Positions 1-64,000 of a DNA stretch of 64,000 bases are shown here, piece by piece. The notes under the pieces are model-generated. The model did no database searches, had not been told where the DNA came from, and worked only from the letters and a program-made list of their open reading frames with translations. Location: the NCBI RefSeq assembly GCF_006345805.1, contig NC_043000.1, positions 74,276,001 through 74,340,000 on the forward strand, in the 5' to 3' direction. The DNA is from Octopus sinensis. Taxonomy: Eukaryota. The translations under genes were made by a program, and so were the position numbers. Position 1 is the stretch's first letter, and each line of letters begins with the position of its first letter.

Positions 1-1415
1 TAAGTGACAGAATACTTAAGATTAGATTAGTGCTTCATCGTGGATTAGCAACCATTATATCGGCCTATGCCCCTCAGGTGGGGCTACCCGATGGACAGAA
101 AGACCGATTCTATGACATCCTACTGCAGACTACCTCATTGACAAACGACAGAGACCTTCTCTTTGTAGCTGGTGACTTCAATGGTCACATTGGATGACAT
201 GCTGGGGGCTTCCAAGGTGTACATGGGGGCTATGGTTATGGTTTCCGCAACGAGGAGGGAACCAGGCTGCTGGAGTTCTGCAATGCAAATGATCTTATGG
301 TTTGCAACACTAACTTCAGGAAACCTACCAGCCACCTAGTCACCTACCGATCGGGCCGACATACCAGCCAAATTGACTACATCCTTGCCAGGAAAAGGGA
401 AAGATGGCTGCTTATAAATGCCAAAACCTTCCCCGGAGAAGAATGTACCCCACAACATAAACTGGTAATTAGTGACTTTAGGATCAGGACTAAGAGGACG
501 ACCAACATGGAGAAGAAGGATCTGGAAGCTTAAAGATCCTGTGAATGGACATAGACTTAGGGACATATTACTTGAAGCCTTTGCCAAAGTAGAAGGGGAT
601 AGAGCTTCACATGGGGTAGAAGACAACTGGAGGTCTCTGAGGGACAACCTGCTGAGAGCCACAGATCAGATCTGTGGCTGGTGCAAAGTCCTCTCTTGAC
701 CCAAAATAACGTGGTGGTGGAACAATGTTGTAGACAGGGCTATTAGAGAAAAGAGACAGGCTTGGAAGGACTGGAAAAATGGTGGTAGCAGGAAATTGTA
801 TCAGACTACCAAAAGAGAAGCTAGGAGACAGGTTTATTTAGCCAGAGGGAAAACAGATAAGAAAAAATTTGCCAATGTTCTGTGCCCTGAGGACCATAGA
901 CTTGAGGTATTCCGTGTTGCAAGACAGTGTGTGAGAGAGAATCATGATGTGGTAGGAGAGAAATGTGTTCTCATGGATGATGGTTCACTTGCACTAAATG
1001 AGGATGCAAAGAGAGGGGTTTGGAGACATCATTATGAGAGGCTGCTAAATAAGGAAAATGAATGGGATAAAGAGAGTCTACCGAATGTCGACCCAACAGA
1101 GGGACCAGCTATCCGAGTTGACAGTTCCTTAGTAGGTAAGGCAATTAGTAGCATGAAGACAGGTAAAGCCCCAGGCCCATCAGGAATTACTGGAGAGATG
1201 CTTAAAATATCTGGTAGTGTCGGCTATAGCCTAGTCACCTGTATAGTTAACCAGGTGATACACGAAGGAGTCATACCCAATGACTGGTTTAGCAGCATAA
1301 TAGTCAACTGCTACAAAGGTAAGGGTGATGCTTTAGATACAAATAATTACAGAGGTATCAAGCTGTTGGATCAGGTAATGAAGGTTACGGAGAGGGTCAT
1401 AGCCCAACTGATTAA

Positions 1416-2492
1416 CCCTTTCGTTACTATATTTCTGACCAAAATATGTGTTTCAATTAATTTCTAACGTAATCATAAATTTAGTCTGGTTTCATTAAAC
1501 AACTATAACTTTTTTATTTATCAATATATTAATCTGATTTTTGGAAGATAATTTAATGAAACGTTCTCAACCAATTCTATACTATAATTTTTGTCACAAA
1601 GTGACTCTAATTGCAGGTAGATACAGGTAAATTCAACAAAATATAAAATTATTAAAATTTCTGTTCAAACATCGCTATAGAAAATAGGTTATTAGCTAAT
1701 ATTCAATTGGGTATACAACAAAATTTTACGATAGAATTTGTTATTCTGGGTAACTTTCTGATACCCATAATATTTATGGCAAAATAGTGTTAATTTCATT
1801 TAAGGTTTGGTTGGAAACCACTAACTATCCTTTCTTTCGCTTTGTTTACGTTTAGCGTAACGGTTCGTTTCCGCCGTAATGATTTCAAATAGGCTCATTC
1901 GAAAAAGTAAAAAGAAATAGTCTAAGGCTTTACTCTTCTGGGAAAGTCTGTGGCTTGGTCCAGTTTCTTCAGAAAAATCACCAAAAGAAACAGTTTTTAA
2001 ATTTTCACTCCATTCAGGTGCCAATTCGTTTTCTTTATTGCTGTTGGAGCTCTCGGATTCACAGTTTTCACTTTCGGAAAATGAAACATCAGATTCATTA
2101 TCAAATACCACATGCTTTTTTTTTTCAGTCATAGAGTTAGATTTATGAAGGTCTTCAGTAGAAAATCCTTCGAATTCTGACTCGCTGCTTGATATAATGA
2201 AATTCGTATCCACTTTTTGTCAGAATTACAAATTTTGAAAACACAATAGGAACAAATTTCGGAAAAAAATCTCCCAAAATTCACGGAATTAAAATTACAC
2301 TTCGATTTTTGTACAAAACTGTAGTTGAGCTGTTTACGAAATATAATACGTGTTTTCACGAATGTACTAAAGAGATTTGCTCTGATATTCTCATTTAAAT
2401 ATGAATAGGTAAATTCGGGCGGGTTTGGGCGGTTTGGTCACATTAACCAAAATTTTTTTCGGGTGGCTTTGGGCGGTTTGGTATCGAAAGGG
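1416..2492 (-). mobile_element. Non-autonomous piggyBac element inserted in the RTE LINE
   Basis: TTAA duplicated at 1412-1415 and 2493-2496; TIRs CCCTTTCG(T/A)TAC; subterminal GGGCGGTTTGGT repeats. Removing it restores the RTE frame (QLIKERVS). Confidence 0.93.
1821..2213 (-). pseudogene. piggyBac transposase N-terminal remnant (acidic region plus start of core)
   Basis: ORF with SESEFEGF...EW...F.EETGP...LDYFFLLF...IITAETNRYA, typical of PGBD-type N-termini. Catalytic DDD region is absent. Confidence 0.8.
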
Positions 2493-4303
2493 TTAAGGAG
2501 AGAGTCAGCTTGGATGAGATGCAGTTTGGGTTCGTGCCAGGAAAAAGCACCACTGATGCCATATTTCTGGTGAGATAGCTGCAGGAGAAATACCTAGCCA
2601 AGGATAAGCCCCTGTACCTGGCTTTCATTGACATGGAGAAAGCCTTTGACAGGGTCCCCCGATCCCTTATCTGGTGGTCAATGAGGAAACTAGGGATAGA
2701 TGAGTGGTTAGCGAGAGCTGTGCAAGCCATGTACAGAGATGCTGTAAGTAAGGTGAGGGTTGGCAACGAGTACACTAAAGAATTCAGAGTAGAGGTAGGG
2801 GTTCACCAAGGTTCAGTCCTCAGCCCCCTCCTATTTATCATAGTCCTCCAGGCAATAACGGAGGAATTCAAGACAGGATGCCCCTGGGAGCTTCTCTATG
2901 CTGATGACCTTGCTCTAATTGCTGAGTCACTATCAGAACTAGAAAAGTTTCAGATGTTGAAGCAAGGATTAGAATTGAAGGGCCTTAAAATCAACCTAGC
3001 TAAAACCAAAGTCCTAATATGTAGGAAGGCAGGCAAATCACAAACGCCTTCAGGTAGATGGCCCTGCTCGATCTGTAGAAAAACTCTATAAGATGCACCA
3101 AGTGTAAGCTATTGACACATAAGAGGTGCAGCAATGTCAAAGGAAAGCTAACTGGGAAGATAGATTTTGTATGTGGCAGATGCTCAGGAGCAATAAACAC
3201 TGAAAATGCTCAGAGACCAACTTCCGCCACATTCCAGGGAGAAAAACTAGAAGTAGTTGATAGCTTCCGTTACCTAGGTGACCAAGTCAGTAGCGGGGGT
3301 GGGTGTGCTGAAAGTGTAACTGCTAGAGTAAGAATAGCCTGGGCAAAGTTCAGAGAGCTCTTACCTCTGCTGGTGACAAAAGGCCTCTCGCTCAGAGTAA
3401 AAGGCAGACTGTATGATGCATGTGTACGAACAGCCATGCTACATGGCAGTGAAACTTGGGCCATGACTGCTGAGGATATGCGTAAGCTCGCAAGAAATGA
3501 AGCTAGTATGCTCTGATGGATGTGTAATGTCAGCATTCATACTCGACAGAGTGTAAGTACCTTGAGAGAAAAGTTGGACCTTAGAAGCATCAGTTGTGGT
3601 GTGCAAGAGAGACGTTTGCGCTGGTATGGTCATGTAGCGAGAATGGATGAAGATAGTTGTGTGAAAAAGTGCCACATCCTGGCGGTTGAGGGAACCTGTG
3701 GAAGAGGTAGACCCAGGAAAACCTGGGACGAGGTGGTGGAGAACGACCTTCGAACTTTAGGTCTCACCGAGGAAATGACCAGAGACCGAGATCTTTGGAA
3801 GTATGCTGTGCGTGGGAAGACCCGGCAGGACAAGTGAGACCATAACTCGTGGCCTCTACCTGGGACATAGCCAGCCCACTTATGCATACCTTTCCTTCTT
3901 GTGACACAAACCCTACTTGTAAAGACCTGTTGAAGCAAGTGAAAATCGAAATCGAAATCTTTCAACATCAATGGAAATTGTAGCTGAGATACCAGTGCCG
4001 GTGGCACATAAGAGAACCAGCCGAACGTAGCCGTTGCCAGCGCCATCCGATTGTGGCCGGTGGCACGTAAAAAGCACCATCCGATCGTGGCCATTTGCCA
4101 GCCTCGTCTGGCACCTGTGCAGGTGGCACATAAAAAGCACCCACTACACTCTCGGAGTAGTTGGCGTTAGGAAGGGCATCCAGCTGTAGAAACACTGCCA
4201 GATCAGACTGGGCATGGCACAGCCTTCTGGCTTCCCAGACCCCAGTTGAACCGTCCAACCCATGCTAGCATGGAAAACGGACGTTAAACGATGATGATGA
4301 TGA

Positions 4304-4798
4304 TACCATAGCCAGGGCTGTATATTATTTTTTGACCGATTTCTTTAGTTTGGTCAAACTTGCGGTAGATTTTAGGTGGATTCCAGTATTTCAGTTTATT
4401 CCACCTTTATGGTACACCTGTTCAGTTGTGCATTAAATTCAACTGATGATCTAGTGATGTGCACAATTCTTCTATATCAAAATTTTGCTGCATACCCAAT
4501 TGAATATTAGCTGATGATTCATTTTCTATGGTGATGTTTATACAAAATTTTAATATTTTTACATTTTGCTCAATTTACCTGGATTTATATGTAATTAAAG
4601 TCACGTTGAGACAAAAGTTATGCAATAGAGTTGATTAAGAACCTTTTCTTTAATTATGTTCCAAATATCACATTAATATCTTGATAAGTAAAAAATTTAC
4701 AGTTATTTAATGAAACAAGCCTAAATTCATGATTATTTTAGAATTTAATTGAAACTCATGAGGGGTGTATTTTGGTCAGAAATATAGTAACGAAAGGG
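4304..4798 (+). mobile_element. Terminal part of a related piggyBac element, opposite orientation
   Basis: 4768-4802 (tattttggtcagaaatatagtaacgaaagggTTAA) is the reverse complement of the 1412-1446 terminus. The other end is not found. Confidence 0.75.
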
Positions 4799-5082
4799 TT
4801 AATATGTTGTGTTTGTCATATTAACTAATACTGTAGCAGACTGGAAAATCTAAAACATAGTCAGTCATCAAATTTATAATGTTTCTCCTTATGGTGGCAC
4901 AAATTAAAATAATTTACTGTATTCCAAGTCATCAAGTTCTGAAAATGACATGAATATTGAAATAAACACATAACTTTGCAAGCTTTTGTTAAGCTCCATT
5001 TAAACCTGCACTTTTTTTTTACTTGCTAAGTTGGAGGAAGGGGAAGTGTCCATGACCTTGCAGGCCCTCCAAGACTAGTGAG

Positions 5083-7520
5083 AGTGATTTCAACTTCCCC
5101 AATGTCAAATGGCCCGAAGGTCTCATACTCTCAGGAATGAATCATTGCAAGCAAGTACAGGTGGAGTCCCTGCTCAACCTCACCAATGCCTTATTCATGG
5201 AGGAAGTTGTAATCAAACCAACTAGGGCGAATAACATTCTGGATCTCTGCTTCATGAACAATATGGACATCATTCATGATGTGAAAGTGACACCAACATT
5301 AGTCTCGGATCACAACATAATAGAGCTGTCTACGTTTGGGCCGAAAGTAACCAGAGACATACAGCCTAAGGGAAGCACCCAAAATCTCTCCAATCTGAAC
5401 TTCCACAAACAGATTGGAAATCGACCCAAAAAGAGATCCTCAGAGAGGACTGGCCGGAATGTCTCTCCACACCAGACATTGACATGAAACTAGAATGTTT
5501 CATGTCTTCTGTGCAAGCCGTATGCCAGAAATATGTCCCAGAGCACAAGGCCAAAACAAATAGGAGCAAGATTCGAAGAGATAGGAAGATCCTCATGAGA
5601 TGATGGACGAAGGTTGCAAATCATCCCAAAAGTAGTGAAACGTCCCGCCTAAAAACAACACTGATGGAGATTGAAAAAAGGCTGTGAGGGAGAAAGCAGA
5701 CAAAGAAGCCTGGGTTATAAAAAACATTAAATCAGACCCAAAGGCCTTCTTTCATTACGCGAAAGAAACAGTCTCAGTGCACTACAAGATAGGACCCCTC
5801 CTCCGAAAGGATGGCTCCCTCACAGACAGTCCAACTAAGATCAGTGAGATGCTAAATGACCAGTTCAAAAGTGTCTTTACCATCCTGTTGGAACACAGAC
5901 AAGTGAACGAACCAGTGGACTTCTTTCCAGCAATCCTCCTCAAAGCGTGTAAGCATGCCTTGGCAAAAACCCTCAAGATTCTCTTCCAGAGCTCTGTTGC
6001 GAATGGCAAGCTACCAAGCAAGCTGAAGGGGGGAATAATATGCCCAATACATAAAGGGGGAAGTAGAGCAGATGCCAAAAACTATAGGCCTATCTCTCTG
6101 ACTACACACATCAGCAAAGTCATGGAACGGATAGTCAGAAAGAAACTAATCGCATTCCTTGAGGAAAATAACTTGCTGAGTGATACCCAGCATGGTTTTC
6201 GACGAGGTAGGAGCTGCCTGACCCAGCTCTTACAACATTATGACTGGGTGTTGAGGCAGTTACTCAACAAATCAAATGTGGACGTAATCTACCTTGATTT
6301 TGCAAAAGCTTTTGACAAGGTGGATCATGGTATGATATGCCACAAACTGCGTGACCTCAGCATAGCTGGAAAACTTGGAGTGTGGTTACATGACTTCCTG
6401 AAAGATAGGAGTCAGGCAGTAGTGGTTAATGGAGCCACCTCTATGAACACACAAATAGTGAATGGTGTTCCACAGGGCACTGTCTTGGGACCACTGCTTT
6501 TTATAGTGGCCCTCTCAGATATGCCCTCAAATGCCCAGATAGCCACTCTGGCAAGCTATGCGGACGATGCGAAAGTCTCACAGAAAATACAGAACCTCAG
6601 CGATGTTGCACACTTGCAGCAGGAGTTGGACTCAAATCTACAGGTGGGTCAAGGATAATAATATGCAGTTTAATGCTGAAACATTCCAGGCCCTGCGCTA
6701 CCAGCATCCAAAAGTGAATATTAAACTTACAGGGTACACCGGTCCACAGGGAATTTGAATCCCAGAGCCTAAGTCTGTGACGGATCTGGGTATCGACATG
6801 AGTGATGATACCTCTTTCCAAGTGCATATTACCAGGATGACAACAAAGTGCAGACGACTGGCTGAATGGATCCTAAGAACATTCAGAACCAGAGATAAGG
6901 AAACCATGATGGTCCTCTGGCGGACATTCGTCCTCAGCCACCTAGATTACTGCTCACAGCTATGGTCACTCACCAGTGTGAAATTAACAGCAGACCTTGA
7001 AGCAATCTAGAGAAGATTCACAAAGAAGATCATCTCTTTGCAACAGCTCAGCTTCTGGGAAAGGTTGAAACAGCTAAGACTCTACTCCCTGGAAAGAAAA
7101 CAGGAAAGGTATGCAGTAATATATGTCTGGAAGATCCTGGAAGGAATTGTGCCAAATTTTGGCATTGTAAGCTACACCAATGCTAGAATGGGACGACACT
7201 GCATAGTGCCAAAGATCCCAGCAATGCCATCACGCTTCAGGACCAGCTATTGCTGTGTGTCCTAGAAACCCAGGCTGTTGCCTGGGTTTCAAGGGCCCAC
7301 AGCTTTTTAATATACTCTGCAAGTGACTGAGGAACTTGCACAAAGTAGATGTAGCGGTTTTTAAATCAAAGCTAGACATCTTCCTGTCGAGAATCCCAGA
7401 TGAACCTATCTCGCGGCAAGAGGTGCAAATGAGCGTAGCTATATCAAACTCCAATAACAGTGTAGCACAAAACGGTGGTGCATCAGCATGGCCGCAGCTC
7501 TGAACTCAAACAAGAGAGAA
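5083..7520 (+). mobile_element. CR1/L2-group LINE, 5'-truncated and decayed
   Basis: DFNFP, NILDL, SDH (APE end); NYRPISLT, QHGFR.GRSCLTQLL, YLDFAKAFDKVDH, GVPQGTVLGPLLF, YADD; multiple stops. 3' tail ggtggtgc..agcatggccgcag. Confidence 0.9.
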
Positions 7521-7533
7521 AATATATATATAC

Positions 7534-8536
7534 ATAAATTCAGGGTGAATACTTGATAAGTATAAGCACCTGTATATGCCAGCTTGTAGCATAGGTGAGA
7601 GGATATATGTATCAAATGAAATAAATTGAAAAACAGGACACAAAGGATGTTGCGGTACATATGTTTCGAGCTTTATAGAACAACTTATTCTTACATCATT
7701 GCATAATCGACATAACAGATAGTTCAAAAGCCCTCTTCAGCCGCATGCAATTGCTACACCAAAGACTTGTATCACATTATGAAAGGTTTGAGAAAAAACA
7801 TTTGGCATTGTTTATAATGGTAGGTAAACTGAGTATCACTGGGAATGTATGTTTGTAAATCTTTATCATCAAATAGGCATACATGGTATTATTAGACTTC
7901 AAAAAAATGGTCTATACTGTTTTCTCAGTCAATATAGAGTGAGTACTGTGTAGATTCCGATTGGGTTTATTCTTCTTGTAGGGGAAGGAATTGGATGTTG
8001 AGAGAAAGAGAAAAAAGAGGAAAGAGGGGAAGGGTAGGAAATGTTAATGAAGTTGGGATCACAAAGAAATATATATATAAATATAATTATAAGGATAATA
8101 AAATATAAAATATAATAAAAAGTAAAGATGTAAAAATATAAAGATATAAAGAACGTCAGGTACAGGGTCATAAATTCTAGAAATGTATTGTGAAAGTGTA
8201 ATAGGTACAAAAAATAAAGAGTAAAAAATAAAAAAACAAAAATAAAGATAAAATGAGATAAAGATAAAAAGATACAAATGTATACAAAGCGGTCGTAAAG
8301 ACAAAAGGATTAAGATAGAGAGATAATGGGTTAAAGTTCTGATGCTGTGGTAAGTGTATGGGGGGGGGAGTGAAATATGATATAGTTGAGGCGAGTGGTC
8401 AGTTTATAGCAGTCCCACATTACATGCTTTAAGCCTATCTTGTATGTGTGTACGTGTGTGTCTACATACTTACCCACTCTCACATATATAAACCTGTCTC
8501 CTGTGACTAGTGATATGTCCGGTTGTAGGTATCATT
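7534..8536 (-). repeat. Pseudo-LTR copy 1 (3' copy) of the Penelope-like element
   Basis: Near-identical to 11385-12386, with only scattered substitutions; the ORF track shows duplicated spurious peptides. Confidence 0.92.
7651..7745 (-). ncRNA. Type-I hammerhead ribozyme in pseudo-LTR
   Basis: Minus strand reads UGCGG-CUGAAGA-GGGCUUU..long loop..AAAGCUC-GAA-ACAUAUGU-A-CCGCA: intact core, stems I and II, palindromic stem III, GUA cleavage triplet. Confidence 0.88.
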
Positions 8537-8559
8537 ACACACCCCATGTCATCCTGAAT

Positions 8560-8633
<74 letters not shown>

Positions 8634-8683
8634 TATATATATACACACACACATATATATATACATACACACACTCACATATT

Positions 8684-8721
<38 letters not shown>

Positions 8722-9620
8722 CACATATGAATATACCTATATATACACGCACATATACACACACACACACATACTACACACACAAGTAAATATATCTATG
8801 CATACACACACACACATATATATATATATACACATACATGTATGCGTCTGTACATGTTCATGCATACACACACCTGCGTACACATACATACATACACCCA
8901 TATATACATATATGTATATGCACATATACATACACACACCTATATGTATATACATATATATATGCATATATACACCCACATACACAAAACATGCACACCC
9001 ACTCATATACATACACATACGTGTATATGTATATATATATATATATATATAAACACATATACATCTGTACATACACACACATATATTCTCACATACACAT
9101 ATATACATGTATATATACACACACACATGCACATATACATACACGTACATACATATGCATACATATACATATCTATATACATGCATACACATACACATGT
9201 GTAGACACCTACATATACACACCCACATATAAATACACTTATATATACCCACACATACACATATCTATACACGTATGTGTATCCCCATAAACTCGTACAA
9301 AAAATACATGAAGGTAAATGTTTATACACATGCACGCACATACGTATACGTACATATGCACACACACATAGGCACATGCATACACACATACATGTGCACA
9401 CATACATACACATACATATGCATTCACACACTTACGCACACACATGCGTACACACAGATACACATATATATACACACATACACACACACACACATATATA
9501 CATGTGTGTGAGTGTGTGTACATTTCCGTTAGTACATACGTCCACACATGCATACATGTAAATCTCGAAAAGTATAAATCTCCATACCTATACACTCGAA
9601 GGTTCATTCATACACACACG
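8560..9620. repeat. Complex (TA)n/(CA)n/(CATA)n microsatellite region inside the Penelope-like element
   Basis: Directly visible low-complexity dinucleotide repeats. Confidence 0.95.
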
Positions 9621-11384
9621 CAAACAAAACCTCACACCTTCTAAATATCTATCTTGAATACGGGGATGTAGCATTTATAATTAATTAACAAGTTAATAAT
9701 GTGTAAGGGTAAAGTAAACGGTAAAAATTAGAAAAAAGTAAAATATTCAGTAAAATTAGAGAAAAGAAAAAGTAAACAAAAAATTTAAAAAAGTAAAACA
9801 AAGATAAAAATAAAAAAGTAAACTAAAAATAAAGGTAAACGTAAAACTAGACTAGTTCGTTTATATGGAGGAGTTTTATAGGTGACGGGTGTTCTAGGCA
9901 GTTCATCATATGATTTTTTGCCGCAAGATATTTTCTGGGGGTACCCAGCACTAGAGAGAGCTTGGTTATAGTGATGTGCGTAATCTATTGTTAGACAATA
10001 ACTTAGTTAATATGTCAGGGACAGCTTGGACTGTGGTGTTAACTATACAGGGTGGGTGATTGGAAGAAGTGTTAATATATCTAGTGCTTTCCTCTGGTTT
10101 CCTATAGGGGTAGTGAAGGCCCTTGTCTAAGTCTAATGTAACATCTAAGAAATCAACTATTTTCGTATTAGTCATAAACTCTAGTTTTAGATTGAAAGAT
10201 TTAAAGAATAGCCTAATCTTTTTCCTAATTCTTTCTAGTTTCCTCTTATTATTAGTGGGGTATATGAAGAGTGCATCATCCCTATATAGACCCCCCCCCT
10301 GAAGATCCTGTACCTCCGAGAATAGCTTCTTAAGCCGGTAGGCCCCGACCAAGTCAGTCACCAGAGCTGAATCGCTCGAGTCCATGGCCACATGGAAGTT
10401 ATCGGGGGTATCGGATCTAGTCCAAAATCTACCGTCAAATTCTATTATAGTTTTCCTAGCTAAGAGTATAATATCAATTTTTTCTCTATCTATGAGCGAA
10501 AGGCTGCGGGCATATATAAGGGATTTATTCAGTAAGATAGGGGATATACTAGCATAGTAATTAGCTATGTCAAACTGTATAAACGAGTAATTAGATCTGT
10601 TAGTAATTGTGTTAAACCACTCCAGAACATCGTCGGTATTAATCCATAAATTGAGTGCATGGGATCACTGTGTCCAGAATAGTTTTGGACATATTAATCT
10701 TACTCCTATGTTTTCTGGGAAACCTTTTTTATGGTCTTTGATGCTAATTTTTGGTTCCTGAGGTTTAAGCGGTTCAGTCCTATCTAGTAGATCTAGTTTA
10801 GCCATTACTTCCTTTATTTTTTTGTTGATTTCCTTTAGGTTTTCAGCAGATGTAGTCTTATATTTTTTACTTAGTTCTTTCATGATGAGTAATTTGTAAT
10901 TATTGTAGTCTAATTTATACCAATTGCCGGTTTTATCAGCATGTACAATTAGACTATCCTCATTCCTAAGTGAAGTTAAGAAGTCTTTTAAACTATTCAG
11001 GTGGGTGTTTGAAATGGTCCTATGTTTTCTAATTTTGATATTGCTAATAAAGTCGATTAAGTCCTCGAAATTTTCCAATGCGTAATTTGGAGGCGGGTTT
11101 CTTCTACTTTAAAAAATTTTTTTATGTATCATTTCATCCCAGTTACGGTTAGAGTTGCATTTTTCTTTGTCGTCAAAATGGTAGGCCGCCCACCTAATTC
11201 TTCTAATGAAATCCGTAGTCCTGTGGATAAGGGTCGTCATGTATCGGTGTGAAGTAGTATGTCCTTCGGAGAGAAATTGGTATTAATCCTTTGTATCATT
11301 ATTTTTTTGTGTTTATCAAGTACTAAAGGTTGTCGAGGTTATATGGGATCCAATCCAATTGACAACATAGGTTAGGTAGGTACA

Positions 11385-12386
11385 ATAAATTCAGGGTGAA
11401 TACTTGATAGATGTAAGCACCTGTATATGCCAGCTAGTAGCATAGGTGAGAGGATATACGTATCAAATGAAATAAAATGAAAAACAGGACACAAAGGATG
11501 TTGTGGTACATATGTTTCGAGCTTTATAGAACAACTTATTCTTACATCAATGCATAATTGACATAACAGATAGTTCAAAAGCCCTCTTCAGCCGCATGCA
11601 ATTGCTACACCAAAGACTTGTATCACATTATGAAAGGTTTGAGAAAAAACATTTGGCATTGTTTATAATGGTAGGTAAACTGAGTATCACTGGGAATGTA
11701 TGTTTGTAAATCTTCATCATCAAATAGGCATACATGGTATTATTAGACTTCAAAAAAATGGTCTATACTGTTTTCTCAGTCAATATAGAGTGAGTACTGT
11801 GTAGATTCCGGTTGGGTTTATTCTTCTTGTAAGGGAAGGAATTGGATGTTTAGAGAAAGAGAAAAAGGAGGAAAGAGGGGAAGGGTAGGAAATGTTAATG
11901 AAGTTGGGATCACAAAAAAATATATATATAAATATAATTATAAGGATAATAAAATATAAAATATAATAAAAAGTAAAGATGTAAAAATATAAAGATATAA
12001 AGAACGTCAGGTACAGGGTCATAAATTCTAGAAATGTATTGTGAAAGTGTAATAGGTACAAAAAATAAAGAGTAAAAAATAAAAAAACAAAAATAAAGAT
12101 AAAATGAGATAAAGATAAAAAGATACAAATGTATACAAAGCGGTCGTAAAGACAAAAGGATTAAGATAGAGAGATAATGGGTTAAAGTTCTGATGCTGTG
12201 GTAAGTGTATGGGGGGGGAGTGAAATATGATATAGTTGAGGCGAGTGGTCAGTTTATAGCAGTCCCACGTTACACGCTTTAAGCCTATCTTGTATGTGTG
12301 TACGTGTGTGTCTACATACTTACCCACTCTCACATATATAAACATGTCTCCTGTGACTAGTGATATGTCCGGATGTAGGTATCATT
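11385..12386 (-). repeat. Pseudo-LTR copy 2 (5' copy) of the Penelope-like element
   Basis: Near-identical to 7534-8536. Confidence 0.92.
11502..11596 (-). ncRNA. Type-I hammerhead ribozyme in second pseudo-LTR
   Basis: Same motif as 7651-7745, with one stem-I mismatch (CCACA instead of CCGCA). Confidence 0.82.
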
Positions 12387-12429
12387 TTATATATATATTG
12401 AATTAGAGATAAAACCACTATTAGGCAAA

Positions 12430-12527
12430 TCTACTTCGTCAAAGGCTTCAAGTAATATGTACCTAAATCTCTGTCCATTCGCAGGATCTTTAAGCTTCCA
12501 GATCCTTCTTCTCCATGTTGGTCGTCT
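12430..12527 (-). mobile_element. Short RTE LINE fragment (same family as 1-4303)
   Basis: Reverse complement closely matches about 497-593 (gacgaccaacatggagaagaaggatctggaagcttaaagatcctg...). Confidence 0.85.
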
Positions 12528-13745
<1,218 letters not shown>

Positions 13746-14118
13746 TGTTTCTTTTTGTTCTTTTACTTGTTTCAGTCATTTGACTGTGGTCATGCTGGAG
13801 CACCGCCTTTAGTCAAGCAAATCAACCCCAGGACTTATTCTTTGTAAGCCTAGTACTCATTCTATTGTTCTCTTTTGCCAAACAGCTAAGTTACAGGGAT
13901 GTAAACACACCAGCATCGATTGTCTAGCGATGTGGGGTGGGGGGGACAAACACACATATATCTATATATACAATGGGCTTCTTTCAGTTTCCATCTACCA
14001 AATCCACTCACAAGGTTTTGGTTAGCCTAAGGCTATAGTAGGAGACACTCACCCAAGGTGCCACACAGTAGAACTGAACATGGAACTATGTGGTTGGTTA
14101 GCAAGCTACTTACCACAT
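13746..14118 (-). mobile_element. tRNA-derived CORE-type SINE (octopus OR-like)
   Basis: Reverse complement matches the 38980-39357 SINE (gtggtaagtagcttgc head; ggtgctccagcatg..cagtcaaatgactgaaacaagtaaaaga tail). Confidence 0.82.
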
Positions 14119-14189
14119 TTAACATTTTTTTAGAAATAATCTTGAAATTTAATTTCGTAAATTTTAGAAAAGGATGCAAACACACAAAA

Positions 14190-14430
14190 GGCAAAATCAA
14201 CCTCAGCAGAATTTGAACTCAGAACGTAGCAACATCCAAAATACTACAAGACACTTTGTCCAGCATGCTAATGATTCTGCCAAATCACCACCTTACTACT
14301 GCTGCTACTACTAATACTAATAATAATAATCATGAAATTTGAGGGGAGGGTTACATCGACCCCTGTGTTTCACTGCTACTTAATTTTTCAACCCTCCAAA
14401 GGATGAAAGGCAAAGTCAACCTCAGCTGAA
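14190..14430 (-). mobile_element. Rearranged fragments of a second SINE family (also at about 40862-40945, 43020-43200, 51240-51410)
   Basis: Shared motifs gaatttgaactcagaacgtagc (B-box like on -) and ggatgaaaggcaaagtcaacctc; adjacent (TAA)n. Confidence 0.6.
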
Positions 14431-14523
14431 AAATAATAATAATAATAATAATAATAATGATGATGATGATAATGATAATTTCTTTTATAATAATAATAAA
14501 AATGATTTCTTTTATAATAATAA

Positions 14524-16282
14524 CTAGCAGCATAGCCCGGCATTGCCCGGGTATGTAAGAGCTCCTAGTAGGCAACGACTAATCCCGATCTAGTCTTTTC
14601 CCTCTAGGGAACGAAGGCGCATGTGGACGTTGCAATGTCTTCTCTTCACTCGAATACTTCTGTGTATACGATGTTCCTAGCTGTCCCTTTGGGCGAAAAC
14701 ATGAAAACATCATTGCGCCTCCCAACGCGTGAACAGCCCACGTAGTGTTGACCGTGGGCGAAGCACTTCGCCCAAATGTAACCCAGCGACTTGTAGCGTT
14801 TGGCCTTGGGATTTATTGATGGACATTGCGAAGCAGAGTTTAACAGGAAACTGAGAACGCCTGAAGTGGATTGGTAGGTCAGCGCCCGACGGTTGAAGGT
14901 GCATGCGTGGAATGAAGACGTTCTCTCCCTTCCCACAACCGGTAAGTATTGTGGCCGTTATTAATTGTGGTGCCAAATGTTTCACAACCAGACGTGTGCC
15001 GTTGCACTGTTTAGGTGGAACCGAATTCCTGATGAGCATAATCGGTGCACCGACTTTTAACTTCAGGATGTGTGGCGGCAGGCCTGGTGGTTCAAGTGAA
15101 TTCAGGAATTAAACAGGATAATTGGAAAGCTCGGCGGGGTCTGCTGTCCTATCTATAGATTTGTAGACGTGGACATCACCAGGAATAGCTTCAAGTAGCT
15201 GGATATTGATGGAGTTGACAGTTGTATTTTTGGGTGCGAGAATAGCTCTGCCTGCCAGCCATTTTATGTTGCGTAAATTGTTTTGTTGGTCGTGGAAGAC
15301 AGTGTCCCAAGGGCTAGCAAGGGTGTCGACAGTGGTGCAAAGTGAGTCCAATTGAACACAGCCGTCCGCATCAGCCGGCATCCTATTTTCACCTAGCGAT
15401 AAAAGGTCCCTGGAGAATGCAGCGGATCCGTTGTCACCAATCAACTGTGCGCGCATGTTAGTTTGGAGGTGCAAGGGCTGCGCATGTGCCCAAAGAGCTG
15501 ACGTTTAGCCTAGAAAATATCTTGCGGCAAAAAATCATATGATGAACTGCCTAGAACACCCGTCACCTATAAAACTCCTCCATATAAACGAACTAGTCTA
15601 GATTTCCTCCTGTGGGTTGAATTATCGATAGCTGTTTGATAGTTATTTGGGGGAGTAACAGTTAAAGAAGGTTGAGTTGCGTCCCCTAGACAGTCTGGTT
15701 TGTGTTTAATACACAAATCGGTTTGCTATGTGTGCCACATATGATTTAATTAACCGATTTTTTCCAGTAATAAAGTATCCTATTGGAATAAAAAAGGCCA
15801 TATAGCTCCTTGGAGCAGACATGATGCTTGCTGTGAATTTCTTTTTAAATTCCTGCCAATTTGTTAAAGATATTGTCGAAAATATGTCATCTTGAATTTG
15901 AACGCGATTTCCCAAAATGGCATGATTTTATTGATTTTTTCTGATGGTAAGGTATTGCATTGAAAACTAACATCAGAATTAAGTTTCTTAGGGTAACATT
16001 AAGCTTCACCATGAGTTTGGTGAAAATCGATTGCAAGTTGCGAAAACTACAACAGAAAATGTGTTGCATATGTAAAGCTTAGATTCTCGACCCCATGTCA
16101 AATTTATTGATTTTTTTCAGAACTGGGGGAACTTTACAAAATTTTCGCTGCGTTAGTTTTGAATTATGACATTGGGCTATGTGTGTGTCAAGTTTCATCA
16201 GAATCGGTTGAAAGCCGTGGTCAGGGTGAGGGTACAACCTGACAGACACACAGACAGACAAACTGCCTTTTATCTAGAGAGA
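14524..16282 (-). mobile_element. Internally deleted Helitron with Pif1 helicase remnant
   Basis: 5' TC..TAAAAGGCAG at 16282; 3' hairpin CCCGGGCAATGCCGGG then CTAG|T at 14524. Pif1 motifs [40 protein letters not shown]. Confidence 0.9.
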
Positions 16283-16284
16283 AA

Positions 16285-16540
16285 CTAGCACTATGACCCG
16301 GCGTTGCTGGGTCATAGTGCTAGTGCTTGCATATACAGCCAGCTGGCATTCAATTGGTGTATCAAAATTCGGGCATTTTGATTGGGTTTTGGATAGAAAA
16401 TTCACTAAAAATCACTTCTATTGATTTTTTAATGGCTTTGCGGGGTGACTGGGGAAATGTAAAGATGTGCATGACCACCCTTGGACGGTTTTGAATGACC
16501 ATAGAAAGTGCAAGCCCTCTAACTGAAAAATTGTTGATTT
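16285..16540 (-). mobile_element. 3' end of a second Helitron, in tandem with the first
   Basis: CTAG terminus with GC-rich CCCGGCGTTGCTGGG hairpin similar to the other Helitron ends; cut off by a Penelope insertion. Confidence 0.6.
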
Positions 16541-16572
16541 TCTAACCAGAATTTAATTGCTTTTATTCCATA

Positions 16573-17315
16573 TCAATCTTTACACCAACATCCCCCATGA
16601 CTATGGAATAAAAGCAATTAAATTCTAGTTGGAAAAGTACACCGAAGTCCTCCCGGAACGCATAAACCAGATCTTTATTATTGAATTCTTAAAATTTATA
16701 CTTCAGAACAATTATTTCCTATTTGATGACACATACTATCGTCAGAAATGCGGAATTGCGATGGGGACGAAAGCAGCTCCTGTTCTTGCGAACCTAATAA
16801 TGGGTTATTTTGAATTCACCTTGTATGAAGTATCACTTCAGAAATATGGTTACCCATTTTACCTCTACATAATAGAAAATTGGAAGTGATACCTGGATGA
16901 CTGCTTTATCATCTGGAAGGAGAACATCGACAAACTTTTGGATTTCAAAACAACACTAAATGACATAAATAGTAACATTCAATTCACAATGGAATATAAC
17001 AAAGAACAACTTCCATTTTTAGACATCATGATAAAAAAAGTTAACAATGAAATCATAACTGACATTTATTATAAACCAACTGATTCAAAACAATATCTTC
17101 TTTTTAACTCATGCCACCCAAAACACATAAAAATAAACATCCCTTTTAACTTAGCAAAAAGGGTCTGCACAATAGTGTCTGATAGAACAACTCGGGACCT
17201 TCATCTTCAAGACCTCAAAACAACACTTATTGAAAGACAATATCCACCCTCTCTTATCGACGAGGGAATTAAACGTGCCAAACAATTAGACACAAAAACA
17301 CTAAGAACAAAAAAA
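16573..17315 (+). mobile_element. Penelope-like RT fragment
   Basis: LYTNIPH, GIAMGTKAAP.LANL, YLDDCF (after an in-frame stop), [15 protein letters not shown]. Ends in a (TA)n array. Confidence 0.88.
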
Positions 17316-17484
17316 CATATATATATATATATAAATATATATATATATGTATATATAAATATGTATATATACATATATATATGTATATGTATATATATGT
17401 ATATGTATATATATATGTATATATATATATGTATATGTATATATATGTATATGTATATATATATATTGTATATGTATATATATG

Positions 17485-17538
<54 letters not shown>

Positions 17539-17675
17539 GTATATATATATGTATATATATATATGTATATGTATATATATATGTATATGTATATATTATA
17601 TATATATATGTATATGTATATATATATATGTATATGTATATATATATGTATATGTATATAAATATGTATATGTAT
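17316..17675. repeat. (TA)n/(TATG)n microsatellite
   Basis: Directly visible. Confidence 0.97.
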
Positions 17676-17679
17676 CAGT

Positions 17680-18435
17680 TGTCCTTTGTTTTCTTCTTTC
17701 TTATTTGTGTCTCTCCTTACTAACCATCAGCCATTTTGTATTTCTATTGTATGTCTTCATTTGCGCATGCTTATATCTATCTCTATGTGCGTCTATGTTT
17801 ATTTAGTGTGTGTGTGGGGGGGAATGCCTGTAATATTTGTATCTTCTGTTTATATATGTTCGTGTAATTTGTTTTTGTTTATTCTTATTTTGTTCATGTG
17901 TTTACATCCACTTATTATTATCATTACATATGCTTGTATGTATGTATGTATAACAACACTACTAGTAATAATAATAATAATAAATTTTTTAAATCTTTTA
18001 AATTAAACAAAAAAAACTTATGCAGTTATTTATTTCTATTTGTTTATTTATCTGTGTATTTTATTTATTATATTTTCAGTTTTGTTTATATTGTAACCAG
18101 TTTATTGGGATCCTCTACCATCATATGTTGTGGTGTGTGCTAGTGTTCCATTCCAGTTTCCTCTTCAGGCTAGGTTTCTCTTCTATTATGTGTGTAGCTT
18201 CTGTAATTTGTCTGATTGTTGCATCTGTTCTATGTGTGGACAATATTTTAATTTCTATGTTGTTGATTGATCCCCCGTGTTCCTGTTTGGCGTGTTGGTA
18301 CAGAATCGATGAGCTTTTACCTTCCTTAAGTTCTCTCCAATGTTCATTTACCCGCTATCCTATGCTTCGTGCCGTTTCCCTTACATATGTCGTTGTCTTG
18401 TTACTGCATCGTCCCTCTATACATCTTATACTATA
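17680..18435 (-). mobile_element. 3' fragment of another Penelope-like element: GIY-YIG endonuclease remnant plus 3' UTR
   Basis: Minus translation IRC...TYVRETARSIG*RVNEH...ILYQHAKQEH...RQITEA.HI.EEKP.LKRKLEW, at about 18130-18435. Confidence 0.7.
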
Positions 18436-18595
18436 GACTACATGATTAAGATTAATGTAAAAGAGAAATAACACTGAAGCAAAATAACACCAAATATATA
18501 GTGCGTGTGTTTTTATTGGCCAAACTGGCAAAATGACCATTCTGAAATATAACAATATCTGTTTCAACACATGACTTCACATAAAAAAATCTTGC

Positions 18596-18624
<29 letters not shown>

Positions 18625-18627
<3 letters not shown>

Positions 18628-20586
18628 GAAAATAGTAAAAAGTGAAAAAACTACAGAAGGCTTGTTTTAAAAGGTTAAAAAATATATATTTGAGTCAATA
18701 TGTCTGAAGAATATTATAAATTTTTTTCTTACAATGACATAGTTTACAAGAAATGACCGGTTTCGCGTTTAGCTTTTCAAATTTCTTACATCGTTATGTT
18801 TATGTTGAAAAGAGTTCTAGATAAGGGGAAGTAATAAGTGATTTCTTCCTGTGTAAGGGAGATAATCGCTTAAAATTTTTTTGCCTTTCCTTTGGGGTGA
18901 ATTTCTCCGTATAAGTATGTTGGAATGGTTAAGTTTGGGCTTGTACTTTTCAATGAAGAATGTTTCCTTGTTCAGTCTCATTTGTGTTGGTGTTCCGATA
19001 GCACATTGGTAAAATGGAAAGATTAAAAATTGTGGTAGTAGTTGCTTTGCGCATTTCTCAATATGCTCACTAAAGGGTATCATTCTGTATTCTGGAAATG
19101 CAATCTGTTGTCGATGCAGTGTGCATCTACGTCTGAGTGATAGTCCCGTGGATCCCACGTAGTCTTGGTGGCAGCCCGAGCATTTTATGACATAAATTAT
19201 GTTTTCAGAGGCACAAGTAAAATTAGATTTGATCTTGAATTTCTGTCCCTCTTTGAAGAGGAATTCTGATCCTTCTAGCAGGTTTAGACATGTTGCACAG
19301 TTCGGTCTACCACATTTTTTTACTTTTGCATCCGTAATTTCAGAAAACAATTTTGCCTTTGTGAGAATCTTTTTAAGTGATTTAGGTTGTTTGTAGCTTT
19401 TAATGATTTGGTGTATGTTTAGAATTTCCTTTAATTTGGGGTCCTTATGAAGTATTGGTAAATTCTGGGTGATCATGGTGAAGGCTTCTTTGTTTCTGGG
19501 GTTGTATGTGGATATGTAAGGTAGTATTTTCGGGGAAGGTGTGTTGTTGTGTTGAACTTTTCTTAAAGTTTCTATGTTGATTTCTGTTGCACGTCTGATC
19601 CCATCCTCTATGAGTTGAGCTGAGTAATAATGTCTGTCAATTAGGGTGTTTTTGAGTTCTTGCAGTCTAAAGTTCCTGGTATTTTGTTCTGACACTATTG
19701 TGCATATCCTTCTTGCAAGGTTAAAGGGGATGTTTGTTTTAGTGTGTCTTGGGTGGCATGAATTAAAAAAAAGGTATTGTTTGGCATCTGTGACTTTGTA
19801 AACAATGTCTGTTTCTATTTTAAGGTTAATTTTTTTAATTAGTATATCCAAGAATGGGAGCTCCTTTTGGTTGTATTCCATTGTGAACTGTTTATTTGTT
19901 CAATAGGTTCAATAGGTTTTTAAATTTTAGGAGTTTATCTGTGTTTTCATTCCAGAGTATAAAACAATCGTCCAGGAATCGTTTTCAATTCTCTTTTATG
20001 TATTGAGAGAGGGGGTTTCCAAAGATTGATAAAGATTCCTGGTAAATGATTATTTCCATGTATCCCATTGTTAAGTTCGCAATGACTGGTGCTGCCCTTG
20101 TACCCATAGCAATTCCGGATTTTTGACGGTAAAATGTATTATCAAACATGAAGTGGTTATTATGTAGGATGAATTTTTTACTGATCCTTTTTGGTATTTT
20201 TTCCAGAAATTGGTCCAGCCAGAACTGTATTGCCTCTAGTCCATAATTATGAGGTATACTGGTATATGAGTTAACTACATCAAATGAAACCATGATTGTT
20301 TCTTCCTTGGCTTCTTTTGGAAGGTGGTTTAACATATCTAAGTCATCTCTGATATGGCTATCGATATGTTTAAGGAAGGGTTTCAGGAGGATGTCCATAA
20401 ATAGACTTAGTCTGTGTGTTTCACAGGTTGGGCCAGCTACAATGGGTCATAGTTTTAGGTCCTCCGGGTTAGGTGTGTGTATGTATGTCTTTGGTGATTT
20501 TTTAATGGTTTCATTTATAATTTGGCTTTTATGAATTTTTGGAAGACCATAGAAAAGGCTAGGTTTGCATTTAAAGTTTGTTAGAA
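18625..20586 (-). mobile_element. Penelope-like element, 5'-truncated, RT plus Zn-knuckle plus GIY-YIG
   Basis: SFDVV.SYTSIP, GIAMGTRAAP, RFLDD, KCGRPNCATC, IIYVIKC..C..DYVGSTG. Both ends lie in (TA)n. Same family as 26551-29324. Confidence 0.93.
18748..18787 (-). ncRNA. Minimal hammerhead ribozyme, U3-A8 core variant
   Basis: AAGAAAU-UUGAAAA-GC-UAAAC-GC-GAA-ACCGGU-C-AUUUCUU. Confidence 0.78.
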
Positions 20587-20655
20587 ATATATATATATAT
20601 ATATTTATATATATAAATATATATTTATAAATATATATTTATATATATATATATT

Positions 20656-20686
<31 letters not shown>

Positions 20687-20698
20687 ATTTATATATAT

Positions 20699-20798
20699 NN
20701 NNNNNNNNNNNNNNNNNNNNNNNNNNNNNNNNNNNNNNNNNNNNNNNNNNNNNNNNNNNNNNNNNNNNNNNNNNNNNNNNNNNNNNNNNNNNNNNNNN
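20699..20798. other. Assembly gap (100 N) inside a (TA)n array spanning about 20587-21177
   Basis: Run of n characters. Confidence 0.99.
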
Positions 20799-21034
20799 AT
20801 TTATATATATATTTATATATATATATTTATATATATATATTATATATATAATTTATATATATATTTATATATATATATTTATATATATATTTATATATAT
20901 ATCCGTAATAATGAAGGGTGAAATTAATTAATTTGGAATAATTATCAATTACACCAAGTAGTCTTCGGCATGTAAAGGCCTCATTCGGTATGTGGTAAGG
21001 CAATTCGTTGCTAAACCCTTTATTGCTTAGTATT

Positions 21035-21065
<31 letters not shown>

Positions 21066-21097
21066 ATATTTAATATATATATATTTATATATATATT

Positions 21098-21130
<33 letters not shown>

Positions 21131-21131
21131 T

Positions 21132-21162
<31 letters not shown>

Positions 21163-21177
21163 TTATATATATATATA

Positions 21178-21553
21178 CTAGCAGTATCGCCCGGCGTTGC
21201 TCAGTTTTGTAAGGGAAATAACTATAAAGCATTTTTAGAGAGTTATAGCCAAAAAATAGCAAAAAAATTATGGTAAATTTTTTTTGAGATTTAAAAAATG
21301 TGGAGTTGCGTCCTCTAGACAGTTTGAGGTTCGTGTTTCTGATTCTCGACCCCATGTCGAATTTATCTATTTTTTTTAGAACTGGGGGAACTTTTCAAAA
21401 TTTTGGGTGCGTTAGTTTTGAATTATGACATTGGGCTATGTGTGTGTCAAGTTTCATCAGAATCGGTTGAAAGCTGTGGTCAGGGTGAGGGTAGAAGCAA
21501 ACAGACACACAGAAACACGCACAGACAAACTGCCGTTTATATATAGAGAGAGA
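21178..21553 (-). mobile_element. Short non-autonomous Helitron
   Basis: 5' TCTCTCTCTATATATAAACGGCAG, 3' hairpin plus CTAG|T. About 200 bp of its 5' end is shared with 14524-16282. Confidence 0.85.
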
Positions 21554-21558
21554 TATAA

Positions 21559-21597
<39 letters not shown>

Positions 21598-21599
21598 AA

Positions 21600-22477
21600 T
21601 ATGTTACATTACTCTATAGTCAAGATAAAACTGAGTTTCAGATGTCAAAGTGGAAATCCACAAAACGCTATGAAAAAATACCGTTATATAAAGGGAAATT
21701 ACTGTATTATAATTCAGCTCGTGAACCCACGTGCGTACTTATACGTCACTATGAAAACGTACACATCTTCACTCGCATTTTTCGCCAAATATATACGCAT
21801 ATATATACAACTCATACACACACACATGCGTACCGTAAAAGTTCATACATATGTCTATATACGCACAAGCACAAGAAAAACCATGTTTAAAGATAACAGA
21901 AAAAAAACATAAGGAAGTATACAAAGCATAAAAACCACATTCATATACAGATAAACCCCTATGCACTCATACACACACGCCCATATTTGTACATACCCGC
22001 ACATATTTATATACGTATACATACACACGCATATACAAAAATTGAATATACATATGTCCCCCTCCCACCCAATTTTTTTTTTTTAAATACTAAGTAAAAA
22101 CGTCTATATATATGTGCATTCTTATGCCCGCACACACGCACACAACTAAAACTGCCCACTCATACATATTCACACACATGTACAAATGAATCTATACACA
22201 CGTCTGTATAGGCACAGGAAAAAATGCAGGATAGAAAAGAACAAAAAATTATTATGTGTGAAAATATAAAAATATATGAAATAATAAAAGGTATAATGAG
22301 ATAAAAAACTTTTTGGGGCATAACATAGAAAGCATGTTCTATCTGTTTTCTTTAGGGGACCAAAAACGTAATAAAAATTTAGTTACATGTGGGCATGATC
22401 CGAAAAGTTCTGTCCTTGAGTTTAGACATGTAGTAGGGTCTAAGCTGCTTTTCCAGATAAGCCATCTCTCCATGTCG
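21600..22477 (-). mobile_element. 3' portion of a Penelope-like element (end of GIY-YIG ORF plus CA-rich UTR)
   Basis: Minus translation ERWLIWKSSLDPTTCLNSRTELFGSCPHVTKFLL matches the LN.R.E....C.H..K..L C-terminus of Penelope ORFs. Boundary on the UTR side is approximate. Confidence 0.6.
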
Positions 22478-25400
22478 CATTTATATAAAAGAAGGATAAA
22501 CGGCACACTGACCACTCCTGAAAGACGATATGCGGATGTAGTGCGTGGTCCAAAATAGATACTGCATAGCCCAACAAATGGCCAGCTTCACCCAGATGTG
22601 AGAAGGGCAGCAGCTGAACAGCAATCTTTTTTGTGCATGGCACAAAAAATTGTTCAGCAGCTGACCTGGCTACAAACACAAAGCTGGAACTACCACCACA
22701 TAAGGCCACCACCAACAGATGCAGGATGGCCACCACAGACACCAACACACACACACCACAAAAATATTTCTACTAAATGTAGGAGGGCTGCTGCGTGGCA
22801 ACTGTAAAAGGAAAATCTCATTCCTGAGAGACCTTGTGGCATGCAATCAAGCTATATGCATGGCACTCATAGAAACGCATCTTGGACCCGATATAGGGGA
22901 TGCAGAAATACATATGCCACAATATGCTGTCATACGCTCAGATAGAAAAGGGAGAAGCCATGGTGGAGTTGCAATGTACATCCGAGATGACCTCACACCC
23001 CAGGTCCTGTTGTCATATTCAAACTCAGTGTGTGACACTCAAATTGTACTCATAAGACAACTGAATATCGTCATATGTACTACATATCACCCACCGGATG
23101 CCCCAAATCACTCAGGCATGTTTGAAGACTGCCTAACAAAAATAGGAGAAGTTTTCACCAACCTGGAACAACACAACAGTGTATTCTTCATGGGTGACTT
23201 TAACTTCCCCAGTGTGGAATGGCCTGGGCGGGGGAGCAGATGCTCCCAGGGATGACACTCTATCAGCAGGCACAGGCAGAGTCCCTGCTCCATCTCACAA
23301 ATGCCTCTTTCATGGAGCAGATAGTGCTGCAACCAACAAGGGCAGATAATATACAGGATCTCTGCTTCACAAACAATATGGATATTATCCATAATGTTAA
23401 AGTGATGCCGGCAATGATCTCGGATCACGACATAATAGAGCTGTCTATGTATGGACCAAAAGCCCCTGCAGACACACAGCCTATACGAAACATCCACAAT
23501 CTCTCCAACTTAGACTTTCATAAAGCAAATTGGAAGTTGATCGAGAAAGAGATCCTCAAACAGGATTGGCCTAAATGTCTCTCCACACCGGACATTGACA
23601 TGAAACACAAACGCTTCATGTCCATAATGCAAGCCATATGTGACAAATATGTCCCAGTGTGTAGGGCCAGCACACACAAAAACAAAAACAGGATCCTTAG
23701 AGAAAGGAAGTTTCTTATGAGATGACGGACAAGGATTGTGAACCACCTGAGCAAGCACACCAAAAGTGGTGAAAAGTCTCGGCTCAAGAGAATGCTAATG
23801 GAAATTGAGCAAAGTCTGCATCAGTCTCATGAAAAGGAGAGTGCAGATAAAGAAGCTTGGGTAATAGAAAATATAAAGTCAAACCCTAAAGCTTTCTTTA
23901 AGTTTGCCAAAGAGACAGCAACAGAGAATAGGACCACTCTTCCAAAAAGATGGCTCTCTCACAGGAAATCCTACGAGGAAAAGTGAAATACTGAACGAAC
24001 AGTTCCAAAGTGTGTTCACTACACCTATTGGACACAGGCAAGTAAACAACCCAGAAGAATTCTTTGTCACTTTACCTGCGGCCAAAGAGGCAAAAATTGA
24101 GTACATCAACATTGAAGATGATGATATCAACTCGCCATAGATGAGATTGACACAAACTGAGCTGCTGGACCTGATGGATTTCCAAGCAATCCTTCTCAAA
24201 TCGTGCAAACAAGCCCTTGCAAAACCGCTACAGCTTTTTCAGAGCTTTCTTGCAAGTGGTAAGCTCCCAGTCAAATTGAAAGAGGGTGTAATATCCATAA
24301 GGGAGGTAGCAGAGCAGATGCTAAAAATTATAGGCCTATCTCTCTGACCTCACACATCAGCAAAGTCATGGAACGAATAGTCCGCAAGAAACTAATCATG
24401 TTCCTTGAAGAAAATTACTTGCTGACTGACACCCAGCATGGATTTCGACCAGGTAGAAGCTGCCTAACACAGCTCCTGCAACACTATGACTGGGTGTTAA
24501 AACAACTACTAAATGGCTCAAATGTGGATGTGATATATCTCAACTTTGCAAAAGCCTTTGATAAAGTCGACCACGGTATGATTTGTCACAAACTGTGTGG
24601 TTTCGGCGTAGGCGGAAACTAAAAGATAGAAGGCAGGCAGTTGTGACCAATGGATCCACCTCCAAGGAAACAGAAACAACAAGCGGTGTTCCACAGGGCA
24701 CTGTCTTGGGGCCACTGCTGTTCATAGTGGCTCTTTCAGACATACCCTCAGTTGCTAAGATGGCCACCCTTTCTAGCTATGCAGATGACACAAACGTCTC
24801 CCACACAATACAAAACCCTTGAAATATTGCACATCTGCAACAGGAGTTGGATACAATATACAGGTGGGCTGAGGACAACAACATGCAGTTTAATGCAGGT
24901 AAATTCCAGGTCCTGCGCTACCGGCACACAAAGGTAAACGACATGCAGACTGGATACACTGACCCAGGAAGAATTGCAATCCCTGAGTCAAAATCAGTGC
25001 GTGACCTGGGCATTGACATGAGCAATGATGCATCTTTCCAAGTGCATATTACTAATCTGGTGATAAAATGCAGATGGCTAGCTGGATGGATTCTCCGAAC
25101 TTTCAGAACAAGAGAGGAGACACTGATGGTCCTGTGGAAAACTTTAGTACTCGGCTGCTTGGACTACTGCTCCCAAGTATGGTCACCACACAATATAAAA
25201 CTAACAGCAGAACTCGAAGCAATTCAAAGAAGCTACACAAAGAAGATTGTCTCAATACAACATATCAGCTACTGGGAAAGACTGAAAGTATTAAAACTCT
25301 TCTCCCTAGAGCGAAGGCGGGAGAGATATGCTGTGATATCCATCTGTAAAATCCTGGAAGGTCTTGTCCCAAACTTTGGCATTCAAAGTTACCCCAACCA

Positions 25401-25760
25401 CAGAACGGGGCGCCACTGCATGGTGCCAAAGATTCCAACATCACCATCAAAATACAGGACCAAATACCGCAACAGCTTGGGTTTCAGAGGACCACAGATC
25501 TTTAACATCCTCCCTAAATGCCTAAGAGATTTGCATGGTGTGGATGTGGGTTTCTTTAAAACTAAACTGGATCTCTTCTTGTCGTGGGTCCCAGATGAAC
25601 CTACCTCACGACAGGAGACACAGATGCAGGCAGCGGCATCAGACTCCCTTGTCGACCAAGTGCCACATATCAGAGGTGGATTTACATATTAGTGTAGCTC
25701 ATTCAGCGGTGGTGCCCCAGCATGGCCGCAGCCTTCGGGCTAAAATATTTCTAAGGATTT
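22478..25760 (+). mobile_element. CR1/L2-group LINE, nearly complete decayed ORF2 plus end of ORF1
   Basis: APE (LLNVGGL, LIETHL, RSDR..RSHGGVAMYI, MGDFNFP, SDH), RT (QHGFRPGRSC, AKAFDKVDH, GVPQGTVLGP, YADD), stop 25692. Tail ggtggtgccccagcatggccgcag. Related to 5083-7520. Confidence 0.92.
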
Positions 25761-25823
25761 AAGGATATATATATATATATAAATATATATATAAATATAT
25801 ATATATAAATATATATATTATAT

Positions 25824-25871
<48 letters not shown>

Positions 25872-25897
25872 TATATATATAATATATAAATATATAT

Positions 25898-25982
<85 letters not shown>

Positions 25983-25999
25983 TATAAATATATATACAT

Positions 26000-26430
26000 T
26001 CATAAATGAGGGTGAAAAATTAGATATTAATTTAATAATACCATCAGTTTAACACCAAGTAGCCTAGCACCTAAAAACCAGGGAGACAATACAAATTTAT
26101 ATGTAAATATAAGAGAGTTACCGTTAAGTGGTTAACTCTAGTACTAGAAATAGCTCCTCATTCTGGTATAGCCACCGAATTTGTTTCCACAAAAGAAATA
26201 ACATTACCTTCAACATAAGGAAAGTGAAATACAACGGAAAGATAGATTAATGCTGAACAATTGTTTCTTTATCAATATAATATGCAATTATACTCAAATA
26301 TTTATCTATAAGTCATCAGCAGCATTTGTCTTCGATACAATTTATTAGACCCTCACGGGCGATAAATACCCATGCGGTCCAATCGATTGCATACATAGTT
26401 GTGATTTAGCTTCCCCGCCAAAAACATATT
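26000..26430 (-). mobile_element. Solo pseudo-LTR / retrozyme-like unit of another Penelope family, within (TA)n
   Basis: Non-coding ~430 bp island between two (TA)n arrays. Carries a hammerhead and the AGGGTGAA terminal motif shared with other PLE ends. Confidence 0.65.
26249..26326 (-). ncRNA. Type-I hammerhead ribozyme
   Basis: AAUGCUG-CUGAUGA-CUUAU..AUAAA-GAA-ACAAUUGU-U-CAGCAUU: perfect 7-bp stem I, canonical core, palindromic stem III. First pair of stem II is mismatched. Confidence 0.8.
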
Positions 26431-26554
<124 letters not shown>

Positions 26555-26728
26555 TAAGAAAGTTTGTTTGGTAAAGCACGTGGGTGAATATATAAGAAAA
26601 TAGTAAAGTGTGAAAAAACGACAGAAGGCTTAAATGTTAAAAAATATATATATTTGTGTCAAAATGTCTGGAGAATATTGGAAAAATTTTTTTCCTTTCC
26701 TTAAAATGACATAATTTTAAAATTTTTA

Positions 26729-26768
26729 AAGAAATTACCGGTTTCGCGTGTAGCTTTTCAAATTTCTT
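26729..26768 (-). ncRNA. Minimal hammerhead ribozyme, U3-A8 variant
   Basis: AAGAAAU-UUGAAAA-GC-UACAC-GC-GAA-ACCGGU-A-AUUUCUU. Confidence 0.78.
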
Positions 26769-27881
26769 GTGACGTTATGTTTATATTGCATGGAATTATC
26801 GTTGTTTTTATTTCCAGGAGATTTCTAAATAAGGGGAGGTAGTGAGTGATTTTTTCCGGTGTAGGGGAGATAATCGCTTAAAAAATTTTTTTTCCCATTT
26901 CCTTGTTAATTTCTCTGTGTCAGTATGTTCGGATGGTTGAGTCTGGGTTTGTACTTTTCAATGAAGAATGTTTCCTTGTTCAGTCTCATTTGTGTTGATG
27001 ATCCGAAAGCACATTGGTAAAATGGGAAGATTAAAAATTGTGGCATTAGTTGCTTTGCGCATTTCTCAATGTGCTCACTAAAAGGTATCATTCTATATTC
27101 TGGGAATGCAATCTGTTGTCGATGCAGTGTGCATCTGCGCCTGAGTGATAGTCCCGTGGAACCCACATAGTCTTGGTGGCAGCCCGAGCATTTAATAACA
27201 TAAATTATGTTTTCAGAGGCACAAGTAAAGTTAGATTTGATCTTAAATTTCTGTCCCTCTTTAAGAAGAATTCTGATCCTTCCAATAGGTTAGGACATGT
27301 TGCACAGTTCGATCTACCACATTTTTTTACTTTTGCATCCGTAATTTTAGAAGACAATTTTGCCTTTGTGAGAATCTTTTTAAGTGATTAGGCTGTTTGT
27401 AGCTTTTAATGATTTGGTGTATGTTTAGAATTTCCTTTAATTTGGGGTTTTTATGAAGTATTGGTAAATTCTGGGTGATGATGGTGAAGGCTTCTTTGTT
27501 TCTGGGGTTGTATGTAGATATGTAAGGTAGTATTTTCGGGGAAGGTGTGTTGTTGTGTTGAACTTTTCTTAAAGTTTCTATGTTGATTTCTGTTGCACGT
27601 CTGATCCCATCCTCTATGAGTTGAGCTGGGTAATGTCTGTCAATTAGGGTGTTTTTGAGTTCTTGCAGTCTAAAGTTCCTGGTATTTTGTTCTGACACTA
27701 TTGTGCATATCCTTCTTGCAAGGTTGAAGGGGATGTTTGTTTTAGTGTGTCTTGGGTGGCATGAATTAAAAAGAAGGTATTGTTTGGCGTCTGTGGCTTT
27801 GTAAAAAATGTCTGTTTCTATTTTAAGGTTAATTTTTTTAATTAGTATATCCAAGAACGGGAGCTCCTTTTGGTTGTATTC

Positions 27882-29006
27882 TTTGGAAACTCCCTCTCTC
27901 AATACATAAAAGAGAATTGGAAACGATTCCTAGACGATTGTTTCATTCTCTGGAATGAAAACATAGATAAACTCCTAAAATTTAAAAACCTATTGAATAG
28001 CATAAACCCAAATATACAGTTCACAATGGAATACAACCAAAAGGAGCTCCCGTTCTTGGATATACTAATTAAAAAAATTAACCTTAAAATAGAAACAGAC
28101 ATTTTTTACAAAGCCACAGACGCCAAACAATACCTTCTTTTTAATTCATGCCACCCAAGACACACTAAAACAAACATCCCCTTCAACCTTGCAAGAAGGA
28201 TATGCACAATAGTGTCAGAACAAAATACCAGGAACTTTAGACTGCAAGAACTCAAAAACACCCTAATTGACAGACATTACCCAGCTCAACTCATAGAGGA
28301 TGGGATCAGACGTGCAACAGAAATCAACATAGAAACTTTAAGAAAAGTTCAACACAACAACACACCTTCCCCGAAAATACTACCTTACATATCTACATAC
28401 AACCCCAGAAACAAAGAAGCCTTCACCATCATCACCCAGAATTTACCAATACTTCATAAAAACCCCAAATTAAAGGAAATTCTAAACATACACCAAATCA
28501 TTAAAAGCTACAAACAGCCTAAATCACTTAAAAAGATTCTCACAAAGGCAAAATTGTCTTCTAAAATTACGGATGCAAAAGTAAAAAAATGTGGTAGATC
28601 GAACTGTGCAACATGTCCTAACCTATTGGAAGGATCAGAATTCTTCTTTAAAGAGGGACAGAAATTTAAGATCAAATCTAACTTTACTTGTGCCCCTGAA
28701 AACATAATTTATGTTATTAAATGCTCGGGCTGCCACCAAGACTACGTGGGTTCCACGGGACTATCACTCAGGCGCAGATGCACACTGCATCGACAACAGA
28801 TTGCATTCCCAGAATATAGAATGATACCTTTTAGTGAGCACATTGAGAAATGCGCAAAGCAACTAATGCCACAATTTTTAATCTTCCCATTTTACCAATG
28901 TGCTTTCGGATCATCAACACAAATGAGACTGAACAAGGAAACATTCTTCATTGAAAAGTACAAACCCAGACTCAACCATCCGAACATACTGACACAGAGA
29001 AATTAA
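27882..29006 (+). pseudogene. 5'-truncated but open Penelope RT C-half plus GIY-YIG endonuclease ORF
   Basis: WKRFLDDCF, LPFLD, SCHPRH, KCGRSNCATC, IIYVIKCSGCHQDYVGSTG, no internal stop. Confidence 0.9.
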
Positions 29007-29143
29007 CAAGGAAATGGGAAAAAAAATTTTTTAAGCGATTATCTCCCCTACACCGGAAAAAATCACTCACTACCTCCCCTTATTTAGAAATCTCCTGGAA
29101 ATAAAAACAACGATAATTCCATGCAATATAAACATAACGTCAC

Positions 29144-29183
29144 AAGAAATTTGAAAAGCTACACGCGAAACCGGTAATTTCTT
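29144..29183 (+). ncRNA. Minimal hammerhead ribozyme, U3-A8 variant (sense to NCAPG2)
   Basis: aagaaat-ttgaaaa-gc-tacac-gc-gaa-accggt-a-atttctt read directly on +. Confidence 0.78.
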
Positions 29184-29340
29184 TAAAAATTTTAAAATTA
29201 TGTCATTTTAAGGAAAGGAAAAAAATTTTTCCAATATTCTCCAGACATTTTGACACAAATATATATATTTTTTAACATTTAAGCCTTCTGTCGTTTTTTC
29301 ACACTTTACTATTTTCTTATATATATATATATATATATAT

Positions 29341-29904
29341 ACTGGAAGGCGGCCCTCTCTGTACAGTGTTGAAATCTATTCATAAGGCACATATTGGCAC
29401 CTATCTTAATGCCCATTTCCTTTACAGTAAAATTGTTAAAAAAGTATTAAATATTACATAACATAATGTAACAATTTTTTTTTAATATCTAAATATAGAA
29501 AGTAGTATAGATAATAATAGAGGGATGTATTGTACGAAAATTATAAAACATTTACAGAACTTTAGTATATACAATGTTTTTAACTTTTTTCTGTGGAGCA
29601 TATATGAAAAGTTTCTGTGGGCTTGCTACTCCGGAACGAGCTACATACAATTGACGGTGTGAGAAACAACCCTCTTTTAGATGGAGACCAGCAACCTGCA
29701 GTGTTTGACTTTGGGGCTTGTTAATGGTCATTACATAACTGACTCTCACTGGGAAATGCAATCGTTTGAAATGAATGAGAACTATTGGTATTATGGTAAT
29801 CCCTCAATTATCATGGGTGTTACATTCCACCACCCCCGTGATAGGTGAAAATCTGCGAAGTAGAGAGAGTACTGTACTGTATATTTAAAATTATTTTTAT
29901 AATT

Positions 29905-29959
<55 letters not shown>

Positions 29960-32260
29960 ATATATATATATATATCTAATATATATAAAACACGCATGCA
30001 TTTCCTCAATTCTCAACCCATTTCTGCCAAACTTTACACATTACTTATGTCTGAAGAATGGTCACGCACTTTGACATTTTGCCCAGAGCACCTGTGTAAA
30101 TGTACCTAAATGGACATAGTTTTTTTGTATGTAGGGTGTTCCATACTCTTAAAATCTTTTTATAAAAGTGAAAGGATGTTGTCATGTTATTTATTTCAAC
30201 TACCCACCTGCCATGGTGGTTAAATTGACTAGGAACACTGTACGCGATGAATATCCAATACCAAACAACCTTAATCTCCAAATTTAAACTGCATTAAACT
30301 TTGGCAAGCTTACCATTACTTATTCTGAGTTACTTGAAAAGTGATGTTCCCTTCCCTCTCTTCTATTTGTTGATACCTTTGTTTACCTACCAATGTGTTG
30401 TTTCACTTTAAGGATGCTTATTTACCCATCCAATTATGATATTTCGACTTTTGTCCATTGTTTCAAATACATTTTAGCATTGTCGTTCTAGCCCTTTTTC
30501 AACAATCACATATGATTTGTCCCCAAAAAATCAACTTTTAATTAAGAGTTTGCTTTCACTAGCAAAAGCTCCATACCAATTTAACTTTATGCAGCATTTG
30601 CTGTTAATTTATGTGCAGGCTATTTGGGAAGACAGAATAAAGGGTTTTGTTAGCTTATCTCTCCGAAAAAATAGCTCCCTTTGCCGTTGAAAAAAAAAAA
30701 ACTTGCAGAGGGGAAGTTTCAACATCTTCCTTCAATGTCATTACACCATTTATGTGGCTGTTTCTGAGAAGAAATTTCTCTTTCATGTAAAACAAACTAT
30801 ATTTTGTAGTCATTATCTGTAATCTATTCCCAAAACACTTCAGTAGCTCTACTTTGTATCGCTTGCAAACTTATATGTTCTATGATCATTAAAGGGCAAT
30901 GACCTCCACAATAACCAGCCTTCAGTTTTGTTTTCCGTTCCTAGATTAATCGGAAACATAGATTGCAGTGCTACTCATAAACCTTCTCAGTATCAATTAT
31001 TTGGTGAAAAAAATACTACCAAAGCAACTTAAACCGTCCAAAGCTAGTTTTATATATTTTTATATATTTAAGCTTTTATAAACTCTCCCCACACTCTTAG
31101 GATTACCCATTTCTTCTCTTTTTTTGCTTTCTGAGTTTTTCATACGCTACACTATGTATTTTCTTTTAATATATTTTAATTAATGTGTTATACAGTGCAG
31201 TAAAAAAAATAAGTACCTATTGGCCGCAGAAATCTGCGATATACTGAGGAGTCACAATATAAATTTACATATATATTTGCCAGAAAAATCCACGATGTAC
31301 TGAGGTGATCCGCAATATGGTGAGTGATTTAACTGTAGTGGTATTCTAGGAATAAATACAATGTTTTCCTTACTACATCCAATGAGAATTTTTGCTTCAA
31401 TAATGTGAGGTTGTAGGTCAATCACAACCATATGTGTACCATTGCACAATCTTGGCTGATTCAGGTTTCTTAGAAGCATGCTGACTGTGACCTTCTTCAA
31501 TTCAAGGTTGTGTGGTAGCGTTCTGGACAGTTCCAGACTGTTGAAGAATTCAACAGGATAATCAACAGCATTGTCCCCATCGACAATTTTGTTGATAGAT
31601 TTATAGATGTGGCTACCTCCACACACCCGTCTCACTTGTTTTTTCCCTAGCCCCCTTTCTGTTTCAAGAGAGAAAAAGAGGTAGGGGTAGTAAGAGAGAG
31701 ACATACATATACAACCAGAGAGAGAGAGGGGGGAGATAGTGAGAGAGATAGAAACATTGAGGACATATAGAAAGAGAAAGCAGAGGTCCAGCGTCTCACT
31801 TGTCTTTTCTTCATAACCCCCTTTCTCTGTCTCTTATGTCTTTTTCTCTAGAAAGAAAAAGAGGTAGAGATAGTGAGAGAGACACATATACACCCAGAGA
31901 GAGAGAGAGAGAGGGACATAGAGACAGAGAAAGCTGAGATCTGGCAATGACTTCAAAGGTAGTAATGTATAAACTAGAGAAAGTTAGAGGTGGAGTATTT
32001 TTTAAGACAGATAGGTGGAGTATTTTTTCACTCTGTAAAAGGCATTACAGTGAAGTAGGCAGCACACAGATGGCTACAAATAAGAACGAATACACCACTA
32101 ACTCCGCCCCCTCCTCCCAATCCATTTTTGGAAAATAAGTACAGATATCTGGAGAATGGTCAAATTAATTTAAATGACATGAAAAACCTGAAATATCATT
32201 AATTTTATTTAGTATTTTCAGTAGTCAGTGTTCAAACAAACTTTGCTTTTATAAGGATAT
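29341..32260 (-). mobile_element. Decayed Helitron with Pif1 remnants, split by a Tigger-like insertion
   Basis: Pif1 pieces YPVEFFNSL...LLRNL...LCNGT...FIPRIPL (31336-31610) continue as IP...HFPVRVSYVMTINKPQSQTL...QLYVA (29552-29793). Outer ends are approximate. Confidence 0.72.
29794..31335. mobile_element. Tigger/pogo-like DNA transposon (decayed)
   Basis: TA duplication whose removal restores the Pif1 frame (CTA ATA CCA). Degenerate TIRs ggtaatccctc / gagtgatttaactg; repeated aaatc(c/t)(g/a)cga subterminal motifs. Confidence 0.62.
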
Positions 32261-32264
32261 ATGT

Positions 32265-32612
32265 TCCTTTATTCTTTTACTTGTTTAAGTCATTTGACTG
32301 CGGCCATGCTGGAGCACCACCTTTAGTCGAGCAAATCAACTCCAGCCTAGTACTTATTCTATCAATCTCTTTTGCCAAACTGCTAGGTTACAGAGACATA
32401 AATGCACCAGCATTGGTTGTGAAGTGATGTTGGGCAGACAGACACAGACATACATACATATACATACAATGGGCTTCTTTCAGTTTCCATCTACCAAATC
32501 CAGTCACAAGACTTTGGTCGGTTTGAGGCTTGCCCAAGGTACCAATCAGTGGGACTGAACCCGGAACCATGAGATTGGTAAGCAAGCTACTTACCACACA
32601 GCCACTCCTGCC
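32265..32612 (-). mobile_element. tRNA-derived CORE-type SINE
   Basis: Reverse complement of the 38980 family (ggcaggagtggctgtgtggtaagtagc head; gtaaaagaataa tail). Confidence 0.85.
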
Positions 32613-33115
32613 CCTAAAGCCACATATATATAATTTGTTTTATGCTTATAAAAATCAGCTGTTTTTCAATCTGAATTCAAATGACACAGTATCATTACAG
32701 CTCTATAATATACCTCTAGTCTTAGACAACATGCAATGCAATTTAAAGTGTCTATAAATATTAGTTTTCACAATTTGTGTTGATCTTTTTTGATGGTGTC
32801 TGATTCATGACAGCAAACACTGCATCCCTAAGATTAGTCTTTTACTTTACTTTAAGAAAATATCTCAATTATATTCAGCTGCTGGATCTGTATAAATCTC
32901 AATAAAGGTTATAATGGTAGTAGAATACTGCCCTCACACCTCCAACTTCTCTATTCACAACTATCCTTGGCAGCATCTAACAGAAAGTCATATTATTGTT
33001 TAGACTCACTCTTGAAGACAGTACGGCCTCTTGTTCACATGTACTTTGTTTGCCTTCTGTGTTGCTACTATGGAATCCTTTGCACCCAAACCAGCTAATC
33101 ATATACCACCTAGCA

Positions 33116-33174
<59 letters not shown>

Positions 33175-33538
33175 TTGCCACCACTCATACCGTTTTGTAT
33201 ACTCTCTTAAGCCCAGCACTAACCACTATGCCAAAAACTTTTATCTCACAGTGTCAACCATCTAAAATTCCCTTCTCATTCATGTTTTTCTGTTGACATT
33301 GACTTCAAGATGAATAGCTACTATATCAATCTCATCATCAAGCTTTTGCAGGTAATCATTACTGATCCTTAAAAATATAAATGTAGTTTGATAAAGGTGT
33401 ATTCTGCTAGGCCAACTTATTCTTGATTACTTCATGAAAAGAGTTGATATTTTCAGAAAATACTCAATGGTTATAACATTTTTATCTTCAGTGTTTAATA
33501 TTAGAAAATTTAAAATGTATTTGAATGTATTTTTATAG

Positions 33539-33616
33539 ACTACCAACCATGTATTAAAAGAGAAGTTGGATAAAATATTTTCTAAAGCACTTTCTATAAT
33601 GATGAGAGAATTTAAG
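33539..33616 (+). CDS. NCAPG2: Condensin-II complex subunit G2, internal exon (TTNHVLKEKLDKIFSKALSIMMREFK)
   Basis: tag acceptor, AAG|gtaact donor, 78 nt phase 0-0. Resembles vertebrate NNKEAKLYTINKFASVLPEYLKVFK as recalled. Confidence 0.72.
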
Positions 33617-33659
33617 GTAACTGCTTTTCCTATATAAATGTCAGATTTGCTAATTGTAA

Positions 33660-34997
33660 TATTTGGCTGGCCAAAAAATTTACTTACTTTTTTCTACTGT
33701 ATATGTGTACTTGTTACATACCTGACCTCATTCACTTTTTTACTTTGTGCATACATACTTATTAAATACCTGACATACTAATGAACTTGTGACAAAACAG
33801 GTTGCATTCTGTGTGCTTGAGATATCTCTGAAAATGGAGAACCAAAACAAACAATATCAACATAGCATGCTTTTATATTTTAAGAAATGCAAAGAAAGCA
33901 GTGGAAATATGCAGAAAGATAGATACTGTGTCTGGAGAGGAAGCTGCTATGAAACATGTGTCAGAAGTGGTTTTCAAGATTTCAATCAGGAAATTTTTCC
34001 ATTCAAGATTCTCCTCACTCTGGCTGGCTAACTGAGATTAAAGGTGACAGAGTTATTGACTAAGAAGATTGCAGATATTCAAATCAATTGTTGAAAATCA
34101 TCTGCATCAACTTAGTTACACCAGTAGGTTTGATGTTTGGGACCCACATCAATTGAATGAGAAGAACATGACTCAAAAAATATCTGTGATTTGGTGCTGA
34201 TGCATGAAGAAAAGGATCCTATTTTGCAGAGAATAGTGACAGGAGACAAAAAAATGGATCATCTATGACAATGTGAAGTGTAAAGCAGGACTTCACCCAA
34301 ACAAGGTTCTGCTTTCACTTTGGCAGGATTAGGAGAATGTCTTTTACAAGCTTCTTCCCATGAACAGAATTATCAGTTTAAGCAATCCACCAAAAGCATC
34401 TACAACTTGCTAATAATAAGGGTATTGTCTTTCATCACAACAATGCCAAACTGCACTCTTCTTTGCAGATGCAGCTGATGCTACTGAGGCTTGGCTAAGA
34501 AGTTTCATCTCTGAAATATTTGCTCAACTTTGTGCCTTCAGGTATCTACCTGTGGCAGACTCTTCAAAATTCATTGAATGGACAGACATACAGCTCTGAA
34601 GAGGGTCTTGTTTGTAAAATTTTGTTTGTAGAAGTTCTTTGCCAGTCATGACAGGAAATTTTTTGAGCAGAAGATCCACCTCCAAGAAGGCAGAAAATAC
34701 TGAAACTAAACAGCAATTATATCATTGATTGAATAAATAACTTTAACTCTTTAGTATTTAAACTGGGCGTATCAGGCCCAAATATTCTAGCTGTTTTATG
34801 TCCTCATTGGCCAGATTCAACCTCTCACACCTATCCTACATATTGTCATTCTAAAAATAAACAATCACATCATCAAAATTTCAAAGCTACAAGATAATGC
34901 GTGATTAATTCAAAAGAATGTGAATCAATAATCATTGCATTTGTCTGAGTAATCCCATAAAAAAAAAAAGCAAGCAAACTTTTTGGCCAACACTGTA
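33660..34997 (+). mobile_element. Old mariner element (decayed transposase)
   Basis: Degenerate TIRs ttggctggccaaaaa / tttttggccaacactg. Remnants WDPHQLNEKN (WVPHEL-like), RIVTGDKKWIIYDN, VFHHNNA. Confidence 0.72.
34743..34957. mobile_element. piggyBac-type MITE (second copy at about 56815-57013)
   Basis: Starts TTAActctttagtattt. Internal sequence is shared with 56815-57013, which ends aatgctaaagggTTAA. Confidence 0.6.
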
Positions 34998-35060
34998 TTA
35001 AATTATAGGCTACCCTGAATCTCATAAAACCAATGTAGTTTTCTGTATTGTATTTTGTAG

Positions 35061-35131
35061 GATTCTCAGCTGAGGTCAGCATTAATCATAATTGCAGGGA
35101 AACTGCCTCCTAAATTAGTACCATATCTCAG
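35061..35131 (+). CDS. NCAPG2: NCAPG2 exon (DSQLRSALIIIAGKLPPKLVPYLS)
   Basis: ttttgtag acceptor, AG|gtaatt donor, 71 nt phase 0-2, matching the next exon. Resembles DDRCKIPLFMLMSFMPASAVPPFS. Confidence 0.8.
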
Positions 35132-35989
35132 GTAATTTAATCTTTTTGCTCATAATTTCTCTAATTTTATATCTTTTGTTATCCAGTCAATGACAAATGA
35201 CCAAGACCTTTGGCAATATTCCATGCTTGAGAAGAAAACCCATCAAGCCAAGTGAAATCGTAGTTGTGGTAGATACTGTTGTCATGCTACTGGCACCCTT
35301 GTTGGTGGCACATAAAAGAGCCCATTACACTCTTGGAGTAGTTGATATTAGGAAGGGCACCCAACCATAGGAACCATGCCAAATCAGACTGGAGTCTGGT
35401 GCATCCCCTTAGCTTGCCAGCCCTGGTCAAATTGATGATGATGATGTGATTCTTCTTCACATTGCCTCTTTTATTGAATTTTTTTCCTGGTATTTATATA
35501 ACAGGATAAGCTGAATAAAGTTACGTTTCACTTGAATTTATGATATGCAGCAATTGACATAATTAACAAATTACGACCACATTATTACTTTTTCATTAAT
35601 TCTTAAATCCTCTCTCTTTCCAACAACCCTACCTCTCTGAATACAGGATATGTACCACACTGCATCTACAACAAGGCTATATTATGAGCTACCTTGCATC
35701 TACAAGGGGTATGATACAGATCTCAGTTGACTTCAACTGACTTCCACTCCTGGCATCTCTCCTGAAACTTTATATTTACTTATTTCAATCATGTCAAACC
35801 TTTAATTATTTACATTTAAAAACAACTGGTGAAATTCACCCATCTGCATAAAAACCACCTTCACAATGTTAATACTCACTACATTCTGTTACCAACTTCC
35901 ATTCAAATTCATGCAGCCGCTATATTTTTATTCTGAATTAACTACATTTTCATTAAATTTTGTAGCTTTTCAAGGAATTTGGAGAAAAC

Positions 35990-37800
35990 TTCAGGCTTTT
36001 AGGGACTTACTAACCAAATTTGGTTCACTATTTCCTTTTTGTGATTTCTTAGTTGAATGTCTGTTACTGGGACAGTTAGGTTCTCCACAAGTTTGTAAAG
36101 GCATTTGGTTTTTCTGATGTTAACCTTTAAGCTGAACTGTTCTGCAGCTCTGGCAAAGCTATCTACCAGTTTCTGTACATCTTCAGTGGTGCTGTGGGCA
36201 ACCAGTGCAATATCATCAGTGAACAGCATCTCTTGCACTAGGGCCTTCATAGTGTGCTTCTTGGCTTTATACTGAGTATACCATGTCTGGATATAAATCC
36301 CCCTCCAATTTCCTCAAAGGTATCTTCCAACATTGCTGTGAGATAAGGGGAGATTACTGCTTGAACATGTACAACTTGTTTAACTCCATTTTGTCAATAC
36401 AAACTCACTTGAAGTATTACTATCTCATATTACAAATGCCTGCATTCCTTCATGCAGGGACCTATCTAAGTTGATATACCTTTGAGGAATCCATGTTTCT
36501 TAAGAACCACCCAAAGTCCATTACAGGATACTGTAATAAAAGCCTTTGTGAAGTTTATGAAAACATCACTATTAGACATGAAAGGCTGACCCAGTGCAAG
36601 CATTCAAATATCTAGGTAGCACCATCTCAGATAATGCACAACTGGGCCAGGAAATCACATACAGTATGAGCAGAGCTAGTATGTCCTTTGGCAAGCACCA
36701 GGAGAGACGGTGGAAGAATAGGCATGTTTCTATGCACGTCAAATGTATGGTATACCAAGCTATAGTGCTGTAAGAATTAACACTTCCTTCTCCAAGCCTA
36801 GATTCAAAACCGAATCCAAGAATTCTCGGTCGTCCAAACCACGACGATCAACAGGCACGAAAAAAGGTTTTCTTTGTCCTGTCAAAAATTGATTGATCAC
36901 CTCCCTTCGACCGCATCATTTCAGGCGAAGTTCAACTAGATAGCCGCTGACCTATTTTGGTACAAACTCTGCTGCAGTATGTCTGTCTTTCTAACTGCCA
37001 CAAATATTATAAAACCGTGGTGAAACAAGAGAGGCGGGCAGACAGACGAGATAGATCTATCTATGACCCAAGGTTTTGGCAGACCGCAGGGACAGAGAGA
37101 AATGTTCGAAGTGCCGATACACTACTGTTTCAAATGATCAACACGCACACACACAAACATATTCATTCCTAATATGACTTCCACGAATGTACTCTGTATT
37201 TCTAGCAACTCGTAGCAGTTGCCTACATTTTGTATGTAGTGTACCTCTAACGAATCAAGTCCTGTAAATAAATTCTTTTCAATTATGGATCAGTTTTCAT
37301 ATTTGTTTACATACACATTCCATTTGCATCAATGTTCATTGATACACATATAACCACTACAGTGCTTTCTTCCCTGCTGTATGGAGCTGAAACCTTGGCA
37401 GTCTACAAAGCTGAAGTAGACATGCATATATAATGAGACAGCTATGACAAATTATGAATATCACTCTGTTTGACAAGATAAGGAATAAAGAGATGCTACA
37501 GTGTGCTGGTCTGCCTCCTATGTTGGAAATCTTAATTCATAGAAATTTATGTAATTTGGGTTATGTTCACAGGAATGACAACAACCCCAGAGAAATCCTT
37601 TACTGCCAACTATGCAAGGGGAAAAGAAACCATGGAAGACTTAGGCTGAAATTCAAAGATAATGCAAAAAGGAATATGAAGTGGAAAGGAATTGATGATA
37701 ATAAATGGCAAACCCAAGTGATAACCTGGCCAGTATGGAGAAAGCTTAACAAGTTATGCCAAATTCATGAACAATTATAGTCATGATGACTGACTACAGA
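35990..37800 (+). mobile_element. Decayed RTE (BovB-like) LINE with inverted 5' segment
   Basis: Minus piece 35990-36565 (FINFTKAF, MLFTDDIALVAH, LKVNIRKTK). Plus piece 36575-37800 (YLGSTIS, YQAIVLSSLLYGAET, PREILY..L..GKRNHGR). Confidence 0.78.
36769..37361 (+). mobile_element. Solo LTR (Gypsy-type), 593 bp
   Basis: TGTA...TACA termini, 4-bp TSD GTGC, AATAAA at about 37267. Removal restores RTE reading VYQAIVLSSLLYG. Confidence 0.85.
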
Positions 37801-38049
37801 TAATATTAATGACCTCAAAAATATTATTTTCCAATCATAGATCATGCCTTAGTATTAAACACATTTGCAAAATTAAAGAATGATATCTGAAATCTGCTTT
37901 ACATTTAAAAAAGTTTTACTGTACAAAAGTTAATATTGGTTTCACTTTTTCTTTTTCTAGTATGATGAATTAAGTTTTTAATTAAAAAAAAAAAGTTAAT
38001 CCTGTTTCTTGAATTAAAATAACTTTTATTTTTCTCTGTTTTCTTGCAG

Positions 38050-38227
38050 CCACCAGTGTCTCTCTAAACTACAGAAATTAAGTGATACAGATTCCGTAAA
38101 GGAAGACTTTTCAGCATTAATTCAGACGACTTGTTCTTGGGGACAGATGAAAGGTTTACTTGACTTAATTCAAGAGTGGCTGACAGATGGCATGAAAACA
38201 AAATTAAATTCCTCCTTAAATTCTAAA
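38050..38227 (+). CDS. NCAPG2: NCAPG2 exon (HQCLSKLQ...LIQTTCSWGQMKGLLDLIQEWL...NSK)
   Basis: Polypyrimidine cag acceptor, gtaagc donor, phase 2-0. CSWGQ...L.L...WL motif of NCAPG2. Confidence 0.88.
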
Positions 38228-38979
38228 GTAAGCTTTAATGATTTAAATATGTTTTTTATTTTTATTTGTTATTATTGTGGAGAGATTCTAATCTTCAAGT
38301 TATGAAAAGTTTCTCCCTTTACACAAACACCATATGTATTGTTATTGTGTATATGTGTAAAAGTGAATGGAAGTATTAGAGGAGGCTGAAATGTAATACT
38401 GTACTTAGGGCACAGTGAGTTCAAGGGAGGGACAGTTGAATTTAGTGGCTTTTTAAGAGCGGGTAATTCTGTTTCAGTTGTATATAATCTTTCTTTAATT
38501 AAAAAAACAATGAAAAAAATGTGTCAGCCTTAGTAGGCCAGTGTCTTCTCAGATCAATGTACCTATTTCTGCTTAATAGACATTATCTTTCAATTCCAGT
38601 TCAGACAATGAACAATGTTTGTCATCAGTTTGATTTAGATGAATTACCTCACTGCCAAAAAGGAATGACTCATGGATTTATAGAAAAAGTACATTACTAG
38701 AATAAATGTGTACTAATTTGCTTATTTACAATTTCTTAATACGCAACCTCAGCATAAAAATTGAAAAATATTATATGTATAGACACACATTGAAAGACAG
38801 AGAGAGAAACACACATACTTGTAACTTAGAGCAAACTCTTTAGTAGGAGAGAGCATAAAAAAAAAAGCTCAAACAAATGTGTAAACAACTACCACAAATT
38901 ACCTTGACTATTCAAAATGGGGGTGCAATATGTCACATCTGGCTTCGATAGTCTACAAAATAATTTTCATTGCACAATA

Positions 38980-39357
38980 GGCGCAGGAGTGGCTGTGTGG
39001 TAAGTAGCTTGCTAACCAACCACACGGTTGCGGGTTCAGTCCCACTGCGTGGCATCTTGGGCAAGTGTCTTCTGCTATAGCCCCGGGCCGACCAATGCCT
39101 TGTGAGTGGATTTGGTAGACGGAAACTGAAAGAAGCCTGTCGTATATATGTATATATATGTATATGTGTGTGTGTTTGTGTGTTTGTGTTTGTCCCCCTA
39201 GCATTGCTTGACAACCGATGCTGGTGTGTTTAGGTCCCCGTCACTTAGCGGTTCGGCAAAAAGAGACCGATAGAATAAGTACTAAAAGGTGGTGCTCCAG
39301 CATGGCCGCAGTCAAAATGACTGAAACAAGTAAAAGAGTAAAAGAGTAAAAGAATAT
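38980..39357 (+). mobile_element. tRNA-derived CORE-type SINE (OR1/OR2-like), well preserved
   Basis: A box (tggctgtgtgg), B box (gggttcagtcc), core cttgggcaagtgtcttct, internal TA/TG repeat, LINE-like tail and (GTAAAAGA)n end. Confidence 0.88.
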
Positions 39358-40962
39358 AATTTTTTATTGGTAAAATTTGACCAATATTTCTCAAAGCAAA
39401 GTGAAATTTACAAGAATGTCTAAGTTTACCTAGTCGTTCTCCATACATTAAAACAGCAAGAGGGAATAAACAACATTCTTAGTACAACAATTCCACGGTA
39501 AGTCTGGGCTTAAGTTAGTGCATTTTTTTTTGTAGAGATATGTTTACTTAGTAATTAGTTAGTCCATTTCTTGAAATTTTTGCTCAAACTCGATGTTTAA
39601 AGCCTTGGATTTGTATTCTGTTTGACCTATTGCTGTGCATGAATACATCAGTTTGGTAAGTAGGGTCAGTTTGCTACCCTCTTTACTCACTTTACACTTT
39701 CTTGCCATTTTGGGGCCAGATTCAGCAATGAGCATATTGAATTTGTGAGAATATTTTTTTTCATTATGATGTAAAAATCTTGAAGAAAATATGTTCTTTT
39801 AAGTGAAAATTAATGATAAAATTTTCACTACATGAGAAGAAAGTTCACACCCAGAACTTTGAAATGATATATAATTTTCTATGGAAAAATTTATTTTGAC
39901 AAGAAAATAATGAAGCACAAAGTCTGTTTTTGTGTGTTCAGATTGTACTTGTTGTCATTGTACGGTGCTCTGTAGTGATACCTACTTTATAATCCTTTTG
40001 AAAATCAAAAGCCTATAATGATAAAGCAGAAGATACTTAAAAATGAGCTTGTTTGCTCAAATGCTTATGTCAGATTATTGTAAAATTGCTGTCAGACATT
40101 TTGTTTATGATGTCATTACTACCAAAGTGAAGTTAATGCAAAAACACATGGCAACAAACTCATGTACATACACATTACATTACATTTACAAACTAACGAT
40201 TAACTGAAAGCTATAGTGCAATATCATACAATGGGATTAAAACTTGAAACCACTGTTGCAAATCCAACTTATTAACCACAGAGCTATGTCTGCACTTAAT
40301 TCATGTATATCATTGTCATTTTACATGTACTTTACTTGCTCTTCTTAATCAAGGTTACTAACTTCCATAATGGGTTGCACTTGTGCTTACTAGTTTTCAC
40401 AGGATTTTTACATCTGGGTGGTCTTCTTAACAACAACCACTTTAGAGGCTGTAAATCTAGGAAGACATGGGACAAAGTGGTGAGAAAGGATCTTCAGACA
40501 TTGGGCCTCACAGAAATGACTCAGGGCTGAGACTTCTGGCAGTTTGTTGTGCTTGAGAAGACATGTCAAACTAAGTAAAACTGTGGCCAGTATTTTGCAT
40601 TGGAGGTTGATGCTGTTTTTCTCTGTTAATGTATGGAGCATTACATCTATGCTCCTTTTCATCTTCCCAAACTTTACTCCAGAATTCAAGTATTTCTTGC
40701 TCAGAGGGAACACCTCTTTTGATTGTGCTCTTTCCACTGTGACTATAGAATTTCTTTGAATTATTTTTTATCATGTTATTATCTTTGAAGAACCTGGATT
40801 GTTTCTTTCAGCTTATTATTTGGCATGCTAGACAAAATGTTTAGCAGCATTTCGTCTGTCTTCACTTTCTGAGTTCATTTTCTACCAAGGTTGACTTTGC
40901 TTTCCATCCTTTTGGGGTTGATAAAATACATACCAGATGAGCACTGTGCCAAAAGTTGAAAC

Positions 40963-41048
<86 letters not shown>

Positions 41049-42580
41049 GGTTTTTCTTCTTCTTTCAAATTTGCTTCCATTTCTTGCCGAGTGTCTTCCC
41101 GACCCCTAGGGCAAAGAAACTCATAGTATACATTGGTAAGCCATTAAACTAAACTCACTAGTTCGTTTTTTTTTTTTTGATAGAAATAAAGTTAAATTAA
41201 AATACATGGGTAGTAATAGTTCTCACATCGACAATGCTCTTCTCAATACATGTGATGTACCAGTTAAGACAATCTTTTGCACTTCTTGCAGGGATGGTAA
41301 GCCAGGGATCATTCTCATATAATTTTCGGTTCCCTTCTTGATCATTCCTAGTGCTCCTATGATCACTGATATTGTAACCGCCTTGAGATGCCACATTTTC
41401 TCAATTTCAATGAGCAGGCCTTTATATTTTCTGAGCTTGTCAAATTCTTTCGCCGAGATATTATGATCACAGGGGATGCTCATGTCGATCAATAAGCAAA
41501 CTTTATTGTTTTGGTCTTTCACAACAATATCCGGTTTATTGGCTTTGATGGTTTGGTCTGTATGTACTGGAAAGTCCCACAGAATCATTACATTTTCTCC
41601 TTCAGTTACAGCTTCAGGGTGGTGATTATACCACTTGTCGGCAGTTTTGATATTGTAATGCCGACTTATTAGCCAGTGTAGATATTGGCCAACTCTGTCA
41701 TGTCTTAATTTATACTCCACTGGTGCTAAGACTTTCCATCCAGAGATTAGGTGGTCCACTGTTTCAATCATGTCGTTGCAGAATCAGCATTTTTGGTCTG
41801 CTCCATTTTTCATCACATTGGCCTGGTAGTTCCGGGTTAATAGGCTTTGATCTTGAGCAGCCAGGATGAAACCATCGCTCTCTGCTTTTAGCCCTGAGCT
41901 CCATAGCCACTGATGGGTTTGCTTCTGGTCAACATCAGCTTGTTTGCTACGGGCCACATATTTGCCGTGCAGAGGTTTCTCTTCCCACCTATCAGCCTAT
42001 TGCTCGTGCGCTTTTTTCGTTGCCATTATTTTCACCTTCTTTGCAACAATAGTTGCCGTACTTCCCTCGGGTTGTTCAGTTTGGGTATCCTGCACGAGAT
42101 CAATAGCAAATTTTTTGCTTTCCTTTATGATAGAATGAAGCTTCTTTCGTCTCTCATGATTTTCCACGAGCTTTAGCATCTAGTCATTCGTTATTTCAAG
42201 ATATTTGGCCAGTCCAATTGTGGTTGTTTTGTAAGCTAGTTCAAATTGGATCAGGCCTCGACCTCCTTGGCCTCTGGGGAGGTAAAGGCGATCTACGTCT
42301 GCCTTTCCTATCTATTTTCTTTACTTCACTCATATTCCAGTTCAACACATTGTAGCTATAAGTAACAACTGGAACTGCTAAGGAATTTATAGCTAACACC
42401 TTGTTACGTGCATTTAGTTAAGATTTCAGGACTGCTCGAACTCTCCTATAACATTCCTTCCTGATCTTCTCTTTCATGCTTGCATGCTGAATACCAGAGC
42501 CTTCATTTATCCCTAAACATTTGTAGGTTTGTTCTTGCTCAAGCTCTCTTATGACTGTGTCAACATCTAACACGACTGAA

Positions 42581-42582
<2 letters not shown>
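41049..42582 (-). mobile_element. Dong/R4-clade LINE, 5'-truncated, inserted in (TAA)n
   Basis: YKCLGI, RLYLPR..GGRGL, AAQDQ, ETVDHLISG, RHD, ILWDF...D.TI.ANKPDIVV, LID: restriction-like endonuclease. (TTA)n arrays flank both ends. Confidence 0.88.
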
Positions 42583-42617
<35 letters not shown>

Positions 42618-43200
42618 GTTATTGTTATTATTATTATTATTATTAAAAAAGTGAGAGAGCAGTGCATGTGACAACCCATCATGACTACCCGTCTGATAAG
42701 GCACATGCTTCACAACCATATGTGCGCAACAAGGTGGTCTCATATCAAATTAAACAGCACATGACCTAGCAAGTGGAGCCTAGTTAGAATTTTTCTTCAG
42801 ACTTAGTAGCCCATCCTGCTCAAAAGGTTCCTGAATAAGGGTTGTTTAAGGATGTTGAATGAAACACCCATGTTTCCAGATGTGAATTATCCAAACTCCA
42901 AAGAATTCCTCTCAACACACAGCTATGATGCTCCCCCACTACTTCTGCTCATGATCAGATATGCACATTTCAGCTACTAAGGGATATGCTCAACTGGTTA
43001 AGGTCAAACAACATTATGTTTAGTGGCAATTCATCTATCTTTGCATTCTGAGTTTAAATTCTCTTGAGGTCAACTTTGCTTGTCTTCCTTTTGGGGTTGA
43101 AGAATCAAGTATTAGCTAAGCACTGGGGTTGATGTAATCAACTATATCTTCCCAGCATTTCAGGCCCTGTTCCTGCTGTAGAAAGGATTATTATTATTTA

Positions 43201-44520
43201 TGGTTTCCTTTCATTATAACTTTATTTCAGCTGCCTTAATACTGGGCATCATCCAGTGGCCAAGAGTAGCAAGGGCGTTTTTGTTTTGCTATGCATGCTA
43301 AAATTATCACATTTATTCCATTTTAGATGGAGAGTGCTTTCTATAGTATATGGGCTGTACCCTTCAAGGTTATCTTTTGTAGTTCATGGAGATTGGAGTT
43401 ACCAAGGTGTTGCTTAATATACTTCTCAGCTCTCTTCTTTATTATTCCCAATACACCAATTACTAATGGTATTACTGTAGTACTAAGCTTCCACATGTTT
43501 TTAATTTCAATTTGCAGGTCTTTATAATGAGAAAGCTTTTCATATTCCTTTCTTGAGACATTTTGATCTTGTGGGACAAGATCTATTAACAGACAAGTTC
43601 CTCTGTTGTAGTCCTCAATCACAATGTCTGGTCGATTGGAGGCAGTTTTTTGTCTGTTTGTATTGGGAAGTTCCAAAGGATGGTGATGCCGTCACCATTT
43701 ACTATGTCTTCTGGATGGTGCCTGTAATACTTATCATGGGATTTAATTATGTAGTATTTACAAGCATTCCAGTGGATGTACTGCCCTAGTCTGTCATGTC
43801 TTGAGGTACTCCTTTTCAGCGAGGACTGGGCAGCCAGAAACATGATCAATTGTCTCTGTGAATTTTTCACAAATTCTGCACGTGGGTCAGATCCATCTTT
43901 AAAGATGTTTGCATGGTAGTTCTTCTTCCTCCTCATCATCATCATCGTCATCATTTACTGGTTCCTGCTGTTGTTCCTTCCTTATAGAGCTGAGATCCAA
44001 TCCTGTTCATTCATCAAAGTGTGTGTTGTTACTATTTAAGGAGAGCACATTTCTGAGTTTGTGGGCTGTTCCCAGGATGCTGATTTTTTGAGCTCATTGT
44101 TGCTATTACTAGGCAATTCATTGGTGAATTTGTTCAGTCCTTTTTTCATGAGCTCTTGAGCACTGATGATGTTTGGTTACATCCAGTTTATTTCTCTTGT
44201 TAAGTTTTTGTGCTTTTATAATTTTTCTGTAACTTTTGAGGATGCTATTCTCTGGCATTTCCACATCTATTATTAGGAATTTCTTTCCCTTCTTATTGGT
44301 GGTTACTTCAATGCACAATATATGTTGCTGGCGATGTAATACAAGTGCCAGCTATCCACAACCAGTGGACAGGGATGGCACTTTCAATTGCCAACCACTT
44401 CTCTAAGTATTTTAGCAGTTCCTAGGAGTGTTTTCTTTAATACTCCACTCTTATGTTGTCCCCAATTCTTTTTAATAGTTTTTAACTCTTGTGCTCACAG
44501 TATCAAGCATCCCATCTACA
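43201..44520 (-). mobile_element. Tandem older Dong/R4 3' fragments
   Basis: RHDRLG, ILWNFPIQTD, NRPDIVI..D...CLLID, PLVIG.LG, ELQK..LKGTAHIL. Further degraded copies at 44030-44290 and 44390-44520; another RT-upstream piece at about 40580-40860. Confidence 0.72.
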
Positions 44521-44719
44521 ACTGGGACCACCAAAAAATTTTTCATTGCCCACAAATATTTTATCTCCCCTGCTTTTAACATATTTTACTGATTTCGTTG
44601 ATCTAAAAAGTGTAAATAAAAATATTAGCACATACATGCACATTTACTCATGGACACATACACACATGTATATGTGTGCACATCCATAGGTGTCTATAAA
44701 TATGTATGTCTGTGTATGA

Positions 44720-44753
<34 letters not shown>

Positions 44754-44869
44754 AACATGTAATGTGTTTGGAATGGTATAACAATGCAGAGTGGACTATA
44801 ATAATTGTTAGAAATAATTTAATTATTCATAGTTTAATATTTTGGAATATAAAATTCCTTTTTCAGAGA

Positions 44870-45835
44870 TTGCTAGGAAGTAATGCAGTCGCTGTTGTAG
44901 TCGGTTTTCTTATTCCTCTAACGGTTGCTGAAATCTGTCGGAAGTGTTCCTGTAATGGCCTCATGAAGTTCTTTGTGGAATTCCTCATGACAAGTGTGTG
45001 AGGGTAGTCATGTCTTGAGCTCATGTGTGTTGGCATATTTGTAGCGCCGTTTCCAAGTTATGTATTGTATGTGCATATGTGCATTTCTTTTTTTAATATA
45101 ATGTTTTGTTATATGAGCATGTTATCATCATGTATGCAGGGTGTCGATGTTGTTAAATAAGATAGTGAATGTTAATTTCCAACCTGTTGTTAATTTGGGG
45201 CCCTTGTCTGTCTATGAAGATAGCATCCTTAATTCTTAATTTTCCTACATTTCTGTCATTGGCCTCCCTTGTGACTGTTATGTTTTTGTTGATGTTCTGG
45301 CATCTGTCTAAGTGTTTTCTGAAGGAGGCTAGTGTGTTTAGATGTTCTTTGATGCGAATGTGTAATGGCCTTGTTGTGTGCTGCCCACATAGAAATTGTT
45401 GCAGCTGTTACATTGGATTTCATATACATGTACCCATTGACATAAATCTGTGTCATGGAAGGGGCAGTTAGCTAGTGTGCACTGATTGCTGTCCCTTGAT
45501 TGTTTCTTTGTTAGGTGTCTGCTCAGTGAGGGGCCAGATTGGGCTTCTTGTATGTCTAATCCTTCTCTTTTTATGGCTCTTCAGATGGCTGTAGTTTTCC
45601 TCGCACTAAAATGGGGTATTTTAAGGAAGCATGTATTGCTGGGTTTTCTGTGTGTTTGGTGTGTTTGTTGTCTCAGGTACTTAAGCCGATTCACAGTTGA
45701 TATAGGGTACCTGTTGGTTTTCAATACCTCTAGGAAGCATGTGGTGTGGGTCACCTTGTCCTCTGTCCTGCTGCTCTTGTTTTGGATGCATGCAAGTTCA
45801 TTTCTGGCATATCCTATTTTGTCACCCAGTGGAAG
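44870..45835 (-). mobile_element. Decayed Penelope-like element (thumb plus GIY-YIG)
   Basis: Minus translation pieces TTRPLHIRIKEHL...KHL..C...LRIKDAIFIDRQGPQINNRLE. Confidence 0.62.
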
Positions 45836-46233
45836 GTTGAATTATAGTGAAGAAACATATCTCTACAGTGGCACAAAAATGCACCCAATACACACTGTAA
45901 AGTGGTTGGTGTTAGGAAGGGTATCCAGCCATAGAAAACATGCCAAAGCTGATGCTAGAACTCAATGTAGTTCTTTGTTTTGCCTGTTCCTGTGAAATCA
46001 TTCAACCCATGCCAGCATGGAAAATGGATGTTAAATGATCATTATATTTAGCATTATTAAACAGAAACAAGTTAATGATATATCCAACGTAGCACCATAC
46101 AGGCAGTGTATGAGGAGATGGATGCAATCTTGTCTTTGAAGGTAAGAGCTATTGAAGTATGTGTTAAAACACTAGGTATACATTCAACTGGAAAAATTTT
46201 TGTCATTTTTTATTTGATTTGTTTTCTCTTCAG

Positions 46234-46404
46234 CAATCTAAAAGAAGTCAACAGGTACGATTTCGAGAAGAAGTAATTCCAAAACCTATGCTGGCTTTGA
46301 AATTCTTGCTATTTGTTATAGAGCAGCCAAATTGTCGTGCTCTTCTCCTCAATAAATACCAGTCAAATATCATTGGTATCCTGGAGCAACTCAAATTTGT
46401 ACTG
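46234..46404 (+). CDS. NCAPG2: NCAPG2 exon (QSKRSQQVRF...KPMLALKFLLFVIEQPNCRALLL...KFVL)
   Basis: cag acceptor, gtaagt donor, 171 nt phase 0-0. Resembles vertebrate RVQI...KPELAL...HPKNRECLL. Confidence 0.88.
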
Positions 46405-46589
46405 GTAAGTTATTTAATGTTTGAAGTTATGTTTGTAAATTTTGTAATTACAAAATTATTTTTGTAACACTTTAATGTATTTTCTATTAATTGATTGATT
46501 TGGTATAAGACCTCTTAGAATGTGTGATATTCATAAAACTATAATTTTTATTGAAAATAATTTTAATCAAATATATATTTTATTTCCAG

Positions 46590-46706
46590 AATTTATTAGA
46601 ACAACGCCTGACTGTTGGCTTGAAAAGGTTGCAATATGCAGATGATACTTTCTTGCAAGCAGCATATTATCTTTATATTCGAATAAATCTCTTGCTTTAT
46701 GTTGGG
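46590..46706 (+). CDS. NCAPG2: NCAPG2 exon (NLLEQRLTVG...AAYYLYIRINLLLYVG)
   Basis: tttccag acceptor, gtaatt donor, 117 nt open, phase 0-0. Resembles AFGLHCRLSIHL. Confidence 0.82.
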
Positions 46707-48800
46707 GTAATTATTTTTGTTTGATATCGTTAATAGAAGCAATATGCTTCCTTGTATTTCCTCATTGACATAGATCAAGTAGTGTAATTTTCTTTAAAAA
46801 TGAGCCAAACTAAAAAAACTTTTGAGAACAGTTATAAAATATTTGTCAGTTTGTCACTGAGAAATTTCTACAACAGCGAATGAATAAACTATTTTGTTAT
46901 CAGGGTTTATAAGTGAATTTATAAAGAAGAGCTTGAGCTGAATTACTACTAGTCACTAGTACCTTAATAAATAAGTAGGAACCAGTAAATGAATTAAGGT
47001 AAGTGCAGTGAAACTGAATTTCAAGTAGACTTAAGAATACCAGCTTAAAGGGCAACAGGTAATTTTATTTCTTTATCTCCTGTTAACTCATTTTACAAGT
47101 TCATGATTTATTCACTGTATTAGAAGGGATTCAGGTTGCACTTTTCCACGTCATTTAAGGCAGCTTTTATGCTATAAAGCATTTGGTATTCTTCGTGTTT
47201 TTTTTTTTATTTCACTTTTTTATGTTATTAAACATAAGGTTAGACATTTTCTAGCATCCCTATTTAAACAAATGGATCACTATGCATCTGCAAGTTTGTT
47301 GTCTGAAAGTATACTTTGTTACATTATACTGCATTATATTCATGAAATCTTTTGTTCTGTCACATGCTTGACTATGTTTAACATTTATAGCTACATATAC
47401 TTTATACCAAACTTGAACAATATTTTAGTATATCATTTATGTTTCTACAACCAAATATAATCTTAGGACTTAGATTTTGCCTAGTTGAAATATATTTCGA
47501 TTAACTGATCAATGATTATTCAAGCATCTTATGGATAAGGCATGTGTGATTCAGAAGTTTGTTTCTTAACCATGTGGTTTTGGGTACTTCTCACTATATG
47601 GCTCCTTGGGTTAAGTGCCTTCTACTATAGTTTCAGGCCAACCAAAACCCTTTGAGTGACTTTTGTAGACATGTTCTCTGAAAATAGCATAGCTACAAGA
47701 AATAACATTGCTGTTGTCCTCTGTCAACTAGCTTTTTACTTTCAGCAGTGTGGAATAAGATACTCCTTACTTGAAAAACAGGTAAGAGTTAGGAAGGGCA
47801 TGAAACTATAAAACAATGTCTCAACAATATATTCATCTAACTTGTGCTAGAATAAATGGATGTAAAATCAAGTGAATAAAATAAACAAAAAAAGGAATGG
47901 GTTTGAAATGGGATTCATAAGTTTTCAGGACAGTAAGAGCAAAAACTTGCTTTTATTTTTGAAATAATTATAATAACTCAAATGTAAAAAGTATACTATT
48001 TCTGTTCATGTATAAATTGTATTAAACAACCCTTAAAATGTAGGCTTTAAGTTATACACTTTGTTTTAGACAACCTAGTAATATTCCACAATGGTAGATT
48101 ACAAGGGTTGTTTTTGCTCAACCTATAAAAAATTTTCATATGGGAAATACACCTGTTATTATCATATTTAATATATTTTTAAACCAAACAATTAAATATA
48201 TTTTTAAACCATCAATTATCAAAATTATAAAAATCAGCAATAAGGACAATATTCCAGACATGTTGAGACTCGTCACTGAGTGTTTGCTACTTCAGTAGTT
48301 TTTTTAACAAGAATCCCATTTGACCAGTAGACTGGCACAGTTAACCACACTATTATAACTTCAGATCATAGTCTTGGTTGTTAAAATTTAAGCCAATTCT
48401 TCTCAAATAATGGCAAAAATTATTGGTTATCTATTATAATATGCATAAATATGTTTGGCAGCTACAGTGTAAACTCTTGTAAATATCATGTAGATGTTGG
48501 TTATTTTATAAGAATTAACATGGTATCAAGTAAAGTTTTACTATTTACTTGAAATGCGTTTCCCAATTTACTTACAGTTTGTGTAAAACTGTAATAAAAT
48601 TAGCAATATTTGAATATATTGCACTGTTGATACTATCTTTAATTTGTAAACTTTCTCTTCTCAAAACTACATGATGTTAAGGTATAGATGTTATACTTGG
48701 TGTTTAAGATAACCTGATTTGGAAACAATACTTTTAAGGTTCAGATTATATGCCAACATATATGGTAAATAGCTGAAATATTTTAAAATTTCAATTTTAG

Positions 48801-48989
48801 GTTCACTCTGAAAATGATGAAGGAATTGTTGTCAGTTTGGAAGAAATAATGAAGCAGTTTTGTACATGGGCACAAAATATAATTGTACCTGTCTTCAATA
48901 ATCAAAATTCAAGTGAAAAAGCAATCAGAAAAAGACATTCCTCAGATAGCAAAGAAAATAGCATTACATTCTCTTGTAATTTACTTGAG
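48801..48989 (+). CDS. NCAPG2: NCAPG2 exon (VHSENDEG...FCTWAQNIIVPVF...CNLLE)
   Basis: ttttag acceptor, GAG|gtaaga donor, 189 nt open, phase 0-0. Confidence 0.82.
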
Positions 48990-49429
48990 GTAAGAAAATA
49001 GCATTTTAGTATTTTTAACAGACAAAAAATAATTTTATTCAAATAATATTTGTCTTACCTCTTGTTTTGAGTTTATAATGTATTTTAGAAAATAATATTG
49101 TCTACTGAAATTATTAATATAATTAGTAATAATTGCACTTTTCAGCTATTTGGGGATACCAGTGATATGTCTATTTCAGCCTTGAATTCATTATTTAGAT
49201 AATGCAGGATTTTGATGTTTCTACACTCGTCTGAAAGTTCATCAAGGTTTGTTTGTATACAGCAAAATATCATAACAATAGGACTGGATTTATACTTTTA
49301 GGAGGCTTGGGGCACTTCAAGCTTGGTAGGTCCCTTATTAAAATTCATAACAAATCACCAAATTTACATCTCAAAACCCATCTCTTGCATGTAACTGCAA
49401 TTGACTAGCTTGCACAAAGTTTAAATACA

Positions 49430-51060
49430 TCTGCTGAAAGGAAAAATCTTATCTAAACAACAAATGCTGCAATTAATAAAGAGTAAGTTGTCAGAAAATG
49501 CTAAAAAAAATGTTCTCGCCTGATTATGTTGCGAACTTGATAACAGAGTTTAAGCATAAACCAGATGAAGGAGTTACCTTCAAGGCTTACTATAGAAGAT
49601 ATGAACAAATCTTCAGTAAAGAGTGCAAAGATATCAAAATGCATTTAATCTTAAGAAAACTGGCAGCAGGAGAACATGAGTGTTACAGCAATTACATACT
49701 CCTGGGAAAACCTGACATAAACTTGAAAGATACAGTAGACATATTGTGTAAAATAGTTGTTCAATACATGTTGGAAATGTTTGAACCTAGAAAAAGACAA
49801 TTAGGCAGATTACATCACATATGCTGGTAAAGTTAACAGGGAATGTGAAAAGTTCAAGCTGGACGAATTAACGTCAGATATGTTCAAGTGCCTAGTATTT
49901 ACTCAGGGACTAACTGCAGAGACAAATACAGAAGTAAGAACAAGAATTCTCGTTAAGCTGGAACAAAACCAAGCTGTAACCCTACAACAAGTGTCAGAAG
50001 AGTGTGAAAGAATAGTAAATTTAAGACATGACAGAGAAGATTGCTCCCAAGGGAAACAAGTGTGAAATAGGCAGAATAGAAATCAGTATGAACAGGATAA
50101 AAATCCAAAGACAAACCCATGTTTTGCATGTGGAAGTCTACACTTGAGAAAAACTACCCATTTAAGAAGGTGGAATGTTTTTGATGTGGAAAAATTGAAC
50201 ATTTAGAAGCGCACTGTAAAACCAAGATGACAAAACTTTGGAACAAGAAAAAAGAATAAACAAGATATCGTTGAAAGAAAATAGTAATGTAATGAAGAGG
50301 AAATTTGTAAATGTCAAATTTGAAGAGAAAAGAGTAAAAATGCAGTTAGACACTGGAAGTGATATTATCATTGTAAATGAAGAAACTTGGAAGTATGTCG
50401 GTAAGCTGGAACTATTTAAATTGTGGAATATGCCCATAAGTGTTTTGTGTAGAAATATAGTCGGTTCAGTCAAAGGTTCAAATGAAGCTGAGGGACTGAA
50501 ACAATAAATAAAACATTTATTTCCAGATGTTTGCCCAGAGGAACTGAGTTGCTGCATGAAAACAGGCAAATATTGCAGTAAAACAAGGTGCAACATCTGT
50601 ATTTAAGCCAAAACACAATGTACCATTCATGGCAAAATTACCCATGATAAAATGTGAACCTTGGCTAAAAGTAGATGATCTGTGGACAAGACTACACATC
50701 GATTTTACTGGTCCTTTAAATGGTTCATACTACTTGGTGGTAGTTGATAGTTTCTCTAAATGGCCAGAAATTTGTAAGTGTAAAAAAAACCAACTTCCTT
50801 AACTGCAACAAACATTTTATACAAGCTGTTAGCAAGTTTTGGCATCCCAGACAAGACAGTGTCTGACAATGGAATGCAGTTGGTGTCTTGAATTTAAAAA
50901 GTTCTGTAAAATGTTTGTGGTGGAACATGTAATTATGGTGCCATACCATCCCAGATCTAATGGACAAGCAGAACACTTTGTCAATAGAGCACCAAGAAAG
51001 TCGAATAAGGAGGTTACGGATGAGGTAGCTCTACAACAATTCTTAAGAGTATACTTATGG
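49430..51060 (+). mobile_element. Heavily deleted Gypsy/Ty3 internal region (gag, protease, integrase remnants)
   Basis: F.AYY.RYE..F, FKCLVF..GL (gag); MQLDTGSD (protease); HIDFTGPLNGSYYLVVVDSFSKWPE, VSDNG, PYHPRSNGQAE (integrase). RT is absent. Confidence 0.85.
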
Positions 51061-53754
51061 GGATAATAGTAATAATGGTACACTCCTCCCATAGGATTAG
51101 TGGTGTGTGCTAGTCACTATAAATAGGTCAGTATAGGGAGATAGTATGAAGTAGACAGTCATAGATTGGTCGTGTTTTTACTGGGCTAACAACTATACTT
51201 ATTTCTTTACTGCCCACAAGAGGCTACACACAGAGGGAACAAACAAGGACAGACAAACGGATTAAGTCGATTATATTGACCCCAGTGTGTCGAAAGGATG
51301 AAAGGTAAAGTCAACCTCGGTGGAATTTGAACTCAGAACGTAGCGGCAGACAAAATACCGCTAAGCATTTCGCTTGGTGTGCTAACGTTTCTGCCACCTC
51401 GCCACCTTGGTATAGCAGTATAGTCTAATAACTATACTGCTATACCAAAGTAGGCATTATAACAATCCGATGACTTTATTCATATTAGCTGAAGCTATAG
51501 TAGAATTAGAAAAGGAATTCCTGATGTGAAAGCAAAACTTGGAATGAAAGGTCCTTAAATAATATAGCAAAGACTGAAATCCTAGTAGGTAGGAAAGCAA
51601 ACAAACCACTAACCCCTTGAGGAAAATGGCCCTGCTAAGATATTGGTCAAATCAGACAGAGAGCAGTGCCTGATATTTCTCAATCATCACACTCCAGTGT
51701 AGAAAAAAAATAACTTTTGAGGCAAACAGTGGTCACATTTGAGAGTGATCAGTGGAGTACTAAACTGTAGTTATGCCTATATATGTGTGTGTACATATGT
51801 AACACACACACACAATAAACAGCCTGATCCAACCAAAGTAGAGGTACTGTATGGGCAATTTGTCAGTAGAAAAAATGGACCAGAGAGGTGTACCATTATT
51901 ACTATTATCCCTAAAACAGCCTTTCAGAATTTTAAATACCTTCTCACACACAAATGTTTTTGTCTCTTGCTTTTTTTTATTTCATTTTTAATCTCAGAAC
52001 TCTACATAGAAGGATAGAGAAAAATTTACAACCCTGAAAATAAATTTATTTTCAATTTTTTGTTCCCTCACCCTCCAGGCTTTCAGAATACCCACCTCAC
52101 CCCCATACCAGCATATTAGATAGTTTTGAAATTAATTACTTATTTCCTCACCTGGATGCAAATAAGATGGCAAATCACTGAAAAAAATATTTTTCCAAAA
52201 TTTCTAGTTTTATAAATCACAACCTCACTCAGCTATTGAATAACAATATTCATTGTCCATGCATAAAGTACCTATTGAATTCATAGATGAAGTAAAAGAG
52301 GTCTCATTGTGGTTGTTTAATATACAAGAAATAACAGCCAAAGGTCTGAAAAATAACTTTTTCCAAAATTACCATTTTTATATCATCTCCCCCTCTGCCT
52401 TTTGGAGTAATCACACCCACCCCACAGAAATTTGGAGTACATTAGCACACTTGTCCCCATTTGCTCCAACCAGTCTAACCGAAAATATGAGAAAACAATA
52501 AAGTTTGCATTTGTATAATTCTTGTTTCTTCTCTAAAAACGAAAATGAAAACACTATTTAAGCCTTCAGGTCAAAACATTGTTTTTTCTTAATAATCTGC
52601 ACAGATTTTTATAGATTTGCAACTTGCTCTTGACTAAAAACATCTACTAATACTTGGCTCATTTCTTAGACTTCAATTATAAATCAGGATACATTATAGT
52701 ACTATTTCTCAGAGAGGGAAAAGCTAACTCCAGTGTATTGTTGGGAGTGAAAAGGAAATGAATTAATACAAGATCATTTAAAATATTTAAAACTCACTTA
52801 TTCTATACCATGTCAATAAAGAGATTCACAGGGTAATTAAGGTGTTTGTCAAGAATGTAAATGTGATTAGATCCCTTCTACCTCCAAACAGTTGAAATAT
52901 ATTTGCTGTATAGTGCGTTCTGGCTAGCATCATTTAATTGCTGCCTTATTGACATTTCCCTCTTTTGTTTTGAGTTTCTCAGGGGCATTTTTATATAATT
53001 TACTTTTTGTTAATTTATAAAATTTACATTTTTACAATAGTTTAAAATTTTTGGAAAAAATTTTTTTTCTTTTAATCTTTTATACTTTTTGAGTTTTGGC
53101 TGTAAAATGAGTAGACTGATGTTGGGGAAAATGTAGGCTCGGAAAGAAGTAATATTTGTAATTAACCTGATCTAGAAATATACAGGACAAGAGGGAGTGG
53201 AAGCTTAAAAATATTGCTGCTTAAATTAGAATTGAAATAAAAAAGTTTTTAGTTTCATTCAAATGTAAAAGTATAACACCCTTTTTAGATTCTAACTCCT
53301 ATCCTCCTATGATGAAATTTGGAATTTATATTTATGAAATAAAATCTGGTGGATGAAGAAGTATTTATATATGTTAAAGTTATAGTCTGCTTTTGAAAAT
53401 GCTCAGATGCCTTCCTCGTGTTTTTCCAACTAATTTATGGAAGACCAGCAGTTGCCCATGCATACCAGCCTCCCCTCTCCTTGCCACTAATGTTATCCAA
53501 GGAGAAGGCAAATACTGATACAGCTTGGCACCAGTGACATTGCAACTCATTTCCATAGCTGAGTGAACTGGACCAATGTGAAATAAAGTATCTTGCTCAA
53601 GAACACAACACACAGCCTGATCCAAAATTGAACGAATTACCTCATGACTATGGTGCTGTTACACCAGTCATTGGGTATAACTCCTTTGTGAATCACCTGA
53701 TTTACAATATGGATGACTAGACCATAACCCACATTGCCGGATATTTTAAGCATC

Positions 53755-54430
53755 TCAGCAGTGATATGTCTTCATATGCTTAATTGTTTCATCTACCAAA
53801 GTACTATCGATTAGGATAGCTGGTCTTTCAGTTTGGTCAACACTGGGCAGATTCGTCTCCTCCCATTCATTCTCCAGTCTGTCATAATAGCATTTCCAAG
53901 CCTCTTTCTTTGCAGGATCATTAAATGCAAGTGCAGATGAATAGGTTATTTTCATCATAGAACTCCTGTAGCCTTGTTCCCTCTTCATTTCCATGAACCC
54001 CACATGCACCATGGATGATACCAGGCATGCCGCCTGACATGCCCATTGAAATCCCCAGCCATGAAAATGAGATCATTGTCACTCGTCTTTGAGGCAGCCT
54101 GCTGAAGAATATCATAAAAGCGGTCCTTTTGTTCATTTGGTAGACCCGTTTGGGGGTGCATCGGCATAATTGTCGCTATCCAATTCTGCAAAACTAGCCT
54201 GAGCTTAAGCACTCTATTGCACATTCTGACTACCTCCATCGCCTTATCCACCCATTTCTCTGCAAGAAGTATGCCTACACCACCTACCCTGTTGCTGTTA
54301 CTTTCCCAGAAAATATTATACCTATGTGTGTTGCCTGTGAGGAACCTGGCTGAAGCTCCTCTCCACTTCTTGAATGTAACATACATCAACATGCCTCCGT
54401 TCAAGCATCTCCACAATCTCATTAGACCTA
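53755..54430 (-). mobile_element. Old RTE LINE fragment (APE region)
   Basis: GGVGILLAEKW, QKDRFYD.L, AGDFNGHV, NEEGTRL; same family as 1-4303. Confidence 0.82.
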
Positions 54431-54590
54431 TTAAGATTGTTGAGATGCTTAAATGGAGGTATGTTGTTGCATTATTTTTGTCCCAAAGTGGAATCTAACT
54501 ACAGATAAATTGAGATAAATTCAGCAAAATATAAAATTATTTAAATTCTGTTCAATATTATCAGCGAAAAATGAGTAATTAGCTAATATT

Positions 54591-54975
54591 CTGGCTCGGG
54601 TGTGGCTGTGCGGTTAGAAACTTGCTTCTCAAACACATGGTTCCGATTTCAGTTTCACTGCGTGGTACCTTTGGCAAGTGTCATCTGCTATAGCCATGTG
54701 CTGACCAAAGCCTTGTGGGTGGATTTCGCAGACAGAAACTGAAAGAAGCCTGTTGTGATGTATGTGTGTGTGTGTCAGTGTTTGTCCTCCACCACCGCTT
54801 GACAGCCAGCTGTAGTTTATATCCCTGTAACTTAGTAGTTTGGCAAAAGGAACCGATGAATGAGTACTAGGCTTCATAAGATAATAAGTCCTAGGGTCAA
54901 TTTGTTTGATGAAAACCCTTTAAACCATTGCCCCAGCATGGCTGGAATCAAATTACTGAAACAAGTAAAAGATTC
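54591..54975 (+). mobile_element. tRNA-derived CORE-type SINE
   Basis: Homologous to 38980-39357 along its length; splits the piggyBac copy at attc|aattg. Confidence 0.82.
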
Positions 54976-55357
54976 AATTGAGTATACAACAAAATTTTAA
55001 TACAGAATTGCACGCATTATTGGATTATTTATCAGTTTGTAATTCTGGATAACTTTCTCATGATAATGTTGATAGCAAAAAAATGCGCAGGTTTGTTCTT
55101 TGTTTATATTCTGTGTAACAGTAAGTTTATGCAGTGATCACTTCAAACAAACTTAAGAGGAAAAAGAATAATAAATAAACTAATGACTTCATTGTCTTGG
55201 AATGACTGTAGATAGGTCCAGTCTCTTCTAAGAAAATCAGTTTTGAAATGATTATTCCATTCAGATACAAATTCATAGTCTTTATTGCTATCAGAGTTGT
55301 CAGAATCACTTGTTTCACTTTTAGAAATCAAAATTTATACAGTTCTATATTTAAGAG

Positions 55358-55861
55358 ATGAAGAATTGTTTACATTATTTACATTTGACGGATATTTGTC
55401 CTCATCTTGTTTGTTGTTAACACAACATTTTGGCTGATATACCATCCTGTGGGATGAAGTTAAAATAATAGAGAACACCACTGGAAAATACGAAAAGAGC
55501 AGCACATATTCTAGGACACAACAACCTCCTAAGCAGACCGAGTGCAGATATGAGTAGCATATGGGAACTGGTATTAAGGAAGGATAGGAAAATATTTGAT
55601 TTATAAGCCCTAAAATTCACTCCATAATTGCCCATGTGGTTAAGAACGTGAGCTACAAACCCCAAGATTCCGAGTTCGATTCCAGGCAGTGACCTGAATA
55701 ATAATAACATCAAAAAATAGAAATGAAAACTCAGGTTTGAAATTTTCCCAAGACACCTGATGAAGGCTGTAGGGTATATCAGCTGAAACGTGTTAACATC
55801 AAACAAGATGAAGACAAATATCTGTCAAATGTAAATAATGTAAGTAATCCAATTCTTAATC
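55358..55861 (+). mobile_element. Non-coding fold-back element with tRNA-like A/B boxes and hammerhead motif
   Basis: Inverted arms about 55358-55447 / 55768-55861; A box about 55628-55639, B box gagttcgattcc 55672-55683; acac-ctgatga-aggctg..cagct-gaaacgt at 55753-55795. Confidence 0.62.
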
Positions 55862-56565
55862 ACACATGTATCTTTTATGTTCACCATATACATTTTAGTA
55901 GATTTTTCCAGGTTTTCTTTTGAAAAATCATTCAGAATTCAGATTGATGATATGAAAATGGTATCCAATTTTTGCCCATAGTAAAAAATTTCAGAAAATT
56001 GATGTGGAAAAAAACTCCTCCAAAATTCACAGATCTCAGTTATCACATCAACTGTAACTTAAATTTTCAATGAGTAAAACCAGTTGTTTTTGCAAATCTA
56101 CTAATGAGATATGAACTAAAATTCTCATTTAAATATGAACCAGTTATCTTGGATGGATTTGGGTGGGTTGTTTTAGGCAGCTTTGTAATAAAATGGTTGA
56201 ATTTTATAAAAAAATACAATAAATGTGGGAGTGATACCTAAAAGGATATTTTAAAAACTGCATAATCTATGCTGTAAATTATTATATATTAACATCTACT
56301 TTTCCATCTTACAATGTATTGCATAGGCTATACAGCCCATGTCTGGTTATTATTATACATTTTCATCTTGTTAGACCTGATCTTCTGAAGTCCAGTATAT
56401 CTTGGTATTAACTTTTTATTAACATGTCCATGAACACCCATATAAACATGTTCAAATTTAAGTAAGAATACTCATTTAAATTTCATTACTGCATTAGTGA
56501 TGGTGATGATAACAATGACATTAGTTTTATTTGGAACTTCATTGGATCACTTTTTTTTTTTTCAG

Positions 56566-56665
56566 CACCTTTTTACTTTGACCCACACATATCTACTGAT
56601 GTTTAAAATAAATGAAACTCAGTATTATCTTCTTAGTGAACTGTTCCACTGCTGTTTTACTAATG
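56566..56665 (+). CDS. NCAPG2: NCAPG2 exon (HLFTLTHTYLLMFKINETQYYLLSELFHCCFTN)
   Basis: Poly-T cag acceptor, G|gtttgt donor, 100 nt phase 0-1, bridging the phases of the flanking exons and of the expected length. Confidence 0.7.
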
Positions 56666-57309
56666 GTTTGTATACAATTCACTATATCTCTGATTCACTC
56701 CTTAATTAAAAAATATTCTGTATTTGTGCTTGTATCTGAACTAACTGTTAACTACTGTTACTGACTAAGTGAAATTTGTTTTGAAACCACTTCCTATTTC
56801 ATTGGTGAATGACTAAACTGGCCATATCTGGCAAAAATATTCTATGTGTTTCAAACTGGCCAAATCCAGCCTCTCACATTCCCTACAATGTCATTCTAAA
56901 AACAATCACATCATCAAAGTCTTGAAGCTATGAGATAATGCATGATTAATTTTAAACAATGGAAATAAATAAGCATTGCATTTGACAGAGTAATCTGAAT
57001 GCTAAAGGGTTAAATCAATGGATAAGTTAAGACCTAGTTGATAATTCACAATCTTGCCTTCTTTTCCCTACATGGGTGCATGAATAAAGGCTTCTGAAAG
57101 ATGTGACAGACACTTTATATATCATTGCTTAGCAACTGCACACTTTCATTCAGTTAAGGAGATTAACATACAGTAGTATTCTTTATGTTCACAATTTGTT
57201 AAGATAATCTCATTGCATAAAATCCAAATTTAATAGCTGTAGAGAGGAATTGAATACTCCAACTTCTTTCATGTGCAGATCTTTTTACAGAATTTAATCT
57301 CTTTCTCAA

Positions 57310-58112
57310 TAATATATATAAATATAAATTCTATAATTATGAGTATAATTATAATTAGGGTTCAGCAAAATTTGCTTCACCACATACCGAAATTTAGAAA
57401 TAGCAGTTAAACTACTATTCTGCTATCATAAGATATCCCTCAGACAGCAATACTCAACAACTCACGCAGGTAAAGAGAAAAAAATAACGAATCCACCCGG
57501 CTCTGACGCGTTTCAGAGTTAGAGAGATGTGCAAAATGTAAAATCATATTTCTATTCACTCATTCTCTCCATCAGTACAGTATTTCAAATTTTAAATTTG
57601 GGTGCCCTGATAATTAACATACGCATTTGATCAAGCGTCATCAAATAGCATATATCCAAAAACCAATACTTCCGAACTCAAACAGACGAATGAGATCTCG
57701 TATTTCTCCTCACTCACCCACATGTGCAAACAAGTAAAATTCCACAGAAACTGCTGTTTACAAGAAAATTATATTGTCAATAATAATAAAGGGTAAAATT
57801 AATTAATAATTTTACCAAGTAGTCCAGTATGTTAAAAGAGCCGTTATCAGTAAACTTATACAAAAATTCTATACTTATGAGTGTAATTATAATTAGGGTT
57901 CAGCAAAATTTGCTTCACCACATACCTAAATTTAGAAATAGCAGTTAAACTACTATTCTGCTACCATAAGATATCTCCCACGCAGCAATATTCAACAATT
58001 ATGTTCATAATTATCGAACTTTTGTATAAGTTTACTGATAACGGTTCTTTTAACATACCAAACTACTTGGTAAAATTATTAATCAATTAATTAAATTTGC
58101 CCTTTATTATAT
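57310..58112 (-). mobile_element. Non-coding Penelope-type pseudo-LTR: partial tandem plus inverted copy
   Basis: Direct repeat 57326-57460 / 57864-57998 (538 bp period); inverted repeat 57782-57865 / 58020-58110; decayed hammerhead at 57499-57580; short TA flanks. Confidence 0.65.
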
Positions 58113-58393
58113 ATATGTGTGTGTATAGATCAAAACAATTTGATTTAAACTCCTTGGTACTCTGAGTTTCAAGCATGATGCTAGTCTTTGGCCATGTATA
58201 TGTACACATGTGCACAAATAAGTGTGTGCATATGTACACGAACACATGGGTGCACACATATACTGGTTTGCATGTGTATATGCATACTAGTGTGTATATA
58301 TCTGTGTATGCATATGGTGTGCAGAGGTATATGCATGTGTGTATATATACTTTTGTGGTTATGTATCAAGGGTGAGAATATGCAGATAGACAG

Positions 58394-58982
58394 GCATGCA
58401 GAAGTATTGGAGATTGGTAATTTGTAGTGCTGTTCATGGAGGCTAATTAGTAATGATGACCTTGGTGCAGGCAGTGCAGGGGGGCAGCTCGTACTAAGGA
58501 AGTGTATCCGGGTTGGTGACAAGTGGCTTGAAGTTTACCAGACAGTATATCTCTGGTGACAGCAATAGGATAGATCATATTTGTTGTTGGATACTGCGAG
58601 TTGGTCGTTGATGTGCAGTTTTTGTGGAGGTAATGCTGGCAATAAGGAGCGCTGGGTGATTATGGTGACACCCTGTTGATGTTGGGTGATCTTGCAGGTC
58701 ACAGAGACTCCAGAGAAAATGCAACGGGGAAGTGGAGTTCTCATTATACCTGGATCTGAATGAGTGCATGTGCTCGTGTGCGACTATTGTCGACAGGGTG
58801 CCACCATATTCACCTGGCACCCCTGATTGCTACTTCTGCTGGTAAATTTGAAGCCACTTGCTGCTGACAACCTGGATATACTCCTTAGTACCAGCTGCGC
58901 CACTGCACCAAGGTTGCCATCACCAACTAACAACCTCCATGAGCAGCACCGCAAATCACCAATCTCTAAAGCTTCTGCATGC
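58394..58982. repeat. Diverged inverted repeat (~150 bp arms) between TG/CA-rich tracts
   Basis: 58394-58545 is an imperfect reverse complement of 58837-58982. Confidence 0.7.
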
Positions 58983-59235
58983 ATGTATACATCTGTTCAC
59001 TGTATACATAGGCATGGATATGTACTCACTAGTATGCATGCACATAAGTGCTCGTATGCGTATATACGTATGGGAAAATGTGTGCATGCATGTTTGAGTG
59101 CATGTATATATTTGCATGTATATATGTGTGTACAGGTGTATGCATGGATGTGTGAATGTACACCTATGCATGCATACACACATTCACAATACAGAGCCAC
59201 ACACATAGATATATAAGCACATACATACACATATA

Positions 59236-60490
59236 CGAGGGACGTTCAATAAGTAATGCCCCTGACCCACTTGCAGTTTGATCTAGCTGAAATTTTGCAT
59301 GTGCAATTATTCATATCTTTAGAGATTAAATGGCGAATTACAGCTCTGAACTACTTGTGGTTTCTGATTTACAGGTGTTTGAACTGAGTCAAGTGTGAAA
59401 TGGAGCCTGTTGAGTGTCGAGCAGTGGTCTGGTTTTTGTATTTGAAAGGACGCACACCACAGGAGACTTTTGATGAAATGAAAGTAACTTATGGTGATGA
59501 TGCCCCATCATATGACCTTGTAAAACGCTGGCATCGTGAATTCAAACATGGCCGGAACTCTGTGGAAACAGCTCCCAGATCTGGTCGCCCCGCTTCTGCC
59601 ATTGATGAGGCATCTGTCCGTCAAGTTGAGGCTGCCATTTTGGAAGATCGACGCATAACTATTCGCCAAATAGCCCATTAGGTCAAGATTAGTACCGGGT
59701 CTGTGGAAACTATCATTCATGACCATTTGCATATGCAAAAGGTGTCTGCCAGATGGATTCCCAGGCTGCTCACACCTTTCCAGAAGCAAGAACACGTCGA
59801 GTGCTCGAGGATGAATTTGGAGATGTGCCAAGAAGATGAGTCAAAATTTTTCAAAAGACTGATTACACAGAATGAAACCTGGGTCCATCACTATGATTCA
59901 GAGACCAAAGCCCAGTCAATGCAGTGGAAGCACCGTGACTCACCTCCTCCAAAGAAGGCAAGGGTGCAGCCCTCCGCTGGCAAGGTCATGCTCACAGTCT
60001 TCTGGGACCAGGACGGAGTAGTGATGACAGATTTCCTGGCAAAGGGTACCACAATTACAGGAGCCTATTATCCTTCACTTTTGAGGAAATTAAGAGAAGC
60101 TATCAAAATCAAGAGGCGGGGCAAGATCAGCAAAGCATCCTCCTCCTGCAGGACAACGCTCCGGTCCACAACTCGCGTCTCGCCAGATCAGAAGCACAGG
60201 CGTGCGGCTATGAACTCCTCCTGATTTTCACCTCTTCCCAGCCATGAAGTTGTTTTTGAAAGGAAAGCATTTCCCAGATGATGCAACCTTGATTTCTGAA
60301 GTCACGTCGTAGTTGGAGGACCAAGCTGGGGTCTTCTACAAAAACGGTCTCCAAAGCTGCATCAAACGATGGGAGAAATGCGTAACTCTGGATGGTTCCT
60401 ATACAGAAAAAGACTAATAACTGTGCCAAGTTTCGTTGCTCTACTGTTATGGGAAGTGGGTCAGGGGCATTACTTATTGAACGCCCCTCG
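59236..60490 (+). mobile_element. Full-length mariner element with inactivated transposase
   Basis: TA TSDs at 59234 and 60491; ~37 bp TIRs cgaggg(a/g)cgttcaataagtaatgcccctgacccactt; ATG 59400, WIPRLL, KVMLTVFWD, LQDNA. Stop at 59679, first D changed to N (QNETW), frameshift near 60135, YSPDLAP region deleted. Confidence 0.95.
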
Positions 60491-60846
60491 TATGTATATG
60501 CTCACACATCTATTGCCCCCCTTCCTACTCCCTCCCCCAACCACACCACTGATTTCCTGTCCACCATGCAGCATTTTCCAAGTAATTGTTGTCGCTGAAA
60601 TACCATCAAACTCTGACACCATATGACCTTTTTTGACCAATTGTAGGCTAACATCTGGTAATAAACATTTGGCTTTCTTCATTCAAATTCCTATAGCCAA
60701 AGACTAGCATCATGCTTTAAACTCAGAGTTGGAAGGAGTTTGAATCAAACTGTTTTGATCCATGAATGTAACTCCCAATAACTGTGTTGAATGCTCTTCT
60801 TTTGTTTGTCTATTCACTCATGTATATTTATTTTTTCTTTATTCAG

Positions 60847-61019
60847 TGCATAGTCTTAAACTGCTTCCAATCATTATCAAATGCCTGATTCAAATTGTAT
60901 CTGTCAACTTATCCACAAATCATGATATTCAACAAACAATACATGAATCATTTAAGTTCTTATTAGAAACTCTTGTAGCATTGGCTACAAGTAAGTCTGA
61001 CACACCTACACTAACGCTG
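60847..61019 (+). CDS. NCAPG2: NCAPG2 exon (HSLKLLPIIIKCLIQI...IHESFKFLLETLVALATSKSDTPTLTL)
   Basis: ttcag acceptor phase 1; donor gtgagt at 61020 (alternative gtaagt at 60991). Resembles SLLLDILKEI...VQKVFQKMLECI. Confidence 0.75.
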
Positions 61020-61837
61020 GTGAGTGTTACTTTAATGTATTTTAAAATTCTTTTTATTGAATTTATATGTGCATGTGTATTCATACATACTAGTATTATA
61101 AATACATGGTCCGTCATAATTTGTTATTGTGATACCATTTTCAAATAATTTTTTAATTAAAGTGTAATATACAATCAAAATATTATGAAATAATATTGTA
61201 CAAAATGTATATGCACACATTTCATTTCAGAAATATGGGTTAGTTACTATTTCAGAAATAGTAATGTTAAAACATTGTTGTACATGTCAAGCAAGCTTTT
61301 TAAAACTTCAGTATCTTCAAGGACAGTGGATGGAGGCATTCAGGAGTGGTTCTTCATCCAAGAGGATTATTTAGCAAGTAGGAGAGTACAGGTTCAATTA
61401 CTAATGCACCTAGTATCAATCAGGGTAGTGGAGTGTTACTCCATCAGTATTTCTGGATGCCATCCCCAGGTATTGTATGCTTGTTTCATGTCATTTTAAT
61501 ATCAATCAAACATCATTTGATGCATTCTAAAAGATTTAAGTTTTCTTTCATGATACATATATTGAAGATAGCTTCGATCATTGAGCTCAGTTCTGCAAGG
61601 AAATGCTAATGTTCTTTCAGAATGATAATTCAGTCAAAGGGGTAACATTTCATATGGTCAGAATCCTCAATTAACACTTTAACCACATTGTGTGCCATAT
61701 ACGGTACATGGTTAACTGTCCCAACCTGCATTGTGTACCACTATTGGTACACAGTATAAATTTTAAAAAATTTTTTAAACTGATATTTTAATAAACTCAG
61801 TTGTTGTTATATATGATTTATGTTTTAGAAATGAAGG

Positions 61838-62005
61838 ATCATCATCATCCTCACCATCATCGTTTAATGTCCACTTTCCATGCTAGTGTGGGCTGGACGA
61901 TTTTGACTGGCGAACCAGATGGCTGCACCATGCTCCAATCTTGATCTGGCAGAGTTTCTACAGCTGGATGCCTTTCCTAACACCAACCACTCCGCGAGTG
62001 TAGTG
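61838..62005 (-). mobile_element. RTE-type 3' tail / tail-derived SINE fragment (similar pieces at about 35200-35445 and 45880-46045)
   Basis: Matches 4140-4303 (gttaggaagggcatccagctgtagaaac...gcatggaaa...ttaaacgatg). Confidence 0.7.
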
Positions 62006-63345
62006 ATAATAACTAGATTTTGCAAATTTATAACATATATTCCTGTTCCATTATCAAAACTTATCAATAATAATAAAATAAAATAAGTAATAAGAAAAAG
62101 CAACTGAACAAGATGCTGGTGAGGCTTAATGGCTAAACTCAGAGATGCATTTAAAATGTTAATACTACTGTTGAGATTGTCAATACATATGTAAATTAAG
62201 AGAGTGATGTAATGATGTAAATCAATTAAAACTAATAAAAAAATAACTCAGTTATCACTACACAACTTCATCTCATTCTCAGTTAGCAAAAATGTGGGAA
62301 AATTTACTATATATTACACACACACACTCTCTCTCTCTCTCTTTGAAGGACACCAACAATTTTTTATTTTATTTTAAAATCATTGCAAGCATGACTGTGT
62401 AGTAAGAAGCTTGCTTCCCAAACACATGGTTCAGGGTTCAATCTCATTATGTGACATCTTGGGCAAGTGTCTTTTACTATAGTGTTGGAGATGTCCGGTT
62501 TACTTCCACTGCCTAGTATCTTAGGAAAATGTCTTTGAAGGTTCACCAAAGCTTTGTGGGTGGATTTGGTAGATGGAAATTGAAAGAAGCTTGTTGTGTG
62601 TGTGTGTAATGCCATAGACTGAGCTGAACATCACCATAAAACATTTTGTGTAAATGACAAATGCTCAAAAGCATCAAAATTCTATATTGCTTGACTAGAT
62701 TTAGTCAGCACTGGCAGATGGCACTACTGTGTCATGAGATTACACTGCAGTCATGAGCAGCAGAATGCCAAATGGAAAATTAGCTAATATATACACAGCC
62801 TGCTAGCTTTTCACAACACTAGCTGTTGGCCAGTATTAGTCAATATAAGTTTAACTGATTTTCTGTCTGGTATTCAGTGCTCGAAATCACACGAAACAGA
62901 TGTGTGTGCATGCATGTGTTTCTGCACCTCCTCATTTTGATATTGTGTAACACTTGTGAATAAGTGACACTGTCATACAAGTGGTATCATTTATTTCCAT
63001 TCTTCCATGAAGACATATCCAGTCATGGGAAAATATTACCTTGCTTAGAAACAAGTGAGGTTTGGTGACAGGAAGGACATCTGGCCAAAGAAAATTTGTC
63101 TCAATGAATTCTGTTTGATCTATACAAGTAAGCAAGTAGTTGCTAGAAATGATGCTTGTGCTAGTGGTGACAATGATGACATCCTCTCCTCCTTCTCCTC
63201 CTCAATTTCTCTCTTAGGGTACATACCACTTTTATATATTTTTCTTTATTTTAAATAATTGGAATTGAACCTGAAACTGTGTAGTTGCCAAACAATGTTC
63301 TTAGCTATACTGCTCCTTTTATGTCTAAATTTTTTTATTATTATT

Positions 63346-63935
63346 TAAAGTAATGACTTTTTGCCAACATAATGTGGCAGTCCCAGGATGGGACAAATGT
63401 TACTGTTTAGTCTCAGGAAACATCATTTTCAGCTGGTTTTACAACACAAAAAATTCTGTATCCTTATATTTTCAGCACAACTTTGTAACCCTGAACCAGT
63501 TTCTGGGCTATTGCCCTTTATCAGCTTGGTTGACTAGGTGTCACTACTGAACTGCTGTCGAAAATATATAGATTTCAAAGTGATACACAGTCACTGATCT
63601 ACAAAATAGAAATATTATTTCTAAATCTCTCAAAGAGAGATATACAGTAACAGCACCATAAAGTAATGACTTTTTGCCAACACAATGCAGCTATCCCAGG
63701 ATGGAATGAATGTTACTGTTATTTAGCCCCAGGAAACACCTCCACCCACCACAACCTCATATCCACAGACCGGTTTCTGGGTTTTGCCCTTTGTCAGCAT
63801 GAAGTAGCTTGGTTGGCTGGATGTCACTACTGAACTACTGTAAAAAAAAATAGAGAGATTTCAAAGTGATACACTGTTACTGATCTACACAATAGAAATA
63901 TTATTATTTCTAAATCTCTCACAGAAAGATATACA
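63346..63935 (-). repeat. Diverged tandem duplication of a ~310 bp unit, each unit with a decayed hammerhead motif
   Basis: Both units start taaagtaatgactttttgccaaca (63346, 63658). Minus-strand motif cugaYaa-aggg..ccca-gaa-acYggu in each. Confidence 0.7.
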
Positions 63936-64000
63936 ATAAATTACAAAGCTTCACTCTTGAGTTCTTTTAGTCTAGCTCTTGCAGAGAGCTTGACTAAAAT

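Follow-up and report, generated by a model that had tools for sequence, protein, structure and literature searches.

A 5′-truncated Penelope/Poseidon-type element in the Octopus sinensis genome, and a tRNA-headed family that may be read by RNA polymerase III

A fold-back insertion and its parts

The window analysed here is a 64,000-nucleotide stretch of Octopus sinensis DNA (assembly GCF_006345805.1, contig NC_043000.1, positions 74,276,001 to 74,340,000 of the forward strand). Spanning ~55338–55848 is an insertion in which the C-terminus of an endonuclease, a stop codon, a tRNA-like head, an (AAT)n tract and a minimal hammerhead follow one another, accompanied by a fold-back arm bearing the tail of a Penelope/Poseidon-type element (PLE). 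Its parts, with the basis for each, are:

55326..55337 (+): possible worn target-site duplication (TSD), partner at 55846–55858; a weak match, from sequence only
55338..55447 (−): inverted (fold-back) 5′-truncated arm; profile match to model positions 2293–2406, inverted repeat
55446..55606 (+): C-terminal ~50 codons of a PLE GIY-YIG endonuclease; three-frame translations, blastx to P0001/P0003/P0005
55607..55635 (+): spacer from stop codon to tRNA-like head; 863 exact genome matches of a 20-mer over stop and spacer
55636..55695 (+): tRNA-derived head; tRNA alignments, tRNA profile, genome motif matches
55697..55712 (+): (AAT)n tract; length differs between copies
55723..55725 (+): candidate start ATG; family-level frame shared with hammerhead, tail and ORF (L243, L244, L247)
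55753..55794 (+): minimal type I hammerhead; stem I, CUGAUGA, extra A, stem II, GAAAC
55795..55848 (+): element 3′ end, first (short) end point; without tail on this side

The inverted arms (55365–55423 and 55790–55848) extend over 59 nt and are 92% complementary, confirming the fold-back described by the first-pass annotation of this stretch. The left arm contains the 3′ half of the hammerhead and the 3′ end of the element, along with a 30-nt PLE tail found only on that (55338) side; the limits originally drawn, 55358..55861, therefore shift to 55338 on the left and to ~55842–55848 on the right. The insertion had also been called non-coding, whereas the C-terminus of a PLE GIY-YIG endonuclease, broken by two frameshifting deletions, occupies 55446–55606, with a TAA stop at 55604–55606 and a blastx match of 56% to P0001 (E = 4e-8, four-protein database). 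In other copies, this remnant continues upstream into the GIY-YIG endonuclease and reverse transcriptase (RT) of an RT-EN ORF.

The B box of the head (55672–55683) lies where it had been placed, followed 70 nt on by the 5′ half of a hammerhead (ACAC-CTGATGA-A-GGCTG, 55753–55769) and then by CAGCT-GAAAC at 55780–55789. The A box claimed for this copy is another matter, as comparison with a profile of long copies revealed a deletion of the first 14 nt of the head that removed most of it. The hammerhead is damaged, as had been recognised, having lost 3 nt at the cleavage triplet, and the ancestral reading proposed for it corresponds to the commonest letter at every family column. A second B-box-like motif, GGTTCGAAAT, occurs in the family linker between the ATG and the hammerhead (55733–55746, + strand, in the window). 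The supposed host of the insertion, an old piggyBac, is unconfirmed: Pfam returned no transposase in the four flank frames tested, and a DNWF motif on the minus strand at ~56138–56149 is the sole flank feature that would presumably fit one.

The window copy is a 5′-truncated copy of an autonomous PLE. As such it is an ordinary dead truncation, and the unusual thing is its family.

Architecture and classification of the family

Exact motif counts, which are lower bounds of differing stringency and not copy numbers, gave 9,889 genome matches for a 24-mer of the 3′ end, 4,355 for a degenerate 26-mer of the head, and 863 for the 20-mer at the stop codon, the count thus jumping from 863 to 4,355 across the ~40 nt leading from the stop and spacer to the head. 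The element was also present in DNA sequencing runs under four organism labels; four insect or invertebrate metatranscriptomes contained small word shares only, which are not evidence of the element, and no relative was found among viral contigs. Copies diverge by ~7% from the column majority and descend from one or few sources, and the family looks dead. Two near-identical insertion pairs with shared flanks (L117/L118 and L116/L119, G000:C1:41.0–41.2 Mb) are local segmental duplications, and count twice in some tallies.

The monomer consists of the head, (AAT)n, the ATG, a minimal hammerhead with tail, an RT and GIY-YIG ORF of ~850 codons, the stop and 30 nt leading to the next head. In copies retaining the 5′ part of the ORF, the hammerhead and tail form its first codons, in frame, and in long copies the head sits just 5′ of the ORF start. 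Among 30 loci, partial tandems running from an endonuclease end through a head into an ORF start were observed at L243, L263 and L265, and L249 and L262 start at the head and then read into the ORF. The homologues P0003 and P0120 open with a hammerhead-like translation. A 551-aa frame in L141 contains RT motifs and CVYSIPxSCGRLYKGET, with two cysteines between GIY and YIG, and had no Pfam match as such; 1,659 homologues matched RT families, some of them also PF01541, and RVT_1 was found in all four homologues tested.

The combination of RT and C-terminal GIY-YIG endonuclease in a single ORF is that of EN+ PLEs of the Penelope/Poseidon clade. In addition, no extra Zn-finger motif was seen by eye in the RT-EN linker of the family, and a linker of this kind, under the Zn-finger criterion for PLE clades given in the available text of PMC8557442, points to the same clade; sequence features thus point to membership of the Penelope/Poseidon EN+ PLEs. 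Pseudo-LTRs arising from partial tandems, 5′ truncation, an inverted arm, and a 30–40 nt tail at one end with a variable TSD are likewise PLE characters. The hammerhead has the short helix I, the extra base before stem II and the palindromic helix III remnant of the minimal hammerheads outlined for PLEs in PMC4209133.

Other PLE sequences are found in the window. A fragment at 16560–17300 (+) belongs to a second PLE family, whose copies are 92–97% alike and which has a cysteine motif in the RT-EN linker, making it Neptune-like by the criterion in the available text of PMC8557442; it is without a tRNA head, and the canonical hammerhead pattern had no match in the four of its loci that were checked. 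PLE ORF fragments ~30% identical to P0003 lie at 19060–20584 (−) and 27519–28844 (both strands), the latter with an inversion.

The first-pass annotation had envisaged a tRNA-type promoter fused to a hammerhead in a separate, SINE-like retrozyme mobilised by Penelope. Head and hammerhead are linked across the family, as it had proposed: judged by eye, 27 of 30 head-anchored copies continue from the head into the PLE linker. This, with the 4,355 head-motif matches, rules out an independent SINE inserted in the window copy only. The family hammerhead is also intact by column majority, with 5,139 intact core-box matches genome-wide against 22 for a reversed control. Among head-bearing forms, the short head-to-tail unit showing the footprints of Penelope insertion is the most frequent, so that the picture of a SINE-like unit moved by Penelope fits much of the family, though not the window copy, which is a truncated autonomous element. 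The separate fusion did not survive, since the whole short unit lies within the autonomous element as its own pseudo-LTR and ORF start. No free parent SINE with a different body was seen among the 30 head-anchored copies, three of which end after the head or tract, and a non-coding tRNA-derived SINE separate from its partner is contradicted by the endonuclease codons of the window copy. Nor does the term retrozyme apply in its published sense, as the cleavage site shows no accumulation of 5′ ends, and the copies in a sample of 90 loci are mostly single units or inverted pairs, with a few direct neighbours.

The tRNA-derived head, 5′ ends and Pol III terminators

Along its full length, the head can be aligned colinearly with 27 different genomic tRNAs (z 3.1–5.8 versus shuffles), Cys, Arg, Thr and Lys tRNAs scoring alike as its source, and at every column of the A and B boxes the family majority is the box letter. 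A strict A/B-box pattern proved too insensitive (3 of 20 positives), and a tRNA profile was used instead. This matched 21 of 48 copies and none of 48 shuffles; at a sensitivity of only 44%, it found no match downstream of 36 related PLE loci or in 30 copies of the second PLE family. The head no longer folds as a cloverleaf, and ARAGORN called no tRNA. At E-value thresholds, Rfam found neither tRNA nor hammerhead in the window, 20 loci and one short copy, and the window head and hammerhead folded no better than shuffles (z −0.66 and 0.38). At the family level, the end of the spacer pairs with the first bases of the head in a short hairpin.

Mapping of 5′ ends covered 120 loci, selected through their 3′ or ribozyme motifs in the order of their position on the chromosomes and comprising 165 units with a 3′ end. 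Of these units, 58 extend as far as the head, and in 40 of the 58 the end falls inside a 28-nt interval at the head start, a rate of 0.025 per nt that is about ten times that inside the ORF (0.001–0.003 per nt), giving the family a discrete 5′ end of the SINE type. Among 83 full heads, 11 were ORF-linked by script and 8 more by eye, the remaining 64 being head-starting; judged by eye, the 30 head-anchored copies divided into 7 that are ORF-linked and 23 that start at the head. The spacer letters at −9/−8 are present in 0 of 23 head-start units retaining the hairpin versus 9 of 11 ORF-linked units, a pattern compatible with RNA that begins a few bases upstream of the head and with subsequent fold-back; the hairpin could, however, itself cause the 5′-end peak. 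A second peak (36 of 115) falls on the (AAT)n tract, through which units are fused to other AAT tracts; as no promoter is proposed there, this peak counts against the promoter reading. L047, L108, L110 and L247 are recurrent chimeras, in which the (AAT)n is joined to the AAT tail of one other repeat family.

Compound insertions displayed one short and one tailed end in 41 of 46 cases, and TSDs of at least 12 nt in 25 of 46, compared with 1 of 138 mismatched pairs.

RNA polymerase III (Pol III) terminates at stretches of at least four T (T4), and is normally limited to short non-coding RNAs. When 112 in-frame segments of natural copies (76 kb) were compared with synonymous shuffling, 32 sense-strand T4 runs were observed versus 117 ± 9 expected. 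No T4 site is common to more than 4 of ~44 copies, and the column majorities are without a run of four T in 2,396 + 439 columns, the null mean for the 2,396 columns only being 4.2 runs, with P(0) = 0.012. The evidence is that of one ancestral sequence, in which ~4–5 runs would be expected, and its weight is P ~0.01, not the pooled z. G4 is likewise depleted in the family (23 versus 44), and beside the T4 depletion stands a Phe TTT share of 0.31 versus 0.55.

The controls gave T4 counts of 63 versus 88 expected in 14 RTE ORFs; 324 versus 237 in a headless PLE of the same genome, with 11 near-fixed sites; and 564 versus 498 in related PLE loci (75 of 80, five with <900 nt aligned having been dropped). 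The median among these 75 relatives was 3.8 per kb versus 0.42 in the family, with one relative lacking T4 in 1.4 kb and two having one T4 in 1.8–2.3 kb. Genome searches with P0001 and P0090 listed largely family copies, and no headless Poseidon control was among the matches listed. The T4 loss accordingly appears specific to the family among the controls examined.

Two RNA-seq runs of a related organism contained 11,327 and 8,687 element reads among ~12–13 million, distributed equally between strands, with 67% and 71% continuing into unlike flanks. No piles of read starts or ends were seen in these runs, for which the reference copy lacked a B box and the library type was unsuited; the pattern fits passive read-through of embedded copies, and is uninformative on Pol III. 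At L145:2084–2334, linked substitutions present in ~30–50% of RNA reads (runs X23 and X24) are rare in DNA contigs, and probably reflect one highly expressed embedded copy.

Possible use of Pol III, related systems and neighbouring repeats

An ORF without Pol III stop signals, together with short copies that start at the head, suggests that the whole element is likely Pol III-read. In the explanation considered probable, a captured tRNA promoter drives the PLE. Transcripts would start a few bases before the head, and Pol III could read through the whole monomer because no T4 terminator interrupts it. The PLE protein would then nick AT-rich DNA and begin reverse transcription internally, at two sites ~30 nt apart past the hammerhead, a step modelled on Anolis Poseidon, where the tail is described as lying between two RT start sites and the nuclease as preferring ATT (PMC11167929, as far as its text is available). 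Priming in the first repeat would run off at the RNA 5′ end, giving SINE-like copies of 250–350 nt, and priming in a downstream repeat would give truncated, ORF-bearing copies like that in the window, a single transcript type thus yielding both. Inverted arms would result when the end of the cDNA folds back on the 5′ hairpin or jumps to another template, and hammerhead cleavage would not define the inserted ends. The family may have originated when a PLE copy truncated near its ATG joined an (AAT)n tail behind a tRNA-derived sequence, an origin proposed because units still join other AAT tracts (L047, L108, L110, L247).

A stronger version, in which an autonomous retrotransposon captured a tRNA promoter, purged T4 from its 2.6-kb ORF and so switched to Pol III, its dual internal priming turning one transcript into long and SINE-like copies alike, is offered tentatively and falls somewhat short of probable. 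Counting against the putative use of Pol III for the whole element, uncapped Pol III RNA needs a route to translation that is unexplained, and PMC10886601, in the text at hand, argues that autonomous elements must use Pol II.

The translation problem would be avoided if Pol III made only the short unit and the autonomous element relied on Pol II, by read-through or from an unseen promoter. Head-initiated RNAs, some from source copies of their own, would then be mobilised in trans as a Penelope-dependent SINE, the view closest to that of the first-pass annotation, with a precedent in the Pol III promoter and hammerhead of Sm-alpha (PMC6765202, in part). Differences between the two forms are consistent with this: hammerhead position 7 is A in 12 of 39 head-start versus 1 of 28 ORF-linked units (p = 0.005), the variant goes together with a change downstream of the B box (p = 6e-5), and head-start AAT tracts are longer (median A box-to-hammerhead distance 160 versus 126 nt). 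However, the A variant also occurs in the ORF-reading copies L248 and L267, the ORF-linked loci were picked by similarity searches, with a possible bias in the variant counts, and divergence is equal in short and ORF-linked units (7.1% versus 7.3%). As the T4 loss along the ORF is also left unaccounted for, this division of labour is judged unlikely, while retaining some weight.

It is improbable that the pseudo-LTR simply picked up an old tRNA-SINE or pseudogene, making the head a passenger, with RT stalling or cDNA fold-back at the hairpin producing the 5′-end peak and chance the absence of T4. Ends fall at or beyond the 5′ side of the short stem and not at its 3′ base, in many head-start units the neighbour is unique flank or a distant arm and no palindrome is present, majority letters still spell the A and B boxes, and the T4 loss is confined to the family among the controls; these observations have to be set against the 5-bp hairpin at the peak, the commonness of palindromic junctions (at least 12 nt in 9 of 72), the (AAT)n peak, which demonstrates that sequence features alone suffice for peaks, and RNA-seq with read-through only. 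Far less credible still is a retrozyme cycle of the kind proposed in PMC4209133 (available in part), in which the hammerhead cleaves multimers and circularised RNA gets inserted. The family hammerhead is intact, its boxes are intact in 30 of 77 sampled units, and a dimer fold allows pairing of two copies via the palindromic GAAACGU region, but cleavage-defined element ends were rejected, since 5′ ends are without excess at the cleavage site (12 of 158 in a 30-nt bin); 3′ ends lie ~55 and 90 nt beyond it, and cleavage is dispensable for Anolis Poseidon insertion in vitro, according to the available text of PMC11167929.

Comparisons with known systems rest on such text as is available for each. 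The single RT and C-terminal GIY-YIG ORF, the partial tandems, the inverted truncated arm, the one-sided tail between two end points, the AT-rich targets, the hammerhead at the ORF start and the promoter position in the pseudo-LTR are shared with Penelope/Poseidon PLEs such as Anolis Poseidon PAc (PMC11167929) and Drosophila virilis Penelope (PMC2377424); placement of the ribozyme at the ORF start was already known from Anolis Poseidon (PMC11167929). Unlike Penelope, which has a LINE-like internal promoter with an intron, the octopus family has a tRNA-derived A/B-box head at that place, most of its head-bearing copies start at the head, and its sense strand is without T4 runs.

The schistosome Sm-alpha and Sj-alpha repeats (PMC6765202, PMC2770079) resemble the family in their tRNA-related Pol III promoter followed by a hammerhead and in their high copy number. 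They are described, however, as non-coding, SINE-like tandem repeats processed by the ribozyme, with no autonomous PLE linked in those accounts, whereas the octopus unit forms the end repeat of an autonomous PLE and has ends that are not determined by cleavage. The TRIMp3 elements Cassandra, Helenus and Ajax (PMC10886601) likewise captured a small-RNA-derived Pol III promoter in a terminal repeat, but are non-autonomous LTR elements, whereas the autonomous octopus element itself bears the head. Metazoan non-LTR retrozymes (PMC7229834; bioRxiv 10.64898/2026.07.22.740005) are also short hammerhead units related to PLE pseudo-LTRs, and have been proposed as users of PLE enzymes; in the text available they differ in their tandem arrays, a hammerhead per unit and circular RNAs, with no tRNA head mentioned. 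The octopus family, in contrast, consists mostly of single units and inverted pairs.

Among octopus SINEs, OK, OR1 and OR2 are candidates for identity with the short unit. If so, the unit would be long known, and the PLE link would still be the addition. Ohshima and Okada described octopus tRNA-derived SINEs in 1994, as cited in the available text of PMC4758252, and the unit may already be present in that paper, in Repbase entries or in supplements. The main text, as available, of a 2026 octopus repeat annotation (PMC13282606) has no mention of hammerheads, and no tRNA-headed or Pol III-read PLE was found in a literature search outside which lay most subscription journals, Repbase, SINEBase and supplements. 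Already known are the PLE insertion shapes, minimal hammerheads (PMC4209133, in part) and pseudo-LTR-derived retrozymes (bioRxiv 10.64898/2026.07.22.740005, in part); the 5′-end statistics and the terminator test with controls are added here.

In mobile elements, Pol III promoters have been taken as the mark of short non-autonomous passengers such as SINEs and TRIMp3 (PMC10886601, in part). A PLE ORF shaped by Pol III termination rules would, if real, break the division between Pol III passengers and Pol II autonomous elements, and raise the question of how an uncapped, ribozyme-bearing RNA gets translated. One sequence would then be both a SINE and its mobilising partner, with tens of thousands of SINE-like copies, offering a simple route to the birth of a SINE without a LINE. 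In these genomes, a large class of repeats that annotations probably list as SINE would be a Penelope end repeat, and its many inverted pairs a potential source of double-stranded RNA.

Several other repeats surround the insertion. The repeat at ~54590–54965 (+), with a tRNA-like start and a (TG)n tract, is common in the fetched loci (by eye), and looks like a different SINE. To judge from motifs, 49805–50802 (+) and 59388–60224 (+) hold degraded LTR-retroelement-like protease/integrase frames and a mariner-like transposase. At 53755–54494 (−) lies an RTE-type LINE fragment, whose inverted end is marked by a 45-bp fold-back at 54381–54472; its relatives include open frames of >1,000 aa, four of which are 99% alike, a similarity that suggests recent RTE activity.
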